Shown: positions 1 to 64,000 of the stretch, one piece after another
Layout of the letters: every line of letters begins with the position of its first letter
How positions within the stretch are numbered: the stretch's first letter is position 1
Source of the DNA: Gordonia sp. (in: high G+C Gram-positive bacteria)
GTDB taxonomy: Bacteria; Actinomycetota; Actinomycetes; Mycobacteriales; Mycobacteriaceae
Assembly (NCBI RefSeq): GCF_012515855.1
Contig: NZ_JAAYXO010000014.1
Location: 4,472 to 68,471, forward strand
Length of the DNA stretch: 64,000 nucleotides
Direction of reading: 5' to 3'
Notes under the pieces: model-generated
The model's database searches: none
What the model saw: the letters and a program-made list of their open reading frames with translations, nothing else
What the model was told of the DNA's origin: nothing
Program-made: the position numbers and the translations under genes

Positions 1-328
1 TCGCGTCCGTCCGGGCCACCAGATCGTGGGTGACCCGGGCGTCGACGCGGATGGCGGTTCCGGGTGCCAGGTCACTGGTCACCCCGCCGACGGTGAAGTC
101 GATGCGGCCGCGCTGCCCGAGCACCACGATCGGGTGCGCCGCGGTGTGCTCGGGCATCGTCTGTCCCGCCCGGAAAGCCAGCCGGATGACGGTCTCGCTC
201 TCGCCCCGATGCAGCACCTTGATCTTCGGGCGCTCGCCGGTGTCCTCGGTGTTCTCCGCGGCCAGGCCGGTGAGGAACTTCCAGGTCGGATCCGGAGCCG
301 GAGTCTCGGACGGGGGGACTTGAGTCAT
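1..328 (-). CDS. Cupin-domain protein, partial (runs off the left edge)
   Basis: Not in the ORF track. Hand translation from ATG at 328: MTQVPPSETPAPDPTWKFLTGLAAENTEDTGERPKIKVLHRGESETVIRLAFRAGQTMPEHTAAHPIVVLGQRGRIDFTVGG...VDARVTHDL. The H-x3-H and late His cupin metal motifs are present; GAAAG lies upstream. Confidence 0.75.
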   Translation of the reverse strand, partial: MTQVPPSETPAPDPTWKFLTGLAAENTEDTGERPKIKVLHRGESETVIRLAFRAGQTMPEHTAAHPIVVLGQRGRIDFTVGGVTSDLAPGTAIRVDARVTHDLVARTDA

Positions 329-389
329 GACGCGACTTTCTGCGCTGGGCTGTGCGGGCGGGCGGTTCGCTGAGGTCAGGCAGCCGGGG

Positions 390-1202
390 TCAGGCGGCCG
401 GCTTGCGGGCGATGACCTCGATGGCCGCCAGCTCGTTGCGGTATGTCCGGAAAACCTTACGCATCCCCAGGATGCGTTGGCGTGCGTCACCGTTGCGGGC
501 GACGTTGGCGACGATCTTGAGGGTGCCCAACAGGCCCTCGTCGGCCAGGTTGCGGCGCGGCTCGAGCAGCGCCATCTTGCCGAAGCGCACCCGCTCGACC
601 TCGAAGCCTGCCTTCTCCAGAACCTCGCGCCACTCGTGCTCGGTGAGCGGGCGGGCGTTGACCTTGATCGAGCGGGCCAGAGCCTTACTGATCTCGGCCT
701 TCTGGTCGTCGGACAGGGTGTCCGGGTTCAGTGCCAGCTCGTGGATGGCGTAGCGACCGCCCGGACGCAGCACCCGGAAGGCCTCGCCGACGATGGCGTC
801 CTTGCCGCGGGTGGACTGCATGGTCAGCATGGCCTCGCCGACCACCACGTCGGCCGCATCGGCGGTCAGGCCGGTCTTGGCCGCATCGGCTTCGACGACG
901 GTGCCGCGGGCGCCGACCACCGACTGGGTCAGGGCGACGGCCTCCGGGTCGGCCTCGACGCCGGTGTACGACTTGGGATTCGCCTTGACGATGTCGCCGG
1001 CGGTCTTGCCCAGGCCGGGGGCCAATTCGACGACGTCGGCGCCGGTCAGGCCGGCGTCGGCCAGCAGCTGGCTGGTCATCTCCAGGCCACCGGGGCGCAG
1101 CACGCGCTTGCCCATCCGGGCCAGCAGCCAGTGGCCCGGCATGTCGGCGTCCTTGCGTCCGGCCATCGGCAGATCGTCGTGGGGATGTTCGTGCTGGCTC
1201 AT
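390..1202 (-). CDS. Class I SAM-dependent methyltransferase
   Basis: SAM motif VVELAPGLG and post-motif RVLRPGG; GHWLLARMGKRVLRPGG N-terminus. Start moved to ATG 1202, which has an AGGAG RBS. Confidence 0.85.
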   Translation of the reverse strand: MSQHEHPHDDLPMAGRKDADMPGHWLLARMGKRVLRPGGLEMTSQLLADAGLTGADVVELAPGLGKTAGDIVKANPKSYTGVEADPEAVALTQSVVGARGTVVEADAAKTGLTADAADVVVGEAMLTMQSTRGKDAIVGEAFRVLRPGGRYAIHELALNPDTLSDDQKAEISKALARSIKVNARPLTEHEWREVLEKAGFEVERVRFGKMALLEPRRNLADEGLLGTLKIVANVARNGDARQRILGMRKVFRTYRNELAAIEVIARKPAA

Positions 1203-1400
1203 GATCGACGCTCCTGTGGGGCGATGAGGTTTCAAGGAATTCAACTGCTGTTAATAGCCTAGCCTTACCGACTCGCCAGAACCTAGAGGCATTCTGCTGA
1301 GAGCTTGCTCACGCGGTAGGCATCGATCGCTTCGGGGCCTCGTGGGAAGGACGGAAACCATAGTGCCGCAGAGGCTTTCGGCAAAGGTGAACGGGAAGGC

Positions 1401-2042
1401 TCAGGCCGGCTTGTGAGCGTGCACATACTGTCCGGTGCCGGTGATCGTCTGCTCGACGTGCATCATGCCCAGCTTTTCGAGGTGGTCGACGATCTCCCGG
1501 CGGCCGAAGATGCGCAGTCCGGTCAGGCCGGCGACGGCGTCGACGCCGGGCAGGCCGGCCACCGAGGCGTCGACCGAGGTGAACACGATCAGCTCGCCGC
1601 CGGGCCGCAGCACCCGGAACATCTCGTCGAGCACCGGCAGCGGATCCGGGATCAGGTAGAGCGCGGCCAGGCAGGTGGCCGTGTCGAAGGAGTCGGCGGT
1701 CAGCGGCAGGTGATGGGCGTCGCCGCGAATGAAGGTGATGCGCGGATGATCGTGCACCCGTGCGGCCTCGGCCAGCATCGGTGCCGAGAAGTCCAGTCCC
1801 ACATAGTGTCCGCGGCCGGTCAGGCCGCGCACCGCGTCGGCGGCGTAGTTGCCGGGACCGCAGGCCACGTCGAGCACCGCGCGTTCGCCGGGGCGGGCGA
1901 GGTAGGCGCGCAGCGCCCGGTCGTAGTCGGCCGTCGCGCTGCCGCCGAGGCTGAAACCGCGGGTGAAGACCGGCCGCCACAGCTTCTCGTAGATCTGTGA
2001 GAACAGCCGGTTCTGCATGAGCCGGGCGGCGGGGGAGTTCAT
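1401..2042 (-). CDS. Class I SAM-dependent methyltransferase (type 11-like)
   Basis: VLDVACGPG, GLDFSAPML, RGDAHHLPL, RVLRPGG; start overlaps the stop of the upstream gene. Confidence 0.85.
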   Translation of the reverse strand: MNSPAARLMQNRLFSQIYEKLWRPVFTRGFSLGGSATADYDRALRAYLARPGERAVLDVACGPGNYAADAVRGLTGRGHYVGLDFSAPMLAEAARVHDHPRITFIRGDAHHLPLTADSFDTATCLAALYLIPDPLPVLDEMFRVLRPGGELIVFTSVDASVAGLPGVDAVAGLTGLRIFGRREIVDHLEKLGMMHVEQTITGTGQYVHAHKPA

Positions 2043-2587
2043 CAGCGGCCCGGAGCGAAGGTGTCGCGCTGGACGCGCAGGACGCCGATGGTCGTCGCGA
2101 GCGAGTCGTACTGGCCCACCAGCAGGAGGAAGGCGATGGCCTTGCGCTCGGTGAGGTGCCGGCGCAGCGCCTGCCAGGTGCCGTCGGTGATGTCCCGGGT
2201 GCCGACGAGCTCGTCCACGGCCAGCAGCAGCGTTCGTTCGCGGTCGCCCCAGCCGGCGTCCGGGCCGTCGAGGATCCGGGCGTACAGCTCGCCGGTGATC
2301 CCGGCCTTGGCGCCGAGGCGCCGGTGATGGTCGAGTTCGTAGTCGCAGCCGCGCAGGTGGGCGACCCGGATGATGATCATCTCGGTCTCTTTGCGGGACA
2401 GCTCCCCGAACGGCATCATCCGGCTCGAATAGTGCAGCCAGCCGCGGAACAGACCCTTGGAGCGGCCGAGCGTGGCGAAGATGTGTGCATTGTCGGTGCC
2501 GGTCGCCAGGGACATGGCGCGCACCACCAGCCAGTTGATCGGTCCGAGCTCGGCCAGTCGTCCCGGTTCCACCCGCGCATCGCTCAT
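2042..2587 (-). CDS. Carboxymuconolactone decarboxylase/AhpD-family protein (Rv0464c-like)
   Basis: ELSRKETEMIIIRVAHLRGCDYELDHH motif; adjacent to ramB as in mycobacteria; start at ATG 2587 (MSDARVEPG). Confidence 0.85.
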   Translation of the reverse strand: MSDARVEPGRLAELGPINWLVVRAMSLATGTDNAHIFATLGRSKGLFRGWLHYSSRMMPFGELSRKETEMIIIRVAHLRGCDYELDHHRRLGAKAGITGELYARILDGPDAGWGDRERTLLLAVDELVGTRDITDGTWQALRRHLTERKAIAFLLLVGQYDSLATTIGVLRVQRDTFAPGR

Positions 2588-2694
2588 GGAACGACCGTAT
2601 CGGAATGTGTCGACGGTCACCATGTGGCCGGGCCGCTCAGCCGGCGACGGGGCCTCGCCGCGGAGAACGGGTGGCGGCGCAGCCCGGGGCGGGT

Positions 2695-4125
2695 TCAGTC
2701 GGCGCGCGGCCGGCTCAGATACGGGGAGACGGTGCTGCGGTGCTCGTCGATGTCCAGGGCGGCGCCGAGCGGCGGGAAGGCGCGCTGTGAGCAGTTGGTC
2801 CGCTCGCACACCCGGCAGCCGGCGCCGATCGGGGTGACCCGCGCCTGCGGGCCGAGTTCCAGGCCGTCGGAGTAGACCACCCGGCCGGCGTGCCGCAGCT
2901 CGCAGCCCATGCCGATCGCGAAACTCTTGGGCGACTGTCCGTATCGCGCGGCCCGGCGTTCGACGGTACGGGAGACCCAGAAGTACTCGCGGCCGTCCGG
3001 CATCTCGGTGATCTGGGTGAGGATCTTGCCGGGGGAGCCGAAGGTCTCGTAGACATTCCACAGCGGGCAGGTGCCACCGCTCGCGGAGAAGTGGAAGCTG
3101 GTGGCGGACTGTCGTTTCGACATGTTCCCGGCGCGGTCGATCCGGACGAAGGTCCACGGCACCCCGCGCAGGTTCGGTCGCTGCAGCGTCGACAGCCGAT
3201 GGCAGACGGTCTCGTAGGAGACGGCGTAGAACGCCGACAGCCGCTCGATGTCGTAGCGGAAATCCTCTGCGGCGCCGTGGAACTGGGAGTAGGGGAGGAT
3301 CGCGGCCGCGGCGAAGTAGCTGGCCAGCCCCTGCCGGGCGAGGGTCACCGCGTCCTCGGTGGAGAAGTTGCCCTCGGCGATCAGCTCGTCGATCAGGTCG
3401 CCGAACTCGAGGAAGGCCAGCTCGGAGGCGATCCGGAAGCTGCGCTGCCCGGGTGACAGAGCGGCGGAGAACTCCAGCAGCCGCCGGTCCGGGTCGAACC
3501 GGTGCAGGACGTTGTCGCCGAGGTCGACGCGGCGCATGACGCGCACCGAATGGCGGTCCTCGAGCCGGTCCATCAGCCCGTTCCGGATGTCCACCGAGTG
3601 CATGCGCATCCGGGAGGTGAGGTCCTCGGCCGCCACGTCGAGTTCGTGAATGTAGTTGCGGCGGTCGTAGAAGTAGGTGCGCACCTCCTCGTGCGGGGCG
3701 CTGATCACCCCGCGCATGCCGGGGTCGCCGCGGCCGGAGGTGACGGCCGCGAGCTGCTCGGAGATCAGCCGGTAGCGCCGGTGCAGGTTGACCATCGCCT
3801 CGGCGATAGGCCGATGTCCGCCGACCATGGCGCTGATCGCGGCGGCCTCGGCGGCCGACGGCGCGGTCTCGAGGTCCTCCTCCATCAGCGCCTCGCGGAG
3901 TTCGGCGATCAGCCGGACGTCGTCCTGCGGGTCGAAGAAGCCGATGTCGATGCCGAAGATCTCGCTGATCCGGCCGAGCACCGAGGCCGTCAGCGGGCGT
4001 GAGTCGTGCTCCATCTGGTTCAGATAGGACGCCGAGATGCCCAGCGTTTTGGCCATGTCCTGCTGCGACAGTCCGCGCTCGCCGCGCAGCTGCCGCAATC
4101 GTGAACCCACGTAGGTCTTACTCAT
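2695..4125 (-). CDS. ramB: RamB/PrpR-family short-chain acyl-CoA-responsive XRE regulator
   Basis: N-terminal HTH (MSKTYVGSRLRQLRGERGLSQ), GGTCPLW and C-terminal GCRVCERTNC Fe-S cysteines; next to icl as in M. tuberculosis (Rv0465c). Confidence 0.9.
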   Translation of the reverse strand: MSKTYVGSRLRQLRGERGLSQQDMAKTLGISASYLNQMEHDSRPLTASVLGRISEIFGIDIGFFDPQDDVRLIAELREALMEEDLETAPSAAEAAAISAMVGGHRPIAEAMVNLHRRYRLISEQLAAVTSGRGDPGMRGVISAPHEEVRTYFYDRRNYIHELDVAAEDLTSRMRMHSVDIRNGLMDRLEDRHSVRVMRRVDLGDNVLHRFDPDRRLLEFSAALSPGQRSFRIASELAFLEFGDLIDELIAEGNFSTEDAVTLARQGLASYFAAAAILPYSQFHGAAEDFRYDIERLSAFYAVSYETVCHRLSTLQRPNLRGVPWTFVRIDRAGNMSKRQSATSFHFSASGGTCPLWNVYETFGSPGKILTQITEMPDGREYFWVSRTVERRAARYGQSPKSFAIGMGCELRHAGRVVYSDGLELGPQARVTPIGAGCRVCERTNCSQRAFPPLGAALDIDEHRSTVSPYLSRPRAD

Positions 4126-4229
4126 GGCCGTGCCTCCTGCTGTCGGGTTCCGGTGTCGGCTGTCGTGTTCCGGCGCCGCCGAGCCGGTACGGTGACCGCG
4201 TGCCGATCGATACCCCGCGCCGAGCCCGG

Positions 4230-4964
4230 ATGCTGCGCAACCGGTTGCTGGTCTCCATCCTGACCGCTGCGACGCTGGTGGGTGCGGTGACCGGCTGCTC
4301 CGGTGCCGATGACGCCCCACTGCCGCTGACCGCGCTGGTCCTCGAATCGGATGCGCTGCCGGCCGGCTACACGCTGTACACCCAGGCGACCGTCGACGAG
4401 CTGATCGGCGTCAACCGCCGCACCCTGGAGCAGGCGGAGACGGTGGAGTTCCGTCCCGAGGAGTGCCGGCCGACCGCCGATGCCGACTTCAACCCGCGGT
4501 TGACCTCGGAGAACACCGTGCTGCTGGTGGCCCAGTCGGAGTCCGGCACGCTGTCCGAGGTGGTCAGCACCGTGGTGCGCGACCTCGGCGCCGACCGCCG
4601 GGCCACCACCGGTGCCTGCCGGATCGTCACTGCGGTGCCCACCCGCGGCACCCTGGCGACCGCGGAGATCGTCACCCGGAACACCGAATTGACCGGTCCC
4701 CGTGGTGATTTCGTCAAGCAGTCCGTCGTCGTCCGCTCGGACACGGTGACCACCCTGGGTGACGGCGGGGTGCGGGTGCGCAGCGCGCTGCTGTCGAATG
4801 TGCTGGTCCAGCGTCCCGACGGGCAGACGGTCACGGTGCAGCTGAACGTAGCCGGCCCGGACTCGGCGGTGCAGCCGACCGCCCCGGAAGCCATCGATCC
4901 GCCGCTGTCCGATGCCGAGTTCACCGAACTCGTCCAGCAGGCCGCCGAGCGCGCCGCTCGCTGA
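4230..4964 (+). CDS. Putative lipoprotein of unknown function
   Basis: Signal peptide MLRNRLLVSILTAATLVGAVTG followed by a lipobox Cys (VTG-C); CRP and ACR cysteines could form a disulfide. Confidence 0.7.
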   Translation: MLRNRLLVSILTAATLVGAVTGCSGADDAPLPLTALVLESDALPAGYTLYTQATVDELIGVNRRTLEQAETVEFRPEECRPTADADFNPRLTSENTVLLVAQSESGTLSEVVSTVVRDLGADRRATTGACRIVTAVPTRGTLATAEIVTRNTELTGPRGDFVKQSVVVRSDTVTTLGDGGVRVRSALLSNVLVQRPDGQTVTVQLNVAGPDSAVQPTAPEAIDPPLSDAEFTELVQQAAERAAR

Positions 4965-5009
4965 GTCCGCGCCGGACCCGGTTCTCGGCCGCTCGGCCGC
5001 CGGGCGGCC

Positions 5010-5025
5010 TGTGAGGTCACCCACA
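5010..5025. promoter_or_regulatory. Possible CRP/GlxR site upstream of icl
   Basis: TGTGAGGTCACCCACA matches TGTGA-N6-TCACA with one mismatch. Confidence 0.4.
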
Positions 5026-5166
5026 AACCCCGACTCGCCGGTAACTTGTTGGCGCACTCGAACTCCCCACGGGCTGTGAGCATCTCGCCCCGGGGCGCAT
5101 CGGGGTTCTTGCAGTACGCACGTACTTTTTCGCAGGGCGGCCGACGAATCCACACGATCAGATTTA

Positions 5167-5179
5167 CAAACTTTGCAAA
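5167..5179. promoter_or_regulatory. RamB/PrpR-type operator upstream of icl
   Basis: CAAACTTTGCAAA matches the C. glutamicum RamB consensus A(A/G)AACTTTGCAAA at 12/13 and contains the palindrome TTTGCAAA. A weaker TTTGCAGTTCGCAA follows near 5204. Confidence 0.75.
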
Positions 5180-5353
5180 ACCCGTCAAAAAGCTGGCCCT
5201 AGTTTGCAGTTCGCAATCGCTGGACCAGGGCATTTGTCGTATGGCACAGTGAATCCAGGCAATGCCTCAAGGCGCGGCTCGGTTTGCATAAATCGACACC
5301 TCGCCGATCACGAAGACACTGCACTGCCGCAGTCACGAACGAAAGCGAAGGCT

Positions 5354-6643
5354 ATGAGCAACGTCGGAAAGCCCCGTACCGCTGAAGAGCTCCAGAAGGA
5401 TTGGGACACCAACCCCCGCTGGAAGGGTGTCACCCGCAACTACACCGCGGACCAGGTCGTCAAGCTGCAGGGCAGCGTCGTCGAAGAGGCCACCCTCGCT
5501 CGACGCGGCTCGGAGATCCTGTGGGACCTGGTGAACAACGAGGACTACATCAACTCCCTCGGCGCCCTCACCGGCAACCAGGCCGTGCAGCAGGTGCGCG
5601 CCGGCCTCAAGGCCATCTACCTCTCCGGCTGGCAGGTCGCCGGTGACGCGAACCTCTCGGGCCACACCTACCCGGACCAGAGCCTCTACCCGGCCAACTC
5701 GGTCCCGCAGGTCGTCCGTCGCATCAACAACGCCATGCTGCGCGCCGATGAGATCGCTCGCGTCGAAGGCGACACCTCGGTCGACAACTGGGTCGTGCCG
5801 ATCGTGGCCGACGGCGAGGCCGGCTTCGGTGGCGCCCTCAACGTCTACGAGCTCCAGAAGGCCATGATCGCCGCAGGCGTCGCCGGCTCGCACTGGGAGG
5901 ACCAGCTCGCTTCGGAGAAGAAGTGCGGCCACCTCGGCGGCAAGGTGCTGATCCCCACCCAGCAGCACATCCGCACCCTGACCTCGGCTCGCCTGGCTGC
6001 TGACGTCGCCGGTGTGCCGACCGTCGTCATCGCCCGCACCGACGCCGAGGCAGCCACCCTGATCACCTCGGACGTCGACGAGCGCGACCGCCCGTTCCTG
6101 GACGGCACCCGCACCTCGGAAGGCTTCTACGGCGTCAAGAACGGCATCGAGCCCTCGATCGCCCGCGCCAAGGCCTACGCACCGTACTCGGACCTCATCT
6201 GGATGGAGACCGGTGTTCCGGATCTCGAGGTCGCCAAGAAGTTCGCCGAGTCGGTCAAGGCTGACTTCCCGGACCAGCTGCTGGCTTACAACTGCAGCCC
6301 GTCCTTCAACTGGAAGGCTCACCTGGACGACGCGACCATCGCGAAGTTCCAGAAGGAGCTCGGCGCTATGGGCTTCAAGTTCCAGTTCATCACCCTGGCC
6401 GGCTTCCACTCGCTCAACTACGGCATGTTCGACCTTGCCTACGGCTACGCTCGCGAGGGCATGACCGCATTCGTCGACCTGCAGGAGCGCGAGTTCAAGG
6501 CAGCCGAGGAGCGCGGCTTCACCGCCATCAAGCACCAGCGTGAGGTCGGCGCAGGCTACTTCGACCAGGTCGCCACCACTGTCGACCCGAACACCTCGAC
6601 CGCAGCCCTGAAGGGCTCGACCGAAGAGGGCCAGTTCCACTAG
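5354..6643 (+). CDS. aceA: Isocitrate lyase
   Basis: KKCGHLGGK catalytic motif, [18 protein letters not shown]; 429 aa from MSNVGKPRT; strongly biased codon usage. Confidence 0.98.
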
Positions 6644-6687
6644 GAACTCGAGTCGATCTCACGAGTCGAGGTCGAACACAGCATGTT

Positions 6688-6735
6688 GAGCCCGGGGCAC
6701 ACAGGAGGGGCAACCCTCCTGTGTGCCCCGGGTTC
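6688..6735 (+). terminator. Long hairpin between icl and fadB2
   Basis: Perfect 19-bp stem CCCGGGGCACACAGGAGGG / CCCTCCTGTGTGCCCCGGG with a GCAA tetraloop, extendable to 22 bp with one G-U pair. Confidence 0.8.
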
Positions 6736-6833
6736 CTTGCTAAGCGGGCAGCTTCACCGGCGGCGTCGTGTCGCCGTCTTCAGGCGCGTTCTTCGTGGCG
6801 CAACCAGTCGCACAACCTCCAGGAGCACCATTC

Positions 6834-7709
6834 ATGGCAACCGAGAAGATCTCGCGCGTCGGCATCGTCGGCGCCGGTCAGATGGGTGCGGGTATCGCGG
6901 AGGTATGTGCCCGCGCCGGCGTGGACGTGCTCGTCTACGAGACGACCCGCGAGTTGGCCGCCGCGGGCCGCACCCGGATTCTGCGTTCGCTCGATCGCGG
7001 CGTCAGCAGCGGGAAGCTGACCGAGCGCGAACGCGAGCAGGCGTCGTGGCGCTTGCGATTCACCTCTGATCTCACCGACTTCGCCGACCGGCAACTGGTG
7101 GTCGAGGCCGTCGTCGAGGATGAGGCCGTCAAGGCCGAACTCTTCCGTGAGCTCGACAAGGTCGTCACCGCTCCGGACGCGATTCTGGCCTCGAACACCT
7201 CGTCGATTCCGATCATGAAGCTCGGCATGGCGACGCAGGACGCCGGCCGCGTGATCGGTCTGCACTTCTTCAACCCCGTCCCCGTGCTGCCGCTGGTTGA
7301 ACTCATCACCACGCTGATGACGTCCGACGTCGCCGCCGCCCGGGCCGAGGCCTTCGCGCACGACGTTCTCGGCAAGCAGGTCGTCCACTCGTCCGACAGG
7401 TCCGGCTTCGTCGTCAACGCACTCCTGGTGCCCTACCTGCTCTCCGCGGTGCGGATGGCCGAGAGCGGATTCGCGACCGTCGAGGACATCGACAAGGCGA
7501 TGGTGCTCGGCTGCGCGCATCCGATGGGGCCGTTGAAGCTCACCGATCTGGTCGGTCTCGACACGGTCAAGGCGATCGCCGACAAGATGTACGAGGAGTT
7601 CAAGGAACCGTTGTACTCGCCGCCGCCGCTGTTGCTGCGGATGGTCGAGGCGGGTCGTCTCGGAAAGAAGACGGGGCAGGGATTCTTCCGGTACGCGGAC
7701 GTGAAATAG
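6834..7709 (+). CDS. fadB2: 3-hydroxybutyryl-CoA dehydrogenase
   Basis: VGIVGAGQMGAG Rossmann motif, LASNTSS, GLHFFNP, HPMGP; follows icl as Rv0468 does. Confidence 0.92.
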   Translation: MATEKISRVGIVGAGQMGAGIAEVCARAGVDVLVYETTRELAAAGRTRILRSLDRGVSSGKLTEREREQASWRLRFTSDLTDFADRQLVVEAVVEDEAVKAELFRELDKVVTAPDAILASNTSSIPIMKLGMATQDAGRVIGLHFFNPVPVLPLVELITTLMTSDVAAARAEAFAHDVLGKQVVHSSDRSGFVVNALLVPYLLSAVRMAESGFATVEDIDKAMVLGCAHPMGPLKLTDLVGLDTVKAIADKMYEEFKEPLYSPPPLLLRMVEAGRLGKKTGQGFFRYADVK

Positions 7710-7774
7710 GCCGCCAAGTGGTTGCTGTAGCAAGCATGATCGGGGACCTCGTGGTCGTCGTTGCAACCCAGGAT

Positions 7775-7933
7775 CATAGGATTTGCTAGCAGTTAGCTAA
7801 ATGGCGCAAGCCGGGCGGGTAGGACCATCTCGTTGCTGAAGGCCAGGTAAGCGTAGGTTTACTTCTGGCTGAAAGTATGTCTTCGAGCGTGACATCGACC
7901 ACTCTGCTAGCTGATTCGCTAGCTTTTGTTAGC
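7775..7933. promoter_or_regulatory. Cluster of GCTAGC-based palindromic boxes upstream of hbhA
   Basis: CATAGGA-TT-TGCTAGC (7775-7790), TGCTAGC (7905-7911) and GCTAGCT-TT-TGTTAGC (7918-7933) in an AT-rich intergenic region. Confidence 0.55.
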
Positions 7934-7981
7934 ACTGTGGCGCACACTGATAGTGCAAGTTATCGCAAGCAAGGAGTTACC

Positions 7982-8680
7982 ATGAGCACCGTCGAACGTA
8001 CCCTCCCCACCCCGGTCTACGCCGTCGTCGGCGCCGGTGACGTCGCCGTCCAGGAAGTCAAGGACGCCCTCGCCGAGCTGAAGACCCGCGCACAGTCGTC
8101 GCGTGAGCGCACCCAGACCCGCCTGGACGAGACCCGCGCCCGCCTGACCGAGCTGCCGACCGAGTTCCCCAGCGTCGAAGAGCTGCGCGCCAAGCTGACC
8201 ACCGAGGAGCTCCTCAAGGTCGCTGAGCCGTACATCGAGGCCACCACCGGCCTGTACAACTCGCTCGCGGAGCGTGGCGAGAGCGCTGTCGAGCGTCTCC
8301 GTCAGACCCCGTACGTCGAGGAGAACATCGCCCGCGTCGAGAAGGTCTACGCGGACGCTGTGGACCTGACCGAGGACGCCCTGGGCGCCGTGTCGACCCA
8401 GACCCGCGAGCTGGGCGAGCGCGCTGCCGCACTGGCCGGCCGCACCGCTGATCGCGTCGAGGACGCGGCTGTCGCCGCTGACGAGGTCTCGGAGAAGCTG
8501 CTCGACGCGGCTGCCGACATCGAGTCCGCAGGCGTCAAGGCCAAGGCTGACGCCGACGCCGCCGCCGAGAAGGTCACCGCGACCGCCGCACGCAAGCCGG
8601 CTGCGAAGCCCGCCGCCAAGAAGGCTGCACCCGCCAAGAAGGCCGCTCCGGCCAAGAAGGCTGCACCGACCGCCAAGTGA
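7982..8680 (+). CDS. hbhA: Heparin-binding haemagglutinin / TadA-MLDS lipid-droplet protein
   Basis: PVYAVVGAGDVAVQ N-terminus, coiled-coil body, C-terminal (KKAAPA)n repeats; AAGGAG RBS. Confidence 0.9.
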   Translation: MSTVERTLPTPVYAVVGAGDVAVQEVKDALAELKTRAQSSRERTQTRLDETRARLTELPTEFPSVEELRAKLTTEELLKVAEPYIEATTGLYNSLAERGESAVERLRQTPYVEENIARVEKVYADAVDLTEDALGAVSTQTRELGERAAALAGRTADRVEDAAVAADEVSEKLLDAAADIESAGVKAKADADAAAEKVTATAARKPAAKPAAKKAAPAKKAAPAKKAAPTAK

Positions 8681-8715
8681 TTCGCCCTGACGTGAGTCGC
8701 TAGCGAACAGCTGAC

Positions 8716-8752
8716 AGACCGGCCCGGACACCTCGTGTGTCCGGGCCGGTCT
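8716..8752. terminator. Bidirectional terminator hairpin
   Basis: Perfect 16-bp stem AGACCGGCCCGGACAC / GTGTCCGGGCCGGTCT between convergent genes, followed by TTCTGTT. Confidence 0.8.
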
Positions 8753-8772
8753 TTCTGTTCAGGGCCGGAGAT

Positions 8773-9600
8773 TCAGGGCCGGGGGTCTGGGCCGGACGTT
8801 GTCCGCGAGACGGAGGTGGGATCACTCGACCGGGGGAGCTTCGGCGGGTCGGCGGCGAACGCCTTCGGGTCGCCACCCGCGGCCACGATGCCTACCAGGC
8901 CGCTCCAGATCAGCATCGTGAGCTCATCGGTGATCTCGGTGGACGATCGATCCGGGTCGGTGATCCACTCCTCGACCGAACGGGTGGTCGCGCCGACGAT
9001 CGCGCGCGCCCAGGTGCGGGCCCCGGCCACCTGCGCACCGCGAGCGGCGAACCGAGCGTCCAGGGTGGATTCGAGCGCGCCGGCGAAGATCTTCTCGGCA
9101 TCGGCGGCCACCGGGCGGCTTCCAGACGGTCGGGCCATCGTGAAGCGATAGACGTTCGGGTCCGACGACACGGTCTCGACGTAGACGCTGATCGTCGCCT
9201 GCACCAGGTGGTAGTCGCCGATGTCGCCGGAGAGCGCCTCGATCAGCCGCGGCATGATCGTGGACTCGACATAGGCGAGGGTCACGGCGGCGGCGAGGTC
9301 GTTCTTGTCTGCGAAGTAGCGATACAGCACGGTCTTGGAGACCCCGATGTGGCGTGCGATGTCGTCCATCCCCGCGTCGGCGCCGAGGGCGCGGACCGCC
9401 TCGATGGTGCCCGTGGTCAACTCGGCGCGACGATCCTGCTTGTGCTTCTCCCAGCGCTGCTTGCGCCCATCGGATGCGACGGCCTCCACTGCAGGGGTGA
9501 GGACTCGCTGTTCCAACTCACGAGTCAACGTCGCAGCCGCGTTCACAGCTGCGCGTGCGGCGCTCGTCGGTATCGGTGGGTTCGGCATCACTGGCAACAC
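8773..9600 (-). CDS. TetR-family regulator (Rv0472c-like); start uncertain
   Basis: DGRKQRWEKHK...GMDDIARHIGVSKTVLYRYF HTH; divergent from the DUF445 gene as in mycobacteria. Confidence 0.88.
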   Translation of the reverse strand: MLPVMPNPPIPTSAARAAVNAAATLTRELEQRVLTPAVEAVASDGRKQRWEKHKQDRRAELTTGTIEAVRALGADAGMDDIARHIGVSKTVLYRYFADKNDLAAAVTLAYVESTIMPRLIEALSGDIGDYHLVQATISVYVETVSSDPNVYRFTMARPSGSRPVAADAEKIFAGALESTLDARFAARGAQVAGARTWARAIVGATTRSVEEWITDPDRSSTEITDELTMLIWSGLVGIVAAGGDPKAFAADPPKLPRSSDPTSVSRTTSGPDPRP

Positions 9601-9609
9601 TAGTAGGCC

Positions 9610-10947
9610 GTGGGTAAGACTGGACGAGTGTCGTCAACCTTCGATCACCGACCGCAGTCCGCAGCGGGCCCGACAGTCCCGGCGGGGCTCACCGCGAACG
9701 ACGCTCAACGGGCTCGCGACCTGCGGCGAATGAAGATCGTCGCCACCGGTCTGCTGTTGGGGGCGGCGGTCATCTACTTCGTCATGCGCTGGCTCGAACA
9801 CCGCGACGGACAGGATGTCGCAGCCTGGGTCGGGTACGTCCGCGCCACCGCGGAGGCCGGCATGGTCGGCGCGTTGGCCGACTGGTTCGCGGTCACGGCA
9901 CTCTTCCGGCAACCGCTCGGTCTGCCGATTCCGCACACCGCGCTGATCCCGCGGAAAAAGGACCAGATCGGCGAACAACTCGGCGGCTTCATTCAAGAGA
10001 ACTTCATGACGCGCGAGGTCATCGAGAACCGTGTGCAGTCCCTCGATCTGCCGCGCCGTCTCTCCACCTGGTTCGCCGACCCCGTCAACAAGCCGCGCGT
10101 CAACGACGAGGTCTCCCGAGTCTTCAAGCTGGTGTCGGAGATGCTGCGCGACGAGGACATCGAGCGATTCATCCAAGCGGTCCTCAAATGGGCGGCGGAG
10201 CCGGTGTGGGCGCCGCCGGCCGGACGGATCTTGGAGCAACTCGTCGCCGAAGACCGACTCGAACCGGTGATCCAGCTGGCCTGCGACCGCGCGCACGAGT
10301 GGGCGCTCGGCAGCGCACCGCTGGTCGATCGGGTGGTCGACCGCGACGGCCCGGCGTGGGCGCCGAAGTTCGTCAATCACCTGGTCGGCGACAAGATCTA
10401 CCGCGAACTCACCGAGTTCACCTACAAGGTGCGGGCCGATCCCAACCACGAACTTCGCGTGGCGATGCACGATTTCGTCGCCGACTTCGCGCAGGAACTG
10501 CAGCACGACGACGCCACCATCGCCAAGTTCGAGGGACTGAAGGCGGAACTCCTCGGGCGCGACGAGGTGACGGGAGCGGCGTCCACCGCGTGGCAGGCGG
10601 GCAAGGCCGTCATCGAGCAGATGCTCGACGACCCGGAGTCGACGCTGCGTACCTCGCTCTCGGACGCCGTCGTGCAGTTGGCGGAACGCATCCGAGACGA
10701 CGAGCCGCTGCAGGCCAAGATGAACGGCTGGACGATTCGCGCCGCTCGCCACGTTGCGGACAATTACTCGCCGGAGATCATCTCGGTCATCACCGAGACG
10801 GTGCGCGGGTGGGACGCCGAGGACACGAGTCGAAAGATCGAACTGCAGGTCGGTCGCGATCTGCAGTTCATTCGAATCAACGGCACGGTGGTCGGATCAC
10901 TGGCCGGGCTGACGATCTACACGGTGTCGGTGCTGCTCTTCTCGTAG
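9610..10947 (+). CDS. DUF445-family membrane protein (Rv0473-like); start may be 9628
   Basis: AEAGMVGALADWFAVTALFR...IPHTA and C-terminal GRDLQFIRINGTVVG signatures. Confidence 0.9.
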   Translation: MGKTGRVSSTFDHRPQSAAGPTVPAGLTANDAQRARDLRRMKIVATGLLLGAAVIYFVMRWLEHRDGQDVAAWVGYVRATAEAGMVGALADWFAVTALFRQPLGLPIPHTALIPRKKDQIGEQLGGFIQENFMTREVIENRVQSLDLPRRLSTWFADPVNKPRVNDEVSRVFKLVSEMLRDEDIERFIQAVLKWAAEPVWAPPAGRILEQLVAEDRLEPVIQLACDRAHEWALGSAPLVDRVVDRDGPAWAPKFVNHLVGDKIYRELTEFTYKVRADPNHELRVAMHDFVADFAQELQHDDATIAKFEGLKAELLGRDEVTGAASTAWQAGKAVIEQMLDDPESTLRTSLSDAVVQLAERIRDDEPLQAKMNGWTIRAARHVADNYSPEIISVITETVRGWDAEDTSRKIELQVGRDLQFIRINGTVVGSLAGLTIYTVSVLLFS

Positions 10948-11011
10948 CGTCGTGTGGGATTCACTGTGTCCCAGCGCTTCACCGCACGTCATCCGGGCTC
11001 CGGTCACCTGC

Positions 11012-11027
11012 GCTTGCATCTGCTAGC
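11012..11027. promoter_or_regulatory. 16-bp near-palindrome upstream of the Rv0474-like regulator
   Basis: GCTTGCA-TC-TGCTAGC, with one mismatch between arms. Confidence 0.6.
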
Positions 11028-11069
11028 GCAGGTCGCGGATACTGGAATGGCGGGAGGAGAACAGTTCAC

Positions 11070-11570
11070 ATGACATCCGAGCAGAACCACAGCCGCGAGC
11101 ACGGCGACGAGCATGACAGCGGAACCGTCGACGCCGTGGCGAACGCCGCGCAGGACATCGGCGACTTCATTCGCAGCCAGCGCTTGTCGGCCAAGGTCTC
11201 GCTGCGTCAGCTCGCCGAGCGCGCCGGCGTCTCGAATCCCTACCTGTCGCAGATCGAGCGCGGCCTCCGCAAGCCGTCAGCCGACGTCCTCTCCCAGATC
11301 GCGAAGGGCCTTCGGGTCTCGGCCGAGGTGCTCTACGTCCGCGCGGGCATTCTGGAGGCCCGGCCCGCCAGCCCGGTGCGCGACGCCCTGCTCGCGGACA
11401 ACTCCATCAGCGAACGCCAGAAGCAGATGCTGCTGGAGATCTACGATTCGTTCCGCCGCGAGAACCCGCAAGACGACGTCGAACAGCCTCCGCTCGTCGA
11501 CGGCGCCCCCATCCTGCCGGACGGGGTGATCGAAGCCCTCGGTGCCGATTCGGCACCGCCTACGCCGTGA
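11070..11570 (+). CDS. XRE-family HTH regulator (Rv0474 / MLDSR-like)
   Basis: DIGDFIRSQR...SLRQLAERAGVSNPYLSQIERGLRKPS; GGAGGAG RBS; position after DUF445. Confidence 0.9.
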   Translation: MTSEQNHSREHGDEHDSGTVDAVANAAQDIGDFIRSQRLSAKVSLRQLAERAGVSNPYLSQIERGLRKPSADVLSQIAKGLRVSAEVLYVRAGILEARPASPVRDALLADNSISERQKQMLLEIYDSFRRENPQDDVEQPPLVDGAPILPDGVIEALGADSAPPTP

Positions 11571-11583
11571 TTAAGGTGGAGTC

Positions 11584-11910
11584 GTGAGTACAGCGATCTT
11601 CGTTCACAACGCCCAGGTCTACATCCTGCTGGCGATCACCATCGTCGCCGGCGTCACCTCGACGGTGGCGCTGGTCCATGCGGCCATCACTCGACCCGAC
11701 GCGTTCACCGCAACCGACGCGCAGTCGAAGACCTTCTGGGTGTCGATTCTGGCCGTCTCGACCATCCTGATCTGGGTGGTTCAGGCGGGTTTCGGGATGG
11801 GGCTGATGTTCTTCCTGGCCGCGGTGACCGCGATGCTGGTCTACGTGGTGGACGTCCGGGTCCGGATCGACGGCGTTCTCGGTCGTTCCTGGTTCCGCAA
11901 GAACGCGTAG
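11584..11910 (+). CDS. DUF2516-family membrane protein (Rv0476-like)
   Basis: HAAITRPDAFTATDAQSKTFW and VYVVDVR motifs; three hydrophobic segments. Confidence 0.88.
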   Translation: MSTAIFVHNAQVYILLAITIVAGVTSTVALVHAAITRPDAFTATDAQSKTFWVSILAVSTILIWVVQAGFGMGLMFFLAAVTAMLVYVVDVRVRIDGVLGRSWFRKNA

Positions 11911-11929
11911 AGACGCGGAGTCATCACCG

Positions 11930-12709
11930 GTGAGTGAATACCGCATCAACGACCTCGCCCAGGTGTCCGGGGTCAGCGTCCGAAACATTCGCGTGTACCA
12001 GGATCGCGGTCTGCTGCCGCCGCCGACCATCCGCGGTCGCACCGGCTGGTACTCCGAGGAGCATCTGGTCCGTCTCAATCTGATCTCACGCATGCTCGAG
12101 CGCGGCTACACGTTCGCCACCATCAGCGAACTCCTCCACGCCGCGCACTACGGAATGAAGGTGGAGCACGTGCTGCGCGCGGCCCCCAAGGGGGGCAGGC
12201 TGCGCAGTATCAAGCGCGCCGCGACCATCACCTTCACCGAATTGAAGAAGACCTTGGGCGCCGACGAGCGGGCCATCGGCCTCAGCCAAAAGCTGGGACT
12301 GCTCACCAAAGACGGCACCCACTATGCAATCCGCAACCCGGAAGTGCTCGAAGGCGCCGAGGCGCTGGTCAAGGGCGGCATCGACATCGATGACCTGCTC
12401 GAGCGATGGGTGCGAGTCGAGTCGGATCTGACCGATGTCGCTCGCAGTTTCGTATCCATCATCACCGACCAGTACTTCGACGAGAATCTGCCGGACCTCA
12501 GCGAGGAGAAGTTGGCGAAGATCGCCGAACTGATCCAGACGGTTCGGCCGATGGCTCACGAGATCGTGGAGACGACCTTCAGTCGCGCACTCGACAAGGA
12601 GATCTCTCGCGCGATCGGCGATGCCACCACTTTTTTCGACGCGAAGCAGCGTGAGGCTGCAGGTGACAGTCGGGCGACCGACGGCCGAACGGAAGAGGAC
12701 GACCAATGA
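11930..12709 (+). CDS. MerR-family regulator
   Basis: YRINDLAQVSGVSVRNIRVYQDRGLLPPP...GWYSEEH HTH. Confidence 0.88.
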   Translation: MSEYRINDLAQVSGVSVRNIRVYQDRGLLPPPTIRGRTGWYSEEHLVRLNLISRMLERGYTFATISELLHAAHYGMKVEHVLRAAPKGGRLRSIKRAATITFTELKKTLGADERAIGLSQKLGLLTKDGTHYAIRNPEVLEGAEALVKGGIDIDDLLERWVRVESDLTDVARSFVSIITDQYFDENLPDLSEEKLAKIAELIQTVRPMAHEIVETTFSRALDKEISRAIGDATTFFDAKQREAAGDSRATDGRTEEDDQ

Positions 12710-13785
12710 CGAGCAAGAGCAAGTGGGCAACCACCCGCAAGTGGGGCACGATCGCAGCCGCGGCGTTCGCCGGGGCGACGGCGGCACAGTTCGCGATCAC
12801 CGGCGGAGCCATGCTCCGCGAAGTCTTCAAGTACCCGGATCCGGTCGAGGACGGCGCCGATCCCCGCTTGAACACGCCCACTCACGCGATGCGCTCGTCG
12901 GTGGTCGGGACGCCCGACGGCACCCTGCTGCACGTGGTCGCGTCGGGCGACATCGCCGACTCGGACGAGATCCTGGTCCTGATCCACGGCTGGACCTGCA
13001 ACACCGCGTTCTGGAACGCCCAGTTCAACCATTTCGGCGGCACTCGTCCGGTCGTGGCATACGACCAGCGCGGACACGGCCTGTCGGAGCTCGGTTCGGT
13101 GAAGCCCAGTGTCGAGATGCTGGGGCAGGATCTGCAGGCGGTCCTCGAAGCGATGATCCCGGAGGGCAAGCGGGCCGTTCTCGTGGGTCACAGCATGGGT
13201 GGCATGACGATCATGTCGTGGGCCCAGCAGTTCGGTGCGGGCATGGAGGACAAGGTCTCGGCCATCGTGCTCTGCGCCACGGCGGCCCGCGGCGTGGTCC
13301 AGCGGCAGCACCTGATCCCGGACTCGCTGCCGACCCTGGCCAAGCCGGGCAAGAAGGTGCTGGCGCGGGTCTTCACCTCGGCGCCGTTGCCGCTGCCGGT
13401 GAACTCCCTGACCGCGCGCTTCGAGCACTACGTGTCACTGGGGCCGGTGGCCCGAGCGGCGCACGTCGCGTTCTCCGACCAGATGGTGTCGGCGTGCTCG
13501 CCCACGGCGCGGGGTGCTTGGGGCGCGGCGATGTACCGGCTCGACGTGCTGTCCGGCCTGGACAAGGTGACCGTGCCGACCGTCGTCGTATCCGGTTCCG
13601 CCGACCTGCTGACCCCGCCGAAGCACTCCATCGAGATGGCGAGGGCCCTCAGCAGCCGCGGCTTCCTGCACTCGCACACCACCTACGAGGGCTCCGGTCA
13701 CATGGTGCCGTTCGAGCGCGCGGATGCGTTCAACGCGCTGCTCGACGATCTCCTGGTCGGGGTCAGCGAGGCAACTGGCAGTTGA
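12706..13785 (+). CDS. Alpha/beta hydrolase
   Basis: LIHGW, YDQRGHG, GHSMGG nucleophile elbow, GSADLLTP, GSGHMVP; ATGA coupling to merR. Confidence 0.88.
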   Translation: MTSKSKWATTRKWGTIAAAAFAGATAAQFAITGGAMLREVFKYPDPVEDGADPRLNTPTHAMRSSVVGTPDGTLLHVVASGDIADSDEILVLIHGWTCNTAFWNAQFNHFGGTRPVVAYDQRGHGLSELGSVKPSVEMLGQDLQAVLEAMIPEGKRAVLVGHSMGGMTIMSWAQQFGAGMEDKVSAIVLCATAARGVVQRQHLIPDSLPTLAKPGKKVLARVFTSAPLPLPVNSLTARFEHYVSLGPVARAAHVAFSDQMVSACSPTARGAWGAAMYRLDVLSGLDKVTVPTVVVSGSADLLTPPKHSIEMARALSSRGFLHSHTTYEGSGHMVPFERADAFNALLDDLLVGVSEATGS

Positions 13786-14842
13786 CGAGTACCGGTTCGG
13801 GGTGCAGGTCGACGCCGAAGGCGTCCCGCACCCCGTCCCGGACTCGTCCGGCCAGCGCGAGCAGATCCGCTGTGGTCGCCGATCCGCGGTTGGTCAGCGC
13901 CAGGGTGTGCTTGGTCGAGAGTCTGGCCGCGGCGTCGTCGCCGGGGAAACCCCTGGTGAAGCCGGCGCGTTCGATCAACCAGCCGGCCGACAGCTTGACG
14001 CCGGCGTCCGCCGGATAGCGAGGCACCGCGACGTCGGGGCCGACGCGCTCGGTGATCCGCGCCAGAATGTCGTCGACCTGCGACTCCGGCACGATCGGGT
14101 TGGTGAAGAACGAGCCGGCGCTCCACGTGTCGTGATCGGCGTCGTCGAGCACCATGCCCTTGCCGCGGCGCAACTCCAGCACGCGCTCACGGACTCGTGC
14201 GGCCTCGGCGGTGCCGCCGGGCTCCACGCCGAGCGCGGTCGCCAGTTCGCGATAGGCGATCGGCGCCGACACCCCGTCGGGGTTGAGCCAGAACGACACC
14301 GCCAGCACCACTTCGGCGTCGCGCCCCTTCAGACTGCTGGTGCGGTAGGCGAGGTCGAGCGCGTCGGGACCCACCCATCGGGTCTGCCCGGTCGCTCGGC
14401 TCAGCAGTCGGACCTCACGCAGAATGTCGGCCACCTCGACGCCGTAGGCCCCGACATTCTGTACGGGGGTGGTTCCGGCTGCCCCCGGGATGCCGGACAG
14501 GCACTCCAGGCCGCCGAAGCCCGCAGCGACGGTGTCGGCGACGAGGGCGTCCCAGTCGTTGCCTGCTTCGGCGATCACGTACGGGCGGCCGTCTTCCTCC
14601 GCGTACTCGATCCCGGTCGACGCGACCACCACGGCGGTGCCGTCGAAACCGTCATCGCCGATCACCAGGTTGGAGCCGCCTCCGACGATCAGGACGGATT
14701 CGCCGCGCGAGTCCAAGTCCAGGACCGTCGCCACCAGCGCATCCGTCTCGGTGCACCGCACGATCGCCCGTGCGGGCCCCCCGAGGCGGAGGGTGGTGAG
14801 CGACGCCAGCAGCGGGCCTACGGTCTCGGGTGAATTCGTCAC
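13763..14842 (-). CDS. murB: UDP-N-acetylmuramate dehydrogenase
   Basis: TTLRLGGPA, GGGSNL, GIPGAAGTTPVQNVGAYG, SAGSFFTNP, KHTLALTN; GTG start at 14842. Confidence 0.95.
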   Translation of the reverse strand: MTNSPETVGPLLASLTTLRLGGPARAIVRCTETDALVATVLDLDSRGESVLIVGGGSNLVIGDDGFDGTAVVVASTGIEYAEEDGRPYVIAEAGNDWDALVADTVAAGFGGLECLSGIPGAAGTTPVQNVGAYGVEVADILREVRLLSRATGQTRWVGPDALDLAYRTSSLKGRDAEVVLAVSFWLNPDGVSAPIAYRELATALGVEPGGTAEAARVRERVLELRRGKGMVLDDADHDTWSAGSFFTNPIVPESQVDDILARITERVGPDVAVPRYPADAGVKLSAGWLIERAGFTRGFPGDDAAARLSTKHTLALTNRGSATTADLLALAGRVRDGVRDAFGVDLHPEPVLVNCQLPR

Positions 14843-14849
14843 GCGAGTA

Positions 14850-14859
14850 ACGGTAGCCT
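14850..14859. promoter_or_regulatory. Overlapping divergent -10 hexamers for leaderless murB and DUF2505 genes
   Basis: TACCGT (minus, 14855-14850) and TAGCCT (plus, 14854-14859), each exactly 7 nt before a start codon. Confidence 0.6.
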
Positions 14860-14866
14860 GACTCCT

Positions 14867-15355
14867 ATGTCGAGCAAGTTCGAGCATTCGGTCAGTTACC
14901 CGTGTTCGGTGGCCGCGCTGTGGGCGCAGATCAGCACCGAGCAGTATTGGCACGAGCTGATCCAGGCGACCAACGCCGGTCACGGCTCCGTCGATTCGGT
15001 CGCGATCGACGGGGACACGGTGACGGTGGTGACCACGCAGGGCGTCGGCGCGGAGAACCTGCCGTCGGTGGTCACGGCCGTGCGTCCCGGCGACCTCGAG
15101 ATCCCCCGCACCAGCGTCTTCCGATTGGTCGGAGAGACCATCACCGGATCGATGAAGGCCCAGGTCAAGGGTGCGCCGGCGACGATCGAAGGCGACATCA
15201 CCATCAGTGGCGATCCCGCCGTCGCGAGCTACCTCGGCACGGCCAACGTCGGCATCCCCTTCGTCGGCGGAAAGATCGAGAAGGCCATCATCGAGCAGGT
15301 CGGGCACCTCCTCGACGCCGAGCGCGACGCCACCGTCGAATTTCTGCAGGGATAA
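14867..15355 (+). CDS. DUF2505-family protein (Rv0481c-like)
   Basis: C-terminal VGIPFVGGKIEKAI motif; divergent from murB as in mycobacteria. Confidence 0.85.
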   Translation: MSSKFEHSVSYPCSVAALWAQISTEQYWHELIQATNAGHGSVDSVAIDGDTVTVVTTQGVGAENLPSVVTAVRPGDLEIPRTSVFRLVGETITGSMKAQVKGAPATIEGDITISGDPAVASYLGTANVGIPFVGGKIEKAIIEQVGHLLDAERDATVEFLQG

Positions 15356-15377
15356 ATCTGCCGTTACGCTGTTTCAC

Positions 15378-15890
15378 ATGGCACGACGGCTCAGCTACTC
15401 CGCCCGGTACACGCATCCGGCCGAGACGATCTACCAGGCGCTCTCGCAGAAGAACTACTGGGAAGACCTCATGGAGGGATTCCGCGAGTTGACGCCCATC
15501 TCGAACGTCCACGAGTTCGAGCGAAACGACGACGGCATCCGGGTGACTCTTCAGCAGACCATCACCCGCGACATGCTGCCGCCGATCGCGCAGACCGTGA
15601 TGATGAAGGACATGCTCATCACGCGTGTCGAGACCTACGGATCGTTCGACCCCGCGGGCACCACCGGCACGTACACCGCGTCGATCCCGGCCGGACCGGG
15701 ATCGCTGACCGGTGAGCAGGAGCTCTTCTCGACCGAGACCGGCTGCACGATTCGCAAGACCACCGAGGTCAAGGTCTACATCCCGTTCGTGAACGCCAAG
15801 CTCGAGCAGCTGATGCTGGTGAACCTCGTCGATCTGTTCCGCGGCGAAGCCGAGTTCACCTCGACCTGGGTGCAGGACAAGCTCGCATGA
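15378..15890 (+). CDS. Second DUF2505-family protein
   Basis: MARRLSYSARY...VKVYIPFVNAKLEQ; TACGCT -10 box 7 nt before the ATG. Confidence 0.82.
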   Translation: MARRLSYSARYTHPAETIYQALSQKNYWEDLMEGFRELTPISNVHEFERNDDGIRVTLQQTITRDMLPPIAQTVMMKDMLITRVETYGSFDPAGTTGTYTASIPAGPGSLTGEQELFSTETGCTIRKTTEVKVYIPFVNAKLEQLMLVNLVDLFRGEAEFTSTWVQDKLA

Positions 15891-16675
15891 GCCGGTCCGG
15901 CCTCGCGGCCGGACGTCCCCGCGGGCGGATCACCCGCGGCACCACGAACATCAATCGGCTGCGTCGGGTCGATCGCGCGATGGTGAGCGATCGACGCATT
16001 CGGCAGGCGTTGGCCGTCGCGCATCCGCTGGCGGTTGATCTGGGCTACGGCGGGCGCCCGGACACCGCGGTGGAGATGGCGACCCGGCTGCGGAGCGTCG
16101 TCCCGAATCTGGACATGGTGGGACTCGAGATCGACCCCGAACGCATCGTGCCGCCCCGCGATGGTGTGCGGTTCGCGCTCGGCGGGTTCGAGTTGGCCGG
16201 GCTGCATCCTCACCTGGTTCGCGCTTTCAACGTGCTTCGTCAATACGACGAGGACGAGGTCGCCGCCGCGTGGGCCCAGATGCAGGCCGCACTGGCGCCC
16301 GGCGGGTTGATCGTCGAAGGCACGTGCGACGAGATCGGTCGCCGCTGCTGCTGGATTCTGCTCGACACCGACGGCCCGCTGGAGCTGACCCTGTCGTGGT
16401 CGCCTGCGCACACTCAACACCCCTCCGAGCTCGCGGAACGGCTGCCGAAGGCGCTGATCCACCACAACATCGCAGGCGAAGCGATCCACGCGCTCCTCGT
16501 CGCAGCCGATCGCTGCTGGGACCGGGCGGCCTCGCATGAGACGTACGGACCGCGCGACCGCTGGCGCTACGCCCGCGAGATGATGGTCGACTCGGGGATC
16601 GCGGTCACGATTCCGCGGGGGCGTCGGGTCGACAATCTGCTGTCGGTCCCGTGGGAGTTGGTCGCGCCGAACTGA
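15887..16675 (+). CDS. Putative SAM-dependent methyltransferase (conserved actinobacterial)
   Basis: ITRGTTNINRLRRVDR N-terminus, VDLGYG, GLEIDP, RAFNVLRQY. Confidence 0.75.
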   Translation: MSRSGLAAGRPRGRITRGTTNINRLRRVDRAMVSDRRIRQALAVAHPLAVDLGYGGRPDTAVEMATRLRSVVPNLDMVGLEIDPERIVPPRDGVRFALGGFELAGLHPHLVRAFNVLRQYDEDEVAAAWAQMQAALAPGGLIVEGTCDEIGRRCCWILLDTDGPLELTLSWSPAHTQHPSELAERLPKALIHHNIAGEAIHALLVAADRCWDRAASHETYGPRDRWRYAREMMVDSGIAVTIPRGRRVDNLLSVPWELVAPN

Positions 16676-16735
16676 GCCTGTCGTTCGTTCAGTGGGACCT
16701 GCCAGGATGTCCGATATCGGGTTTACGATTGGCGC

Positions 16736-17662
16736 ATGTCGACCCCAGGCCAGCCCGATAGTGACCCGTTCGGCGAGACGATGTCGCGCCCGCTGCCGAC
16801 CGGCGGTGCAGGCGGGGGCACGCCGCCCCCGTACTCGCTGACGAAGGCCCCGTCGACTGACCAGAGCGGTGCGGTCGACAGCCGAACATCCCAGATCCCG
16901 ACGTCCCAGTTCCCGACGGCCGATTACTCCGACACCCAGTACGCCGTCAGCCCGCACTACTCAAACGAGCAGTACACAGACCAGCATTATTCGGACACCC
17001 AGTACGCGAACACCCCTTACCCGGGGAACCAGCACCCGTCGGGTCCGCCGACGGGCGGCGGCTACCCGGTGTACGGCTACTCGCAGCCGCCGTCGGGAGG
17101 CAACGGCCGCGCCGTGCTGCTCGGCATCGCGATTGCCTGCATCATCGGTCTGGTGGCGGCCGCCGCGGTGATCTGGACCAAGGTCGCGAACTCCGACGAC
17201 GACGTGGTGGCGAACCAACCGGGGACCACCGAGGTGCAGCAGGCCCCCGACACCGTGACCGAGGTGGTCGACCCGACCGCCGACGCGCTGCGTCAACTGC
17301 AGGAGCGCACGGCGTCCGACGCCACGACCATCCGATCGTCGCACGACAATCGATGGGCGGCGCAGATCAGCGCCAAACAGCCCGGTCTCTACGCCGATGG
17401 TCGTACCTGGGATTACCAGTCGATCCTCGCCGAGCACAACACCTCGCGGTCGCGTTATCCGCAGGTGAAGTTGCTGAACTCCAGCGAATGGCCGGTGTTC
17501 TCGCAGCAGAACTGGTGGATCACCGTGTCCGCGCAGAACTTCGCGACCCCGCAGGCGGCGCTGTCCTGGTGCCGCAGCAGCGGCTTCGACCGTGATCACT
17601 GCTTCGCCAAGCTCCTCAGCAGCACCAGTGGGCCGGAGGGATCTACGCTCTATCAGAGGTGA
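16736..17662 (+). CDS. Single-pass membrane protein with Pro/Tyr-rich cytoplasmic N-terminus and an extracytoplasmic disulfide domain
   Basis: TM segment AVLLGIAIACIIGLVAAAAVIW; C-terminal domain ending WCRSSGFDRDHCFAKL. Confidence 0.7.
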   Translation: MSTPGQPDSDPFGETMSRPLPTGGAGGGTPPPYSLTKAPSTDQSGAVDSRTSQIPTSQFPTADYSDTQYAVSPHYSNEQYTDQHYSDTQYANTPYPGNQHPSGPPTGGGYPVYGYSQPPSGGNGRAVLLGIAIACIIGLVAAAAVIWTKVANSDDDVVANQPGTTEVQQAPDTVTEVVDPTADALRQLQERTASDATTIRSSHDNRWAAQISAKQPGLYADGRTWDYQSILAEHNTSRSRYPQVKLLNSSEWPVFSQQNWWITVSAQNFATPQAALSWCRSSGFDRDHCFAKLLSSTSGPEGSTLYQR

Positions 17663-17685
17663 CCGACGCGTCTGAGGGAGTGCAC

Positions 17686-18507
17686 ATGCGACTGGCGATG
17701 GCCCAGATCGGTTCGAGCGACGATCCGGAGGCCAACTTGGCCACCGTCGTCGACCGGACCGCGCGGGCGGCAGCCGACGGCGCCGACCTGATCGTCTTTC
17801 CGGAGGCGACGATGTGCCGATTCGGCGTCTCGCTGCGGAAGGTCGCGCAACCGCTCGACGGGCCGTGGGCCAGCGAAGTCGTTCGAGTGGCCGACGCCGA
17901 GAACATCGCCGTGATGGCGGGCATGTTCACCCCCGCGGACGACGGTCGGATCCACAACACGGTGCTGGTCGCCCGCCCGGGACGCGAACCGGTCGGCTAC
18001 CACAAGATCCACCTGTTCGACGCCTTCGGTTTCGCCGAGTCCAAGACCATCGCTCCCGGCGACCAACCGCTCGTCGTCGACGTCGCCGGGCATCGGGTGG
18101 GGGTCGCCACCTGCTACGACATCCGGTTTCCCGCGCTCTTCGTCGAACTGGCGCGACGCGGCGCCGAACTGATCGCGGTGCCGACGTCGTGGGGATCGGG
18201 CCCGGGCAAGGTGCAGCAGTGGGAGGTGCTGTCGACCGCCCGCGCCTTGGACGCCACGGCGTTCGTGGCCGCGGTGGGGCAGGCCCTGTCCGACGATCCG
18301 GCGATCAGGGATTCCACAGCCCCGACGGGGATAGGTCATAGCCGCCTCTCAGATCCGTTCGGTAGCGTGATCGCCGACTACGATTCTGCGGCGCACACCG
18401 GCGTCCACGACATCGACCTGGGCTTGACACGCAAAGCGCGCGAGGCGCTGGCCGTGCTTGCCAATGCCCGCGAAATTCCCCGACTGGATGGGACCACACG
18501 CATATGA
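17686..18507 (+). CDS. Carbon-nitrogen hydrolase (nitrilase family, Rv0480c-like)
   Basis: E-K-C triad in FPEA, YHKIHLFD and TCYDIRFP; GGAG RBS before ATG 17686. Confidence 0.9.
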   Translation: MRLAMAQIGSSDDPEANLATVVDRTARAAADGADLIVFPEATMCRFGVSLRKVAQPLDGPWASEVVRVADAENIAVMAGMFTPADDGRIHNTVLVARPGREPVGYHKIHLFDAFGFAESKTIAPGDQPLVVDVAGHRVGVATCYDIRFPALFVELARRGAELIAVPTSWGSGPGKVQQWEVLSTARALDATAFVAAVGQALSDDPAIRDSTAPTGIGHSRLSDPFGSVIADYDSAAHTGVHDIDLGLTRKAREALAVLANAREIPRLDGTTRI

Positions 18508-19700
18508 CCGAGCGAGACCCCTCGTCGCAGCACCCCGACGACCTGACCGCGGACGAGCCAGCGGTCGACGAGTCGACCGCTGATGAGTCGACGGCTGCCG
18601 TCGAGCCGAATGCCGACGCCTCGTCCGCTGATGGGCCCGCCGGCGAGCAGTCGGCAGACGACGCCACGAGCGAGATGTCCGCGGGCGATCAGCCGACCGT
18701 TCCCGTGCCGTCGAACGACCCGCCGCCGGCCGTCCTCGACGAGACCCCCACCGGAGAAGTGATCACCGGGCCGATCCGGGCCGTCCAGGACCCGAAGACG
18801 CACGCCTACTCGCAGACGGGCAAGCCGCCGACGATGCAGATGGATGCGCTGGATTCCAGCGCGTTCGAGCCGATTCCGTCGGGTCCGCCGACTCCGCCGC
18901 CCAGCGGCCCGGTGATGTCATCGCCGATGAAGTCGTCGGGCGGTCGCAAACGCGGACGCGGTCGGACCATCGGTCTGGTGGTGGCCGCTGTGGTCCTGCT
19001 GGTGGTGATCGCGGGCGTCGGCTCCGAACTCTACATCCGAAACAAGGTCACCAGCTGCCTGCAGACCTCCTTCGACAACCTGACCGGCACGCAGACCGAC
19101 GTCTCCGTCTCGCGACGACCGATGCTGCTGTCGATGATGGACGGCGACGTCCCGTGGGTTCAAGTCGACACCTCGTCGGGCGACAGCAACAACATTCGCC
19201 TGCACGCCCGCGCGGAGGGGATCAGCACCGACGGCGGCACCGTGCAGAAGCTCGAAGGCAACGGCTTCCTGCCCTACGAGCGGATCAAGTCGCTGACCCA
19301 GGGGGGCGAGGGTAACGGTCAGCAGACAGGCAGCACGATCGAGGAGATCACCGCCGACCCGTCGGCCGGGACGTTGAAGATCTCGACCACCTTCACCGTC
19401 GCGATCATCCCGGTGCCCGCCACCGTCACCTTGAAGCCCATCGTGAAGGACGGTGCGGTGACGTTCGAGGTCAAGGAGGCCACCGCCCTGGTCTTCGGCC
19501 TGCCGAACGACTTCGCCCAACCGGTCGTCGATCAGGTCACCACGGCCATGTTCGGCCCGCTCTTCAAGCAGATCAAGGTCTCGAAGCTCGACGTCGCCAA
19601 GGACGGTGTCGACTTCGCGTTCGCCGGTACCGACGTCAACCTGAAGTCGGCGGCTGAGCAGATCGGCGACACGAGCGGCGGAAACGGCTGCTCGGTCTAG
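18504..19700 (+). CDS. DUF2993/LmeA-like membrane-anchored protein (Rv0479c-like) with a long acidic N-terminal extension
   Basis: Acidic low-complexity N-terminus, one TM (IGLVVAAVVLLVVIAGVG) followed by ELYIR; syntenic next to deoC. Confidence 0.7.
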   Translation: MTERDPSSQHPDDLTADEPAVDESTADESTAAVEPNADASSADGPAGEQSADDATSEMSAGDQPTVPVPSNDPPPAVLDETPTGEVITGPIRAVQDPKTHAYSQTGKPPTMQMDALDSSAFEPIPSGPPTPPPSGPVMSSPMKSSGGRKRGRGRTIGLVVAAVVLLVVIAGVGSELYIRNKVTSCLQTSFDNLTGTQTDVSVSRRPMLLSMMDGDVPWVQVDTSSGDSNNIRLHARAEGISTDGGTVQKLEGNGFLPYERIKSLTQGGEGNGQQTGSTIEEITADPSAGTLKISTTFTVAIIPVPATVTLKPIVKDGAVTFEVKEATALVFGLPNDFAQPVVDQVTTAMFGPLFKQIKVSKLDVAKDGVDFAFAGTDVNLKSAAEQIGDTSGGNGCSV

Positions 19701-19786
19701 GTCCTGCCGCTGACCTCCCCGATCGCCTTTCCACCGTTGATCGTGACCCGCTCCGGGTAACGATCAACGGTGGAAGTGTTTACGGG

Positions 19787-20464
19787 CTACTCGGGGAAGC
19801 CGTCGAGCACCGCGCGGCTGCCCGACAGGCCGAGCCTGGTGGCCCCGGCCGCGATGAGCTCGGCGGCGAACTCCGCGGTCCGGATGCCGCCGCTGGCTTT
19901 GACTCCGAGATCCGGTCCGACCGCCGCGCGCATCACCTCGATCGCGCGGACGCTCGCACCGCCTGACGGATGGAATCCGGTGGAGGTCTTCACGAAGTCG
20001 GCGCCGGCCTCGACGCAGCGACGGCACACCTGGGCGAGGCCTTCCTCACCGATCGTCTCCAGGAGCACGGCCGACTCGACGATCACCTTCAGCACCACGT
20101 CGTGGCCGATGGCCTCGCGGACGGTCATCACGTCGGCGAAGACCTCGTCGTAGTTGCCTGCGACCGCCGCGCCGACGTCGATCACCATGTCGACCTCGTC
20201 GGCGCCGGTGTCGACGGCGAGCCGAGCCTCGGCGGCCTTGACCAGCGAGTGGTGCTTGCCCGACGGGAAGCCCGCCACCACGCACGTCTCGGCTGTGCCG
20301 GTGTCGATCGGCAGCATCGACGGCGACAGACAGATGGCGTAGACACCCAGATCGAGTCCTTCGGTGACGGTGGCTTCGGCCTCCGCGCGCGTGGTCTCGG
20401 GCTTGAGGATCGTGTGGTCGACCATCGCTGCGACAGCCGCTCGGGTCAGGTTGGTGTTGATCAC
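19787..20464 (-). CDS. deoC: Deoxyribose-phosphate aldolase
   Basis: [45 protein letters not shown]. Confidence 0.95.
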
Positions 20465-20491
20465 GAATTCGAGCTTGGCACACTTAGACGG

Positions 20492-21382
20492 GTGAGCAAC
20501 TCCCAGATCTCCTCAGACGACGACGAACGTCGTTTCGTTCTGACTCTCGGCTGCCCCGACCGCACCGGCATCGTCGCCGGACTCTCCGGGTTCTTGACCG
20601 GAGTCGGCGGCTGGATCACCGAGGCCGCATATCACTCGGATCCGTCGACGGGCTGGTTCTTCACCCGCCAGGCGGTGCGCGCGGACTCGGTCGGCATGCC
20701 GGTCGAGGAATTCCGTCGGCGGTTCGCCGAGGTGGCCGCGATGTTCGGTCCGGAAGCGGAATGGAACGTCACCGACTCCGGTGCGGAGAAGTCGGTGGTG
20801 CTGCTGGTGAGCAAGGACAGTCACTGCCTCACCGACATCCTCTCGCGTGCCGAGCGTGGCGACTTCCCGGCGCAGGTGAGCGCCGTGGTCGGCAATCACC
20901 GGGATCTGGAGCAACTGACCACCCGTTTCGGCATCCCGTTCCACCACGTGCCGTTTCCGAAGGAGGGCAAGGCCGAGGCCTTCGCCGAGGTGCAGCGGAT
21001 CGTGGAGGGCTACGACCCGAATGCGATCGTGCTGGCGCGTTTCATGCAGATCCTGCCGCCCGAGCTGTGCGAGGCGTGGGCCGGGCGGGCCATCAACATT
21101 CACCACAGCTTCCTGCCGAGCTTCATCGGCGCCCGCCCGTATCACCAGGCCTTCGATCGCGGCGTCAAGCTGATCGGCGCCACGTGCCACTACGTGACCG
21201 CCGACCTCGACGCGGGTCCGATCATCGAGCAGGACGTCAGCCGCATCGACCACGGTTACTCCGCCGCCGACATGGTCCGCCAGGGCCGTGACATCGAGAC
21301 GCTGGTGCTGGCCCGCGGCGTCCGCTGGCACCTGGAGCACCGGGTCCTCGTCCACGACCGCAAGACGGTGGTCTTCCAGTAG
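20492..21382 (+). CDS. purU: Formyltetrahydrofolate deformylase
   Basis: ACT domain ([11 protein letters not shown]), [39 protein letters not shown]. Confidence 0.95.
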
Positions 21383-21403
21383 CGGACGCGTGTCCGCGTA
21401 GCC

Positions 21404-22549
21404 CTACAAGCCCAGGTCCTTCGCGATGATGGTCTTCATGATCTCCGTGGTGCCGCCGTAGATCGTCTGGATGCGCGCGTCGACGAACGCCCGCGACACC
21501 GGGTACTCGCGCATGTAGCCGTACCCGCCGTGCAGTTGCAGGCATCGGTCGGCGACGCGGACCTGGAGTTCGGTGGTCCACCACTTGAGCTTGGCGGCAC
21601 GGGCTGCGGTGAGCTCGCCCGCCACGTGCTGGGCGAGGCAGTCGTCCAGGAAGGTGCGCGCCAGGTCGAGCTCCGTGGCCAGCTCGGCCATCACGAACTG
21701 GGTGTTCTGGAAGCCGCCGATCGGCGAGCCGAACGCACGACGCTGCTCCACGTACTCGCGGGTGGCCGCGAAGACCCCTTCGGCGGCGGCGACGGCGCCG
21801 ACCGCCAGCGACAGGCGCTCCTGCGGAAGATTCCGCACCAGCTGATAGAAGCCGTCGCCCTCGGCGCCGAGCCGGTTGGCGACGGGCACGCGCATGTCGG
21901 TGAAGGCGAGCTCGCTGGTGTCCTGCGCGTGCAGACCGATCTTGTCGAGATTGCGGCCGCGCTCGAAGCCGGGGGTCTCGGCGTCGACCACCAGCAACGA
22001 CAGTCCGCCGTGCCGCTCGGGGCCGGTGCGCACGGCCACCACGAACAGGGTGCCGTTCTCGCCGTTGGAGATGAACGTCTTGGCGCCGTTGACCACGTAG
22101 TCGTCGCCGTCGCGGACCGCGGTGGTCGCGATGCCCGCCAGATCGCTGCCGGTGCCGGGTTCGGTCATCGCGATGCCGAGCACGGTTTCGCCCGTCACCG
22201 TTCCGGGCAGCCAGCGGGCCTGCTGTTCGGCGTCGGCGAGGTCGGTCAGGTACGGAAGCACCACGTCGTTCTGCAGTGAGAACGCGATCGCGGCGGCGGC
22301 CGCACCGACGCGGGCCACCTCTTCGACGATGATCGCGTGGTAGCGGAAATCGTCGACCCCCGGTCCGCCGAACTCCTCCGGAACCGGGAACCCCAGGAGT
22401 CCGTGTCCGCCCGCGTCGGTGAACATCGACGCGGGCAGTCGGCCCGACTGCTCCCAGCCCTCGTGCTGACCGACGATCTTCTCGGCCACGAAACTGCGGG
22501 CCAGATCCCGGAACTGCCGGTGCTCGTCGTCGAGTTGCAGTGCGCTCAT
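21404..22549 (-). CDS. Acyl-CoA dehydrogenase (LCAD-like)
   Basis: IAMTEPGTGSDL, VNGAKTFISNG, ERLSLA, GGYGYMREY, IYGGTTEIMK. Confidence 0.92.
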   Translation of the reverse strand: MSALQLDDEHRQFRDLARSFVAEKIVGQHEGWEQSGRLPASMFTDAGGHGLLGFPVPEEFGGPGVDDFRYHAIIVEEVARVGAAAAAIAFSLQNDVVLPYLTDLADAEQQARWLPGTVTGETVLGIAMTEPGTGSDLAGIATTAVRDGDDYVVNGAKTFISNGENGTLFVVAVRTGPERHGGLSLLVVDAETPGFERGRNLDKIGLHAQDTSELAFTDMRVPVANRLGAEGDGFYQLVRNLPQERLSLAVGAVAAAEGVFAATREYVEQRRAFGSPIGGFQNTQFVMAELATELDLARTFLDDCLAQHVAGELTAARAAKLKWWTTELQVRVADRCLQLHGGYGYMREYPVSRAFVDARIQTIYGGTTEIMKTIIAKDLGL

Positions 22550-24213
22550 GATCGTCCTCCCATGTGCTCGAAGCGGCCGGAAGCGAGGTCGTCGCGAGCC
22601 TGTTCGGTGGCCTTGTAGTGCAGCTTCTTCCCGGTCGCCGAGACCGGGAGCTGATCGACGAACCGGTAGGCGCGCGGCCGCTTGAACGACGACAGCATCG
22701 GATGGTGGTGGCAGTGGGCGTCGAGTTGCTCCGCGCTGGTGGTGTCGCCGTCGACGCGCACCACATACGCGACCACCCGCTGCCCCCATTCGTCGTCGGG
22801 CACGCCGACCACCAGCGAGTCGGCGACGCCGGGATGGGCGTTCAGCGCTTCCTCGACCTGCACCGGGTGGACGTTCTCGCCGCCGGAGAGCAGCATGTCG
22901 TCCTTGCGGCCGACGATTGTCACGAACTCGTTCTCGTCCCAGGTGGCCAGATCGCCGATGTACAGCCAGCCGTCGCGGAACTTGGCGGCGTCCTGCTCGG
23001 GATTGTCGTAGTACTGCGCGGCGCCCTTCGGGGAGCGGACGATCACCTCGCCGACCGCGGTGTTGTCGCGGGCGACGACGTCGCTGGGATCAGCCAGCCC
23101 GCCGTCGCGGACGGCGACGACGGCGACGTCGTCGTCGATGCACGAGCGGCCTGCGGTCCCGGCCATGGCGGGCAGGTCGGTGGGCCGCAGGAAGGTGTTC
23201 CAGAATCCCTCGGTGCTGCCGTAGCCGTTGAAGATTCGCGGATTCAGCACTTCCTGGTAGTGCAGCGCGGCCTCGCGCTCGAGCGGTGCGCCCATGGTCA
23301 CGAGACCGTTGAGCGTCGAGAGATCGCGCGGGCGGGCCACCTGCGCGCGGGCCAGCATCGCCAGGTTGGTCGGTGCGCCGATCAGGAAGGTGAGCCCCAG
23401 CCGCTCCACCAGGTCGAGCGTCGCGTTGGCATCGAAAGTGTGCATCGGGACCAGTGAACTGCCCAGGTAGAAGGTGGGGTTGGGGCCCGCGCAGTACAGT
23501 CCGCCGCGATGGAACCACGGCGTCATGTTCAGTGTCTTGTCCTCGGGCGAGAGCGGGAACTGCATGATCACGTCGTGCGCGCTGAAGACCTCGATCATGC
23601 TGTTCATCGGCACGGCCTTCGGCATGCCGGTGGTGCCCGAGGTGAACAACCGCGTGGTCTCGTCCCACACCGTGCGCTGCGGCGGCGGGGGCGTGCCGCC
23701 CGGCTCCGGAAGGTCGCGGTAGCGGAGGACGGTGCTGCCGTCGCGTCCCGCGAGCGGTTCGCCGTCCCCGACCGCGACGAGCACCTCCGGCACGTGGGTC
23801 GCGTGCTCCAGGGCGGTCGCGACGACCTCGCCGAGCGAGGTGTCGTAGACGAAGACCTTCGGGCGCGTGGTGCTCAGGATGTAAGCGGTCTCGCCTGCGG
23901 CGAGCCGGAAGTTCATCGGGGCTCCGACCGCGCCCGCGGCCTGCGTCGCGAGGTAGAGCTCGGCGAACTCGGGACCGTTGTGCAGTTGATAGGCCACCAC
24001 GTCGCCGGGCTGCACGCCCGCCGCGATCAAACCCGCAGCGAGGGCGTCGACTCGGCCGCCGAGGTCGGCGTAGGTGATGTTCTCGCCGGTCTCGGCGAGC
24101 TGAATCGCCGGGCGGTCGGCGAAGCGATGGACGTTCCGACGGAAGCCGTTCAGGTAGGTGAAGTCGTTCTCGAAGTACTCGCGGTAGGCGCGGGCGTCGT
24201 ATGTGTAAGACAT
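22546..24213 (-). CDS. Acyl-CoA ligase (AMP-binding family)
   Basis: FTSGTTGMPK, NGYGSTE, YIGDLA, GRKDDMLLSGGENV, SATGKK. Confidence 0.92.
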   Translation of the reverse strand: MSYTYDARAYREYFENDFTYLNGFRRNVHRFADRPAIQLAETGENITYADLGGRVDALAAGLIAAGVQPGDVVAYQLHNGPEFAELYLATQAAGAVGAPMNFRLAAGETAYILSTTRPKVFVYDTSLGEVVATALEHATHVPEVLVAVGDGEPLAGRDGSTVLRYRDLPEPGGTPPPPQRTVWDETTRLFTSGTTGMPKAVPMNSMIEVFSAHDVIMQFPLSPEDKTLNMTPWFHRGGLYCAGPNPTFYLGSSLVPMHTFDANATLDLVERLGLTFLIGAPTNLAMLARAQVARPRDLSTLNGLVTMGAPLEREAALHYQEVLNPRIFNGYGSTEGFWNTFLRPTDLPAMAGTAGRSCIDDDVAVVAVRDGGLADPSDVVARDNTAVGEVIVRSPKGAAQYYDNPEQDAAKFRDGWLYIGDLATWDENEFVTIVGRKDDMLLSGGENVHPVQVEEALNAHPGVADSLVVGVPDDEWGQRVVAYVVRVDGDTTSAEQLDAHCHHHPMLSSFKRPRAYRFVDQLPVSATGKKLHYKATEQARDDLASGRFEHMGGRS

Positions 24214-24241
24214 GATCGGGGGCTCCTTGAACGAGGCGCGG

Positions 24242-24982
24242 TCAGCCGGCCATGGTGAGGCCGCCGCTGGCGCTGATCACCTGGCCAGTGATGAACGACG
24301 CGGCGTCGGACGCGAAGAAGACGACCGGCGCGGCGATCTCCTCCGGCCGCGCGAGACGGCGGAACGGGATGGCCCGGATCAAGGCCTCCTGCAGCTTCTC
24401 GGCCTGCGACGCGAACAGCGGCGTGTCGGTGGGGCCGGGGCAGACGCAGTTGATGTTGATACCGTGTCGCGCCATCTCGCGAGCCAGCGACTTGGTGAGC
24501 GCGATGACGCCGCCCTTCGCTCCGGCGTAGATGGTCTCGCCCGCGCTGCCGACGCGGCCCGCGTCGCTGGCGACGTTGACGACCTTGCCGCCGTTCCCGG
24601 CGTCGACCATCCCCGGCAGGAACGCGCTGCACATGTGCACCGGACCCAGATAGTTGATGGCGACGACCTTCTCGGCGAACTCGGGGGTGGCATTCAGGAA
24701 TTGGTCGGTGCGGTCCCAGCCTGCGGCGTTCACCAGGATGTCGGCGACGCCGAGTTCGGCGGTCACCCGGTCGCGGAGCGCGTCCACCCGACTGCGGTCG
24801 GCGATGTCGACTTCCATGGCGTGAATGCGTCCGGCCGGTCCCTGCTCGACGGTCGCGATGGCGGCGTCGAGGTCGAGGTCGGCGGCGACGACGGTGTCAC
24901 CGCGCTCGGCGAGGGCCAGGGCGATGGCACGGCCGATGCCCGAACCGGCTCCGGTGACGACGGCGATGGATGTGGTGCTCAT
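24242..24982 (-). CDS. SDR oxidoreductase, BadH-like (2-hydroxycyclohexanecarboxyl-CoA dehydrogenase family)
   Basis: TGAGSGIG, NAAGWD, ASDAGRVGS, YAGAK, CPGPTDTPLF; AGWD and SDAxRVGS are typical of BadH as I recall it. Confidence 0.8.
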   Translation of the reverse strand: MSTTSIAVVTGAGSGIGRAIALALAERGDTVVAADLDLDAAIATVEQGPAGRIHAMEVDIADRSRVDALRDRVTAELGVADILVNAAGWDRTDQFLNATPEFAEKVVAINYLGPVHMCSAFLPGMVDAGNGGKVVNVASDAGRVGSAGETIYAGAKGGVIALTKSLAREMARHGININCVCPGPTDTPLFASQAEKLQEALIRAIPFRRLARPEEIAAPVVFFASDAASFITGQVISASGGLTMAG

Positions 24983-25013
24983 GGTGGCGGTTCCTTCTCG
25001 TGCGCTGGTCGGA

Positions 25014-25829
25014 TCAGGCGGTGGGGGCGGTCGGTGCGGCCGATGGGAAGGCGGGCGCGCGCTTCTCGCGGAGCGCGGTGTAGCCCTCGACGACGTCGGG
25101 CGCCATGAAGCAGAGCATCTCGTAGGCGGCCGACTGATCGAAGATGGGACCGGCGTTGCGCATCCAGTTGTTCAGCGACTTCTTGGTCCAGCGGATGGCG
25201 TTCTGCGAACCGGTCGCCATCACCTCGGCGATCCGGAGGGCTTCGTCAAGCACCTGGTCGCGGGGGAGGGCCTTGGTGACCAGGCCGATCCGCTCGGCCT
25301 CGGCTCCGGTGATCATCTCGCCGGTCATCAGGTAGTACTTGGCCTTGGCCATTCCGGCGAGCAGCGGCCACAGGATCGCGGCGTGGTCGCCCGCGGCGAC
25401 ACCCAGCTTCACGTGCCCGTCGCCGAGCTTGGCGTCCTCCGCGCAGACGGAGATGTCGGCCAGCAGGGCGACCACGGTGCCCGCGCCGACGGCGACGCCG
25501 TTGATCGCGGAGATCACCGGCTTGTTGCAGTCGACGAGGCCGTACACCAGGCGGCTCATCTCATCGAGCATGTCGGCCACGCGTTCGTGGTCGCCTGCCA
25601 TGGCTTCGACCATGGAGAGGTCGCCGCCCGCGGAGAAGGCCTTGCCCGCCCCGGTGACGACGGCCACGCGAGTCTCCGGGTCTGCCGAGACCTCGCCCCA
25701 CACCCGTGCGAGTTCGGCGTGCATCGTCTCGTTGGTGGCGTTGAAGACCTCGGGTCGGTTGAGGGTGATCAGCAGGACGCCGTTGGCGCGACGTTCGAAC
25801 AGAAGATGCTGGTAGTCGGAGAAGTTCAT
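25014..25829 (-). CDS. Crotonase-superfamily enzyme; lacks hydratase glutamates, has an OCH-like His/Asp dyad
   Basis: [23 protein letters not shown]; [12 protein letters not shown] sits where PE is expected. Confidence 0.85.
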
Positions 25830-25867
25830 GATGACCGTCCTTGCGTTCGGGTGCCGTGTCGAGTGAG

Positions 25868-25956
25868 AATGAACATTGGTTCATTAATGATGAACATAGA
25901 TTCATTAGTGCGGGCCGTCAAGGGGTCCGACCAGAAAGATGAATATTCGTTCATCT
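25868..25956. promoter_or_regulatory. Three TetR-type operators, consensus ATGAAY-N4-RTTCAT
   Basis: AATGAAC-ATTG-GTTCATT (25868-25885), GATGAAC-ATAG-ATTCATT (25889-25906), AGATGAAT-ATTC-GTTCATCT (25937-25956). Confidence 0.8.
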
Positions 25957-25990
25957 ACCGTTAGGGCTACTCGGTTGGAGGGAGACAACG

Positions 25991-26647
25991 ATGTCCGAGA
26001 TTCTCGATCCCGACGTCGCGGCGCGAGAGGCGCGTGCGTCACAGCGGTCTCGGCAGCTGCTCGACGCCGCGGCCCGGCTCATGGAGAAGACCGGATCGGA
26101 GGCCGTCTCGATGCAGGCGCTCGCGGCCGAAGCCGGGGTGAGTGTCGGGCTGATCTACCGCTATTTCGGTAGCAAGGACGACGTCCTGCTGGCCGTGATC
26201 ACAGACGTGCTGACCCAGTTCGAGGTGGAGGTGCCCGCGGCCATCGCCGACGCCGGAGACGATCCCGTCCGCCGCGTGGGGGCTGCGTTCGGCGCGTATT
26301 GCCGGGTCATCGATTCACGTCGCCACGCGGCGCTGCTGACCTACCGGGAGAGCAATGCGCTCGGTCACGAGGCCCGACAACGGATCAAGGAACTGGAGGT
26401 GGCGACGGTCGATCCGCTGCGTCGCGCCCTGGCCGACGGCATAGCCGAGGGACGGCTGGTGGCGCAGCACTCGGATCTGGTGGCCTACAACCTGCTGCTG
26501 CTGGCACACGCGTGGGCGCTCAAGCACTGGTACTTCGAGCGGACGCTCGACATCGACGGGTACATCCGGGCGCAACTCGCGCTGTCGCTGCGCGGGCTCG
26601 TGGCACCCGAGTTCGTCGCCGAGTACGCGGACCTGTTGGTCGGCTGA
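25991..26647 (+). CDS. TetR-family regulator, divergent from the acyl-CoA operon
   Basis: AVSMQALAAEAGVSVGLIYRYF HTH; GGAGGGAG RBS. Confidence 0.92.
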   Translation: MSEILDPDVAAREARASQRSRQLLDAAARLMEKTGSEAVSMQALAAEAGVSVGLIYRYFGSKDDVLLAVITDVLTQFEVEVPAAIADAGDDPVRRVGAAFGAYCRVIDSRRHAALLTYRESNALGHEARQRIKELEVATVDPLRRALADGIAEGRLVAQHSDLVAYNLLLLAHAWALKHWYFERTLDIDGYIRAQLALSLRGLVAPEFVAEYADLLVG

Positions 26648-26659
26648 CGGCAGCTCGCG

Positions 26660-27418
26660 CTAGCCGGTCTTGATGTTCCGGCGTGACGTCGCCTGGTCGC
26701 GGGGACGTACGACGATCTGGTCGAGGTTCACGTGCGGCGGCCGGGACGCGGTGAACGCGACCAGCTCGGCGATGTCGTCGGCGATCATCGGCTGCAGACC
26801 CTTGTAGACGGCGTCGGCTTTGGCCTCGTCGCCGTTGAAGCGGACCAGCGAGAACTCGGTCTCGACCATGCCGGGGCAGATCTCGGTGAGGCGGATCGGC
26901 TTGCCGATCAGTTCCAGTCGCAGCGTGCGGTGCAGCACCCCCTGGGCGTGCTTGGCGGAGGTGTAGCCCGCGCCGTTGTCGTAGACCTCGAGCGCCGCCG
27001 TGGAGGTGATCGTGACGATCAGGCCGTCGCCCGATGCCTCGAGTTTGGGCAGCAGCGCTTTGGTGATCCGGAGGGTGCCGACCACGTTGGTCTCCCACAT
27101 CCATCGCCAGTCCTCGAGGTTGGCCTCGGAGACCGGCGCGAGTCCCTTGGCGCCGCCGGCGTTGTTGACCAGCACGTGCACGGTGTCGAGCGTTGCGACG
27201 AAGCGTTCTACCGAGGCGGCGTCGGTGACGTCGAGATACATCGCCCGGCCGCCGATCTCCTCGGCGAGGGTCTCCACCCGATCGGTGCGACGAGCGCCGA
27301 GGACCACCGAGTAACCGTCGCGCGCGAGGGCCCGGGCGGTGGCCGCGCCGATTCCCGAACTCGCGCCCGTCACCACTGCGATCTTGTTGTTGCCGACTGC
27401 GTTTCCCGGGTTGGTCAT
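26660..27418 (-). CDS. SDR oxidoreductase (YdfG/Rv0484c-like)
   Basis: TGASSGIG, VNNAGGAKG, YTSAK, EICPGMVETEFS. Confidence 0.9.
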   Translation of the reverse strand: MTNPGNAVGNNKIAVVTGASSGIGAATARALARDGYSVVLGARRTDRVETLAEEIGGRAMYLDVTDAASVERFVATLDTVHVLVNNAGGAKGLAPVSEANLEDWRWMWETNVVGTLRITKALLPKLEASGDGLIVTITSTAALEVYDNGAGYTSAKHAQGVLHRTLRLELIGKPIRLTEICPGMVETEFSLVRFNGDEAKADAVYKGLQPMIADDIAELVAFTASRPPHVNLDQIVVRPRDQATSRRNIKTG

Positions 27419-27478
27419 GCCTCGAGTCTAAGAGATGCGGCCGCGCGCGCTCGGCGGTCACGGTGATCGCGGTCATGA

Positions 27479-28633
27479 ATGACTGCTAAGTTCGGGGCCA
27501 TGACGATCAGCGGCGTTGTGGCCGCGCCCCTCCACTTCGGGACCGGCCCGGCCGCAGCGGTCCTGAACGCCGTCCGGGTGGGCGCCCCCGCCACCCGAGA
27601 CCAACTCGTCGCCGACACCGGACTCTCCGCGGCGACGGTGAATCGTCAGGTCAACGCCCTGCTCGACGTCGGCCTGGTGGTGGAGCGACCCGATCTGCTC
27701 AGCAGTTCCGGAGTCGGCAGGCCCAAGCGGCCGTTGACGCTCGACGGCGAACGGTACTGCGTGGCGGGCATTCACATCGGTGCACGGCGAACAGCCCTGG
27801 TGATCGCCGATGTCGGCGGTCGGACCCTGTACAGCCACGCCATTCGCACCCAGGAACTCACCGGGACCGACGCCGAGACGGCGATCGGTCGACTCTGCGA
27901 TCTGCTGAGTGAACTCGCCGGTCGTTTCTCCGGCCGTCGGGTCCTGTGGGGCGGTGCGGCGCTGGGCGGAGTGGTGGACGAAGACACGGGCGTGGTGGAC
28001 CACCCGATTCTCGGTTGGGCACGACAGCCGCTCGGGCAGCGACTGCACGCCGTGCTCGGTGTGCCGGTCTCGGTGGCCGAACACGTGCAGGCGATGGCGG
28101 CGGCCGAACTGCTCCTGGCGTCCACCGTGACGCGCACCGGGTCGAGTCTGGTCTTCTATGCGCGCGAGACGGTCGGCATGGCACTGATCATCGACGGCGA
28201 CGTTCATCAGCCGGCCCGCGGCGCCGGGACCATTGCCGGGCTGCCGGTGCGCCCCGGGGTGCTCGACACCGAGCCGGTCGCGGCGCTCCAGGGCGTCATC
28301 GGCACGGCGGCCACCAAGGCCGCGGCCGCCCGACTCGGAGTGGCCGATTCGGCGGGCGTCGTCGCCGACGACCGCGCTCGCGTTCTCGGTGAGGCGGTCG
28401 CGACCATGCGCGACGTCCTGAATCCGGACGAGATCGTCGTGGCGGGCGACGCTTTCTCGGCGCATCCGCACGGACTGGCTCCGGTGCAGGCGGCGTTCGA
28501 CGCGGCGACCCTGCTGCCGGGACCGCTGGAGATCGTGCCGACGTGCTTCGGTGTGCAGGTGACGGAATCCGCGGCGATCGCGGTCGCGCTGTCGGCGCTG
28601 TACGCCGATCCGCTGGGGGTCGTGGGGGAGTAG
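27479..28633 (+). CDS. ROK-family regulator (Rv0485-like); start uncertain
   Basis: N-terminal HTH (TRDQLVADTGLSAATVNR), GVGRP, GIHIG; divergent from the Rv0484c-like SDR. Confidence 0.8.
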   Translation: MTAKFGAMTISGVVAAPLHFGTGPAAAVLNAVRVGAPATRDQLVADTGLSAATVNRQVNALLDVGLVVERPDLLSSSGVGRPKRPLTLDGERYCVAGIHIGARRTALVIADVGGRTLYSHAIRTQELTGTDAETAIGRLCDLLSELAGRFSGRRVLWGGAALGGVVDEDTGVVDHPILGWARQPLGQRLHAVLGVPVSVAEHVQAMAAAELLLASTVTRTGSSLVFYARETVGMALIIDGDVHQPARGAGTIAGLPVRPGVLDTEPVAALQGVIGTAATKAAAARLGVADSAGVVADDRARVLGEAVATMRDVLNPDEIVVAGDAFSAHPHGLAPVQAAFDAATLLPGPLEIVPTCFGVQVTESAAIAVALSALYADPLGVVGE

Positions 28634-28675
28634 CGGTTAGCCCCGCAGGGAGACCGGTCAGCCCCGCAGGGAGAC
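28634..28675. repeat. 21-bp tandem duplication of the otsB 3' end
   Basis: CGGTTAGCCCCGCAGGGAGAC followed directly by CGGTCAGCCCCGCAGGGAGAC. Confidence 0.9.
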
Positions 28676-29418
28676 GAGTGTCTCCAGCACCGCGGCGACC
28701 CCGTCGGGATCGGCCACCCGGTACTGCGCGGCGGTGTCACCCGCTCCGACCTTCACGCCGACGTCACCGTCACGCAGATGGGCGAAGGCCTTCTCGTCGG
28801 TGACGTCGTCGCCGAGGTACACGATCGCATCCACCGCGAGGGCGTCGCGTAGGCGGTCGAGGGCGTGCCCCTTGCTGGTCTCGATCACCGCGAGCTCGAC
28901 GACGGCCTTGCCGTGCGTCACGTACACGCCGTCCCACGACGCCGGACCGGACTCGGCGAGCCGCAGGGCCGCGGCGGCGTCGTCGTCGGAGGCGTTGCGG
29001 ACGTGCAGGGTGGTGCTGATCGGCTTCATTTCCACCGAGGTGCCGGGGAAGCGCGCGCTGATCGTCTCGAACTCGGCGATGATGCGGGCCAGCAACTCGC
29101 GCTCGGCGTCGCCGACCGCGGTGTCAAATCCCTCGGCGAACTCCGAGCCGTGGCTGCCGACCAGGGTCAACCGGTCACTCGCGCCGGACAACGACTGCAG
29201 GTCGGACCGCGCGCGGCCGGACACGAGGGCGGCGACGGTGTCCGCCGTCCTCGCGCACGCTTCGAGCGCGGCCATCGACCGCGGATTCGGGACCGCGTCC
29301 TCCGGCCGCGACACGATCGGTGACACGCATCCGTCGTAGTCGGAGGCCACCAGGATCCGCGGTCGGGCGGCGAGCTTCGCGAGCGCGGTCGTCAAGGCCT
29401 CGTCGAGCACCGGTCGGC

Positions 29419-29422
<4 letters not shown>
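28658..29422 (-). CDS. otsB: Trehalose-6-phosphate phosphatase
   Basis: HAD motifs [29 protein letters not shown]; coupled to otsA. Confidence 0.93.
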
Positions 29423-30849
<1,427 letters not shown>

Positions 30850-30852
30850 GCC

Positions 30853-31020
30853 CTAGGCGGCCTCGCCGGGCGCGATGCCGAGCATCGCGAACAGCATGCG
30901 GCACTCGTCCGCGTCGGTTGCGTAGGCGGCCACGACTCGTCGGGCCATGTGTGCGGTCTCGTCGGCTACCGGCTCCAGCTCGTCGTCGTCGGCGATGTCG
31001 GGGGTGGGGTTTGCTGCCAT
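30853..31020 (-). CDS. Small conserved protein (Rv3489-like), 55 aa
   Basis: DETAHMARRVVAAYATDADECRMLFAMLGI; precedes otsA as Rv3489 precedes Rv3490. Confidence 0.8.
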   Translation of the reverse strand: MAANPTPDIADDDELEPVADETAHMARRVVAAYATDADECRMLFAMLGIAPGEAA

Positions 31021-31043
31021 GCCGGGGATTCTACCCGAGCGAA

Positions 31044-31838
31044 TCAGGTGTGCCTGTCGGCGTTGGCGGCGATCGCATCGCGGACGAACTGAGCCAGTCC
31101 CGGCGCCAGTTCCTCGTAGGTCGCGGTGAACCGCGGATCGCTCACATACATGTCGCCGAGGCACCGGTGGAACTCGTGGCTGCAGTCGTAGAAACGGTCG
31201 TTGATCTGCCGCCGAGCCTGCTCGGCGGCATCCATCGCGGCCGTGCCGGTGGCGGGTTCGCCGGAGCGCAGCGCGGCGACGAACGCGGCGTTGATCTCGT
31301 CGGTCTCGTCCTTGATCTGCTGCCAGTCGGCTTTGCTGAACTTCGCCGTCCGCTTCGCCGACTGCCGCCAGGCGTCGGTGTCGCCCCAGCGCTCCTGAGC
31401 CTCGGCCTGGTACTCGTCCTGGAAGCCGTCGCCGAAGATCTCCCGCATGTCGTCTGGGGTCGCCGGTTGCTGAGCCATTTCTCTCTCCATTGCTCGATCG
31501 ATGGCCGTGACGAGTTCGGTCAACTCGCGCAGCCGGGAAATGACGGCGTCGCGTTGCCTGCGGAGATGGGTGACCGGGTCGTCGTCTCCGGTGAGCAGGG
31601 TCGCGATCTCGTCCAGCGGCATCTCGAGCCGCCGGTAGACGACGATGCGCTGCAGGCGAGCGAGGTCGGCCTCGGTGTAGAGGCGATAGCCCGCCGGCGT
31701 GCGCTCGGTCGGCGACAGCAGTCCGATCTGGTCGTAGTGGTGCAGGGTGCGCACCGTGACCCCGGTCAGATCGGCCAGCCTGCCCACCGTCCAGGTGGGG
31801 TCCGTCTGGTTGCCCGTCGCGTTGCTCGTCACCGTCAT
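31044..31838 (-). CDS. tipA: TipA-like MerR regulator with TipAS antibiotic-binding domain
   Basis: VTVRTLHHYDQIGLL HTH; FYDCSHEFHRCLGDMYVSDPRF matches the TipAS signature. Confidence 0.88.
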   Translation of the reverse strand: MTVTSNATGNQTDPTWTVGRLADLTGVTVRTLHHYDQIGLLSPTERTPAGYRLYTEADLARLQRIVVYRRLEMPLDEIATLLTGDDDPVTHLRRQRDAVISRLRELTELVTAIDRAMEREMAQQPATPDDMREIFGDGFQDEYQAEAQERWGDTDAWRQSAKRTAKFSKADWQQIKDETDEINAAFVAALRSGEPATGTAAMDAAEQARRQINDRFYDCSHEFHRCLGDMYVSDPRFTATYEELAPGLAQFVRDAIAANADRHT

Positions 31839-33304
31839 GTCTTCGATCGTGGTGGCTTACGTCGCGTGAGGGTCAAGCCCTCGAGGCGGTTCTCTCGGCC
31901 CGGGATCCGCGGGCGGATCAGGCCGGGCGGCAGATGCGGTCGTTTGATGGTGCGGGCGATGAACTCGCCGAGGGTCACTCCGGCTGCGATGGAACAGCCG
32001 ATGGTGAGCGCGGTGGCGAGTTCGCGGAGTCCGGGAAGGGTCTGCTCGCTCATCACTCCGAAGAGGCCGCGATACATCGCGAGGCCGGGCAGCAGTGGCG
32101 TGATGCCCGCGACTGCGACCACCAGCGGGGGGACCAGTGCGCGACGTGCGGCCAGACCACCGATGAGCCCGACCACCACGGCGGCGATCGCGCTCGCCAC
32201 GATGGGTCCGACGGCCGTGAACGACAGCCCGCTGACCACGCCGGACGCCAGCATGCCCGCTCCGAGAGCCACCGGAATCGCGCGTCGCTCGGCGTAGCTG
32301 GCCGCAGCGAACGCGCCGGCCGCGATGGCGCCACCCAGCAGGCTCGAGACCGGGTCCGACGGGCCGAACGGCGACGAGGTGGTGAGGCCCGGCAGGTTGA
32401 TGTCGACGGTCTCGATCAGCCGAATCGCCAGGCCGACGCCGGCGAGAATGCCGCCGGTCATCAGCACCACCTCGGAGAACCGGGCGGTACCGGTGATCGG
32501 CGCCCCGGTGATCGCGTCCTGCACCGATCCCACCAGCGACAGGCCCGACAGCAGCACGACGATGCCCGCCGCGATGATCTGCGACGGCGCGAAGGTGAGA
32601 TGGAGCGCCTCGCGCCAGTGATACAGCCCGGCCGCAGGCAGCACCGCGATGAAGCCGCCGACCATCTGCTGGAAGAAGATCGGGGTGCCGATGCGGGCGA
32701 GCCGACGGTTGAGCGCAACGATCACGATGGTCGTGAGGAACGCCGTCGTTCCGACGATCGTCGTGCCCCCGAGCAGGATGGCGATGCCCAGCGCCATGGC
32801 GCCCCACGCCAGGTTCGCCATCCAGTACGGATAGGGGTGCGGGCTGCTGGTGATGCCGTCGACGATGCGGTGCGCCGTGCCCGGGGTGATCGCCAACTGG
32901 CGGATGCGGCGAACCAGGCGGTCGGCGTGTGCGAGGCGGGTGAAGTCGAGCGAGCGGTAATGCACGGTTCGGACGGTGGTGACGGGCGGCAGTGTCGGGC
33001 CGCGGCGCGCGCTCACCAGGATGGTGTTGTAGGTGACGTCGATCTCGATGTCGTCGAGACCATAGATGCCCGCGACGAACTCGATCTGACTGCGGGTGTC
33101 GATGGCGCCGGTGCCGGAGTCGAGAAGGACTGCGCCGATGCGGGCCGCGAGGTCGAGGACCTCGGTGATGGCCGCCTCGTCGTCGAGCGGGATCGGTTTG
33201 CGCGGTGCGGTGACGATGCTGCCCGGCTCGATCGTGTCGATCGTCGCCGTGGCCTCACCGACGAGCTTGTCGAGTCCCTGCCGGAACGCGGTCTTCAGTC
33301 GCAC
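31835..33304 (-). CDS. thrE: Threonine/serine exporter family protein
   Basis: LAARIGAVLLDSGTG, DFTRL, LLSGLSLVGSVQDAITG, PLLPGLAMYRG; near otsA as in corynebacteria. Confidence 0.88.
   Translation of the reverse strand: MRLKTAFRQGLDKLVGEATATIDTIEPGSIVTAPRKPIPLDDEAAITEVLDLAARIGAVLLDSGTGAIDTRSQIEFVAGIYGLDDIEIDVTYNTILVSARRGPTLPPVTTVRTVHYRSLDFTRLAHADRLVRRIRQLAITPGTAHRIVDGITSSPHPYPYWMANLAWGAMALGIAILLGGTTIVGTTAFLTTIVIVALNRRLARIGTPIFFQQMVGGFIAVLPAAGLYHWREALHLTFAPSQIIAAGIVVLLSGLSLVGSVQDAITGAPITGTARFSEVVLMTGGILAGVGLAIRLIETVDINLPGLTTSSPFGPSDPVSSLLGGAIAAGAFAAASYAERRAIPVALGAGMLASGVVSGLSFTAVGPIVASAIAAVVVGLIGGLAARRALVPPLVVAVAGITPLLPGLAMYRGLFGVMSEQTLPGLRELATALTIGCSIAAGVTLGEFIARTIKRPHLPPGLIRPRIPGRENRLEGLTLTRRKPPRSKT
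31838..31876 (-). promoter_or_regulatory. MerR-type autoregulated promoter of tipA, inside the thrE 3' end
   Basis: TTGACC (-35), 19-bp spacer containing the dyad CTCACG-CGA-CGTAAG, CACGAT (-10), then 7 nt to the ATG. Confidence 0.8.
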
Positions 33305-33481
33305 CCTGTCTCCTCACAGGTTCGTCGCGCGGTCGGGCCCGAGGAACGGGTCTCCGCTATCGATACTGGCATCTGTCGGCACCGGCCGACAGGCGCTTCT
33401 GTGCCGGTTCCCGGGGGATTTCGTCGGCCCGCCACCGGGCGTTACGGGTTGTGGATGTGACCCTATATACTTCCGCGGCAG

Positions 33482-33556
33482 GCCTCCTTAGCTCAGTGGT
33501 AGAGCACTCGCCTTGTAAGCGAGCGGTCGTCAGTTCAATCCTGACAGGGGGCTCCA
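33482..33556 (+). tRNA. tRNA-Thr: tRNA-Thr (anticodon TGT) with encoded CCA
   Basis: GCCTCCT/AGGGGGC acceptor stem, TAGCTCAGTGGTAGAGC D arm, CTCGC-CTTGTAA-GCGAG anticodon arm, TTCAATC T loop; TATACT -10 at 33466-33471. Confidence 0.97.
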
Positions 33557-33586
33557 ACCGGCCGGTCCCGTCTGGGCCCGGCCGGT
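33557..33586 (+). terminator. Hairpin after tRNA-Thr
   Basis: ACCGGCCGG...CCGGCCGGT arms. Confidence 0.6.
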
Positions 33587-33693
33587 GTATTCTCCCCGGT
33601 CGATCCACGGCGTACCGAGAATCCGGGGCGGATATGCGGTGATCCGCGTCGCCCGGCGACCTTTTCGAGGAGTTCTCTCCTTAATATTGGGGC

Positions 33694-36324
33694 GTGAACA
33701 GAACGCGGGATCGGCGGCCGACCAGTTGGCACCGTCGCGCGGGCATGCCCGTGCGGGTCTGGATGATGGTGTTGATCCTGGTGGGATTGGCGCACTGGGC
33801 CATCCCGAACTCGCGCTGGCTGCTGGTCCACATCTTCACGATCGGGCTGGTCGCGAACTCGATCCTGCTGTGGTCGCAGACCCTCGCCGAACGTTTCCTG
33901 GGACATCATCTGCCGCCGGAGCGGCGACCGTGGCAGATCGGTCGCATCTATGCCGTCAACGTCGGTCTGCTCGTGATCATCGTCGGCATGCTCGGCGCAT
34001 GGTGGCAGGTCACCATGGTCGGCGCCATCGTGATCGGCAGTGTGCTGGCGTGGCATGCGGTGGCGCTCGCCCTGTTGATCGGCGAGTCGCGGCGAGTGCG
34101 GGCCGAACGGGGCGAGGGCCCGGCAGAGAACGAAGGCAGCGCGTGGTTCTTCGTCGCGTCCGCCTGCCTGCTGCCCTTCGGCGCCGGCTTCGGAGTCGCG
34201 TTGGCCTACGGTTTCGCCGACCCCGAACAGGCGGGCTTCCTGGTGGCGCACCAGGCGCTCAACATTCTCGGGTTCCTGGGTCTGGCCGCCGCAGGTGTCC
34301 TTATGGTGATGTTCCCGCGCCTGCTGGGGGAGACGCAGGTGAGCACTCGGCGACGGCCGCCGGCACTCGCAGCGCTGGTGGTCGGAGTCGCGGTGATCTG
34401 CTCGGGCGCGCTCTCGGACCAACCGGTGGTCGCGGCCGTCGGCGTCGGGGTCTACCTCGTCGGGTGGCTGATCGTCGTCGCGCCGTTCGTGCCGGTGCTG
34501 CTGCGGCGACCGCCCGACTCCTACGCGTCGGCCTCGATCACCGCGGCGCTGCTCTGGCTCATCGGGTCGCTGACGGCTTACGCCGTGATCCTGCTGACCG
34601 GGCCGTTCGACGCCTCGCGCATCTCGCTGCTCACGGTGTGGTTCTTGGCGGGCTTCGCCGGTCAGTTGCTGCTCGGTGTGATGAGTCACCTGCTGCCGAC
34701 CATGATGGGCGGCGGCGAGGTGACGGTCGCGGGCAAGCGCGTGATGAACACCTGGTGGCTGTGGCGGGTGCTCGTGATCAACGCCGGCTTGCTGCTGTGG
34801 CTGATGCCGCTCACCAGCTGGGTCAAGGTGACCCTCTCGGCGCTGGTGATGCTGGCGTACATCCTGTTCCTGCCGATCATGATTCGCAGTGCGGTCGCCG
34901 CGATGGCAGTGCGGCGAGCGCAGGCGGCTGCGAGCGATGTCTCGGAGGCGCCCGCCGCCGCCCCGGCGACTGTCGGGTCTCGGGCGCCGCAACTCGGACT
35001 CCAAGGTGTCGCCGCCGCGACCGCACTCGCGCTGGTGATCTCGGTGGGGGTGGCGCTGGGCGGCGGCGGGACGCTGTCGGCCGACGACGCCTCCGGAGGT
35101 GTGGCACCCACCGGCCAGACGACGACCGTTCAGGTCGACGCGGTCGGCATGCGATTCACCCCGGAGACCATCACGGTGCCGAAGGGCGACCGCCTGGTCC
35201 TCACCGTGACCAACAAGGACGACATGGTGCACGACCTCGTCCTCGAGACCGGACAGAACACCGGTCGCCTCGCGCCGGGACAGTCCGCGACCGTCGACGT
35301 CGGCGTCGTCGGACGGTCGATCGAAGGCTGGTGCTCGATCATCGGCCACCGGCAGCAGGGGATGGTCCTGCACATCAAGGTCGAGGGCGACGACGGCTCC
35401 ACTGGCCACGACGGACACGGCGCCGGTGGTCCCGCGACCGGGCCCGCGGCCACGGTGGACTTCATGAAGGATCCGGGCCCCGACTTCCGGGCTCGCGATC
35501 CGCGGTTGGCTCCGGCACCCGCGGGAGAAGTGCACAAGTACACCTTCGAGGTGACCGAGGCGCCCGGCGAGATCGCACCCGGCACCACCGCCACTCGCTG
35601 GACGTATAACGGGGAGACGATGGGGCCGGTGCTCCGCGGCAAGCTCGGCGACACCTTCGAGATCACGCTGGTGAACAACGGCACCATGGCGCACTCCGTC
35701 GACTTCCACGCGGGCATGGTCTCGCCCGACACGAACATGCGCGACATCAACCCCGGCGAGCGCCTCGTCTACCGCTTCCGCGCCGAGCACACCGGCATCT
35801 GGCTGTATCACTGCGCGACGATGCCGATGCCGGTGCACCTGGCAGCCGGCATGTTCGGAGCCGTGGTGATCGATCCGCCGGATCTGGCTCCCGTCGACGC
35901 CGAATACCTGTTCACCCAGTCCGAGTGGTACCTCGGGCCGGATGGGGCGCCGATCGATGCCGACAAGGTGGCGGCCGGTATTCCCGACCTGGTGATGTTC
36001 AACGGCTACGCGAACCAGTACGTATACCGGCCGCTGCGAGCGAAGGTCGGCGACCGCATCCGGATGTGGGTGCTCGACGCCGGGCCCAACGAGCCGCTGT
36101 CGTTCCACGTGATCGGCAGCCAGTTCGACACCGTCTACAAGGAGGGCGCCTACCTGCTGCGGCGCGACAACGCCCTGCGCGGCGGATCGCAGGCACTGGG
36201 CCTCCTGCCCGCGCAGGGCGGTTTTGTTGAGATGACCTTCCTGGAACCGGGCACCTACACGTTCCTCAACCACCGCATGTTCGACGGCGACCGCGGCGCG
36301 ATGGGCAAGATCATCGTCGAATAG
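33694..36324 (+). CDS. nirK: Fusion of a multi-pass (NnrS-like) membrane domain, a cupredoxin and a copper nitrite reductase
   Basis: About 12-13 hydrophobic segments, then HDL...WCSIIGHRQQGM (type-1 Cu), then HSVDFH, YHCATMPMPVHLAAGM, SFHVIG, NHRMF; TAATAT -10 six nt before the GTG. Confidence 0.85.
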   Translation: MNRTRDRRPTSWHRRAGMPVRVWMMVLILVGLAHWAIPNSRWLLVHIFTIGLVANSILLWSQTLAERFLGHHLPPERRPWQIGRIYAVNVGLLVIIVGMLGAWWQVTMVGAIVIGSVLAWHAVALALLIGESRRVRAERGEGPAENEGSAWFFVASACLLPFGAGFGVALAYGFADPEQAGFLVAHQALNILGFLGLAAAGVLMVMFPRLLGETQVSTRRRPPALAALVVGVAVICSGALSDQPVVAAVGVGVYLVGWLIVVAPFVPVLLRRPPDSYASASITAALLWLIGSLTAYAVILLTGPFDASRISLLTVWFLAGFAGQLLLGVMSHLLPTMMGGGEVTVAGKRVMNTWWLWRVLVINAGLLLWLMPLTSWVKVTLSALVMLAYILFLPIMIRSAVAAMAVRRAQAAASDVSEAPAAAPATVGSRAPQLGLQGVAAATALALVISVGVALGGGGTLSADDASGGVAPTGQTTTVQVDAVGMRFTPETITVPKGDRLVLTVTNKDDMVHDLVLETGQNTGRLAPGQSATVDVGVVGRSIEGWCSIIGHRQQGMVLHIKVEGDDGSTGHDGHGAGGPATGPAATVDFMKDPGPDFRARDPRLAPAPAGEVHKYTFEVTEAPGEIAPGTTATRWTYNGETMGPVLRGKLGDTFEITLVNNGTMAHSVDFHAGMVSPDTNMRDINPGERLVYRFRAEHTGIWLYHCATMPMPVHLAAGMFGAVVIDPPDLAPVDAEYLFTQSEWYLGPDGAPIDADKVAAGIPDLVMFNGYANQYVYRPLRAKVGDRIRMWVLDAGPNEPLSFHVIGSQFDTVYKEGAYLLRRDNALRGGSQALGLLPAQGGFVEMTFLEPGTYTFLNHRMFDGDRGAMGKIIVE

Positions 36325-36349
36325 CGGCGGTGGGCGGCGTGCCCTGTGC

Positions 36350-37102
36350 TCAGGTGGTTGCGGTCCATCCGCCGTCCATGATGTACGACGATCCGGTGAC
36401 CATCCCGGCCCCGTCGCTGCACAGCCATGACACCAGGTCGGCGACCTCTGACGGCTCGATCAACCGCTTGATCACCGGGCCCGCGAGGAAGATCTTCTCG
36501 ACCACCTCGTCCTCGGAGATGCCGTGGGCGACGGCCTGCTCCGCGATCTGCTTGGTCACCAGCGCGGTCTTCACGTAGCCGGGGTTCACGCAGTTGCTGG
36601 TGACGCCGTGCGGACCGCCTTCGGCGGCGGTGACCTTGGCGAGTCCCTCCAAGGCATGCTTGGCGGTCACGTAGGCGGACTTGTAGGGCGAGGCGCGGAG
36701 ACCGTGCACCGACGAGACGTGCACGATGCGCCCGAAGCCGCGCTCGTACATGCCGGGCAGGGCGGCGCGCGTCAGGAGGAACGGCGCCTCCACCATGAGC
36801 GCCAGGATGCGATGGAACCACTCCGGCTCGAAGTCCTGGATCGGGCTCACATGCTGGATACCCGCGTTGTGCACCAGGATGTCGGTGTCCAGGGTCAGAT
36901 CGGCCAGTGCGGCGGTGTCGGTGAGGTCGACGGCCCACGGGGTGCCGCCGATCTGCGCGGCGAACTGTGCCGCGCGGTCGCCGTCGACGTCGGCCACGGT
37001 GACGTGGGCGCCGTCGTCGGCCAGACGCTGGGCGACGGCGGCGCCGATGCCTGCGGCCGCGCCGGTGACCAGGGCGCGACGACCTGCCTGCGGCCCGCTC
37101 AT
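36350..37102 (-). CDS. bdhA: 3-hydroxybutyrate dehydrogenase
   Basis: TGAAAGIG, HNAGIQHVSPI, SSVHGLRASPYKSAYVTAKH, NPGYVKTALV. Confidence 0.9.
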   Translation of the reverse strand: MSGPQAGRRALVTGAAAGIGAAVAQRLADDGAHVTVADVDGDRAAQFAAQIGGTPWAVDLTDTAALADLTLDTDILVHNAGIQHVSPIQDFEPEWFHRILALMVEAPFLLTRAALPGMYERGFGRIVHVSSVHGLRASPYKSAYVTAKHALEGLAKVTAAEGGPHGVTSNCVNPGYVKTALVTKQIAEQAVAHGISEDEVVEKIFLAGPVIKRLIEPSEVADLVSWLCSDGAGMVTGSSYIMDGGWTATT

Positions 37103-38319
37103 GCCTCGCTCGATTCGATCGCGGCGACCGCGGTCTCGCGGTTGCGTCGGGCGAGGTCTTCGAAGATCTCGGTCCACGGTCCCGACAGGGCTGCGTGGCC
37201 CATGAACAAGCCGAGATGGCCTGCATCCAGGGTCCAGGTGCGGACATCGTCCGCCGGCGTCGAGACGGCCCCGGCGAGTGCGAACATCTGCGCCGGCGGC
37301 GTGATGTGGTCGCGTTCGCCCGCGATCAAGTACAGCGGAGCCTCGATCGCCGACAGGTCGACGACGGTGCCCTCCACCACCAGCTCGCCCGCGATCAACT
37401 GGTTCTTGAAGAACAGATGCTCCACCACCCACAGGTAGAAGGCGCCGGGCATGTCCTGCCCGTGCTCGAACCAGTTGGCGAACGAGTCGTACCGCTCCAC
37501 GTACTCGGGGTCGCGGATGCTGCCCCATAGCTGGCACAGGCGATTGAACTCTTCGGTGGGCTCGAGCATCTTGAAGCCGAGGACCTGGTTGGCGCCGAGG
37601 TGCTTGCCGCCGCCCGCTGCGACGAGCGCGCGGTAGGCGTCGATGTCGCCGTGGCGGGTGAGCGCGGACATCCACTCGCTGACCGCGGAGTCGCCCGCGT
37701 GCGTGTCGATGGGGGCGCCGCCCAGTGCCAGGCTGCGGACCGCGTGCGGGCGCAGAGCTGCATAGATCGCGGCGAGCCAACCGCCCTGACAGTCACCGAC
37801 GAGGTGAACTGCTCCGCCGACCTCGGCGCCGACCTCGGCGACGATCTCGTCGAGAATCGAGATGTAGTCCTCGACGGTGATGTTCGCGGTGGCCTCGGTG
37901 GCGGGCAGGTAGTCGACGGAGTACACGCGGTCGACGCCCGCGGCGAGTGCGGTACGCACCTGACTCTGGTCGGCGGAGTAGTCGACGATGGTCGACGCAT
38001 GTCCGCCCTGGGGTGGCAGGAAGACGATCGGGACCTGCGTCGCGTCGGCGTCCGGGGTCGAGAAGTCGAGCAGTCGGACCTGCGGCCAGGTGCGCACCAC
38101 CGTGTGGGGCGTGGCCCAGTCGGGCTTGGTCCGCTTGGTCGCCGCCTGCGTCCATGCTGCCCAGTCCGAGAGCATGTGCATCGGAGTGAAGGTGCCCGAG
38201 GTCAGGGCGGCGGTGCTGTAGCCGGTCCATCCCTTGATCCACGCGGTGGCGAGATCGGTCGGGGCCTGCGCCCACCGTTGGACCTGAGTGGGCGCGGTGG
38301 GCGTCGTCGTCGCGGTCAT
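37099..38319 (-). CDS. PHA depolymerase/synthase-fold alpha/beta hydrolase with a Cys nucleophile
   Basis: LPPQGGH, GDCQGGW lipase box, GERDHITP, AGHLGLF (C-D-H triad); coupled to bdhA by an ATGA overlap. Confidence 0.7.
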   Translation of the reverse strand: MTATTTPTAPTQVQRWAQAPTDLATAWIKGWTGYSTAALTSGTFTPMHMLSDWAAWTQAATKRTKPDWATPHTVVRTWPQVRLLDFSTPDADATQVPIVFLPPQGGHASTIVDYSADQSQVRTALAAGVDRVYSVDYLPATEATANITVEDYISILDEIVAEVGAEVGGAVHLVGDCQGGWLAAIYAALRPHAVRSLALGGAPIDTHAGDSAVSEWMSALTRHGDIDAYRALVAAGGGKHLGANQVLGFKMLEPTEEFNRLCQLWGSIRDPEYVERYDSFANWFEHGQDMPGAFYLWVVEHLFFKNQLIAGELVVEGTVVDLSAIEAPLYLIAGERDHITPPAQMFALAGAVSTPADDVRTWTLDAGHLGLFMGHAALSGPWTEIFEDLARRNRETAVAAIESSEA

Positions 38320-38408
38320 CGGCGCACCTCGCTGACGGTCGAGACGCTGACGGTCGAGACAGGGGGCCGACCGGGGCCTCCGCACACGGTGATCTTGCTC
38401 TCGTTCAT
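38316..38408 (-). CDS. Putative 30-aa leader ORF, MNESKITVCGGPGRPPVSTVSVSTVSEVRR
   Basis: GAGG RBS, ATG at 38408; its TGA overlaps the ATG of the next gene; contains a 15-bp tandem duplication (38331-38360). Confidence 0.4.
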   Translation of the reverse strand: MNESKITVCGGPGRPPVSTVSVSTVSEVRR

Positions 38409-38438
38409 GGCACAACCTCACAGTCGACGATTCCTTGG

Positions 38439-38458
38439 TGCTAGCAACGCTAGCTAGC
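38439..38458. promoter_or_regulatory. GCTAGC boxes upstream of the PHA-hydrolase/bdhA operon
   Basis: TGCTAGCA-AC-GCTAGCTAGC. Confidence 0.55.
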
Positions 38459-38485
38459 GATCGGCGATCGTGAGGGTATTTCGAC

Positions 38486-38872
38486 TCATTCGTCGTTGGG
38501 CGAGTCCTGGGACTCATTGCTTCCGGGTGCCCCTCCGGTACGGAGCGCACGCGATGCGACCAGCATGTTCTGGTACACGTGCGTCAAGGATCGCTGCTGC
38601 TCCGGCGTCAATTCCGGGTCGGCCTGAATGGCGGCGACCACGTCAGACACCTGGTCGCTCGGTGCCGCGAGCTCCTCGGCATCGAGTCCGAGCGCGTCGG
38701 CGAGCGCATGGAGAACCTCTTGGCTCGGCGCGCGCAGGCCGTGCTCGATCTGCGACAGGTAGGGATTCGAGATGCCGACCATCGTCGCGAGCTGCCGCAG
38801 CGACAGGGCGGCTACCTGACGTTGGTAGCGGACGATGTCGCCGATCGGGTGGGGCAGGTCAGGACTGGACAA
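38486..38872 (-). CDS. XRE-family regulator, paralogue of the Rv0474/MLDSR-like protein
   Basis: IGDIVRYQR...SLRQLATMVGISNPYLSQIEHGLRAPS; TTG start with an AGGAG RBS. Confidence 0.88.
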   Translation of the reverse strand: MSSPDLPHPIGDIVRYQRQVAALSLRQLATMVGISNPYLSQIEHGLRAPSQEVLHALADALGLDAEELAAPSDQVSDVVAAIQADPELTPEQQRSLTHVYQNMLVASRALRTGGAPGSNESQDSPNDE

Positions 38873-38885
38873 TGACAGAGTGCTC

Positions 38886-39803
38886 CTAAGCGCGATCGGA
38901 GTCAGCGAAGTGTCCGGTGAGCTCGCCGACGATCTGGTCCCACAGCGGACGCGGGAGGTCGTGGGCCATACCGTCGACCACGGTGAGGTGCGCACCACGC
39001 ACCGTCTTCGCGATCGCTTCGGCACCCGACATGCGCATCAGCTTGTCATGGGATCCGTGCAGGACGAGCGTCGGCGCTGCAATACGGCGGTCGGCGGCGA
39101 CCAAGCTGCCAGTTCCCATGATGGCGGCGAACTGGCGGGCGAACCCGACCGGATAGAAGCTGCGGTCGTAATACTCGGCGGCGTGCGCACGCGCCACCGC
39201 CGGCTCCGGTGGGTAGACGGGGCTGCCGATGATGCGCGACAGGCGCATGCTCTGGGCGATGACATCGTCGCGCGTCGCGTTCTTGGGCGGCCGCTTCAAC
39301 AGTGCGAGCATCTGCCGAGGGCCGGGCGGCGGAAGGAAACGGCGGTTGTTGCTCGACATGATCACCGTGGCCGACAGCGCACGGTCGGCGTGCTCGGCGC
39401 AGAAGACCTGGGCGATCATTCCGCCCATGGATGCGCCGACGATGTGGGCGCGCTCGATGCCGAGGTGATCGAGAACCCCGGCGGCGTCGTCGGCCATGTC
39501 GGAGAGGGTGTACGCGGTGCCTGCGGTCGGGATGCCCGCCCAGTAGCGGGCCAGATTCAGCAACAGCGGGCCCCCGCCCGGGGCCACCCCGTCGAGCTTC
39601 GACGACAGCCCGCTGTCGCGATTGTCGAATCGGATCACCCGGTAGCCGTGCGCCGCGATCTGCTCGCAGAACTCGGTGCGCCAGAACACCATCTGCGCGC
39701 CGATGCCCATGATGAGCAGGACGGCGGGATCGTCGGGGTCGCCGAACTCGTCGAAGCAGATCTCGAGATCGCCGACCGCTGCGGTACCGGTGCGTGAAGG
39801 CAT
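38886..39803 (-). CDS. Alpha/beta hydrolase (LipG-like)
   Basis: LLIMGIGAQ, FDNRDSG, GASMGG, HGSHD, GMAHD. Confidence 0.88.
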   Translation of the reverse strand: MPSRTGTAAVGDLEICFDEFGDPDDPAVLLIMGIGAQMVFWRTEFCEQIAAHGYRVIRFDNRDSGLSSKLDGVAPGGGPLLLNLARYWAGIPTAGTAYTLSDMADDAAGVLDHLGIERAHIVGASMGGMIAQVFCAEHADRALSATVIMSSNNRRFLPPPGPRQMLALLKRPPKNATRDDVIAQSMRLSRIIGSPVYPPEPAVARAHAAEYYDRSFYPVGFARQFAAIMGTGSLVAADRRIAAPTLVLHGSHDKLMRMSGAEAIAKTVRGAHLTVVDGMAHDLPRPLWDQIVGELTGHFADSDRA

Positions 39804-39837
39804 GCGAACACTCCTGTCTGGTCGGCGCAGAAAGTTG

Positions 39838-40314
39838 TCAGAGCAGAACGAAGAGATCGGTGCGGAGGTCGTCGTGCTCGATGACGCTGGGGTCGGTGAC
39901 ATAGACCTCGACGATCGCGCGCGGGGCGGAACCACCCTTGGCGAAGTGCCTTTCCATCAGCGACTCCCATGCGGAACCGAGGCCGTCGAACCCGCCGAGG
40001 TGCGACATCACCAGCGCGTGCCCGGTCGGGAAGTACCCGTTGTCGAGGCCGTCGACATCGGTGCGCCCGGCGACGGGGAAACCGATGGTGAGGTCGAACT
40101 CGTCGGTCACGTCGCCGTGATAGATCGCGAATCCGGGGCCGATCGGTCCGGCCTGGGCGAGTTCGTGGAAGTGGCTGTCGAAGATCTCGGGGAGACGGTC
40201 GAGGGTGACCTCGGGGAACTCCATGGTCACCACCGCGACGCCCTCGGGCAGTTCGATCTCGATGGCGTCGAAGAACGGCTCTTCACGAAGGATCAGCGGC
40301 AGCGAATCGGTCAT
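39838..40314 (-). CDS. GyrI-like small-molecule-binding protein
   Basis: GPGFAIYH, LTIGFPV, SHLGGFDGLGSAWESL, VEVYVTDP; TATTAT -10 six nt before the ATG. Confidence 0.8.
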   Translation of the reverse strand: MTDSLPLILREEPFFDAIEIELPEGVAVVTMEFPEVTLDRLPEIFDSHFHELAQAGPIGPGFAIYHGDVTDEFDLTIGFPVAGRTDVDGLDNGYFPTGHALVMSHLGGFDGLGSAWESLMERHFAKGGSAPRAIVEVYVTDPSVIEHDDLRTDLFVLL

Positions 40315-40387
40315 GCACAGATAATACGACTGCCCTCCGACATCGCGTGTGGTGCGCGGACCAGGTTCTCCGGGCAAAATGGGCGAC

Positions 40388-41959
40388 GTGACCGAGACCG
40401 ATCTTGTCGTCGACACCGTCTACGGCCCGCTTCGAGGCACCAGCACACCCTCCGCCGACCTGTGGCTCGGCGTCGCCTATGCCGCCCGGCCGACCGGACC
40501 GCGTCGCTGGCTCCACGCTCAGCCGCCCCGGGAACGCACCGAGATCGTCGACGCGCGCAACTACGCGCCCGTCTGTCCGCAGCCGGTGATGCAGGTCATC
40601 GACCTCGGACCTGACGCCTACGCGAACGAGGACTGTCTCTATCTGAATGTCGGAACCCCGCGCGACGTCGCGGGCACTGACGCACGTCTGCCGGTGATGG
40701 TCTGGGTGCACGGCGGCGCCTACCTGTGCGGTGCGGGATCGCAGCCGCTGTACGACCCGGGCTCGCTGGTGCAGTCGTCAGTGACCCGCGGGACACCGAC
40801 CGTCATCGTCACCCTCAACTACCGGATGGGTGCCTTCGGTTTCGCCGACCTGCGTCACTTCTCGTCCGGAGACCAGGAGTTCCAGGCCAACTGCGGACTG
40901 TCGGACGTGATCGCCGCGCTCGGGTGGGTGCGCGACAACATCGAGCGCTTCGGTGGCGACCCCGCCAACGTCACGCTGTTCGGCGAGTCGGCAGGCGCGG
41001 GCGTCGTCACCACGCTGTTGGCCTCGCCCGCGGCGAAAGGCCTGTTCCACAAGGCCATTGCGCAGAGCTCGCCGGCGACCACCGTGTACGACGCCGAGCG
41101 GGGCGAGCGCTATGCCAACATGCTGCTGGCCGAGCTCCCCCGCGAGTACGTCCGGTCGGGAAACCTGCGTCAAACGCCCGCGCTGAATCTGGTGAACGCG
41201 TCGTCGACCGTCTTCAACCTGGTCCCGAATCGATTTCCGGGGACCATCGCCTTTGCCCCCGTGGTCGACGGTGATCTGGTTCCGCTGGATCCGCTCGAAG
41301 CCATCGTCACCGGTGAATCGCACCGCGTGCCGCTGCTGATCGGCACCAATCGTCACGAGACCTCGCTGTTCCGCTGGATGTCGACCCCGCTGCTGCCGGT
41401 GAAAGACCAGGGTGTCGACGCCATGTTCACGTTGATCGGCGCTGAACGGCCGGGGCTGCGGATTCCGGAGGCGGACCATCTCGATTCGTCGTACCGGCAC
41501 GTTCCCTCGGGGGTGCGGAGCATGGCGATCTCCCGTGACATCGGCTTCCGAATGCCCGCGGTGTGGATCACCGAGTCGCACGCGCAGGTGGCGCCGGTGT
41601 ACCTGTATCGCTTCGATTGGGCGACCCCACTTCTCCGCGTCCTCGGTTACGGCGCCGCGCATGCCACGGAGGTGCCGTACGTGTGGGGCAATCCGGCGTC
41701 GACCAAGCGCGACCCGATGTATGCGCTCGGCGGTCGTGCGACGGGGGAGAAGGTTCGCCACCGGATGCAGTACCGCTGGCTCGGCTTCGCTGCAGACGGT
41801 GACCCGAACACCGGCGAGGACGGCGATGCGATCTGGGAGGCGTACGAGCCGATGCGCCACAGTTCGCTGCTGATCGGCGGCAACGACGATCTGGCAGTGG
41901 AAGGCTTGGACGACAACATCCTGCGTGCCTGGGGAGACGAGGTGCTCAGCTTTCGATGA
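40388..41959 (+). CDS. Type-B carboxylesterase (LipT-like)
   Basis: NEDCLYLN, WVHGGAY, NYRMG, FGGDPANVTLFGESAG, HATEV. Confidence 0.92.
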   Translation: MTETDLVVDTVYGPLRGTSTPSADLWLGVAYAARPTGPRRWLHAQPPRERTEIVDARNYAPVCPQPVMQVIDLGPDAYANEDCLYLNVGTPRDVAGTDARLPVMVWVHGGAYLCGAGSQPLYDPGSLVQSSVTRGTPTVIVTLNYRMGAFGFADLRHFSSGDQEFQANCGLSDVIAALGWVRDNIERFGGDPANVTLFGESAGAGVVTTLLASPAAKGLFHKAIAQSSPATTVYDAERGERYANMLLAELPREYVRSGNLRQTPALNLVNASSTVFNLVPNRFPGTIAFAPVVDGDLVPLDPLEAIVTGESHRVPLLIGTNRHETSLFRWMSTPLLPVKDQGVDAMFTLIGAERPGLRIPEADHLDSSYRHVPSGVRSMAISRDIGFRMPAVWITESHAQVAPVYLYRFDWATPLLRVLGYGAAHATEVPYVWGNPASTKRDPMYALGGRATGEKVRHRMQYRWLGFAADGDPNTGEDGDAIWEAYEPMRHSSLLIGGNDDLAVEGLDDNILRAWGDEVLSFR

Positions 41960-41969
41960 GTGGAGTCCG

Positions 41970-42395
41970 ATGAGTGGAGACAGTGTGACGCGTGGAAGTA
42001 CAGAGACGTGGGGTTCGGCCGGACTGCACGACGGCGGTTTCGCTTACGGATCGCGGGTGTCGGCCGGCGCTCTGATCTACACGGCGGGGCTGTCGCCACT
42101 CGACGACGCCGGCGAGATCGTCGGCCCGGACGATCCGGTGACGCAGGTGCGGCGTGCCGTGGAATGCCTCGACGTCGTGTTGCGCGAGCAGAACGCCCGG
42201 CGCGCTGACATCGCGAAGCTCACCGTGTACGTCGCGACTGCCGACCGCGCGACGCTCGGAGCGGTGTGGCAGGCGGTCGACGCCGCGTTCGGCGGAAACA
42301 CGCCGCCCGCGATCGTCGTCGGGGTCACGGTGCTGCCCTATCCCGGCCAGATGGTCGAGATCGAGGCGGTCGTTGCGACGGGAGAGTCGGCGTGA
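41970..42395 (+). CDS. RidA/YjgF-superfamily protein lacking the catalytic Arg
   Basis: YTAG, TQVRRAVECLDVVL, KLTVYV, PPAIVVGV in place of PAR, MVEIEAV. Confidence 0.85.
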   Translation: MSGDSVTRGSTETWGSAGLHDGGFAYGSRVSAGALIYTAGLSPLDDAGEIVGPDDPVTQVRRAVECLDVVLREQNARRADIAKLTVYVATADRATLGAVWQAVDAAFGGNTPPAIVVGVTVLPYPGQMVEIEAVVATGESA

Positions 42396-43573
42396 CGGCC
42401 CGACCGTACATCTCTGACCAGCAGCGTCGAGCCCGCCTGCAGCGTCGGCACCTGCTCGACGGGTCCGCCGGGCACGCGGTCACGACGGTCGCCGACGCGG
42501 TGGTCGGACTGCATGCGACCAACGCGTCCACCGTCCACCTCTCGGCGTGGGCCCGCGGCGGCGCCCCGACCCCCGAGGTCATCGAGACGGCGCTTTACCG
42601 CGATCGCTCACTGGTGAAGCAGCTCGTCATGCGTCGGACGCTGTTCGTGATGACCCGGCCGATGCTGGCTGAGTCGGTCGGTGCGGTGGGGCCGCGTGTC
42701 GCCGCTTCCGAGCGGACCAACATGCTGCGCGACCTGCGACGTGACGACGGCCCCGCCGACCCGGAGGCGTGGATCGAGCAGGCGCGAACAGCGGTGCTGG
42801 CCGCGTTCGCCGACGGCTCCGCGTACCCGGCCCCGCAGGTGCGGAAACTGCTGCCCGAGTTCGACATCGCGATCACGCGCGACGAGGGGAAGTCGTACGG
42901 CGGGCCGTCGCCCATGCTGCCCCGGATGCTCAACTACATGGCCGCGCTCGGTGACGTGGTGCGCGGACCCAACAGTGCGGTGTGGCACCGGTCGCGGCCG
43001 TCGTGGGTCGCGATGGACCAGTGGCTGGGTGCGCCACTCCCGCACGTCGACATCGAAACCGGCCACCGGGCCCTGGCGGAGCGCTGGTTGCGACAGTACG
43101 GTCCGGGGACTGAGACAGATCTGGTCTGGTGGCTCGGTTCCACCAAGACGGCCGTGCGTAAGGCCCTCGCATCGCTCGAGGTGACGGAGGTGGAGCTTGA
43201 CGGCGGCGCGGTCGGCTACCTGATGTCCGACGACCTCGACCCCGTCGAGTCGGTGGAACCCCGAGCCCTGTTGTTGCCGAGCCTCGACCCGACCACAATG
43301 GGCTGGAAGCAACGCGACTTCTACTTGGGCGAGCACGCCGGAGAACTCTTCGACAGCACTGGCAACGGCGGCCAGACGGCGTGGTGGGACGGTCGGATCG
43401 TCGGCGGCTGGGCGATGCGCGACGGGGCGGTCGACGTCATCGCGCTCGAGGCGTTGCCCCCGGAAGCGGAGAGGGCCTTGTCCATACGGGCCGAGGAGCT
43501 CACCGCTTGGCTCGACGACGACCGCCCGGTGGTGAACTTCCCGTCGCCGCTGATGACGCGGTATCGCGGCTGA
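42392..43573 (+). CDS. AlkZ/YcaQ-like winged-helix DNA glycosylase (HTH_42 family)
   Basis: VVGLHAT, MRRTLF, WLRQYGPGT..DLVWW, LLPSLDP..MGW, WWDGRIVGGW. Confidence 0.8.
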   Translation: MTARPYISDQQRRARLQRRHLLDGSAGHAVTTVADAVVGLHATNASTVHLSAWARGGAPTPEVIETALYRDRSLVKQLVMRRTLFVMTRPMLAESVGAVGPRVAASERTNMLRDLRRDDGPADPEAWIEQARTAVLAAFADGSAYPAPQVRKLLPEFDIAITRDEGKSYGGPSPMLPRMLNYMAALGDVVRGPNSAVWHRSRPSWVAMDQWLGAPLPHVDIETGHRALAERWLRQYGPGTETDLVWWLGSTKTAVRKALASLEVTEVELDGGAVGYLMSDDLDPVESVEPRALLLPSLDPTTMGWKQRDFYLGEHAGELFDSTGNGGQTAWWDGRIVGGWAMRDGAVDVIALEALPPEAERALSIRAEELTAWLDDDRPVVNFPSPLMTRYRG

Positions 43574-43596
43574 GACCGGCGACTTCGGCAGCGCGC

Positions 43597-44090
43597 CCTC
43601 GCCGACTCGACCCCACGTTGATCGAGTGCCGCTGCGGCGCGGAGCCCGCATCGGTGTATCGAGATCGCCTTTGCGCGTGGTTGCTCCGGTCTCGATTGTG
43701 TGCGGGTTCGCTGCGCTCACTCGCCGACTCGACCAGCAAGGGAGGCGGGTTCGCTCCGCTCACTCGCCAGCTCGCCCCACGCTGATCGAGTGCCGCTGCG
43801 AGCGGAGCCCGCATCGGTCTATCGAGATCGCTGGCACCGCGGGTCTCGATACCGGGCGGGTTCGCTGCGCTCACTCGCCGACTCGACCAGCAGGGGGATG
43901 CGCGCTCGGCTGCGCTCACTCGCCGGGTCGCCTTCACGTTGATCGAGTGCCGCTGCGAGCGGAGCCCGCATCGGTTTATCGAGATCGCTGGCACCGCGGG
44001 TCTCGATTGTGTGCGGGTTCGCTGCGCTCACTCGCGGACTCGACCAGCAGGGGGAGGCGCTCGGCTGCGCTCACTCGCCGACTCGACCAA
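43597..44090. repeat. REP/BIME-like composite array, three units of about 160 bp
   Basis: Units start at 43614, 43778 and 43935. Each has element A (TGATCGAGTGCCGCTGCG...TATCGAGATC), a short spacer, the inverted relative B (GGTCTCGAT...GCGGGTTCGCTGCGCTCACTCGCCGACTCGACC) and a partial second B. Confidence 0.9.
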
Positions 44091-44125
44091 CTTGGGGCCG
44101 ACACGACCGGCCGAGGCGCGACCAC

Positions 44126-44143
44126 TCACAGGAAGCTGACAGC
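44126..44143 (+). promoter_or_regulatory. PhoP box upstream of phoP
   Basis: TCACAGG-AAGC-TGACAGC versus the mycobacterial consensus TCACAGC-N4-TCACAGC. Confidence 0.7.
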
Positions 44144-44186
44144 TTGTTCCCAGTCGAATCGGCGGCGGGTCCGGCAAGCTGGGCGC

Positions 44187-44894
44187 ATGGCAACAGCTGA
44201 CAAACCCGCCAAGGTGCTCGTGGTCGACGATGAAGAGAACATCCGGGAGCTGCTTTCGGTGTCGCTGAAGTTCCAGGGCTACGAGGTGGAGACGGCCGCC
44301 GACGGCCCGCGCGCCCTCGACGCCGTCCGCACTTTCAAACCCGACGTGCTTGTGCTCGACGTGATGATGCCGGGCATGGACGGCTTCGGGCTCCTGCGTC
44401 GGCTGCGGGCCGACGGCGTCGACGCGCCCGCCCTGTTCCTGTCGGCGCGCGACTCGGTGGAGGACAAGGTCAACGGACTCACCATCGGCGGCGACGACTA
44501 TGTCACCAAGCCGTTCAGCCTGGAGGAAGTAGTCGCTCGCCTCGCGGTACTCCTTCGTCGCAGCGGCTTCGGTGAGGCCGAGGAGACTCCGAGTCGGATC
44601 GTCTTCTCCGACCTGGAACTCGACGAAGAGACCCACGAGGTGTTCAAAGCGGGGAAATTGGTGTCGCTGTCGCCGACCGAGTTCACCCTGCTGCGCTACT
44701 TCATGGTGAATGCCGGGACGGTGCTGTCGAAGCCCCGGATTCTCGACCACGTGTGGAGCTACGACTTCGGCGGCGACGTGAACGTGGTCGAGTCGTACGT
44801 CTCCTATCTCCGGCGCAAAGTCGACACCGGACCCAAGCAGCTGATTCACACCCTGCGCGGCGTCGGCTACGTGATGCGCGAGCCGCGCGAATGA
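44187..44894 (+). CDS. phoP: OmpR-family response regulator PhoP
   Basis: VLVVDDEENIRELLSVSLKFQG...YDFGGDVNVVESYVSYLRRK is nearly identical to mycobacterial PhoP as I recall it; followed by a kinase and a HIT gene (Rv0757-0759c synteny). Confidence 0.9.
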   Translation: MATADKPAKVLVVDDEENIRELLSVSLKFQGYEVETAADGPRALDAVRTFKPDVLVLDVMMPGMDGFGLLRRLRADGVDAPALFLSARDSVEDKVNGLTIGGDDYVTKPFSLEEVVARLAVLLRRSGFGEAEETPSRIVFSDLELDEETHEVFKAGKLVSLSPTEFTLLRYFMVNAGTVLSKPRILDHVWSYDFGGDVNVVESYVSYLRRKVDTGPKQLIHTLRGVGYVMREPRE

Positions 44895-46417
44895 CCACCG
44901 AGCCCCCGCTCGTGCAGCAGGCCCCTCCGCCCAGTGCCCCCGGGGGGCCGCGCCGGGGCGTGCCCTTGCGGATCTCGCTGGTGGTGCTGACCGGAGTGCT
45001 GGTAGCGCTGGGGCTGGTCTTTTCCGGCTTCGCCGTGACCTCGGCGATGCGCAACGACCTGATGTCGCGCACCGACTCCGGTCTGCAGGACGCGGTCAGC
45101 GGCTGGGCACGACCGCGGGGCATGGACTCCGGGCACCGTCCCGATCCCGCAGGCCCGCGACGACCGCCGTCGCAGTACTACGTCTCCACTGAGATCCCCG
45201 GCGGCATGATGATGACGATCAGTGACTTCACCGCCCAACCCGACCTCAGCTCACTGCCGTCGGGCGACGTCGGTCCGACCACCGTCGACTCGCAGGGTCG
45301 AGGGCCCGAGTGGCGAGTGATCAAGCGCGACTCGACCAACGGCGCCACCGTCGTCGCGATCCCGCTCACCGACGTCCAGGCGACGATGAACCGCCTCATC
45401 TGGCTGCAAGTCGGGATCGGGACCGTCGTCGTGGTGGTCATCGGGGTGCTGAGTTCGCTGCTCGTGCGATCGAGCCTGCGACCGTTGCGCCGCGTCGAAG
45501 AGACCGCCCACGCCATCGCGGGCGGTGACCTGCACCAGCGGGTGCCGGAGGGCCCCGAGAATACCGAGGTCGGCAGCCTCGGCAAGTCGATCAACGTGAT
45601 GCTCACCCAGATCCAGGGAGCATTCGCGGCCACGGCCCGCTCGGAGCAGCAGGCTCGCGAGTCGGAAGCCATGATGCGTCGGTTCGTCGCCGACGCATCA
45701 CACGAGCTGCGAACTCCGCTCACCTCCATCAAAGGTTTCGCTGAACTGCTGTCGATGGGTGCCGCCGACCCCGACGACGCGGTCCGCCGGATCGGCTCCG
45801 AGGCCGACCGAATGAACCTGCTGGTGGAAGATCTGCTGATGCTCGCCCGGCTCGACGCCCGACGTCCGCTCAACCGCGGCGCCGTCGAGATGGTGACTCT
45901 GGCGGCCGACGCCGTCGAAGCCGCCCGCGCCGCAGCACCCGAGGCCGACCTGACCCTCGACATCCCGCCCGGCACCGGCGACCCGGTGATCAGCGGCGAC
46001 CCGTCGCGCCTGACCCAGGTGATCCGCAATCTGGTCGGTAACGCGGTCGCGCATGCCGGACCCGACGCGCACATCACCGTGCGCGTGGACGCGGAGCCGC
46101 GGGAGGTCGCGGTGACGGTGGCCGACGACGGGCCCGGTATGACGGCCGACGACGCCGCCCACGTCTTCGAACGCTTCTATCGCGGCGACGACTCCCGCCA
46201 TCGCGAACGGAACGGCGCGGGCAACGGGCTCGGCCTGTCGATCGTGGCCGCGCTCGTCGCGGCGCACGGCGGTCGGGTCGGCGTCGACACGGCACCGGGC
46301 CAGGGGGCGCGGTTCTGGTTCGTCCTGCCGCGGATCGACAGCGCGGGCCTTGATCCCGAAGGCTCCGGCGACTCCGGACCGGAACCGGACACGGCGCCGA
46401 CCGGCGACCTAGACTGA
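44891..46417 (+). CDS. phoR: Sensor histidine kinase PhoR
   Basis: Two TM segments, HAMP domain, ADASHELRTPLTSI H-box, NLVGNA, DDGPG, GLGLSIV. Confidence 0.9.
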   Translation: MTTEPPLVQQAPPPSAPGGPRRGVPLRISLVVLTGVLVALGLVFSGFAVTSAMRNDLMSRTDSGLQDAVSGWARPRGMDSGHRPDPAGPRRPPSQYYVSTEIPGGMMMTISDFTAQPDLSSLPSGDVGPTTVDSQGRGPEWRVIKRDSTNGATVVAIPLTDVQATMNRLIWLQVGIGTVVVVVIGVLSSLLVRSSLRPLRRVEETAHAIAGGDLHQRVPEGPENTEVGSLGKSINVMLTQIQGAFAATARSEQQARESEAMMRRFVADASHELRTPLTSIKGFAELLSMGAADPDDAVRRIGSEADRMNLLVEDLLMLARLDARRPLNRGAVEMVTLAADAVEAARAAAPEADLTLDIPPGTGDPVISGDPSRLTQVIRNLVGNAVAHAGPDAHITVRVDAEPREVAVTVADDGPGMTADDAAHVFERFYRGDDSRHRERNGAGNGLGLSIVAALVAAHGGRVGVDTAPGQGARFWFVLPRIDSAGLDPEGSGDSGPEPDTAPTGDLD

Positions 46418-46421
46418 AGGC

Positions 46422-46850
46422 ATGCCTTCGGTTTTCACGCACATCATCAACGGAGACCTGCCGGGACGATTCGTCTGGAAGGACGGAACGGCAGTCGGAT
46501 TCATGACGATCGAACCGGTGTCGCCGGGCCACGTGCTGGTGGTCCCGCGCAAGGAGATCGACCACTGGGAGCAGATCGACACCCCGACCTTCACTCACGT
46601 CACCGACGTCGCGCAGAAGATCGGCCGTGCGGTCAAGGCCGCCTACGACGCTCCCCGCATGGGTCTGCTGATCGCCGGCCTCGAGGTGCCGCACCTGCAC
46701 GTCCACGTGTTCCCGGCGCATTCCCTGGAGACGTTCGACCTCACCAAGGCCGACCGCGACGTCTCCCCGGAAGCGCTCGACGAGGCTGCGGCCAAGGTTC
46801 GCGCCAGCCTGCGTGCGCTCGGCTACGCGGAGAACGTGCCGGACGCCTGA
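46422..46850 (+). CDS. HIT-family protein
   Basis: SPGHVLVVP and the HLHVHV histidine triad. Confidence 0.93.
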   Translation: MPSVFTHIINGDLPGRFVWKDGTAVGFMTIEPVSPGHVLVVPRKEIDHWEQIDTPTFTHVTDVAQKIGRAVKAAYDAPRMGLLIAGLEVPHLHVHVFPAHSLETFDLTKADRDVSPEALDEAAAKVRASLRALGYAENVPDA

Positions 46851-46904
46851 GCGATACGGAGAACTCCACGGAGAACTCCGCCGCCGGAACGACCTGACCT
46901 CTGC

Positions 46905-49016
46905 TCAGGCCGTCCGGTGGATCACCAAGGGCAGCACCGCTGTCGCACCCGCCTCGCGCAGTTGCGCGGCGGCCAGGGTGACGGGCCACCCGGAACTGGT
47001 CTCGTCGACGACCACGAGCACGTTGCCCGAGACCTGCGGCATCGGCCCGAGGTGGTCGCGCCAGTACGCAGCCTCGGTGGCCCCCGTTTCCTCGCGGCCG
47101 GGGCGCTGTCCGGGCTGAACGGGTAGTGCGTCGCCGTCGCGACGACCGACCTCCCGCAGCTTCTGCGCGAGGGTCGCAGCCAGCCCCCGCCCGGTGAGGT
47201 CGAGCGAGAAGATGAGGTCCGGGCGTACGCCGGACTCGCGTCCCCACCGCGCGACGACGTTGACCGCGGCATCCGCCAATTGATCGGCGACGGCGTCGCC
47301 TGCTTTCGCGGCGTCGAGGACGTCACGCCACTGCGGCGCATCGGCGAACGCGAGGATGCGGCCGGGCTCGGCCATCGCGGCGGGCGGAATGCGCCCGCGC
47401 GTTCCGAACGCACCGCCGGGCCACATCTTCCGGGGTTCGAGTGTCTCGGCATCACGTCGGAGCACGCCGCCGACGGTTCTCACCACCTCGACCTCCGGCG
47501 CTTCGGCGAGGCCGGGGGTGATCTCGCCGCGGCACACCGAGCACTGGCCGCAGTCCTGCGACCGGGGGTCGTCGAGCGACTCGGTGAGCAGCCGCATCAG
47601 GCACTTCTCGCCGCGGATGAACGACCTCATGATGTCGGCCTCGCGCCGTCGAACCGCGAGGACGCCCTCGTAATGCGGGGCGTCGTACGTCCAGGGCTTC
47701 CCGGTGACCAGCCAGCCGTCACTGGTGCGCTCCACCGCGCCGTCGACGGCCAACTGCTTGCACATCAGTTCCACGCGGCCGCGTCGAATGCCGGTCGCCG
47801 ATTCGAGGCCGGGCACGGTCATCGGGCCGTCGGCGTTCGCAAGGGCCTCGAGCAGTCGGTCCATCCGCGCGGGGTCGGGGATGGTGGCCGTCGCGAAGTG
47901 TTCCCAGATGGCGTCGTCGAGTTTCGAGGCGAGCAGCATCACCACGGCCTCGTCGAGCGCACGACCGGCACGACCGACCTGCTGGTAGTACGACACCGGC
48001 GACGGCGGTGCGCCGACGTGAACCACGAAACCGAGGTCGGGTTTGTCGAAGCCCATCCCGAGCGCGGAGGTCGCGATGAGGGCTTTGACCCGGCCGGCCA
48101 GGAGCTCGTCCTCGAGGCGATGACGCTCGTCGGCGGGCAGACCGCCGGTGTACGCGGCCACCGGAAGCTCGTCGCCGTGCACCGCCCGAACGGCCTGGAC
48201 CAGGCGGTCGGCGTCGGCGACGGTGAGGACGTAGACGATGCCGGAGCCCGGAAGCATCGGCAGCTCCTGCGCCACCCAGGCATAGCGCTCCAACGGATCG
48301 AGGCCGTCGATCACGTTCAGGTGCAACGACTTTCGCGCCAGTGGGCCGCGCAGCACCAGGGTCGCGTCGCCGAGTTGCGCGGCGACGTCGGCGGTCACGC
48401 GCTCGTTGGCGGTGGCGGTGGTCGCCAGCACCGACGTCTGCGGGTTCAGCGTCTGCAGGACGTCGGACACGCGGCGATAGTCGGGGCGGAAGTCGTGGCC
48501 CCAGTCGGAGATGGCGTGTGCTTCGTCGATCACCACGAGGCCGAGTCGCCCGGCGAGGGCGTCGAGGACTCGCCGACCGAAACCGGGATTCGCCAGCCGC
48601 TCGGGTGACACCAGCAGCACGTCGAGCGTGCCGTCGAGAAGGTCGTGCTCCACGGCCGACCAGTCGTCGATGTTGGCCGAGTTCACCGTCGCGGCGCGCA
48701 GGCCGCCCCGGGTGGCGGCCGCGACTTGATCGCGCATCAACGACAGCAGGGGTGAAACGATCAGCGTCGGACCGCCGCCCGCGGCCCGGATCACCGCGGT
48801 GGCCGCCCAATACACCGCGGACTTGCCCCAGCCGGTGGCCTGCACGACGAGGACCCGCGCGCCGGGCGAGGCGAGGGCGGCGACCGCCGTCTCCTGATCA
48901 GCGCGCAGGCGCGCGTCGGGCCCGGCGAGCGAGGTGATGACACCGTCGGCGATCTCGCGTTGCCGGGGATCGAGTTCACGAGTCGGTTGCTGCCTGTCGG
49001 GCTGCTGCGTGCTCAT
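46905..49016 (-). CDS. RecQ-family ATP-dependent DNA helicase with a C-terminal PRTase-like domain
   Basis: ATGWGKS, SPERL, IDEAHAISDWGHDFRPDY, ATSALGMGFDKPD, YYQQVGRAGR, Zn motif C..CGQCSVC. Confidence 0.9.
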   Translation of the reverse strand: MSTQQPDRQQPTRELDPRQREIADGVITSLAGPDARLRADQETAVAALASPGARVLVVQATGWGKSAVYWAATAVIRAAGGGPTLIVSPLLSLMRDQVAAATRGGLRAATVNSANIDDWSAVEHDLLDGTLDVLLVSPERLANPGFGRRVLDALAGRLGLVVIDEAHAISDWGHDFRPDYRRVSDVLQTLNPQTSVLATTATANERVTADVAAQLGDATLVLRGPLARKSLHLNVIDGLDPLERYAWVAQELPMLPGSGIVYVLTVADADRLVQAVRAVHGDELPVAAYTGGLPADERHRLEDELLAGRVKALIATSALGMGFDKPDLGFVVHVGAPPSPVSYYQQVGRAGRALDEAVVMLLASKLDDAIWEHFATATIPDPARMDRLLEALANADGPMTVPGLESATGIRRGRVELMCKQLAVDGAVERTSDGWLVTGKPWTYDAPHYEGVLAVRRREADIMRSFIRGEKCLMRLLTESLDDPRSQDCGQCSVCRGEITPGLAEAPEVEVVRTVGGVLRRDAETLEPRKMWPGGAFGTRGRIPPAAMAEPGRILAFADAPQWRDVLDAAKAGDAVADQLADAAVNVVARWGRESGVRPDLIFSLDLTGRGLAATLAQKLREVGRRDGDALPVQPGQRPGREETGATEAAYWRDHLGPMPQVSGNVLVVVDETSSGWPVTLAAAQLREAGATAVLPLVIHRTA

Positions 49017-49057
49017 GCCGACCAATCTATCGGTGCGGTGTGACACCGGCGAACACG

Positions 49058-49087
49058 TTGTCCACAGCGGAACCACAATCATCCACA
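49058..49087 (+). promoter_or_regulatory. Tandem DnaA-box-like array
   Basis: TTGTCCACA (perfect), GGAACCACA (degenerate) and TCATCCACA (one mismatch), spaced 11 and 10 bp. Confidence 0.5.
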
Positions 49088-49116
49088 GGACGGTCTGCGT
49101 GGTCTACGCTTTGCCG

Positions 49117-50334
49117 GTGAGCATAGCGACCAGCCTCCGCCAGATGACCGGACGAGATCCGAATGAAGAGGAACGCGGCGCGAGCGACCTCGAGGTCTTC
49201 TACGACCTCGTCTTCGTGGTCGCATTCTCGATCGCCGGGGTCCAACTCGCCGAGTACCTGGCCGAGGGTCACTACCGAACGGCGATCATCGGGTACGGCA
49301 TCGCGACTTTCGCGGCGGTCTGGGCGTGGATCAACTTCGCGTGGTTCTCGTCGGCGTTCGACACCGACGACTGGGTCTATCGCCTGCTGACCCTGGTGCA
49401 GATGATCGGCGTGGCGATCATCGCGATCGGCATGCCCGCGGTGTTCGAGTCGATCGACGCGGACGAGCACGTCGACATCGCGGTGGTCGTGATCGGCTAC
49501 CTGGTGATGCGCGCGGCGATGATCGTCCAGTGGCTGCGGGCGGCCGCGCAGGCGCGCGAGTACCGCGCCACGGCACTCACCTACGCGCTGATGACCGCGA
49601 TCGCGCAGGTGGGATGGGTGGTGGTGGCAGCGTTGCCGCTGGACCTGATGCCGACCCTCGTCGGCATCGCCGTGTGCATGGCGATCGAACTGCTGGGACC
49701 GGGAATCGCGGAGACGCGTTTCGCGTCGACCCCGTGGCATCCGGGGCACATCGTCGAACGCTATTCGACGCTGGTCGTCATCACCCTCGGCGAGGGCGTC
49801 GTCGGCACCGTCGCCGTGCTGCAGGCCATCATCGGTAACACCGGGTGGAGCGTCGAGACGGCGGCGCTCGGCCTGGCCGCGATGGGCGTCACCTTCGCGA
49901 TGTGGTGGTTGTACTTCGGCCTCGACGTCGGACGTCCGTTGGCGCAGCGACCGGGCCGGTCGTTCGTGTTCGGGTACGGCAGCATGCTGATCGTGGTGAG
50001 TTGCGCCGCGGTCGGCTCGGGCATCCACCTGATCGCGCTGTGGTTGGAGAAGGAGACGGCGATCTCGGAGATCGCGGTGTACGCGGCCATCGCGATCCCG
50101 TTGACGATCTTCTGCCTGGGCACCATCGCGATGTACTACTTCCTGGCCGGCATGGACCGCCGACTGATTCCGCTGGTCTTCGCGAGCATGGTGCCACTGA
50201 TCCTCGGAGCGGTGATCGCCGCGGCGGGCGCCAATCTGTTGGTCGCCGCGATGGTCGGTTGCCTGGCTCCGGTGATGGCGGTCCTGGTGGTGGAGGTCAG
50301 TGTTCGGCTCGCCGTTCCGAGAAGCAGTCGCTGA
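49117..50334 (+). CDS. ltrA: Low temperature requirement protein A family membrane protein
   Basis: LEVFYDLVFVVA, WAWINFAW, FDTDD, HIVERY.TLVVITLGE, WWLYF; TACGCT -10 six nt before the GTG. Confidence 0.88.
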   Translation: MSIATSLRQMTGRDPNEEERGASDLEVFYDLVFVVAFSIAGVQLAEYLAEGHYRTAIIGYGIATFAAVWAWINFAWFSSAFDTDDWVYRLLTLVQMIGVAIIAIGMPAVFESIDADEHVDIAVVVIGYLVMRAAMIVQWLRAAAQAREYRATALTYALMTAIAQVGWVVVAALPLDLMPTLVGIAVCMAIELLGPGIAETRFASTPWHPGHIVERYSTLVVITLGEGVVGTVAVLQAIIGNTGWSVETAALGLAAMGVTFAMWWLYFGLDVGRPLAQRPGRSFVFGYGSMLIVVSCAAVGSGIHLIALWLEKETAISEIAVYAAIAIPLTIFCLGTIAMYYFLAGMDRRLIPLVFASMVPLILGAVIAAAGANLLVAAMVGCLAPVMAVLVVEVSVRLAVPRSSR

Positions 50335-50384
50335 ACCACCGCCCGTGAGGTGAAACCGGGTGCGGACCCACTACGCTGAACGAC

Positions 50385-51638
50385 GTGCGCGTACTCGTGA
50401 TCGGCTCGGGCGGCCGCGAACATGCCCTCCTCCTCGGACTCAAGCGTGACCCGTCGGTGACGGAACTCCACGCGGCACCAGGCAATGCCGGAACCGCGGC
50501 GTTGGCGACCAACCATGCCGTCGACGTCGCGTCGGCCGCCGCTGTGGTGGCGCTGGCGAAGGAAGTCGCCGCCGATCTGGTGGTGATCGGACCCGAGGTC
50601 CCGCTGGTCCTCGGCGTCGCCGATGCGCTGCGCGAAGCCGGAATCGACACCTTCGGGCCGGGTGCCCAGGCGGCTCAGATCGAGGGCTCCAAGGCCTTCG
50701 CCAAGGACGTCATGGCCGCCGCGGGCGTACGGACCGCGCGCGCCGAGATCGTCGACAATCCCGCCGAACTCGATGCTGCGCTCGACCGCTTCGGTCCCAC
50801 TTGGGTGGTCAAGGACGACGGCCTGGCCGCGGGCAAGGGTGTCGTCGTGACCCCCGACCGCGCCGCGGCTCGCGCGCACGCCGCGGACTGTCTCGAGAAC
50901 GGGCACCCGGTGCTGCTCGAGAGCTTCCTGTCCGGACCCGAGGTCTCGCTGTTCTGCCTGGTGGACGGCGACACCGTGGTACCGCTCCTGCCCGCGCAGG
51001 ACCACAAGCGCGTCGGCGACGGCGACGCAGGACCCAACACCGGCGGCATGGGGGCCTACACGCCGCTGCCGTGGCTGCCGCAGCAGATGGTCGACCGCAT
51101 CGTCGACGAGGTCTGCAAGCCGGTCGCAGCCGAACTGGTCAAGCGCGGCACGCCGTTCAACGGGCTGCTCTACGCCGGCCTGGCGATCGACGACGAGGGG
51201 CCGGCCGTCGTCGAGTTCAACTGCCGCTTCGGCGACCCGGAGACCCAGGGCGTCCTGGAACTCCTCCAGACCCCGCTCGGCACGGCGCTGGCGGCCACCG
51301 CCCGCGGCACCCTGGCCGATCTCCCCGCGCTGCAGTGGTACGACGGCGCCGCCGTGGTGGTCGTGCTGGCCGCCGAGAACTACCCGGGTCGGCCGCGCAC
51401 CGGCGACCCGATCGCCGGTGCGGGAGGCGAGGGCGTGCTCCACGCGGGCACCGCACTGAACGAGAAGGGCGAGGTGGTCTCGTCCGGAGGCCGCGTGCTG
51501 TCGATCGTGGGTCGCGGTGCCGACCTGAAGGCCGCCCGCGCCCAGGCATATGAGCGGTTGGCCGGCGTGAAGCTGACCGGCTCGCACTTCCGCACCGACA
51601 TCGGCAAGGCAGCCGAAGAAGGTCGCATCAGTCTGTAG
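50385..51638 (+). CDS. purD: Phosphoribosylamine-glycine ligase
   Basis: [60 protein letters not shown]. Confidence 0.97.
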
Positions 51639-51651
51639 TCACCCCGTTCGC

Positions 51652-51689
51652 TGACCCCGGCATCGTTCGAATGAATGACGCCGGGGTCA
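51652..51689 (+). terminator. Hairpin after purD
   Basis: TGACCCCGGC / GCCGGGGTCA arms. Confidence 0.65.
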
Positions 51690-51762
51690 CGCGTCTGTGG
51701 TCCCGCGCGATCTAACCCATAGGTCGGGCGAGATCACGACAGCGAAGTGTGGGAGACGAAGA

Positions 51763-52464
51763 ATGAGGAATCAGAACGCAACGCGCGCCGTCGTCGCAGC
51801 AGCGGCCCTCGGCTTGATACTCACCGGGTGCAGCAGCCCCGGGGACGACCAGGTGGCCCAGCCGTCGTCGGAGGTGTCACAGGTGCCGCGACCGTCGACA
51901 CAGGGGCGAGCTCCGACGTCGGTGGACGCACAGCCGACAGTGGCACCGCAGACGGTCACGACCGTCGAGTCCGGTCCGGCGGCGACTCCGCAGACCGAGC
52001 CGGCGCCCGAGGCGACGCCGGCGCCGGCGACCGAGTCCAAGCGGCCCGGCAGCGGCCACGGTCTCTGCTTCGATCTGAACACCAAGCTCTCGCAGGACGC
52101 AATCGCGTCGATCGGCACCGACTCGAACGGCGGCGAGTGGCGGATCGTCGGTGCGAGCAACAATCCGCTGTCCGGCGGATGCGGCCTGGACTATCTCCTC
52201 GTCAACGGCAGCGGCTTCAACGATGCGACGTACACCTCGCGCGTGCTGCTGTTCGGCAACGGGAAGTACCTGGGAACGGTTGAACCCCACGAGCTCTCGT
52301 ACACGTCGATCGCCGGGTCCACGCTGAACTCGGTGACTGTTCGGTACCGCTGGCTGCGCGAGAACGACGCGTTCTGCTGCCCGCAGGGCGGCCCCACCGA
52401 AGTGACGGTGACGCTCTCCGGCGACCAGTTGATTCGCACCGGGCAGTTCCCGCCCGAGCAGTAG
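51763..52464 (+). CDS. LppP/LprE-family lipoprotein
   Basis: Lipobox LTG-C, Pro/Thr linker, VLLFGNGKYLG, VTVRYRW...FCCPQG. Confidence 0.8.
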   Translation: MRNQNATRAVVAAAALGLILTGCSSPGDDQVAQPSSEVSQVPRPSTQGRAPTSVDAQPTVAPQTVTTVESGPAATPQTEPAPEATPAPATESKRPGSGHGLCFDLNTKLSQDAIASIGTDSNGGEWRIVGASNNPLSGGCGLDYLLVNGSGFNDATYTSRVLLFGNGKYLGTVEPHELSYTSIAGSTLNSVTVRYRWLRENDAFCCPQGGPTEVTVTLSGDQLIRTGQFPPEQ

Positions 52465-52465
52465 C

Positions 52466-53425
52466 TCAGCGAGCCAGGTTTCGTCCGAGGAACTCGATCT
52501 GCTCCGGCAGCACCGACCGCCAGAAGCGGTTGGTGTGCCCACCGGGCGTCGTAGAGAAGGCGGCCGGCGGATGGAGGTCGGCCGCCCATTGACGGGTGTA
52601 GGTGTAGAACTGATCGGCCATGCCGATCGAGAGCAGCACGGGAATCTTGCTGAACGCGCTCTGCTGCCCGAACAGGGAGTTCGCCTGGTAGTCGAAGTAG
52701 GAGTCGAAGGCGCGGGGCGGGAAGTTGTTGGGGTCGCCCCACATGGCGGGCGAGCTCGCCGCGATGGCCGCAACGCGCGGCGCGCCGATCAAGGCTCCGA
52801 TGCGCAGGGCGCCGTAGCCGCCCATCGACCAGCCGTACAGGCCGATCCGGTCGGTGCGGAGGTTGAGTTCTTCGCTCTTGTCGAGCATCGGAATGAACTC
52901 GTCGATGATCATCGCCGCGCCGTCGGCGCCGTCGGTGCGCGCGTGGAAGTAATTGCGACCGACGTCGACGCTCGCCACCGCGAACGGAGGATTGCCTGCG
53001 TCGACGTACTGCTGGACCACGCCCTGGATGTTGAGGCCCTTGCCGAAGATGCTGCGCTCGTTGGTGTTCAGCGCGTGCGCGACGATCACCACCGGAAGCT
53101 CGCCGGTGACACCGTTGGGGCGGGACATGGCCCACTTGGTCTCCCGGCCCGCCATCTTCTGGGAGATGAAGCTGCCGGTGACGACCGGCGGGTCGTTCGG
53201 AATCTCCGGCGGGGCGGTCTCGGGCGGGAGGAGATCGTCGCCGCCGATGTTGGCCGCTTCTTCGGGGACGAGGGTCTCGGGCTGGGTGCAGGCGGCGATG
53301 CCGCCGAGTGCGGCCAGTCCCGCGACACCGCCGAGAACAGTGCGACGAGACAGTAGACGCCGCGACGTCGCCGATTCGTCGGTGGTCGTCGCGGCGCTGT
53401 TGGGAATGCGATCGCTGGAAGCCAT
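52466..53425 (-). CDS. Tat-exported esterase lipoprotein (Rv0774c-like)
   Basis: SRRTVL Tat motif, IAA-C lipobox, GWSMGGYG, TPGGHT. Confidence 0.8.
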   Translation of the reverse strand: MASSDRIPNSAATTTDESATSRRLLSRRTVLGGVAGLAALGGIAACTQPETLVPEEAANIGGDDLLPPETAPPEIPNDPPVVTGSFISQKMAGRETKWAMSRPNGVTGELPVVIVAHALNTNERSIFGKGLNIQGVVQQYVDAGNPPFAVASVDVGRNYFHARTDGADGAAMIIDEFIPMLDKSEELNLRTDRIGLYGWSMGGYGALRIGALIGAPRVAAIAASSPAMWGDPNNFPPRAFDSYFDYQANSLFGQQSAFSKIPVLLSIGMADQFYTYTRQWAADLHPPAAFSTTPGGHTNRFWRSVLPEQIEFLGRNLAR

Positions 53426-53503
53426 TTCGGGACTGAAGTCTACCTGGTGTCCCCGGGCTGCCATGCCGTCTGATCGGGCGCAGTCTGCCCGATGTCGGCT
53501 AAA

Positions 53504-53641
53504 TCACGCAGACGCGAGGCGGGGGTCGGCGCAGGTGCAGCGCTGCTCGGCGGGCACCGGGCCCATGACCTCGGCGACATGCTCACCGCAGCCGTCCCAG
53601 GTGGTCTTTCCGCAGGTTGCGCAGGTGATCGGGAAGCACAT
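53504..53641 (-). CDS. Unannotated 45-aa Cys-rich protein, MCFPITCATCGKTTWDGCGEHVAEVMGPVPAEQRCTCADPRLASA
   Basis: Hand translation; GAAAGAG RBS; six Cys and one His; high-GC3 codons; followed by a hairpin near 53473-53493. Confidence 0.8.
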   Translation of the reverse strand: MCFPITCATCGKTTWDGCGEHVAEVMGPVPAEQRCTCADPRLASA

Positions 53642-53730
53642 GATGTGGTCTCTTTCTGTCTGAATAGTTGGGCGGCGACCGGAGTCGGCCGGGGTTTCGT
53701 CAGCTCAGGAGGTTGTCAGCCCAGGAGTTG

Positions 53731-54126
53731 TCAGCCGAGGGAGTTGACGGCGGCGGTCAGCTTCGCGGTGGCCTGGTCGGCGACGGCCTGCAGTCCGGGG
53801 TTGTCGGCGACGGTCACCATCAGTTCGGGATTCATCGCCTCGACGATGCTGCGGCCGGGGTTGTCGGCATCGCTGCGGACGACGACGTTGCAGGGCAGCA
53901 GCAGCCCGATCTGGCGGTCGACGTTGACCGCGCTGTGTGCGAGCGGGGGATTGCAGGCGCCGAGGATCACGTAGTCCTCGATCTCGGCACCGATCTTCGC
54001 CTTCAGGGTGGCGGCCATGTCGATCTCGGTGAGGATTCCGAAGCCCTGCTCGGAGAGCGCGGCGCGGGTGCGCTCGATCGCTTCGGCGATGGGGGCGTCG
54101 ACGGTGGTGCTGATGGCGAGGTTCAT
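53731..54126 (-). CDS. DUF302-family protein
   Basis: QGFGILTEID, YVILGACNPPLA, IGLLLPCNVVV. Confidence 0.92.
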   Translation of the reverse strand: MNLAISTTVDAPIAEAIERTRAALSEQGFGILTEIDMAATLKAKIGAEIEDYVILGACNPPLAHSAVNVDRQIGLLLPCNVVVRSDADNPGRSIVEAMNPELMVTVADNPGLQAVADQATAKLTAAVNSLG

Positions 54127-54163
54127 GTCGTCTCCTTTGGCGGCGAGTCAGTGGGAAATCGGG

Positions 54164-54460
<297 letters not shown>

Positions 54461-54462
54461 CT

Positions 54463-54478
54463 ATACCCCTAGGGGTAT
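54463..54478. promoter_or_regulatory. CsoR/CstR-type operator overlapping the -10 box
   Basis: Perfect palindrome ATACCCCTAGGGGTAT; minus-strand TATAGT -10 at 54465-54460. Confidence 0.88.
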
Positions 54479-54533
54479 CTTACGTGCAGTGTCGTTTCCT
54501 GTGATCGACGTCGTGGCACTACACTTTGCAGGC

Positions 54534-55961
54534 GTGGGTAAACCTGCTATCAGCAATGTCCTGGCCAATCGCTACGCATCCGCGGACCTCGCGGAGATCT
54601 GGTCGCCGCGCAACAAGATCGCTCTGGAGCGTCGACTCTGGATCGCGGTCATGAAGGCGCAGCGAGACCTCGGTATCGAGGTTCCCGCCGACGCGATCGC
54701 CGACTACGAGCGAGTGGTCGACGAGATCGACCTCGACGCGATCGCCGATCGCGAGCGGATCACGCGCCACGACGTCAAGGCGCGCATCGAGGAGTTCAAC
54801 GACCGCGCGGGTCACGAGCAGATCCACAAGGGCATGACCAGCCGCGACCTCACCGAGAACGTCGAGCAGCTCCAGGTACTCCTCTCGCTGGCCCACGTCC
54901 GCAATCACGGCGTCGCCACGCTCGCGCGGATCACCGAACGCGCAGCGCAGTACTCGTCGATCGTGATGGCCGGACGCAGTCACAACGTCGCCGCGCAGTC
55001 GACCACCCTCGGCAAGCGCTTCGCGTCGGCCGCCGACGAGCTCATGCTGGCGCTCACTCGCCTCGACGAGCTCATCGCCCGCTACCCCCTGCGCGGCATC
55101 AAGGGGCCGATGGGCACCAGCCAGGACATGCTCGATCTCCTCGACGGCGACGCCGACAAGCTCGCCGAGCTCGAGACCAAGATCGCCACGCACCTCGGCT
55201 TCGCCAACGCCTTCACCTCCGTGGGGCAGGTGTACCCGCGGTCGCTGGACTACGACGTCGTCTCGGCGCTGGTCCAGGTGGCGGCAGGACCGTCGTCGCT
55301 GGCGACCACCATCCGCTTGATGGCGGGCCACGAGCTGGTGACCGAAGGCTTCCAGCCCGGCCAGGTCGGCAGCTCGGCGATGCCGCACAAGATGAACACC
55401 CGCAGCTGCGAGCGCGTCAACGGCCTCGCCGTGATCCTCCGCGGCTACGCGTCGATGACGGGCGAGCTGGCCGGTGCGCAGTGGAACGAGGGTGACGTCT
55501 TCTGCTCGGTGGTCCGGCGCGTGGCGCTGCCCGACGCGTTCTTCGCCATCGACGGCCTGATGGAGACCTTCCTGACCGTGCTCGCCGAGTTCGGCGCGTA
55601 CCCGGCCGTGATCGGCAACGAGCTCGACCGCTACCTGCCGTTCCTGGCCACCACCAAGGTGCTCATGGCCTCGGTGCGGGCGGGCGTCGGTCGCGAGACC
55701 GCCCACGAGGCCATCAAGGAGAACGCCGTCGCCGTCGCCCTCGCGATGCGTGAGGAGGGCCGCGAGCCGGACCTGCTCGATCGCCTGGCCGCCGACGACC
55801 GCATCCCGCTCGACCGTGCGCAGCTCGATGCGCTCATCGCCGACAAGTCGGCGTTCGTCGGCGCCGCGGAGGCACAGGTCGCGCAGGTGCTCGCCCAGGC
55901 TGCTGCGTGGACCGAGAAGTACCCCGAGGCCGCGGCGTACGCGCCGGCCCCGATTCTTTAG
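54534..55961 (+). CDS. purB: Adenylosuccinate lyase
   Basis: RHDVKA, IHKGMTSRD, GSSAMPHKMN signature. Confidence 0.96.
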   Translation: MGKPAISNVLANRYASADLAEIWSPRNKIALERRLWIAVMKAQRDLGIEVPADAIADYERVVDEIDLDAIADRERITRHDVKARIEEFNDRAGHEQIHKGMTSRDLTENVEQLQVLLSLAHVRNHGVATLARITERAAQYSSIVMAGRSHNVAAQSTTLGKRFASAADELMLALTRLDELIARYPLRGIKGPMGTSQDMLDLLDGDADKLAELETKIATHLGFANAFTSVGQVYPRSLDYDVVSALVQVAAGPSSLATTIRLMAGHELVTEGFQPGQVGSSAMPHKMNTRSCERVNGLAVILRGYASMTGELAGAQWNEGDVFCSVVRRVALPDAFFAIDGLMETFLTVLAEFGAYPAVIGNELDRYLPFLATTKVLMASVRAGVGRETAHEAIKENAVAVALAMREEGREPDLLDRLAADDRIPLDRAQLDALIADKSAFVGAAEAQVAQVLAQAAAWTEKYPEAAAYAPAPIL

Positions 55962-56253
55962 GAGCGTCGCTGGTTGATCACGCTGGGTCCGTCGGAGACT
56001 TCTTCGGTGTGACCAATCGATGCTGTCGGGTCGTCAAAATCTGTAATTGAGTCGCGTGAAGAACGGAACGCCATCGGTTCTGGCAATGCGGTTGTGGCGA
56101 GGCGGCTCCGACGAATTCGATCGGTATTCGGCCTTCTTCACTGGTGTCTGAATTCGGCTCTTTGCATGACTGCGCGAGCGTCGGACGGTGGATACGCTTG
56201 CAGGATCTTGCGGAGGAATGGCCTGCGCACGGCGAAATCAAAGGCGGATTGGA

Positions 56254-56676
56254 ATGATCAGAAGGCGGATTCTGGCAGTGCTTTTGGCTGTCGGTATGGC
56301 GATTTCGCTAGGTGCATTTGGTGTCAGTGGCAAGGCGGAGGCGGCCACCTATGCTTATGTGTATATCTCCTTCCCGACCTGGATGGGGAACTGTCCGGGC
56401 GGTGGATCCGTCCGCGCTATCAATGGCAGCGTGACCGGTCAGAATACCCCCAATTCGTGGAATCTGAACGAATGGGACATGGGTGATGATCTCATTTACG
56501 CGCGCGTCGCTTTGAAGAAGCCCAATAAGGTCAGCGTGGGGGTTTGGTGCGGCAAGGCTGCGCGGTCGCGGCCGGGGATCCTAGCTCGAGCAGCTCACAG
56601 TGTGTCGAATACCATCACGCCCACGCGAGCGAATCAGACAGTCTGGGTTGGAAATCGTGGAGTTCGCTACAACTGA
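56254..56676 (+). CDS. Low-GC orphan secreted protein, 140 aa
   Basis: Signal peptide MIRRRILAVLLAVGMAISLGAFGVSGKAEA with an AEA cleavage site; two Cys; A/T-ending codons unlike the flanking genes. Confidence 0.7.
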   Translation: MIRRRILAVLLAVGMAISLGAFGVSGKAEAATYAYVYISFPTWMGNCPGGGSVRAINGSVTGQNTPNSWNLNEWDMGDDLIYARVALKKPNKVSVGVWCGKAARSRPGILARAAHSVSNTITPTRANQTVWVGNRGVRYN

Positions 56677-56693
56677 TTCGAGCCGATCACGTT

Positions 56694-56719
56694 GAGGGTG
56701 TGGTGTCTGGCCACACCTC
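56694..56719 (+). terminator. Hairpin after the orphan gene
   Basis: GAGGGTGTGG / CCACACCTC arms. Confidence 0.5.
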
Positions 56720-56758
56720 CACGCGATCCCGGTACTGAATCTCTATAGAATAGTCGGC

Positions 56759-57646
56759 ATGCGACCCACCCTGGCCGACTATCGGCACATCGCGTCCGGC
56801 AAGGTCCGCGACATCTACGAGATCGACGACGCCACGCTGTTGCTGGTGACGTCCGACCGGATCTCTGCCTACGACTTCATCCTCGACACTCCGATCCCGG
56901 ACAAGGGGCGGATCCTGACGGCCGCGAGCTTCTTCTGGTTCGACCACCTCGGGGTGCCGAATCACCTCGACGGCGGCCCCGAGGACGAGCGGATCCCGGC
57001 GGGCCTCGTCGGCCGCGCAATGGTCGTCAAGAGGCTGCCGATGGTGCAGGTGGAGTGCGTCGCGCGCGGCTACCTCACCGGATCCGGGCTCAGCGATTAC
57101 AACGCCACCGGATCGGTGTGCGGCGTGGAGTTGCCCACTGGACTCGGTGAGGCGGACAAGCTGCCGGAACCGATCTTCACCCCGGCCACCAAGGCCGCGA
57201 TGGGCGATCACGACGAGAACGTCAGCTTCGAGCACGTCGTCGGTGAGGTGGGCCAGGAACTCGCCACCGCCCTGCGCGAGGCCACCCTCGACATCTACGG
57301 CCGCGGCGCCGACCTCGCCGCCGAGCGCGGCATCATTCTGGCCGACACCAAGTTCGAGTTCGGGCAGGCGGCCGACGGCTCGCTGATCCTGGCCGACGAG
57401 GTGCTGACCCCGGATTCCTCGCGCTACTGGGACGCCGCGACCTACCAGCCGGGCGCGGTGCAGCCGAGCTTCGACAAGCAGATCGTCCGCAACTGGCTCA
57501 CCGGTCCCGACTCGGGGTGGGACCGCAAGTCCGAGACGCAGCCGCCCGCGCTGCCGGCCGACGTCGTCGACCGGACCCGCGCCCGCTACATCGAAGCGTA
57601 TGAGCGGATCTCACAGCTGAGCTTCGACGATTGGCCCGACGCATGA
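56759..57646 (+). CDS. purC: SAICAR synthase
   Basis: [50 protein letters not shown]; TAGAAT -10 seven nt before the ATG. Confidence 0.97.
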
Positions 57647-59781
57647 CGGTGACTCCTCCGGTCGCCAAGAAGGTGCCTGCGCCGCGCGTCCACCACGGTG
57701 ACACCTTCGTCGACCAGTACGAGTGGCTGCGCGCCAAGGACGATCCCGAGGTGATCGCCTATCTCGAGGGGCAGAACGCCTTCGTCGAGCAGCAGACCGA
57801 GCACCTGGCGCAACTCCGCACCGACATCTTCGGCGAGATCCGCTCGCGGGTCCAAGAGACCGACATGAGCGTCCCGACCCGCAGCGGCAAGTTCTGGTAC
57901 TACACCCGGACCACCGAGGGATTGGCGTACGGGGTGCGGTCGCGATCGCCGATCGCGTCCGACGATGACTGGACTCCGCCCGAGGTGACGCCCGGCGTCG
58001 ATCTCCCCGGTGAGCAGGTCTTCTTCGACGCCAACGCGGAGGCCGAGGGGCACGACTTCTTCAGCCTCGGTGCGCTGTCGGTGAGCCACGACGGTCAGTG
58101 GCTGGCCTACAGCATCGACCTCAAGGGCGACGAACGCTACACCCTGCGGATCAAGAACCTCACGACCGGCGAACTCCTGCCGGACACGATCGAGAACATC
58201 TCGGCGGGCGCCACCTGGTCCTTCGACGCGAAGTACGTCTTCTATCAGACCGTCGACGACGCCTGGCGTCCCGATTCGGTATGGCGTCACGAGGTGGGGT
58301 CCGCGGAGGCCGACGTCCAGGTGTTCCACGAGCCCGACGAGCGGTACTGGGTCGGCATCGGCGCGACGCAGAGCGACGAGTACCTGGTCATCGGCGTCGG
58401 TTCCAAGATCACGTCGGAGGCCTACGTTCTTCGGGCCGACGACCCCACCGGCGAGTTCGTCAGCGTCGCAGGTCGCACCGAGGGCGTCGAGTACTCGGTG
58501 GAGCACGCCCGGATCGCGGGCGACGACTGGTTCGTCATCGTGCACAACGACCAGCGCGCGGGCGGCGGGGAGAAGGCGATGGACTTCGCCGTCGACATCG
58601 TCCCCGTCGACGACTTCGCGGCCCGTCGCGAGCTGATCCCGCACCGGCCCGGGCGACGCGTGGAGGACGTCGAGTGCTTCCGCGACTACCTCGTGCTGTC
58701 GTATCGGGAGGACGCGTTGCCGCGGGTGGCGATCGCCGACCTGCGTCGCATCGACGGACTGCCGACGGTGGACGACTTCGTCGAAGTGACCTTCGATCAG
58801 GAACTCCGCTCTGCGGGCCTCGGCGCCAACGCCGAGTGGGAGACGCCCAAGCTGCGTATCGGCTACGGGAGTTACGTCGATCCGACCGAGGTCCTCGACT
58901 TGGATGTCGCGACCGGCGAGCGCACGCTGCTGCGCAGGCAGCCGGTCCTCGGCGGTTACGACCCCGCGGAGTACACCGCGGTCCGCGAATGGGCGGTCGC
59001 TGCCGACGGCACGCGCGTCCCGGTGTCGCTGGTGTTCCGTCGCGACCTGGATCGGTCCAAGCCCGCGCCGATGCTGCTCTACGGCTACGGCTCGTATGAG
59101 ACCTGCCTGGACCCGGGGTTCTCGGTGGCACGGCTGTCGATGCTCGACCGCGGGATGGTGATGGCGTTCGCCCACATCCGTGGCGGCGGTGAGATGGGTC
59201 GGCTCTGGTATGAGAACGGCAAAACGCTCACCAAGAAGAACACCTTCACCGACTTCGTCGACGTCGCGCGACATCTGATCGACACCGGGTGGACGTCGCC
59301 GCAGCACCTGGTCGCCGAGGGTGGAAGTGCGGGCGGCCTGCTGATGGGCGCCGTGGTGAACCTGGCGCCGGAGCTGTTCAACGGCATCCTGGCCGCGGTG
59401 CCGTTCGTCGACGCGCTGAACTCGATCCTCGACCCGTCGTTGCCGCTGACCGTCATCGAGTGGGACGAGTGGGGCGATCCGCTGCACAACGCGGAGGTCT
59501 ACGAGTACATGAAGTCGTACACGCCGTACGAGAACGTCGAGGCGAAGCCCTACCCGGCGATCCTGGCCGAGAACTCGCTGCACGACACCCGCGTGCTGTT
59601 CGTCGAGGCGGCCAAGTGGGTGGCACGCCTGCAGGAGTGCTCCACCTCCGACAATCCGATCCTGCTCAAGACTGAGATGTCCGCAGGCCACGGCGGCGTC
59701 TCCGGGCGTTACAAGCAGTGGGAGGAGACGGCCTTCGAGCTGTCGTGGATTCTCCAGCAGTCGGGCGCCCTGGGCGCCTGA
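57643..59781 (+). CDS. ptrB: Oligopeptidase B (S9A)
   Basis: [36 protein letters not shown]. Confidence 0.95.
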
Positions 59782-59808
59782 CCTCAGGTCGGTCGAGTGC
59801 GACCGGTC

Positions 59809-59862
59809 TCCAGACAAACAAAGGACGCCGCCCGATTTCTCGGGCGGCGTCCCTTGTCTGGA
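59809..59862. terminator. Bidirectional terminator between ptrB and the MFS gene
   Basis: AAGGACGCCGCCCGA-TTTC-TCGGGCGGCGTCCCTT stem, with outer TCCAGACA/TGTCTGGA arms. Confidence 0.8.
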
Positions 59863-59921
59863 CAGATCGACTGTCTGGACAGATCGACTGTCTGGACAGA
59901 TCGACTGTCTGGACAGATCGA
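59855..59921. repeat. 17-bp tandem repeat, about four copies
   Basis: TGTCTGGACAGATCGAC at 59855, 59872, 59889 and 59906 (last copy 16 of 17 bp). Confidence 0.95.
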
Positions 59922-59922
59922 A

Positions 59923-61479
59923 TCAGTGCATCGTGACGGGCACAGAATTCTCGTCGTCGCCCGCGACGACCATCTTCTTGCGGGGCAGGAAGAAGGCCGG
60001 TATCACCGTCAGCGCGACCAGTACCGTCGCGATGATGAAGGTGTTGCCGTAGGTGGACGCGATGTCGCTGATGACATCGCCGCCTGCGGCCTGGACGGCC
60101 TGCGGATTGGTGACGTCGACGCCGTTCTCCGCCATCGCCTTGCCGACCCGTTCGGGGTCGCCGCCGGCCTGCATGATGGCACGCGAGAGCGGCAGCAGCA
60201 TCGTGGTGAAGATGACCGTGATGACGGCGGTGCCGATGGACGACGCGGTCTGCTGGATCGCGTTCATCAGCGTGGAGCCGTCGGGGATCTCCGAGCCGCG
60301 CAGGGTGGCGAGCGAGGCCGACATGATCGGCATCATCGTCATGCCCATGCCGAGGCCCTGGACGAACAGGGCGGCGCACAGGAACCAGTACGAGGTGTCG
60401 GTGTCGAGCGTGATGAACGCCGAGACGCCGATCGCGATGAGGACCAGACCGGCGAGCACGAATTTGCCGGGACCGATCTTGTCGGTCATCTTGCCCGCGA
60501 TCGGCATGGTCAGCATGGCGCCGATGCCCTGGGGCGCCAGGAGCAGACCCGCCATCAGGGTGGTCTCGCCGCGCACGATGATGAAGTACTGCGGGTACAG
60601 CAGCGAGGCGCCGAAGAAGGCGATCGCGAACATCGACATCGTGATCACCGCGGTGCGCAACGTCGGATTGCGGAACAGCCGGAGATCCAGCAGCGGGTTG
60701 GTGGTGCGGAAAGCGTGCCAGATGAAGGCGATGATCAGGAGCGCGCCGATGATCATCGGAACGAGGACGCGGACGGCCAGGAAGGTCTGCTCTTCGGCAC
60801 TCGACGAGACGCCGAACAGGAACAGGGCGAGGCCGGGGGAGAGCATGAGCAGGCCGATGACGTCGATCTTCTTGCCGGGTTCCTCATCGCCGCTGGGCAG
60901 GGCGTAGAAGGCGTAGACCAGCGCGACGACGCCGAACGGGATGTTGATCAGGAAGACCCAGTGCCACGAAGCGATCTCGATCAGCCAGCCGCCGAGGATG
61001 GGGCCCATGATGGGGCCGAGCAGCATCGGGATGCCGAGCACGGCCATGACCGAGCCGACGCGCTCGGGGCCTGCCGCGCGGGTCATGATCATCATGCCGA
61101 TGGGCATGAGGAGACCGCCGCCGAAGCCCTGGATCACGCGGAACGCGACCAGCGAGCCGATGTTCCAGGCCATGGCGCAGAGCACCGAGCCGATGAGGAA
61201 CAGCACGAGCGACGCCATGTAGACGCGTTTGGTTCCGAAACGGGAGGCCGCCCAGCTGGCGGCCGGAATCACCGCGGCCAGAGCCAGGGTGTAGCCGGTC
61301 ATCGACCACGCGGCGCCGGCGGCGGAGGTGTCGAACTCGGTGATGAAGGTGGGCTGCGCGACTGCGACAACGGTGACGTCGAGGATCGACATGATGGCGC
61401 CGAGGACGACGACACCGGCGACGATGAAGACATCGCGTCCCAGTTTGTCTGACGCGGCTCCCGGTGGGGAGGTGGTCAT
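59923..61479 (-). CDS. DHA2 (EmrB/QacA) MFS efflux transporter
   Basis: MSILDVTVV, FRVIQGFGGG, GPIMGPILGG, WVFLINIPFG; about 14 TM segments; emrB-like position after ptrB. Confidence 0.92.
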   Translation of the reverse strand: MTTSPPGAASDKLGRDVFIVAGVVVLGAIMSILDVTVVAVAQPTFITEFDTSAAGAAWSMTGYTLALAAVIPAASWAASRFGTKRVYMASLVLFLIGSVLCAMAWNIGSLVAFRVIQGFGGGLLMPIGMMIMTRAAGPERVGSVMAVLGIPMLLGPIMGPILGGWLIEIASWHWVFLINIPFGVVALVYAFYALPSGDEEPGKKIDVIGLLMLSPGLALFLFGVSSSAEEQTFLAVRVLVPMIIGALLIIAFIWHAFRTTNPLLDLRLFRNPTLRTAVITMSMFAIAFFGASLLYPQYFIIVRGETTLMAGLLLAPQGIGAMLTMPIAGKMTDKIGPGKFVLAGLVLIAIGVSAFITLDTDTSYWFLCAALFVQGLGMGMTMMPIMSASLATLRGSEIPDGSTLMNAIQQTASSIGTAVITVIFTTMLLPLSRAIMQAGGDPERVGKAMAENGVDVTNPQAVQAAGGDVISDIASTYGNTFIIATVLVALTVIPAFFLPRKKMVVAGDDENSVPVTMH

Positions 61480-61501
61480 GGTTTCTCTTTTCTAGAGGTA
61501 G

Positions 61502-61969
61502 TCAGAGACGGGCGGTGATCGGGTCTGAGATGGATTCGAGCGCCGTCGACATGGCCGACGTGAGATCGGCGCGCACATCGTCGGGAAGCTCGGCGACGAT
61601 GCCCGAGACGTCGTCCGCGCGCAGCCGGAACTGCTTCTGGATGAGCTCGTATCCCTTGTCCGACAGCGAGAGGCGCTTGACCCGGCGATCGCACTCGTCC
61701 TCACGGCGGGTGACGAGTTCCCCGGCCACCAGGCGGTCGGCGCCGCGGCCGGCCGCGGCGAGCGACAGATCGACGGCTTCGGCGAGTTCGTTGACGGACA
61801 GGTCGTGGTCGCTGCGCGAGAGGACCATCAGCATCCGAAGCTGCGAGAGGGTCATGTCGGTGGCGGCCACACGATCGACGGTGTTGCAGGAGACCCGTGT
61901 CGCGACCCGGTCGAGGAATGACAACAGCGCAGCTGTGCACGCCTCGACGGAAGAGTTGGATTTCGACAC
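61502..61969 (-). CDS. MarR-family regulator
   Basis: MTLSQLRML, LSVNELAE, DRLV..ELVTR, DRRVKRLSL; GTG start with TAACTT -10 seven nt upstream. Confidence 0.88.
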   Translation of the reverse strand: MSKSNSSVEACTAALLSFLDRVATRVSCNTVDRVAATDMTLSQLRMLMVLSRSDHDLSVNELAEAVDLSLAAAGRGADRLVAGELVTRREDECDRRVKRLSLSDKGYELIQKQFRLRADDVSGIVAELPDDVRADLTSAMSTALESISDPITARL

Positions 61970-61977
61970 CCAGAAGA

Positions 61978-62037
61978 AGTTACGCCCACGCAACTATTGC
62001 TGCAACGCAATAACTGGTTAGTTGCCTCACTGCCGCT
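61978..62037. promoter_or_regulatory. Tandem MarR-type operators in the marR/gpx divergent promoter region
   Basis: AGTTAC-N6-GCAACT (61978-61995), TATTGC-N6-GCAATA (61995-62012) and a weak AGTTGC-N6-GCCGCT (62020-62037). Confidence 0.65.
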
Positions 62038-62050
62038 TAGCATGTGGGAT

Positions 62051-62542
62051 GTGAGTCACTCCAACATCAAAGACATCCCGGTCCGCGCTCTCGACGGCGG
62101 CGACTTCAGCCTCGCCGATCTGACCGGCCCGCTCCTCGTGGTCAACGTCGCCTCCAAGTGCGGTCTGACCCCTCAGTACTCGGGCCTCGAGCAACTTCAG
62201 AAGACCTACGGCCCCCGCGGCCTCACCGTCGTCGGCGTTCCCTGCAACCAGTTCATGGGGCAGGAGCCGGGTACGGCCGACGAGATCGCTACCTTCTGCT
62301 CCACCACCTATGGCGTCACCTTCCCGATGCTCGAGAAGGCGGACGTCAACGGCGACCACCGCCACCCGCTGTACGTCGAGCTCACCAAGAAGGCCGACGC
62401 GAACGGTGAGGCGGGCGACATCCAGTGGAACTTCGAGAAGTTCCTCGTCGCCGCGGACGGAGCCGTCGCCGAACGCTTCCGCCCCCGCACCGAACCCGAC
62501 GCCCCGGAGGTCGTCTCGGCGATCGAGGCTGCGCTCGGCTGA
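62051..62542 (+). CDS. Cys-type glutathione peroxidase-family protein (mycothiol peroxidase-like)
   Basis: NVASKCGLTPQY, PCNQF.GQEPG, WNFEKFL; TAGCAT -10 seven nt before the GTG. Confidence 0.92.
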   Translation: MSHSNIKDIPVRALDGGDFSLADLTGPLLVVNVASKCGLTPQYSGLEQLQKTYGPRGLTVVGVPCNQFMGQEPGTADEIATFCSTTYGVTFPMLEKADVNGDHRHPLYVELTKKADANGEAGDIQWNFEKFLVAADGAVAERFRPRTEPDAPEVVSAIEAALG

Positions 62543-62647
62543 GGGAGCATCGGCCGACCGTGCCGCAGCAGGTAGAGTGGGCGCGTAACCGTCCGACCCC
62601 GTCGGGGTGGGACATTCAAAGACCTTCGGATGAGGAGCAGTGCCCGA

Positions 62648-62887
62648 ATGGCGCGTGTAGTGGTCGATGTGATGCCCAAGGCCGAGATTCTGGACCCGCA
62701 GGGTCAGGCGATCGTCGGTGCGCTGGGACGCTTGGGATTCGCCGGCGTCTCCGACGTCCGGCAGGGTAAGCGATTCGAGCTGGAGGTCGACGACTCGGTC
62801 GACGACGCCACCCTGCAGCGGATCGCCGAAGAACTCCTGACCAACACGGTCATCGAGAACTTCAACGTCACCCGCGTCTCGGAGTAG
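62648..62887 (+). CDS. purS: Phosphoribosylformylglycinamidine synthase subunit PurS
   Basis: [30 protein letters not shown]. Confidence 0.95.
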
Positions 62888-62891
62888 AGAT

Positions 62892-63572
62892 ATGACTGCT
62901 CGTATCGGAGTCATCACCTTCCCCGGCACGCTCGACGACGCCGACGCGGCCCGCGCGGTCAACGCCGCGGGCGGCGAAGCCGTCAGCCTGTGGCACGGCG
63001 ACGCCGACCTCAAGGACGTCGACGCCGTGGTGGTCCCCGGCGGCTTCTCGTACGGCGACTACCTGCGGTGCGGTGCCATCGCGCGGTTCGCTCCCGTCAT
63101 GGGCGAGGTCGTCGCGGCGGCCGAGCGCGGCATGCCCGTCCTCGGCATCTGCAACGGCTTCCAGATCCTCTGCGAAGCCGGCCTGCTGCCCGGCGCGCTG
63201 ACCCGCAATGAGGGGCTGCACTTCATCTGCCGCGACGAGTGGCTGCGCGTGGAGTCGAACACCACCGCGTGGACCTCGCGGTACGAGGTCGGCGCCGAGA
63301 TCCTGATCCCGCTGAAGTCGGGTGAGGGTCGCTACGTCGCCTCGCAGCGTCAGCTGGAAGAGCTCAAGGGCGAGGGTCGCATCGCCTTCACCTACGCCGG
63401 CGGCAACCCGAACGGTTCCGCTCTCGACATCGCGGGAATCTCCAGCGCCAACGGTCGCGTGGTCGGCCTCATGCCGCACCCGGAGCACGCGATCGGCGCG
63501 CTCACCGGTCCGAGCGACGACGGCCTCGGGCTGTTCTACTCGGCACTGGACGCGGTGCTCGCATCAGTCTGA
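62892..63572 (+). CDS. purQ: Phosphoribosylformylglycinamidine synthase subunit PurQ
   Basis: [30 protein letters not shown]. Confidence 0.96.
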
Positions 63573-64000
63573 TGACGGCGAAGACTTCGGCAACGGCGGC
63601 GGGGCTCGGTGAGTTCATCGACGCCTCGCCGTCGCCGTTTCACGTCTGCGCGACGGTAGCCGCAGCCCTCGACGCCGCGGGTTACTCGCGGTTGTCGGAG
63701 ACGGATTCGTGGGCCGACTTCTCCGTAGCCATCGGGCGTCACTATGTGGTCCGCGGCGGCTCGCTCATCGCCTGGAACGCCGAGGCGGCCAGCGCGCGCC
63801 CGAAGCCTGGCATTCCGCGCTTCCGGATCGTCGGCGGTCACACCGACAGTCCCAACCTGCGCGTGAAGCAGAACCCCGACCGAACCAGTGCCGGTCTCGC
63901 GACGGTCGCGCTGGAACCGTACGGCGGCGCCTGGCTCAATTCGTGGCTCGACCGCGATCTCGGGCTGTCGGGCCGCCTGGCCTACGACGACCAGGGGCGC
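63572..64000 (+). CDS. apeB: M18-family aminopeptidase, partial (runs off the right edge)
   Basis: Not in the ORF track. Hand translation: [26 protein letters not shown]...[12 protein letters not shown]...[21 protein letters not shown]. Confidence 0.92.

Follow-up and report, generated by a model that had tools for sequence, protein, structure and literature searches.

A crotonase of the EchA15/PRK07327 family as a candidate ring-opening hydrolase in the BadI position of a putative alicyclic-acid operon of Gordonia

A crotonase encoded in a 64-kb stretch of Gordonia DNA (hereafter the window) probably hydrolyses 2-oxocycloalkane-1-carboxyl-CoA in a CoA-dependent retro-Claisen reaction, taking the place of BadI, and it most likely opens alicyclic rings in naphthenic-acid breakdown. 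The protein would be a functional analogue of BadI and not an orthologue, combining the catalytic residues of 6-oxocamphor hydrolase (OCH) with a CoA-type binding site. The His/Asp dyad of the EchA15 family was already described in 2013, for the structure 3Q1T; what is new here is the comparative evidence, namely operon orthology and the displacement of one crotonase type by another in the same operon slot.

The open reading frame was found where the original prediction had placed it, and all three of the strings quoted from it were located in the translation:

25014..25829, minus strand: crotonase of the EchA15/PRK07327 family, 271 aa (open reading frame and HMM), proposed 2-oxocycloalkane-1-carboxyl-CoA hydrolase

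The gene starts with ATG and carries AAGGA just 5′ of the start codon. As had been anticipated of automated annotation, the public labels of the crotonase and its orthologues read “enoyl-CoA hydratase/isomerase family protein”. The NCBIfam model PRK07327 covers residues 2-266 with a score of 391.6 bits (curated cut-off 292), and neither TIGR03210 (badI) nor TIGR01929 (menB) is among the best 25 HMM hits, a list that goes down to 121 bits. PF00378 and PF16113 are found on all homologues of the crotonase (ClpP/crotonase superfamily, ECH_1 domain). The AF2 model (pLDDT 96.4) matches crotonase structures and superposes on those of the EchA15 type, including 3Q1T, with TM values of 0.90-0.98 and an rmsd of about 1.0 Å. 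The segment D-G-H...G-x-A-A-G-D-H...W-P, His37 and Glu237, which mark the EchA15/PRK07327 subfamily, are all present. This family comprises more than 900 clusters at 50% identity (E<=1e-30). True orthologues of the crotonase share 72-91% identity with it, and the mycobacterial EchA15 proteins, at 51-54%, stand at the level of paralogues. In the literature on EchA15 and its PDB codes, no functional study was found other than the SALSA prediction of 2013.

The crotonase is the first gene of a four-gene operon, followed by a dehydrogenase, a ligase and an acyl-CoA dehydrogenase; each gene has a Shine-Dalgarno-like sequence, and the junctions are short or overlapping, with the ATG of the last gene overlapping the stop codon of the ligase (ATGA). 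The features of the operon and its regulatory region are as follows:

24242..24982, minus strand: BadH-like short-chain dehydrogenase (SDR), 246 aa, orthologue of chcpca ORF2, which would make the 2-oxoacyl-CoA substrate
22546..24213, minus strand: AMP-forming acyl-CoA ligase, 555 aa, aliA-like orthologue of chcpca ORF3 (71-85% identity)
21404..22549, minus strand: acyl-CoA dehydrogenase (ACAD), 381 aa, aliB-like orthologue of chcpca ORF5 (77-90% identity)
25991..26647, plus strand: TetR-family regulator, 218 aa, divergently transcribed
25869-25884, 25890-25905 and 25939-25954, no strand assigned: three palindromic operator-like sites ATGAAYANNNRTTCAT between the crotonase and TetR genes

The neighbouring enzyme had been called BadH-like, and the best NCBIfam match of the SDR is indeed TIGR03206 (BadH), at 253 bits and thus below the equivalog cut-off of 431; its identity with the SDRs of chcpca-type operons is 76-87%. 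The 161 bp between the crotonase and TetR genes have a G+C content of 50%, against 68% for the entire window. The operator-like palindrome matches three times there, against no match expected by chance, and nowhere else in the window; it is conserved 5′ of the crotonase orthologue in Gordonia loci. The window encodes neither a hydratase for the step preceding the SDR nor a second crotonase.

The chcpca cluster of Rhodococcus aetherivorans BCP1 responds to cyclohexane- and cyclopentane-carboxylate with 70-800-fold induction, and BCP1 is the only strain for which this induction was demonstrated (PMC5906575). When the window was compared with the chcpca and bad-ali operons, an orthologous BadH-like SDR, AliA-like ligase, AliB-like ACAD and TetR regulator were all present. 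For the three enzymes, identity is 70-82% with the Rhodococcus chcpca genes and 70-90% with eight ligase-anchored operons (L084-L091). The BCP1 orf3 qPCR primers map to 22680 and 22607 in the window ligase, each with a single mismatch, and the orf2 primers match orthologues of the window SDR. On the R. indonesiensis locus (L084), the BCP1 primers show between 0 and 3 mismatches, the pairs for orf2 and orf3 matching perfectly.

Because Nocardia clusters share the gene order, the crotonase was first presumed to be the orthologue of chcpca ORF1 (“badI / naphthoate synthase”). This assignment was rejected: the BCP1 orf1 primers match no EchA15-type gene, and ORF1 of the R. indonesiensis locus is of the MenB/BadI type. 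Primer mapping and the type of this ORF1 thereby turned the presumed orthology into an argument from displacement. A crotonase lies directly upstream of the SDR in all eight ligase-anchored loci, and it is of the MenB/BadI type in six (L084-L087, L089, L090) and of the EchA15 type in two (L088, L091), as it is in the window and in Nocardia, Skermania and Gordonia loci. Every operon examined holds one type in this slot, never both and never neither. The MenB/BadI-type proteins, found in the slot in chcpca-type operons of Rhodococcus and of other Gordonia, are 32% identical to the window crotonase. They score 317-326 bits on both the menB and badI models (325 and 320 bits for L084), which is under NCBI’s cut-offs for BadI and MenB. 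The BadI-type identity of the slot protein comes solely from homology and induction. In a neighbour-joining tree of the ligase the two crotonase types interleave, both occurring within Gordonia and both within Rhodococcus. The replacement of BadI that had been proposed for this enzyme is thus seen as a slot filled by either type of crotonase next to partner genes that are 70-82% identical. The same slot and the same partners as for chcpca ORF1 suggest the same reaction, a CoA-dependent retro-Dieckmann ring opening.

Of 60 orthologue loci with complete flanks, 31 encode an SDR homologue no more than 4 kb from the crotonase gene, and in 20 it is directly adjacent, a pattern that suits a producer and a consumer of a beta-keto-acyl-CoA. 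For about one-third of the close orthologues, at 72-80% identity, neither an SDR nor a ligase nor an ACAD is encoded within 4 kb. The mycobacterial EchA15 genes presumably also lie in unrelated genomic surroundings, outside an SDR-ligase-ACAD operon. Given both kinds of context, the general substrate of the family may differ from that proposed here. Searching the plasmids of PLSDB with the ligase (tblastn) gave no match at 1e-100.

Both glutamates of enoyl-CoA hydratases had been reported missing from the crotonase, and two alignments bear this out. Val119 and His139 align on them when a canonical Glu/Glu hydratase encoded in related clusters (GGGFELALACD...GLPEVGIG) is used for comparison, and the published structural alignment of 3Q1T with rat ECH pairs E144 with V126 and E164 with H146 (PMC3584854), which are V119 and H139 of the Gordonia crotonase, to which 3Q1T is 51% identical. 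Val119 lies in the segment 115-125, and His139 and Asp148 are spaced by nine residues within the segment 135-155. The OCH peptide with His145 and Asp154, which had been quoted for comparison, matches residues 140-161 of 1O8U/1SZO exactly. If anything, the likeness to the OCH dyad had been understated, since the accessory His and Glu are conserved too: His37 and Glu237 match the further catalytic residues His45/His43 and Glu244/Glu243 of OCH and the Anabaena beta-diketone hydrolase ABDH. The catalytic set H/H/D/E of OCH/ABDH is accordingly complete in the crotonase as His37, His139, Asp148 and Glu237. Conservation was scored on 105 full-length proteins, each representing a cluster at 50% identity, with identities reaching down to 35%. 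Among them, His139 occurs in 98 and Asp148 in 102, and His37, Asp137 and Glu237 each in more than 80%; the catalytic set is near-invariant across the family, and the pattern is not due to chance. Some of the roles given here to OCH residues are those that Leonard and Grogan are said to have described in 2004. The others come from PMC3584854 and PMC11780191. A position of the dyad at the active site is predicted from the homologue 3Q1T, whose His and Asp coincide spatially with the catalytic His144 and Asp153 of ABDH (PMC3584854).

The crotonase retains all three motifs that are canonical for CoA and the oxyanion hole: NRPxxxNA, AFSAGGD (residues 64-70) and GVAVGAG (111-117). The oxyanion string AFSAGGDL that had been noted in the sequence was located at residues 64-71. 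F65, G68, G111, G115 and G117 are each found in 97-103 of the 105 representatives. Set against a canonical hydratase, the crotonase therefore has the thioester motifs AxxAGxD and GxxxGxG and lacks both catalytic glutamates. The corresponding segments in OCH/ABDH, SFCNEID/AWMAEID and GPVTNH-PE/GAALLH-SE, have lost the CoA-type motifs. In the alignment, OCH His122, which stands in for the second oxyanion-hole glycine segment, has no counterpart in the crotonase.

What follows on activity, substrate and residue roles is inferred. The operon would serve a beta-oxidation-like route for alicyclic acids, for example cyclohexane- or cyclopentane-carboxylate, in which the crotonase performs the ring opening. 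The ligase would convert the free acid to its acyl-CoA, the ACAD would oxidise this to cycloalk-1-ene-1-carboxyl-CoA, a hydratase encoded outside the window would add water, and the BadH-like SDR would oxidise the hydrated product to 2-oxocycloalkane-1-carboxyl-CoA. The crotonase would then cut the C1-C2 bond (retro-Claisen or retro-Dieckmann), giving pimelyl-CoA or adipyl-CoA. His139 and Asp148, with the help of His37 and Glu237, may activate water for attack on the ketone of the ring, as OCH does, and the backbone NH groups of AFSAGG and GVAVGAG may form an oxyanion hole that stabilises the thioester enolate arising from the cleavage, as in CoA-dependent crotonases.

Other activities can be weighed against this proposal. 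In the likeliest of them, itself improbable, the crotonase would be the hydratase of the pathway (the BadK role), with His139 and Asp148 as an acid/base pair replacing Glu/Glu and with ring cleavage encoded elsewhere. The window’s four-gene operon has a single crotonase, with no other within 64 kb, ligase-ACAD-hydratase-dehydrogenase would be the simplest beta-oxidation module, and His139 stands exactly at the Glu164 position. However, neither catalytic glutamate is present, and eight-gene operons of both forms encode a separate canonical Glu/Glu hydratase, so that the EchA15-type crotonase is not the hydratase there. Nor is a missing hydratase specific to the EchA15 type, since G. rubripertincta has none either in its short operon of the BadI type. 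A MenB/BadI-type protein fills the same slot in other species, and we know of no enoyl-CoA hydration in the MenB/BadI clade. Slightly less probable again is a proton-shuffling isomerase resembling PaaG or dienoyl-CoA isomerase, which would shift the double bond of cyclic or branched enoyl-CoAs with Asp148 as base. Asp148 aligns with PaaG Asp136 in “IPDCGG”, a catalytic residue, as the D136N in the title of structure 6SLA supports, and PaaG structures match the crotonase better than OCH does by sequence (about 3e-36 vs 1e-24). PaaG, though, lacks a His at position 139 and equivalents of His37 and Glu237, and it is OCH/ABDH that the four-residue set fits; an isomerase also has no evident place in a chcpca-type pathway and would not substitute for a BadI-type enzyme.

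Still less probable is that the crotonase, like OCH/ABDH, is a CoA-independent beta-diketone hydrolase. This is the activity that a computational (SALSA) paper of 2013 predicted for 3Q1T in place of hydration, and the catalytic residues do agree with those of ABDH (PMC3584854); EchA15 is moreover the solved structure closest to an OCH orthologue once OCH/ABDH are set aside, although by a small margin. Against it, the crotonase keeps the three CoA-crotonase motifs that OCH/ABDH have lost, lacks OCH His122, has an acyl-CoA ligase and an ACAD as operon partners, and alternates in its slot with a CoA-dependent type. The remaining reading, a thioesterase or decarboxylase of the HIBCH, DmdD or MMCD kind with an acyl-CoA substrate from the alicyclic or another pathway, is very improbable. 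Such activities are on record among crotonases with non-canonical residues (PMC3660561), and one-third of the orthologues lie away from the operon context, but there is no specific residue match to HIBCH-, DmdD- or MMCD-like families, and a beta-keto substrate is indicated both by the slot shared with the BadI type and by the close SDR neighbour.

The ring opening proposed for the Gordonia crotonase raises a wider possibility, to which we give somewhat less than even chances: that the whole EchA15/PRK07327 family, M. tuberculosis Rv2679 included, is an unrecognised class of CoA-dependent beta-ketoacyl-CoA carbon-carbon hydrolases with the OCH-type His/Asp/His/Glu set and a canonical thioester oxyanion hole. 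If so, the family would link CoA-dependent crotonases mechanistically and evolutionarily to the CoA-independent OCH/ABDH, and the BadI reaction would have been solved a second time, independently. If the crotonase does open rings as proposed, a testable reaction would be at hand for a large conserved family whose members are all mislabelled “enoyl-CoA hydratase”, M. tuberculosis EchA15 and four orphan structures among them. Aerobic degradation of naphthenic acids (cyclohexane- and cyclopentane-carboxylate) would then have two non-orthologous ring-opening solutions, which would be relevant to marker-gene surveys of oil-sands bioremediation, now based on badI. A hybrid of OCH dyad and CoA oxyanion hole would also bear on crotonase evolution and on the biocatalytic desymmetrisation of cyclic beta-keto thioesters, and it would touch the question of Crowe et al. 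(2017) on reverse-Dieckmann reactions by other mycobacterial EchAs.

The closest known relatives are the crotonase’s own family, the EchA15-type structures of M. marinum (3QK8), M. avium (3Q1T), M. paratuberculosis (7M3W) and Thermus (1WZ8), which match it with E values of 1.9e-82 to 3e-64 and 46-54% identity and all have in common with it the His-Asp segment, His37 and Glu237; 3RRV is a more distant relative. EchA20 of M. tuberculosis is an HIEC-CoA hydrolase of steroid ring D that performs a CoA-dependent reverse Dieckmann ring opening under a hydratase annotation (PMC5380842). It clusters with MenB, belongs to the KstR2 regulon and lies next to IpdAB, whereas the crotonase is not MenB-like and has no ipd genes nearby. 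BadI of Rhodopseudomonas palustris and Aromatoleum is a 2-ketocyclohexanecarboxyl-CoA hydrolase, and chcpca ORF1 is a protein of the MenB/BadI type; the crotonase occupies the slot of ORF1 with the same partners. At the positions of His139 and Asp148, however, BadI-type proteins have Gly and Phe, with an Asp of their own in GSFDAG; in the profile alignment, the BadI/MenB segments GGGH and GSFDAG(F/Y)G are replaced in the crotonase by GAGT and GVAAGDH. Alignment of the crotonase family by hhalign gave 1.3e-45 against OCH/ABDH and 1.6e-40 against the BadI type, values that do not place it closer to OCH/ABDH. OCH of Rhodococcus (1O8U/1SZO) and ABDH of Anabaena (2J5G/2J5S) share the crotonase fold but only about 28% identity (E = 1e-24), and ordinary hydratases such as rat ECH are equally close. 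Their H145/D154 and H144/D153 correspond to H139/D148 in the same segment, and their accessory His45/43 and Glu244/243 to H37 and E237. Both are CoA-independent and lack NRPxxxNA, AxxAGGD and GxxxGxG, all of which the crotonase retains; their chemistry, the addition of water onto a ketone beta to an enolisable carbonyl, is the one proposed here for the crotonase.

The window crotonase (25014..25829, minus strand) is a 271-aa ORF with the N-terminus MNFSDYQH... and an AAGGA before its ATG. It heads a tight minus-strand operon in which a Shine-Dalgarno-like sequence precedes each of the four genes:

25829-25014, minus strand, crotonase, operon gene 1
24982-24242, minus strand, SDR, best NCBIfam match BadH (253 bits, below the cut-off of 431)
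24213-22546, minus strand, AMP-forming acyl-CoA ligase, operon gene 3
22549-21404, minus strand, acyl-CoA dehydrogenase (ACAD), its start codon overlapping the ligase stop codon
25991-26647, plus strand, TetR gene, divergent from the crotonase

The best match of the SDR agrees with the original prediction of a BadH-like neighbour. The 161 bp gap between the crotonase and TetR genes has a G+C content of 50%, compared with 68% for the window. This AT-rich gap contains three ATGAAYANNNRTTCAT palindromes (25869-25884, 25890-25905, and 25939-25954). Chance alone would be expected to give no such site, and the rest of the window has none. The orthologues of G. aichiensis, G. hydrophobica, G. phthalatica, and G. 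liuliyuniae have the conserved palindromes upstream as well, and these sites are likely a TetR operator set. Gene order in the G. phthalatica region is the same as in the window over >13 kb. The operon is inserted between housekeeping genes ordered as in G. phthalatica CP011853, with CN-hydrolase, LmeA-like protein, deoC, and purU on one flank (17659-21382) and YdfG-like SDR, ROK-family regulator, otsB, and otsA on the other (26660-30849).

The crotonase belongs to PRK07327 (391.6 bits against an NCBIfam cut-off of 292). Its nearest solved structures are structural-genomics proteins named ‘EchA15’, from M. marinum (3QK8, 1.9e-82), M. avium and M. paratuberculosis (3Q1T and 7M3W, about 3e-79), and Thermus (1WZ8, 3e-64). 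Overall sequence similarity does not single out 6-oxocamphor hydrolase (OCH) or Anabaena beta-diketone hydrolase (ABDH), which score 1e-24 to 1e-25, with rat enoyl-CoA hydratase (ECH) just as good. An AlphaFold2 model built from a family alignment of 58 sequences (pLDDT 96.4) superposes on 3QK8, 7M3W, and 3Q1T with TM scores of 0.90-0.98 and an rmsd of about 1.0 Å. In Foldseek, canonical hydratases and PaaG fit the model at an rmsd of about 17 Å (TM about 0.75), whereas EchA15, 3RRV, 3PEA, and 4LK5 superpose at 1-3 Å. This contrast points to C-terminal helices packed against their own subunit, unlike the swapped helices of classical ECH. The PDB title of 3QK8 (M. marinum EchA15) describes a complex with an ‘unknown ligand’; naming this ligand could reveal the natural substrate or product of the family. 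Public records without exception carry the name ‘enoyl-CoA hydratase(/isomerase family protein)’, the automated label that had been foreseen, and the literature searched yielded no report of a function for EchA15 or its PDB entries.

The EchA15-type family comprises 922 clusters at 50% identity (E<=1e-30). The window comes from a Gordonia, and the closest orthologues are those of G. aichiensis (91%), G. hydrophobica (90%), and G. phthalatica (91%), and orthologues of 72-80% identity occur throughout the Actinomycetota. A few are found in Comamonas/Burkholderiaceae, Gemmatimonadota, and Ktedonobacterales assemblies. Such other-phylum orthologues (74-79%) come from MAGs of Comamonas (L048, L050, L051), Burkholderiaceae (L049), Gemmatimonadota (L028), Ktedonobacterales (L042), and ‘Melainabacteria’ (L022), and the Burkholderiaceae MAG also has the SDR (75%) and the ligase (67%). 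Either the module was recently transferred horizontally, or these contigs are actinobacterial ones that were mis-binned. A metagenomic homologue of 469 aa (P0018, 79% identity) was called as SnoaL/NTF2-like domains fused to the crotonase, and a separate SnoaL_4 gene lies upstream of an operon with a BadI-type crotonase in G. desulfuricans (L087:1709-2242). SnoaL may recur here as an accessory gene, or the finding may be an artefact of gene calling.

All the peptide strings on which the original prediction drew are present, namely AFSAGGDL (64-71) and the segments at 115-125 and 135-155. Aligned with a canonical hydratase of related gene clusters (GGGFELALACD ... GLPEVGIG), the crotonase has Val119 and His139 at the two Glu positions, and both hydratase glutamates are indeed missing. 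The published structural alignment of 3Q1T (51% identity) with rat ECH gives E144->V126 and E164->H146 (PMC3584854), which are V119 and H139 in window crotonase numbering. The OCH peptide given in the original prediction is exact at 140-161 of 1O8U/1SZO and places His145 and Asp154. The ORF, the alignments, and the OCH sequence together confirm the observation of a His-x8-Asp dyad (His139/Asp148) with the glutamates gone. The match was understated, as two further residues, His37 and Glu237, align with the catalytic His45/His43 and Glu244/Glu243 of OCH/ABDH. The isomerase PaaG likewise has its catalytic Asp at the alignment position of Asp148. Among 105 full-length representatives, with identity down to 35%, conservation is as follows: His139 98, Asp148 102, Asp137 99, His37 87, Glu237 84, Phe65 97, Gly68 98, Gly115 103, and Gly117 98. 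Wang et al. (2013) argued in a computational study against 3Q1T being an enoyl-CoA hydratase; the active site that they predicted for it (D155, H146, E244, H44) overlaps that of ABDH (D153, H144, E243, H43), and the prediction was ‘beta-diketone hydrolase’ only, with no CoA or pathway link (PMC3584854). These 3Q1T residues are D148, H139, E237, and H37 of the window crotonase, and the dyad idea had thus already been published for the family, as a prediction.

OCH and ABDH are CoA-independent enzymes. Although the window crotonase shares with them the His139/Asp148, His37, and Glu237 set, they have lost in the alignment the common motifs of CoA-dependent crotonases, all three of which are retained by the window crotonase and its whole family:

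NRPEVFNA in the window crotonase, HTEGKSLV in OCH, HTNGSSLV in ABDH
AFSAGGD in the window crotonase, SFCNEID in OCH, AWMAEID in ABDH
GVAVGAG in the window crotonase, GPVTNH-PE (with His122) in OCH, GAALLH-SE in ABDH

In rat ECH, Ala98 and Gly141 form the thioester oxyanion hole through their backbone NH groups. By structural alignment, these residues map to Gly69 and Ala116 of the window crotonase (PMC3584854). Given the retained motifs and the mapped oxyanion hole, it looks like a CoA-thioester-binding crotonase with OCH-type water-activating residues, the hybrid originally proposed. A close OCH orthologue (5e-110 to 1O8U) was observed on the 694 kb plasmid pR8L1 of Rhodococcus sp. 008 (NZ_CP015203.1; L081:3578-4339). 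Its neighbours are an acyl-CoA dehydrogenase, a MaoC hydratase, a thiolase, an AMP-binding ligase, and two more crotonases, which embeds a CoA-independent camphor hydrolase in a CoA-type catabolic cluster.

On cyclohexane- and cyclopentane-carboxylate, R. aetherivorans BCP1 shows a 70-800-fold induction of its chcpca cluster (PMC5906575; see also PMC4591350, PMC9795900). The cluster consists of ORF1 (‘badI / naphthoate synthase’), ORF2 (badH), ORF3 (aliA), ORF4 and ORF5 (ACADs), a TetR gene, the ORF7 hydratase, and a second TetR gene (PMC5906575). The published BCP1 orf3 qPCR primers match the window ligase at two sites, 22680 and 22607, each with a single mismatch, while the orf2 primers have 0-2 mismatches to the SDR of close orthologous loci. 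R. indonesiensis (L084) has the full 8-gene chcpca order, with 0 mismatches to the orf2 and orf3 pairs and 0-3 to the four orf1 primers, and its SDR, ligase, and ACAD share 78, 71, and 79% identity with those of the window. These primer matches and identities identify the window operon backbone as orthologous to chcpca.

The BCP1 orf1 primers did not match any EchA15-type gene. ORF1 of R. indonesiensis is a MenB/BadI-type crotonase (BadI being 2-ketocyclohexanecarboxyl-CoA hydrolase) that carries GGGH and GSFDAGFG and shares only 32% identity with the window crotonase; its scores (menB 325 bits, badI 320 bits) lie under the NCBI equivalog cut-offs, and BadI-type ORF1 as such is assigned by homology and induction only. 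In eight look-ups anchored on ligase orthologues, a crotonase was always found immediately upstream of the SDR. It is of the BadI type in six (R. indonesiensis, a R. wratislaviensis-like contig, G. rubripertincta, G. desulfuricans, Gordonia sp. TBRC 11910, and G. rhizosphera) and of the EchA15 type in two (G. phthalatica and Tomitella gaofuii). The EchA15 type also occupies this slot in the window and in crotonase-anchored loci of G. aichiensis, G. hydrophobica, nine Nocardia, Skermania, and the Burkholderiaceae MAG. No locus examined had both types or neither in the slot, and none of 80 EchA15-anchored loci had a BadI-type gene within 8 kb. On a neighbour-joining ligase tree (without bootstrap), the two slot types are intermingled: the Nocardia/Skermania clade (EchA15 type) has as its sister the R. 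wratislaviensis-like ligase (BadI type), and Gordonia itself contains both. Profile alignment places Gly and Phe of the BadI type at the His139 and Asp148 positions, with an Asp of its own two to three positions earlier. Two distantly related crotonases that differ in their catalytic residues are thus interchangeable at one operon position, as is typical when one function has undergone non-orthologous displacement. The proposal that the window crotonase replaces BadI is thereby supported by independent comparative evidence.

The EchA15-type crotonase does not appear to be the hydratase of the 8-gene operons, because these hold a separate crotonase after the TetR gene with both canonical glutamates. 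This separate crotonase occurs in both operon forms (the BadI-type R. indonesiensis locus and six EchA15-type Nocardia-type loci). Short operons of both forms, in the window and in G. rubripertincta (L085), are without a hydratase, and no second crotonase was found within the 64-kb window. Presumably another part of the genome supplies the enzyme for hydration.

In the proposed pathway, the ligase would turn the acid into its acyl-CoA, the ACAD would form the 1-ene, a hydratase encoded elsewhere would add water to give the 2-hydroxy compound, and the SDR would oxidize this to 2-oxocycloalkane-1-carboxyl-CoA, whose ring the window crotonase would cleave. Together with His37 and Glu237, the His139/Asp148 dyad would take a proton from water, which would then attack the ring ketone. 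Once the C1-C2 bond is broken, a thioester enolate would remain in the Gly69/Ala116 oxyanion hole, and its protonation would yield pimelyl-CoA or adipyl-CoA. We infer this cleavage chemistry by analogy with OCH/ABDH and BadI. Among 60 orthologue loci flanked by 4 kb or more on both sides, an SDR homologue lies within 4 kb in 31, a ligase in 21, an ACAD in 31, and at least one of the three in 41; the remaining third have unrelated surroundings. As the mycobacterial EchA15 proteins share only 51-54% identity with the window crotonase, the substrates of the family may span a broader range of beta-keto-acyl-CoAs.

The residues, their conservation, and the genomic logic are matters of direct observation, and the comparative evidence supports, short of proof, a BadI-like reading. 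In the literature searched, we found no link between the EchA15 type and an alicyclic-acid (chcpca-type) pathway. By sequence, the window crotonase falls outside the BadI/MenB clade and, strictly, outside the OCH/ABDH family too. It is an EchA15/PRK07327 member that is most likely BadI-like in action with OCH-like residues, which would place it in a known kind, the crotonase-superfamily C-C hydrolases, with a residue match partly anticipated in 2013 for a member of its family.

What the first reader, a model, noticed from the sequence alone, without database searches (positions are those of the whole stretch)
33694..36324. Single-chain membrane domain + electron-donor cupredoxin + NirK
Seen: about 450 residues with 12-13 TM helices and intramembrane His (VHIFTIG, AHQALNILGF, SHLLP). 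Next comes a cupredoxin with a full type-1 site (H...C-x4-H-x4-M), a His-rich linker, and both NirK domains with all type-1/type-2 ligands plus the catalytic Asp and His. No signal peptide is evident, and no NO reductase or other denitrification gene is nearby. Established: cupredoxin-tethered NirKs exist; from memory similar fusions occur in other actinobacteria but I know of no biochemical study. Inference: a self-contained membrane-to-copper electron wire, possibly heme-containing and quinol-fed, or an NO-handling domain coupled to the NO source.
Basis: partly seen in the sequence, partly recalled or inferred. Interest (0 to 1): 0.72.

Follow-up and report, generated by a model that had tools for sequence, protein, structure and literature searches.

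The report
Membrane-anchored cupredoxin–NirK nitrite reductase fusion
This Gordonia gene encodes a known but biochemically unstudied actinobacterial type of copper nitrite reductase, whose 12-helix membrane domain of "unknown function" is predicted here to share the fold of heme-copper oxidase subunit I and of the NO-response protein NnrS.

Summary
One 876-aa ORF (33694-36324, +) encodes 13 TM helices, a type-1 copper cupredoxin and a complete NirK core with every copper and catalytic ligand. Topology is N-in/C-out, so TM13 replaces a signal peptide. The 64-kb window has no other denitrification gene.

The architecture is not new. A ~900-aa actinobacterial NirK with a 400-aa TM domain "of unknown function" plus a CX4HX4M cupredoxin is described in PMC4770552. 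This is the Gordonia orthologue.

What the analysis adds:
- The TM domain has no curated family but belongs to a large one (1,190 clusters). It occurs alone, with the cupredoxin, or with cupredoxin and NirK.
- Its AlphaFold model matches only heme-copper oxidase subunit I (cbb3 CcoN, NorB). A model of authentic NnrS gives the same top hits.
- It is an internal triplication of a 4-helix unit.
- Only two His (H46 on TM2, H186 on TM6) are invariant, not the six of a true oxidase.
- Profile comparison with NnrS is negative.

Best reading (about 0.45): a cofactor-binding membrane module redox-coupled to the tethered cupredoxin, feeding menaquinol electrons to NirK. An NnrS-like NO-handling role is the main rival.

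Verdict: new member of a known kind, with a testable hypothesis for the open question.

The parts
33682..33687 (+). Putative -10 element TAATAT, 6 nt upstream of the GTG start; this suggests a leaderless mRNA
   Evidence: A TAnnAT element sits 6-8 nt before the start codon in Gordonia, Rhodococcus and Speluncibacter orthologues. No full sigma-70 consensus was found. This is an inference.
33694..36324 (+). Whole CDS: 876-aa TM-cupredoxin-NirK fusion, including the stop codon
33694..34923 (+). 12-TM domain (residues 1-410) with a predicted HCO-subunit-I-like / NnrS-like fold. Invariant H46, H186, G193 and R358; near-invariant Q324, W288, N363 and H121.
   Evidence: AF2 pLDDT 84.3, pTM 0.84. Foldseek PDB top 15 hits are all HCO subunit I, TM-score about 0.6. 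Conservation. Internal 4-helix triplication. No Pfam or NCBIfam family.
34924..35073 (+). Cytoplasmic linker plus TM13 (residues about 436-458, nt 34999-35067), which acts as the signal-anchor carrying the copper domains outside
   Evidence: hydropathy; positive-inside count
35089..35373 (+). Tethered type-1 copper cupredoxin (residues 466-560); ligands H513, C547, H552, M557
   Evidence: Pfam Cupredoxin_1; aligned to the N-terminal cupredoxin of HdNiR 2dv6; motif positions
35374..35526 (+). Gly/Pro/Ala-rich linker between the cupredoxin and the NirK core; contains GHDGHG but is not truly His-rich
35527..35928 (+). NirK core domain I: T1Cu H667/C707/H715/M720; T2Cu H672/H706; catalytic D670
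   Evidence: Cu-oxidase_3; TIGR02376; PDB NirK hits around E=1e-42
35929..36321 (+). NirK core domain II: catalytic H805 (SFHV motif) and the third T2Cu ligand H860, which is donated to the neighbouring subunit of the trimer

Best explanation
Identity (about 0.9 confident). The gene is the Gordonia orthologue of the long actinobacterial copper nitrite reductase. It is a single polypeptide, presumably a homotrimer because the T2 copper site is built across subunits. The 12-TM domain sits in the cytoplasmic membrane. A 13th helix carries a type-1 copper cupredoxin and a complete clade-II NirK core to the outer face, where nitrite is reduced to NO.

Mechanism proposed for the membrane domain (inferred). 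It is a cofactor-binding redox module with the fold of heme-copper oxidase subunit I. It has lost the binuclear centre and keeps one site, probably a heme b, formed by the invariant H46 (TM2) and H186 (TM6) about 7-10 residues below the outer surface. It takes electrons from the menaquinol pool and hands them to the tethered cupredoxin T1Cu. That copper passes them to the NirK T1Cu and then to T2Cu.

The result would be a self-contained menaquinol:nitrite oxidoreductase for bacteria that have no soluble periplasmic cytochrome c or pseudoazurin.

Shown: the domain order, all copper ligands, the topology, the predicted fold, the conservation pattern and the conserved TM-cupredoxin-NirK partnership. 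Inferred: the cofactor, the quinol oxidation and the direction of electron flow.
For: - Complete NirK and cupredoxin ligand sets, and colinearity with HdNiR.
- N-in/C-out topology with 13 TM helices.
- A confident AF2 model whose only good PDB matches are HCO subunit I: cbb3 CcoN, ba3, aa3, cNOR and qNOR. E is down to 4e-4 and TM-score is 0.57-0.63. The next fold class scores TM 0.28.
- Internal 4-helix triplication: TM1-4 against TM5-8 gives probability 89%, E=2e-6.
- Sub-threshold Pfam COX1 hits in 3 of 66 standalone relatives, best E=1.9e-5.
- H46 and H186 are 100% invariant in 135 relatives. They lie on TM2 and TM6, the pseudo-symmetric helices that carry ligands in HCOs.
- The partnership is conserved whether fused or split. 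In Micromonospora the TM gene overlaps a separate cupredoxin-NirK gene. A standalone TM gene also sits next to a small cupredoxin gene.
- The cupredoxin stays fused to the TM domain when NirK is absent: 32 of 160 relatives, and 26 of 35 mid-length forms keep CX4HX4M. This argues that the TM domain and the T1 copper exchange electrons.
- In HdNiR the tethered T1CuN receives the electron first (PMC7201279).
- The electron donor to NirK in Gram-positives is unresolved, and menaquinol-dependent activity has been reported (PMC3475470).
- Actinobacteria lack soluble cytochrome c (established knowledge of the bcc-aa3 supercomplex).
Against: - No cofactor has been demonstrated.
- Only two strictly invariant His remain. 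The HCO helix VII His-His and helix X His-x-His ligands are absent.
- I could not read model coordinates, so the H46-H186 distance is unknown. In canonical HCO geometry the helix II and helix VI His bind different metals.
- No quinol-binding motif was identified.
- 94 of the 160 closest relatives are TM-only. In Corynebacterium an orthologous locus keeps an intact TM gene with no copper domain within 8 kb. The domain therefore has a function that does not need NirK.
- In HdNiR the tethered copper is about 24 A from the core T1Cu, and its role is debated.
- The HCO link rests on a predicted structure plus weak sequence hits below the Pfam threshold.
Confidence: 0.45

Rival explanations
1. NO-handling module. 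The TM domain is a functional analogue of NnrS or of a degenerate NO reductase. It binds, sequesters or transforms the NO released by the fused NirK, or protects against NO generally. It may receive electrons from the cupredoxin, as HCO subunit I receives them from its cupredoxin subunit II. The cupredoxin itself would be reduced by another donor, such as the QcrC dihaem cytochrome of the bcc complex.
For: - The predicted fold and the top PDB hits are the same as for authentic NnrS: 9g6b_A, 8smr_E and 4xyd_A at TM-score 0.61.
- '12-TM HCO-like domain + TM helix + cupredoxin' mimics HCO subunits I + II.
- Standalone TM genes sit beside hemerythrin and DUF2249 genes, a nitroreductase and an ArsR-type regulator.
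- The TM domain persists without NirK or cupredoxin.
- No NOR or hmp lies near the gene.
Against: - Profile-profile comparison with NnrS is negative, probability 0.2%.
- The conserved His of NnrS (TM2, TM9, TM10) and of this family (TM2, TM6, TM4) are placed differently.
- No binuclear-centre ligand set exists, so catalytic NO reduction of the HCO type is unlikely.
- The mechanism of NnrS is itself unknown.
- The rest of the genome could not be checked for nor or hmp.
Confidence: 0.27
2. Non-redox role. The TM domain is a membrane scaffold: an anchor, a docking or oligomerisation platform (for example beside the bcc-aa3 supercomplex), or a copper-delivery or maturation device for the extracytoplasmic copper domains. 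Electrons would reach the cupredoxin from elsewhere.
For: - No cofactor motif of a known family was found, and no Pfam, NCBIfam or PDB sequence hit for the window's domain.
- H34/H46/H186 lie near the outer face and could form a Cu-binding triad in the fused subfamily.
- Extracytoplasmic copper enzymes need copper loading.
Against: - One helix (TM13) is enough to anchor the protein.
- About 400 residues are kept with invariant buried His, Arg, Gln and Asn across more than 1,000 sequence clusters.
- The HCO fold is not known as a transporter.
- H34 is only 60% conserved.
- TM-only orthologues have no copper domain to serve.
Confidence: 0.15
3. Decaying or non-functional fusion: the protein is not an active nitrite reductase in this organism.
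For: - The gene is isolated from any denitrification cluster.
- Only trace metatranscriptome coverage was found.
- The NCBIfam equivalog score of 156.7 is below the cut-off of 296.3.
Against: - The 876-codon ORF is intact with GC3 of 0.89.
- Every copper and catalytic ligand is present.
- Orthologues at 56-79% identity are full length across Gordonia, Rhodococcus, Prescottella, Tomitella and Speluncibacter.
- 25 of 26 long relatives keep the NirK motifs.
- The low equivalog score is expected for clade-II and class-III NirKs.
Confidence: 0.05

Closest known systems
Long actinobacterial NirK (about 900 aa; Propionibacterium/Cutibacterium acnes type), described by Ellis et al. 2007 as cited in Decleyre et al. 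2016, PMC4770552
   Same: It has the same three-part architecture: an N-terminal TM domain of about 400 aa, a CX4HX4M cupredoxin and a NirK core. It comes from the same phylum, and the NirK is clade II (SFHV motif).
   Different: Nothing architectural differs; this is a Gordonia orthologue. The literature calls the TM domain 'of unknown function'. The fold assignment, the family census and the conservation map here go beyond what I found in print.
[quoted passage not shown]
   Same: It aligns colinearly over cupredoxin, linker and both core domains (residues 490-873, E=6.6e-44). The T1CuN motif C-x4-H-x4-M and the core C-x7-H-x4-M spacing are identical.
   Different: HdNiR is a soluble periplasmic protein with a signal peptide and forms a hexamer. 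It has no membrane domain and takes electrons from a soluble cytochrome c. Here the cupredoxin is preceded by 13 TM helices.
Heme-copper oxidase superfamily subunit I (cbb3 CcoN, NorB, qNOR; Pfam COX1 PF00115)
   Same: The predicted 12-TM fold is the same (TM-score about 0.6), with pseudo-threefold 4-helix repeats. Conserved His lie on TM2 and TM6, as on HCO helices II and VI. A cupredoxin partner follows an extra TM helix, like subunit II. Some relatives give weak COX1 hits.
   Different: It lacks the helix VII His-His and helix X His-x-His ligands. The window protein has no Pfam COX1 hit, and relatives score 16-18 bits against a threshold of 34.8. The cupredoxin carries T1Cu rather than CuA. 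No binuclear centre is possible with the conserved residues.
NnrS (Pfam PF05940), the haem- and copper-containing NO-response membrane protein
   Same: It is also about 400 aa with 12 TM helices. The predicted fold and the top PDB matches are the same. It has a conserved His near the outer end of TM2 and a genomic or regulatory association with nirK.
   Different: No profile-level similarity was found (hhalign probability 0.2%). The other conserved His are placed differently. NnrS is not fused to copper domains in the examples seen.

Membership tests
Copper-containing nitrite reductase (NirK) | Type-1 Cu ligands His-Cys-His-Met in core domain I | tested here: met
   H667, C707, H715, M720; aligned to solved NirKs
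Copper-containing nitrite reductase (NirK) | Type-2 Cu ligands (3 His, one from domain II of the neighbouring subunit) plus the catalytic Asp and His | tested here: met
   H672, H706, H860; D670; H805 in the SFHV motif
Copper-containing nitrite reductase (NirK) | Score above the curated equivalog cut-off (TIGR02376) | tested here: not met
   156.7 bits against a cut-off of 296.3. The Micromonospora partner NirK also scores below it, at 181 bits. This is expected for divergent clade-II actinobacterial NirKs.
Copper-containing nitrite reductase (NirK) | Nitrite to NO activity and a homotrimer | not testable with these tools
   Needs an enzyme assay and a structure
N-terminal cupredoxin-tethered NirK (HdNiR class) | An extra cupredoxin with a full T1 site, N-terminal to and colinear with the core | tested here: met
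   Cupredoxin_1 at 473-536; H513/C547/H552/M557; 2dv6 and 6tfd align from residue about 490 to 873
Actinobacterial TM-cupredoxin-NirK (about 900 aa) class | N-terminal polytopic TM domain of about 400 aa + CX4HX4M cupredoxin + NirK in one polypeptide | tested here: met
   description in PMC4770552; 32 such relatives among the top 160; full-length orthologues in Gordonia, Rhodococcus and others
Heme-copper oxidase subunit I (PF00115) | 12-TM pseudo-threefold fold | tested here: met
   The AF2 model and Foldseek give HCO subunit I as all of the top 15 PDB hits; internal 4-helix repeats. This rests on a prediction only.
Heme-copper oxidase subunit I (PF00115) | Six canonical His ligands (helix II; VI; VII x2; X x2) | tested here: not met
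   Only H46 (TM2) and H186 (TM6) are invariant. There is no His on TM7, and TM10 has Q324.
Heme-copper oxidase subunit I (PF00115) | Pfam COX1 match above the gathering score | tested here: not met
   No hit for the window domain. 3 of 66 relatives hit at 16-18 bits against 34.8, covering COX1 helices I-IV against family TM5-8.
NnrS (PF05940) | Sequence or profile similarity to NnrS | tested here: not met
   No Pfam hit; hhalign of 135 against 120 sequences gives probability 0.2%; 1 of 66 relatives hits at E=0.03
NnrS (PF05940) | Same three-dimensional fold | tested here: met
   The NnrS model (pLDDT 91.9) gives the same top PDB matches with the same scores. There was no direct superposition of the two models.
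NnrS (PF05940) | Haem b and copper content | not testable with these tools
   Needs purified protein

The most novel reading that the evidence does not exclude
The TM domain defines a large, uncurated third branch of heme-copper-oxidase-subunit-I-like proteins, beside true HCOs and NnrS. It has been reduced to one haem site ligated by H46 and H186. It works as a bc1-independent menaquinol:cupredoxin oxidoreductase, a general route for exporting respiratory electrons to extracytoplasmic copper enzymes in Actinobacteria. NirK would be only one of its clients.
Probability: 0.25. Interest if true: 0.8.

Novelty: new member of a known kind. Interest (0 to 1): 0.5.

Why it matters
How NirK is supplied with electrons in Gram-positive and mycolate bacteria, which lack soluble cytochrome c and pseudoazurin, is unresolved. 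The 400-residue membrane domain fused to actinobacterial NirKs has been 'of unknown function' since it was first noticed.

A predicted heme-copper-oxidase/NnrS-like fold, two invariant intramembrane His and a conserved partnership with a T1-copper cupredoxin turn that into a concrete question that mutagenesis can answer.

It may also shed light on NnrS, whose mechanism is likewise unknown. The family is common in skin and mucosal Corynebacterium, in Cutibacterium and in environmental Gordonia and Rhodococcus, so it is relevant to NO production and tolerance in those niches.

Tried and rejected
- Pfam and NCBIfam scans of the TM domain alone found nothing useful.
- Profiles A2 and A4 against PDB sequences gave no meaningful hit.
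- hhalign of the TM family against NnrS gave probability 0.2%, so NnrS membership is rejected.
- hhalign against a NorB profile, both globally and per repeat, was insignificant. My NorB profile is too narrow (Neff 1.6), so the residue-level register with HCO ligands stays unresolved.
- A local NorB or NnrS HMM against the family gave only noise-level hits, apart from a shared TNAxxVW-like helix motif.
- The MFS gene upstream of the Corynebacterium orthologues is not specifically NarK-like, so it gives no nitrite link.
- An exact-sequence look-up of the window protein found nothing on record.
- RNA evidence is limited to a few short, low-depth metatranscriptome contigs, which is not informative about regulation.
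- The sigma-70 consensus scan found no promoter. The -10/leaderless idea rests only on comparative alignment.
- The short matches shared by many runs at about 33.5 kb turned out to be a tRNA gene, not a regulatory element of the fusion.
- I could not measure the H46-H186 distance or superpose the models, because coordinates are not returned.
Full report
**1. The observation**

The window contains an 876-codon ORF at 33694-36324 on the + strand, starting with GTG. Its GC3 is 0.89 in a genome of about 68% G+C, which marks it as the real frame rather than the 912-aa antisense ORF.

Pfam finds Cupredoxin_1 at residues 473-536 and multicopper-oxidase domains at 621-729. NCBIfam finds the copper nitrite reductase model over 613-876. 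Against PDB sequences the best hit is the cupredoxin-tethered HdNiR (2dv6), aligned colinearly from residue 490 to 873 at E=6.6e-44. Dozens of NirK structures follow at about 1e-42.

All ligands are present:

| Site | Residues |
|---|---|
| Tethered cupredoxin T1 | H513, C547, H552, M557 |
| NirK core T1 | H667, C707, H715, M720 |
| NirK T2 | H672, H706, H860 |
| Catalytic | D670; H805 in the clade-II SFHV motif |

The first 460 residues hold 13 hydrophobic helices. Lys+Arg counts are 24 in the predicted cytoplasmic loops and 2 in the outer loops. The N-terminus is therefore inside, TM13 ends outside, and the copper domains are extracytoplasmic. That answers the missing signal peptide.

Two details of the finding need correction. 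The linker is not His-rich (3 His in 57 residues). Of the three quoted membrane His, only H46 and H186 are conserved.

**2. Surroundings**

The gene stands alone.
- Upstream lie a tRNA-Thr(UGU) gene (33482-33556) and a divergent ThrE-type exporter, a MerR/TipAS regulator and otsA/otsB.
- Downstream is a convergent short-chain dehydrogenase and a PHB-depolymerase-like hydrolase.
- About 40 ORFs scanned across the 64 kb are lipid, central or purine metabolism. None is nor, hmp, nar or nos.

Orthologues share a TAnnAT element 6-8 nt before the start codon. This supports the annotated GTG start and suggests a leaderless transcript. That point is an inference.

The organism is a Gordonia: the TM domain is 79% identical to those of G. 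aichiensis and G. hydrophobica. Transcript evidence is limited to a few short metatranscriptome contigs inside the gene.

**3. Is it known?**

Yes, as an architecture. Decleyre et al. 2016 (PMC4770552) report the roughly 900-aa NirK of Propionibacterium acnes, with a 400-aa predicted TM domain 'of unknown function' and a CX4HX4M cupredoxin. They note that many actinobacterial NirKs share it. Searches of the open literature found no fold assignment, cofactor analysis or enzymology for the TM domain. Databases call the G. caeni orthologue a 'multicopper oxidase domain-containing protein' or a 'copper-containing nitrite reductase'.

**4. What the membrane domain is**

It matches no Pfam or NCBIfam family. 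An exhaustive profile search finds 1,190 clusters at 50% identity with E<=1e-3, of which 281 have E<=1e-30.

Among the 160 closest relatives:

| Architecture | Count |
|---|---|
| TM only | 94 |
| TM + cupredoxin | 32 |
| TM + cupredoxin + NirK | 32 |
| TM + NirK | 2 |

All 26 relatives of at least 800 aa keep the cupredoxin T1 motif, and 25 keep the NirK motifs.

An AlphaFold2 model of residues 1-410 is confident (pLDDT 84.3, pTM 0.84). Against the PDB its top 15 hits are all subunit I of heme-copper oxidases or NO reductases. These include cbb3 CcoN (9g6b, 8smr, 3mk7), ba3, aa3, cNOR NorB (4xyd) and qNOR. E-values go down to 4e-4 and TM-scores are 0.57-0.63 over all 12 helices. The next fold class, rhodopsins, scores 0.28.

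Two independent sequence observations agree with this.
- The domain is an internal triplication of a four-helix unit, the hallmark of HCO subunit I. TM1-4 against TM5-8 gives probability 89% and E=2e-6. TM1-4 against TM9-12 gives E=2e-4.
- Three of 66 standalone relatives hit Pfam COX1 below threshold (best E=1.9e-5, 16-18 bits). All three map COX1 helices I-IV onto family TM5-TM8.

**5. The NnrS question**

Profile-profile comparison with 120 authentic NnrS sequences is negative, at probability 0.2%. However, an AF2 model of NnrS (pLDDT 91.9) returns the same top PDB hits with the same scores: 9g6b_A, 8smr_E and 4xyd_A at TM-score 0.61.

The two families therefore share a predicted fold and a link to nirK, but I cannot show they are homologous. 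NnrS is a haem- and copper-containing membrane protein of NO-responsive regulons, and its mechanism is unknown (PMC3345576 and PMC1274295).

**6. Conserved residues**

Conservation across 135 relatives:

| Conservation | Residues |
|---|---|
| 100% | H46 (7th residue of TM2), H186 (10th residue of TM6), G193, R358 (TM11) |
| >=98% | Q324 (TM10), W288 (TM9), N363 (TM11) and several Gly/Pro |
| 90% | H121 (middle of TM4) |
| 60% | H34 |
| Variable | position 332, mostly Tyr |

With the deduced topology, H46 and H186 lie about two to three helical turns below the outer surface. H121, Q324, R358 and N363 lie mid-membrane to inner.

In genuine NorB the ligands are H53 (helix II), H186 (helix VI), H237/H238 (helix VII) and H326/H328 (helix X). 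The family thus keeps His only on the helix II-like and helix VI-like positions. It cannot build a binuclear centre.

The exact residue register with HCOs is unresolved. The fold is pseudo-symmetric, and all three repeats weakly resemble NorB helices I-IV.

**7. Comparative genomics**

The partnership with NirK is conserved whether fused or split. In Micromonospora a standalone TM gene (29% identical) overlaps the start of a separate cupredoxin-NirK gene, which is followed by a ywiC-like gene. The operon begins with an ArsR-type regulator and an unknown polytopic membrane protein, and it faces hemerythrin, DUF2249 and nitroreductase genes. The same regulator-unknown-TM arrangement with DUF2249 recurs in another actinobacterium without NirK. 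One standalone TM gene lies beside a small cupredoxin gene.

In Corynebacterium a single syntenic locus carries three forms: the full fusion (C. kroppenstedtii group), TM + cupredoxin, or TM only (C. tuberculostearicum, C. striatum, C. aurimucosum). The locus order is an MFS gene, the TM gene, a convergent RNase-H-like gene and a DUF6474 gene.

The copper domains were therefore lost stepwise, or less likely gained, while the TM domain stayed intact with its invariant residues. It follows that the TM domain has a function that does not strictly need NirK, and that its tightest partner is the cupredoxin.

**8. Mechanism**

I commit to the following as most likely, at about 0.45. The TM domain is a redox module descended from, or convergent with, HCO subunit I. 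It retains one cofactor site at H46/H186, probably haem b. It is coupled to the tethered T1 copper and carries menaquinol electrons to NirK outside the cell.

This fits several points:
- the HdNiR precedent, in which the tethered T1CuN takes the electron first (PMC7201279);
- the unresolved donor problem for Gram-positive NirK (PMC3475470);
- the absence of soluble cytochrome c in Actinobacteria (established knowledge).

The main rival, at about 0.27, reverses the logic. The domain handles NO like NnrS, perhaps fed by the cupredoxin as HCO subunit I is fed by subunit II. The TM-only orthologues and the hemerythrin/DUF2249 neighbourhoods favour this reading. The missing binuclear ligands argue against catalytic NO reduction. 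A non-redox scaffold or copper-loading role (about 0.15) and a non-functional gene (about 0.05) are less likely.

**9. Verdict**

The object is a new member of a known kind. The added value is a fold-level and family-level description of the 'unknown' domain, which makes its function directly testable. Interest is 0.5.

The main limits are these:
- The HCO/NnrS link rests on predicted structures and sub-threshold sequence hits.
- The rest of the genome could not be searched for nor, hmp or nar.

Noticed in passing
window 33482-33556 (+): A tRNA-Thr(UGU) gene lies 137 bp upstream of the fusion gene. The adjacency is kept only in the closest Gordonia relatives (L003, L004, L021). A GC-rich hairpin follows it.
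   Followed up: partly
window 33682-33687; upstream regions of L003-L029: A conserved TAnnAT element sits 6-8 nt before the start codon across orthologues, suggesting a leaderless mRNA. No -35 consensus is present.
   Followed up: partly
L012, L013, L014, L016, L017, L019, L022: about 40-60 nt upstream of the orthologous start codons: A conserved palindrome CTACGA-N6-GTAG (for example ctacgacaatgggtag) lies upstream of the Rhodococcus-type orthologues. It is a candidate operator for an unidentified regulator and is not evident in the window.
   Followed up: no
L041-L054, L077-L079 and others (Corynebacterium TM-only genes); cluster of P0017: TM-only proteins of about 430 aa are named 'copper oxidase' in NCBI and UniRef although they contain no copper-oxidase or cupredoxin domain. 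This is probably transitive annotation from the fused relatives.
   Followed up: partly
L081:6862-8004 and L087:5925-7004: An uncharacterised polytopic membrane protein (359-380 aa; the two copies are 49% identical; no Pfam or NCBIfam family) is encoded directly upstream of, and overlapping, the standalone TM gene. It follows an ArsR/HTH_20 regulator, with DUF2249 and hemerythrin genes divergent. It may be a further subunit.
   Followed up: partly
L059 (C. kroppenstedtii subsp. demodicis Df-1, complete genome) 8001-10735: The TM reading frame stops 27 codons after the TM domain, while cupredoxin and NirK similarity continues in another frame. This is a possible frameshift or pseudogene, consistent with ongoing loss of the copper domains in Corynebacterium.
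   Followed up: no
L002 and L025 (Rhodococcus sp. JCM 9791 in the case of L025; draft JCM assemblies): The orthologous fusion is split into 2-3 called genes (TM, cupredoxin, Cu-oxidase fragments). These are most likely sequencing frameshifts in draft assemblies rather than real split genes.
   Followed up: no
window 33535-36273 (-): A 912-aa antisense ORF overlaps the whole gene. It is an artefact of high G+C; the GC3 filter keeps only the + frame.
   Followed up: yes
Corynebacterium loci L001, L036, L039, L041-L079, L085: An MFS_1 transporter gene always lies immediately upstream of, and co-directional with, the TM(+/-cupredoxin+/-NirK) gene, with a divergent LysR regulator. The MFS is not specifically NarK-like, and its substrate is unknown.
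   Followed up: partly

What the first reader, a model, noticed from the sequence alone, without database searches (positions are those of the whole stretch)
36350..38872. Second MLDSR-like regulator heading a PHA-type enzyme and 3-hydroxybutyrate dehydrogenase: a possible storage-carbon regulon
Seen: the XRE protein at 38486-38872 shares the recognition helix SNPYLSQIExGLRxPS with the Rv0474-like protein at 11070. Just downstream lies TGCTAGCA-AC-GCTAGCTAGC, the same half-site found before hbhA and before the first regulator, although the spacing is one base shorter. It is followed by a translationally coupled Cys-nucleophile hydrolase (GDCQGG, D, H) and bdhA. Inference: two paralogues with near-identical DNA-reading heads link lipid-droplet protein expression to polyester or 3-hydroxybutyrate mobilisation. 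Whether the enzyme is a depolymerase or a synthase cannot be settled from motifs; coupling to bdhA favours degradation.
Basis: partly seen in the sequence, partly recalled or inferred. Interest (0 to 1): 0.7.

Follow-up and report, generated by a model that had tools for sequence, protein, structure and literature searches.

The report
Polyester-cluster repressor, operator, hydrolase and bdhA
A small DNA-binding regulator, its conserved binding site, a cysteine hydrolase related to bioplastic (PHB) enzymes and a 3-hydroxybutyrate dehydrogenase form a cut-down version of a polyester-storage gene cluster found in many Actinobacteria, whose regulator family and operator have not been described for such clusters.

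Summary
XRE gene 38486-38872(-), site TGCTAGCAACGCTAGCTAGC (38439-38458), Cys-Asp-His hydrolase 37099-38319(-) and bdhA 36350-37102(-, ATGA overlap) are all present.

Comparison of 80 related loci shows the unit is a reduced actinobacterial PHA cluster. Homologues of the hydrolase lie beside an XRE of the same family in 56/80 loci. They lie beside a divergent phasin in 58, BdhA in 35 and a genuine class I- or III-like PhaC in 43.

The window's core GCTAGC-GTT-GCTAGC has the sequence, spacing and orientation of GCTAAC-GTT-GCTAAC found upstream of the phasin gene in those clusters. Half-sites occur at 10/kb there against 0.13/kb elsewhere.

The "one base shorter" spacing is therefore the normal geometry of the PHA-type operator. 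The published MLDSR box (4-nt spacer) occurs in the window before hbhA and the first regulator only.

The shared recognition helix is invariant across the whole family, so it is not a special link between the two paralogues. Cross-regulation is untested.

A depolymerase role is favoured because a separate synthase is present in related clusters and because of the BdhA coupling. It is not proven, and sequence similarity is higher to synthases. No phaC or phasin lies in the 64-kb window.

The parts
38486..38872 (-). XRE-family (MLDSR/Rv0474-type) transcription regulator, 128 aa, PHA-cluster clade ('XRE2')
   Evidence: HTH_3 E=2e-13. 78% identical to the G. hydrophobica orthologue in the same gene order, and 40-56% identical to XREs beside the enzyme in 56/80 loci. 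The recognition helix and the C-terminal helix are conserved across the family. GGAG lies 10 nt before TTG 38872 and the gene starts 13 nt after the upstream stop, so it is probably co-transcribed with 38886-39935.
38439..38458 (.). Operator: three GCTAGC half-sites. Read in gene direction it is GCTAGCTAGC-GTT-GCTAGCA. It contains a -10-like TAGCGT.
   Evidence: Unique in the window. 19 of 20 nt are identical in G. hydrophobica while the flanks have diverged. The core GCTARC-N3-GCTARC is found in 23/81 loci against about 3 hits in shuffles, almost always 0-75 nt upstream of the phasin-like gene and in the same orientation. Half-sites are about 75-fold enriched in those upstream regions.
38416..38475 (-). 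Extended inverted repeat (arms 38416-38431 and 38460-38475) with the operator at its apex. The 3' arm covers the GAGG before ATG 38408.
   Evidence: the repeat finder pair I1, 16 nt, 81% complementary. RNA fold -28.2 kcal/mol, z=-2.6. The G. hydrophobica spacer folds likewise with different arm sequences, z=-3.2. Its function was not established.
38316..38408 (-). 30-codon upstream ORF starting at the ancestral start codon. Its stop overlaps the hydrolase ATG (ATGA).
   Evidence: Translation. The alignment with G. hydrophobica shows about 95 extra nt (about 38301-38395) after the shared ATGAACGA, including a 15-nt tandem duplication at 38330-38359. The region is identical in contigs of three independent samples.
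37099..38319 (-). Cys-Asp-His alpha/beta hydrolase, 406 aa, PhaC/PhaZ/DUF3141 superfamily. Probable intracellular poly/oligo-3-hydroxybutyrate depolymerase.
   Evidence: Pfam DUF3141 90 bits and PHB_depo_C 37 bits, both above the gathering scores. NCBIfam class III PhaC 131 bits (cut-off 365) and PhaZ 61 bits (cut-off 301). Best PDB match is the C. necator PhaC catalytic domain, E=2.9e-13, with C177 aligned to C319 and D337 to D480. The triad is >=95% conserved.
36350..37102 (-). 3-hydroxybutyrate dehydrogenase (BdhA), 250 aa, start overlapping the hydrolase stop
   Evidence: NCBIfam PRK12429 scores 264 bits against a cut-off of 258. TIGR01963 scores 290.5 against 307. Translation. A BdhA homologue lies beside the enzyme in 35/80 loci.
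38886..39935 (-). Serine-type alpha/beta hydrolase (family 'F7') directly upstream of the XRE. A possible accessory esterase of the unit. The real start is probably near 39803.
   Evidence: Abhydrolase_1 E=4e-23. Weak NCBIfam matches to macrolide esterase and mcl-PHA depolymerase models, all below cut-off. The same gene order is found in G. hydrophobica. F7 follows the phasin-like gene under the operator in L054; in L065 the two were called adjacent only in the ORF map.

Best explanation
This is a reduced actinobacterial polyhydroxyalkanoate (PHA) mobilisation unit under an MLDSR-family XRE repressor.

**Shown**
- The XRE at 38486-38872 belongs to a clade that sits in PHA gene clusters of many Actinobacteria.
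- The site at 38439-38458 has the sequence, 3-nt spacing and orientation of the operator found upstream of the phasin-like gene in those clusters.
- The two genes behind the site are a Cys-Asp-His hydrolase of a PhaC-related family and a 3-hydroxybutyrate dehydrogenase whose start overlaps the hydrolase stop.

**Inferred**
- XRE2 dimers bind the GCTAGC half-sites.
- In the phasin promoters of related clusters the half-sites coincide with the -35 (TTAGCA) and -10 (TAAYNT) hexamers. Here a -10-like TAGCGT lies inside the site. A bound regulator would therefore exclude RNA polymerase and repress hydrolase-bdhA.
- The hydrolase cleaves poly- or oligo-3-hydroxybutyrate to 3-hydroxybutyrate, and BdhA oxidises that to acetoacetate.

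**By analogy only**
- MLDSR is titrated by lipid droplets and PhaR by PHB granules. The regulator may likewise be released from DNA when it binds the surface of a hydrophobic inclusion through its conserved C-terminal helix.

**What this lineage has lost**
- In this Gordonia lineage the phasin and synthase genes are not in the locus. The operator has ended up directly in front of the hydrolase.
For: - **Gene anatomy:**
- **Co-occurrence in 80 loci from genome contigs:** XRE 56, phasin-like F2 58, BdhA 35, PhaB-like 35, class I- or III-like PhaC 43.
- **Same order elsewhere:** XRE > operator > F2 > hydrolase occurs in L010, L011, L013, L015, L016 and L021. That is the window's order plus the phasin gene.
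- **Operator core:** GCTARC-N3-GCTARC at <=1 mismatch gives 28 hits in 23/81 loci, against 0-6 in Markov shuffles, nearly all just upstream of F2.
- **Half-site density:** 9.98/kb upstream against 0.13/kb elsewhere.
- **Other Gordonia:** operator-like sites lie before the hydrolase in G. hydrophobica, G. asplenii and G. neofelifaecis.
- **Experimental anchor:** the half-site equals that of the experimentally defined MLDSR box (PMC5504291). The recognition helix is invariant across the family.
- **F2 is phasin-like:** 23/32 members give weak Phasin_2 hits.
- **Catalytic triad:** conserved and aligned to PhaC C319/D480.
- **BdhA:** reaches the NCBIfam cut-off.
Against: - No binding, expression or enzyme data exist for any member of this clade. 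No RNA runs hold the region.
- The enzyme scores higher against PHA synthase models (131 bits, class III) than against the PhaZ model (61 bits). Its only solved relatives are synthases.
- No phaC or phasin was found in 64 kb. No close PhaC from G. hydrophobica appeared among the 120 best relatives of the G. asplenii PhaC. The physiological substrate in this organism is therefore uncertain.
- No sigma-70-like promoter was found by the consensus scan. The -10 assignment is by eye.
- The XRE1 paralogue has the same recognition helix and could be the protein that binds here.
Confidence: 0.6

Rival explanations
1. The enzyme is a PHA synthase of an undescribed class, not a depolymerase. The small F2 protein of related clusters would be its partner subunit or its phasin. 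In the window it would polymerise 3-hydroxyacyl-CoA.
For: The best curated model is class III PhaC, at 131 bits against 61 for PhaZ. That is as high as a class I PhaC scores against the class III model. The best solved relatives are PhaC catalytic domains with Cys/Asp aligned. The nucleophile box G-x-C-x-G-G is of the synthase type (my recollection of the PhaC box). F2 lies directly upstream in most loci. JGI names are split between synthetase and depolymerase.
Against: All curated synthase cut-offs are missed by a wide margin. In 43/80 loci a separate, much better-scoring PhaC is present, with PhaB and a small F5 protein. The enzyme is translationally coupled to, or adjacent to, BdhA, which acts on the free acid and not the CoA ester. 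Pfam PHB_depo_C is above its gathering score. No thiolase or reductase lies in the window locus.
Confidence: 0.2
2. The site at 38439-38458 is read by the Rv0474/MLDSR-type paralogue (11070-11570) as well as, or instead of, the adjacent XRE. Lipid-droplet protein expression and 3-hydroxybutyrate mobilisation would then share one regulator.
For: The recognition helices are identical at the DNA-contacting stretch. The same GCTAGC half-site lies before hbhA, before the first regulator and here.
Against: The helix is invariant in the whole family, so it carries no specific information. The MLDSR study reports that orientation and spacing matter for binding (PMC5504291). Boxes with a 4-nt spacer occur only at hbhA and XRE1 in the window. 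The 4-nt spacing is not enriched in the PHA loci, while 2-3 nt and 8-9 nt spacers are. The adjacent XRE groups with the PHA-cluster clade and the other does not.
Confidence: 0.25
3. The hydrolase acts on neutral lipid or other thioester/ester substrates of lipid droplets and not on a polyester. The precedent would be the PhaC-like N-terminal domain of mycobacterial Rv1683-type proteins. The PHA context in other phyla would then say nothing about Gordonia.
For: There is a weak match to NCBIfam PRK07868 (60 bits, N-terminal third of a 994-aa acyl-CoA synthetase fusion). No phaC or phasin lies in the window. Gordonia are known mainly as triacylglycerol storers (my knowledge, not tested here).
Against: Tight coupling to a protein that reaches the 3-hydroxybutyrate dehydrogenase cut-off. 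The same hydrolase-BdhA pairing occurs in 35/80 loci, most of them with PHA synthesis genes.
Confidence: 0.1
4. The palindrome is a chance or purely structural feature, such as a hairpin after the XRE gene, with no regulatory protein bound.
For: The spacer folds into a hairpin with z=-2.6, and z=-3.2 in G. hydrophobica. No promoter consensus was found.
Against: The 20-mer is unique, with 0 expected. It is conserved where the flanks are not. Its core recurs in distant taxa at the equivalent position with about 75-fold half-site enrichment. It matches an experimentally defined half-site of the family.
Confidence: 0.03

Closest known systems
MLDSR (RHA1_ro02105) of Rhodococcus jostii and its M. 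tuberculosis counterpart Rv0474
   Same: Same XRE family, of about 130-170 aa. Identical recognition-helix motif SNPYLSQIERGLRxPS and a conserved C-terminal helix. The half-site G(C/T)TAGC is that of the published 16-bp box. A repressor site overlapping a promoter is the logic proposed here too.
   Different: Only 44% identical to the window's Rv0474-like paralogue. The operator has a 3-nt spacer, not a 4-nt one. The targets are a hydrolase and bdhA (a phasin in other taxa), not the HbhA/MLDS/TadA protein. No operator lies upstream of the regulator gene in 55/57 related loci, so autoregulation is unlikely. Inclusion binding is untested.
PhaR, the PHB-granule-titrated repressor of phasin genes in Cupriavidus/Paracoccus
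   Same: It works alike, as inferred here. A small repressor is encoded in the PHA cluster and its operator overlaps the phasin promoter. Release by binding to the storage inclusion is the obvious model.
   Different: Not homologous. PhaR is not an XRE/HTH_3 protein (my knowledge). Here the family is XRE. PhaR autoregulates, and the cluster XREs mostly lack an operator of their own.
XRE-family protein H16_B1672 of Ralstonia eutropha, which binds the phaP1 promoter (PMC11332829)
   Same: An XRE-type protein that binds a phasin promoter and represses it in reporter assays.
   Different: It was found by DNA-affinity purification, and no clustering with PHA genes was reported in the passages read.
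PhaZa1-type intracellular PHB depolymerase (TIGR01849, Pfam PHB_depo_C)
   Same: Cys-Asp-His triad, about 400 aa, cytoplasmic. The PHB_depo_C match is above the Pfam gathering score. The enzyme sits in a PHA cluster.
   Different: 61 bits against a cut-off of 301 for TIGR01849. The N-terminal two thirds resemble DUF3141/PhaC more closely.
Class III/I PHA synthase PhaC (TIGR01836; PDB 5HZ2, 5T6O, 5XAV)
   Same: Best-scoring curated family and the only solved relatives. C177/D337 align to the catalytic C319/D480.
   Different: 131 bits against a cut-off of 365. No PhaC_N domain and no PhaE/PhaR-like partner beside it. It co-occurs with a true PhaC in 43/80 loci and pairs with BdhA.
DUF3141 proteins beside phaC-phaR-phaP in Pseudomonas PHA islands (bioRxiv 10.1101/2025.03.12.642780)
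   Same: The Pfam DUF3141 match is above the gathering score. There is a recurrent, unexplained presence in PHA clusters.
   Different: The match covers only positions 54-332 of the 582-position model. The actinobacterial proteins are about 390 aa, and their regulators are XRE rather than PhaR.

Membership tests
MLDSR/Rv0474-type XRE regulators | HTH_3 (Cro/C1) domain with the family recognition helix | tested here: met
   HTH_3 E=2e-13. GISNPYLSQIEHGLRAPS matches the >=80% consensus of 47 relatives and XRE1.
MLDSR/Rv0474-type XRE regulators | Binding box GNT(T/A)GCTNNTGCTANC (half-sites with a 4-nt spacer) at the target promoter | tested here: not met
   The 38439 site is not among the 8 window hits at <=2 mismatches. 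Its half-sites have a 3-nt spacer. The half-site sequence itself is met.
MLDSR/Rv0474-type XRE regulators | Encoded with, and regulating, the HbhA/MLDS/TadA lipid-droplet protein | tested here: not met
   The hbhA-like gene is at 7982-8680 and the Rv0474-like gene at 11070, 27-30 kb away. This XRE sits between two hydrolase genes.
MLDSR/Rv0474-type XRE regulators | Sequestration on lipid droplets through helices alpha2/alpha6 | not testable with these tools
   Only conservation of a C-terminal helix, ELTxAQRRALxEIYRxF, can be shown.
PHA-cluster XRE clade (defined here) | Lies within 4 kb of the PhaC-related Cys hydrolase, with a GCTARC-N3-GCTARC-type operator before the first gene of the phasin/hydrolase operon | tested here: met
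   Window and G. hydrophobica. 56/80 loci have the XRE and 23/81 have the strict 15-mer. The NJ tree places the window protein with the cluster XREs of G. hydrophobica, G. asplenii and Brevibacterium (no bootstrap).
Class III PHA synthase PhaC (TIGR01836) | Score at or above the curated cut-off (365.3 bits) | tested here: not met
   130.6 bits. The class III-like PhaC of related loci scores 300 bits.
Class III PHA synthase PhaC (TIGR01836) | Cys-Asp-His catalytic residues in a G-x-C-x-G-G box | tested here: met
   GDCQGG C177, D337 and H368 are conserved and aligned to 5HZ2.
Class III PHA synthase PhaC (TIGR01836) | Adjacent partner subunit PhaE (or PhaR in class IV) | tested here: not met
   The neighbours in the window are an XRE and BdhA. 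No F5 or F2 homologue lies in the window.
Intracellular PHB depolymerase PhaZ (TIGR01849 / Pfam PHB_depo_C) | Score at or above the curated cut-offs | tested here: inconclusive
   Pfam PHB_depo_C 37 bits against a gathering score of 27: met. TIGR01849 61 bits against 300.75: not met.
Intracellular PHB depolymerase PhaZ (TIGR01849 / Pfam PHB_depo_C) | Hydrolysis or thiolysis of native PHB granules | not testable with these tools
   Only genomic association with PhaC, phasin and BdhA can be shown.
Pfam DUF3141 | Match above the gathering score (29.7 bits) | tested here: met
   90 bits, but only profile positions 54-332 of 582 are covered.
3-hydroxybutyrate dehydrogenase (BdhA) | NCBIfam curated cut-off | tested here: met
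   PRK12429 264.1 bits against 258. TIGR01963 290.5 against 307.05, just below.

The most novel reading that the evidence does not exclude
MLDSR-family XRE proteins would be the general sensors of storage inclusions in Actinobacteria. One branch (MLDSR/Rv0474) reads operators with a 4-nt spacer and controls the lipid-droplet coat protein. A second, undescribed branch reads operators with 2-3-nt and 8-9-nt spacers built into the phasin promoter and controls PHA granule proteins and mobilisation. This would be a non-homologous functional replacement of PhaR. In the same clusters, the about 390-aa GDCQGG enzyme would be a new family of intracellular PHB depolymerase, or possibly a fifth kind of synthase. 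The Gordonia window would be a relic that keeps only the regulator, the operator, the enzyme and BdhA.
Probability: 0.35. Interest if true: 0.75.

Novelty: new variant of a known kind. Interest (0 to 1): 0.55.

Why it matters
Regulation of PHA metabolism is known mainly from Proteobacteria (PhaR, PhaD) and Bacillus. I found no description of a regulator for actinobacterial PHA clusters.

The comparison gives three things that can be tested directly:
- a candidate regulator family;
- a precise operator, GCTAAC-GTT-GCTAAC with upstream TTAGCA repeats that double as the -35 and -10 hexamers;
- a candidate depolymerase family present in hundreds of actinobacterial genomes and metagenome bins.

It also ties the lipid-droplet regulator MLDSR to polyester granules by common descent. 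That raises a clear evolutionary question about how bacteria sense hydrophobic storage bodies.

For the window itself the biology is modest. It holds a four-gene catabolic unit in a Gordonia that may not make PHA.

Tried and rejected
- **Phasin-like F2 versus the HbhA/MLDS protein.** I tested whether they are homologous, which would have unified the two regulons. hhalign gave probability 0.6%, so this is rejected. A PDB sequence search with the F2 profile gave nothing below E=0.29.
- **phaC, phasin or F5 in the window.** tblastn with all such proteins from the 80 loci found none.
- **A PhaC in the closest named relative.** The 120 best relatives of the G. asplenii PhaC include no other named Gordonia. 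This is weak negative evidence only.
- **Consensus promoter and terminator scan of 36200-40200.** No promoter was found, and the only terminator-like hits lie inside coding regions.
- **Rfam on 36000-40500.** Only chance-level hits appeared.
- **Expression data.** The runs that hold the region are DNA, metagenomes or of unrecorded kind, so transcription could not be examined.
- **Literature on R. eutropha granule proteins A0671/B1632.** I recall these as DUF3141-like. Nothing relevant is in the library, so the point is left as an untested recollection.
- **GCTAGC as a bare hexamer.** It is not over-represented in the window (9 against 6.4). The significance lies in its clustering and spacing.
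- **My ORF-based family counts.** They under-call overlapping genes and were replaced by tblastn-based counts.
- **Structure prediction of the enzyme.** Not run. The only solved relatives are synthases, so a fold match would not separate synthase from depolymerase.


Full report
**What is in the sequence**

On the minus strand, four genes follow one another.
- A serine-type alpha/beta hydrolase lies at 38886-39935.
- An XRE regulator of 128 aa runs from TTG 38872 to the stop at 38486 (Pfam HTH_3, E=2e-13).
- After a 166-nt spacer comes a 406-aa alpha/beta hydrolase at 37099-38319.
- A 250-aa short-chain dehydrogenase follows at 36350-37102. Its ATG overlaps the hydrolase stop as ATGA.

The dehydrogenase reaches the NCBIfam cut-off for 3-hydroxybutyrate dehydrogenase (PRK12429, 264 against 258 bits).

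The hydrolase matches Pfam DUF3141 (90 bits) and PHB_depo_C (37 bits), both above the gathering scores. It misses every curated NCBIfam cut-off: class III PhaC 131/365 and PhaZ 61/301.

The spacer holds TGCTAGCAACGCTAGCTAGC at 38439-38458. This sequence is unique in the window, with none expected by chance.

**The two regulators**

The XRE is 44% identical over 102 aa to the protein at 11070-11570. That protein sits in the arrangement TetR - DUF445 - XRE - DUF2516. I recognise this as the Rv0472c-Rv0476 neighbourhood of M. tuberculosis.

An HbhA/MLDS-like protein with a lysine-rich PAKKA tail lies at 7982-8680.

The published MLDSR box, GNT(T/A)GCTNNTGCTANC (PMC5504291), is over-represented in the window: 8 hits at <=2 mismatches against 2.05 expected, 0/100 shuffles. 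Its best hits lie before hbhA (7720, 7918) and before the first regulator (11012). The window therefore carries an ordinary MLDSR-type regulon as well.

The site at 38439 is not hit by that pattern. Its GCTAGC pair has a 3-nt spacer rather than a 4-nt one.

**Related loci**

A scan of one genome per species returned 80 loci that encode homologues of the hydrolase (44-82% identity). They come from Gordonia, Mycolicibacterium, Pseudonocardia, Kineosporia, Brevibacterium, Flexivirga, Conexibacter, Solirubrobacterales and many metagenome bins.

By tblastn, within 4 kb:

| Neighbour | Loci out of 80 |
|---|---|
| XRE of this family | 56 |
| small protein F2, about 95 aa | 58 |
| BdhA homologue | 35 |
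| PhaB-like reductase | 35 |
| genuine PhaC | 43 |

- Of the 43 PhaC loci, 14 are class I-like (533-537 bits against TIGR01838, with PhaC_N at 3.7e-54).
- The other 29 are class III-like (300 bits), and 22 of those have a small F5 protein upstream.
- F2 is a divergent phasin: 23 of 32 members give sub-threshold Phasin_2 hits, the best at 5e-5.

The commonest orders are:
- F5-PhaC(III)-PhaB-F2-(BdhA)-hydrolase with a convergent XRE;
- PhaC(I)-F2-hydrolase;
- XRE-F2-hydrolase.

G. hydrophobica has exactly the window's order. The window is thus a PHA cluster from which the synthase and phasin are missing. tblastn finds neither of them anywhere in the 64 kb.

**The operator**

Upstream of F2, almost every locus shows repeated half-sites. 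A typical example is TTAGCA-NN-TTAGCA-N7-8-TGCTAAC-G-TTGCTAAC.

The 15-mer GCTARC-N3-GCTARC at <=1 mismatch occurs 28 times in 23 of 81 sequences, against 0-6 in Markov shuffles. Nearly all hits lie 0-75 nt upstream of F2 and in the gene's orientation.

The window reads GCTAGC-GTT-GCTAGC, and the commonest form elsewhere is GCTAAC-GTT-GCTAAC. Strict half-site hexamers occur at 9.98 per kb in the 210 nt upstream of F2 or the hydrolase, against 0.13 per kb in the rest of the loci.

Some Solirubrobacterales loci (L032, L042, L054) even carry GCTAGCTAGC...TGCTAGCAC, as in the window.

Between the window and G. hydrophobica, 19 of the 20 operator bases are identical while the flanks have diverged. 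G. asplenii and G. neofelifaecis also carry operator-like sites before the hydrolase.

A spacer survey of the 80 loci shows enrichment of 2-3-nt and 8-9-nt spacers (36-55 hits against about 5-14). There is no enrichment of the 4-nt spacer of the MLDSR box (11 against about 8).

By my own reading of the sequences, the half-sites coincide with promoter hexamers. In L012, L018 and L049 the pattern is TTAGCA, 18 nt, then TAA(C/T)NT. In the window a -10-like TAGCGT lies inside the site.

The consensus scanner found no sigma-70 promoter. This is common for actinobacterial promoters, but it leaves the assignment unproven.

**The regulator family**

An alignment of 47 cluster XREs with both window proteins shows GISNPYLSQIERGLRAPS conserved at >=80% throughout. 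A C-terminal helix, ELTxAQRRALxEIYRxF, is conserved as well.

The shared recognition helix is thus a family signature. It explains the shared half-site, but it does not single out the two window paralogues.

Cluster XREs are 40-56% identical to the adjacent XRE and 36-59% identical to the Rv0474-like one.

In an unbootstrapped NJ tree, the adjacent XRE groups with the cluster XREs of G. hydrophobica, G. asplenii and Brevibacterium. The Rv0474-like protein lies on a separate branch.

Only 2 of 57 cluster XRE genes have half-sites upstream. Most instead have a TANNNT hexamer 6-8 nt before the start codon, which is the signature of leaderless transcripts.

In the window the XRE follows the upstream hydrolase by 13 nt, with GGAG before its TTG. 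It is probably co-transcribed with that gene.

**Synthase or depolymerase**

C177 (in GDCQGG), D337 and H368 are >=95% conserved in 80 homologues. They align with the catalytic C319 and D480 of the C. necator synthase, the best solved relative (5HZ2, E=2.9e-13).

Sequence similarity therefore leans towards synthases, and motifs cannot decide. The context does discriminate:
- the family is nearly always an extra enzyme beside a much better-scoring PhaC;
- it pairs with BdhA, which uses the free acid;
- in the window, G. hydrophobica, L048, L051 and L059 the two genes are directly adjacent.

I take depolymerase (hydrolysis of polymer or oligomers) as the more likely role, at roughly 0.55-0.6. 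A new synthase class stands at about 0.2.

Proteobacterial DUF3141 genes are likewise unexplained companions of phaC-phaR-phaP.

**Mechanism proposed**

XRE2 binds the GCTAGC half-sites that overlap the promoter of hydrolase-bdhA and represses it. Relief would come when the regulator is titrated by a hydrophobic storage body. This is shown for MLDSR and lipid droplets and is known for PhaR and PHB granules (my knowledge).

- Binding and repression are inferred from family, site conservation and position.
- The signal is analogy only.
- Cross-talk with the Rv0474-like paralogue is possible because the helices are identical, but the systematic spacing difference argues against it.

**Prior knowledge**

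Literature searches for MLDSR (6 papers) and for XRE with phasin/PHA/Actinobacteria found no description of XRE regulators in actinobacterial PHA clusters.

An unrelated report shows an XRE-family protein, H16_B1672, binding the phaP1 promoter in R. eutropha. The Rhodococcus PHA loci described in PMC2667194 use serine-type PhaZ enzymes and unidentified small proteins.

I therefore rate this a new variant of known kinds: an MLDSR-type regulator and a PHA-cluster repressor. Its value is mainly comparative.

**Side observations**

- Relative to G. hydrophobica, the window has about 95 extra nucleotides after the shared start codon. They include a 15-nt tandem duplication.
- This puts the ancestral ATG (38408) out of frame and creates a 30-codon upstream ORF whose stop overlaps the present hydrolase ATG.
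- The arrangement is identical in contigs from three independent samples.
- The spacer also forms an extended hairpin with the operator at its apex, both here and in G. hydrophobica, with different arm sequences. I could not assign it a function.

Noticed in passing
window 38301-38408: Compared with G. hydrophobica, the window has about 95 extra nt just after the shared start codon ATGAACGA, including a perfect 15-nt tandem duplication (38330-38359). The ancestral ATG (38408, with its GAGG) now opens a 30-codon ORF that ends in ATGA on the hydrolase ATG (38319). That ATG has its own GAGG 7 nt upstream. The arrangement is identical in contigs from three independent samples.
   Followed up: partly
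window 38416-38475; L001 3926-3970: The XRE-hydrolase spacer forms an extended hairpin with the GCTAGC operator at the apex (z=-2.6). The G. hydrophobica spacer does the same with different arm sequences (z=-3.2). The 3' arm covers the Shine-Dalgarno GAGG of the ancestral start. It could be an attenuator of read-through transcripts or an extended DNA palindrome.
   Followed up: partly
window 7710-7980 and 11005-11040: The hbhA-like gene is preceded by at least three MLDSR-type boxes: 7720 GGTTGCTGTAGCAAGC, 7784 TGCTAGCAGTTAGCTAA and 7906-7935 GCTAGCTGATTCGCTAGCTTTTGTTAGC. The Rv0474-like regulator is preceded by one, 11012 GCTTGCATCTGCTAGC. hbhA is separated from the regulator by TetR and DUF445 genes, unlike the Rhodococcus mldsr-mlds operon.
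   Followed up: partly
related loci, e.g. L026 5520-5560, L040 5574-5610, L045 5519-5560: Most cluster XRE genes have a TANNNT hexamer (TAGGCT, TACGCT, TATGCT, TACTCT) 6-8 nt before the ATG/GTG and no Shine-Dalgarno. This is the signature of leaderless mRNAs. Only 2 of 57 have operator half-sites upstream, so the regulator seems not to be autoregulated.
   Followed up: partly
related loci, upstream of the phasin-like gene (e.g. L012 2540-2580, L018 2392-2425, L049 2697-2735): The operator half-sites coincide with the promoter hexamers: TTAGCA (-35-like), 18 nt, TAA(C/T)NT (-10-like). The promoter is built from regulator half-sites. This recalls the 'motif 2 is the promoter' result for MLDSR.
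   Followed up: partly
related loci, e.g. L045 1160-1612, L012 1-486: A small protein (F5, about 150-200 aa, no Pfam or NCBIfam match) precedes the class III-like PhaC in 22 loci. It is a candidate short PhaE/PhaR-type synthase subunit.
   Followed up: no
window 38886-39935; L054 506-1306; L065 2274-3098: The serine alpha/beta hydrolase upstream of the XRE (family F7) also lies beside the Cys hydrolase in G. hydrophobica and a few other loci. In L054 it directly follows the phasin-like gene under the operator; in L065 that adjacency appears only in the ORF map. It may be an oligomer esterase of the same regulon.
   Followed up: partly
window 38717-38797: Metagenome contigs pile up 3-10-fold on the 80 nt that encode the recognition helix (ISNPYLSQIEHGLR). 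Short contigs from other family members match this stretch at 85-95% identity, so the helix is conserved even at the DNA level.
   Followed up: no
window 33694-36324 (+): Convergent with bdhA lies an 876-aa protein. It has a long multi-pass hydrophobic N-terminal half fused to cupredoxin and multicopper-oxidase domains (Cu-oxidase_3, Cupredoxin_1).
   Followed up: no
window 39838-40416 (-) and 40349-41959 (+): A GyrI-like small-molecule-binding protein (weak, E=1.5e-4) lies directly upstream of the F7 hydrolase on the same strand, and this is conserved in G. hydrophobica. It is divergent from a 536-aa carboxylesterase. The unit may be part of a longer esterase-rich operon.
   Followed up: no
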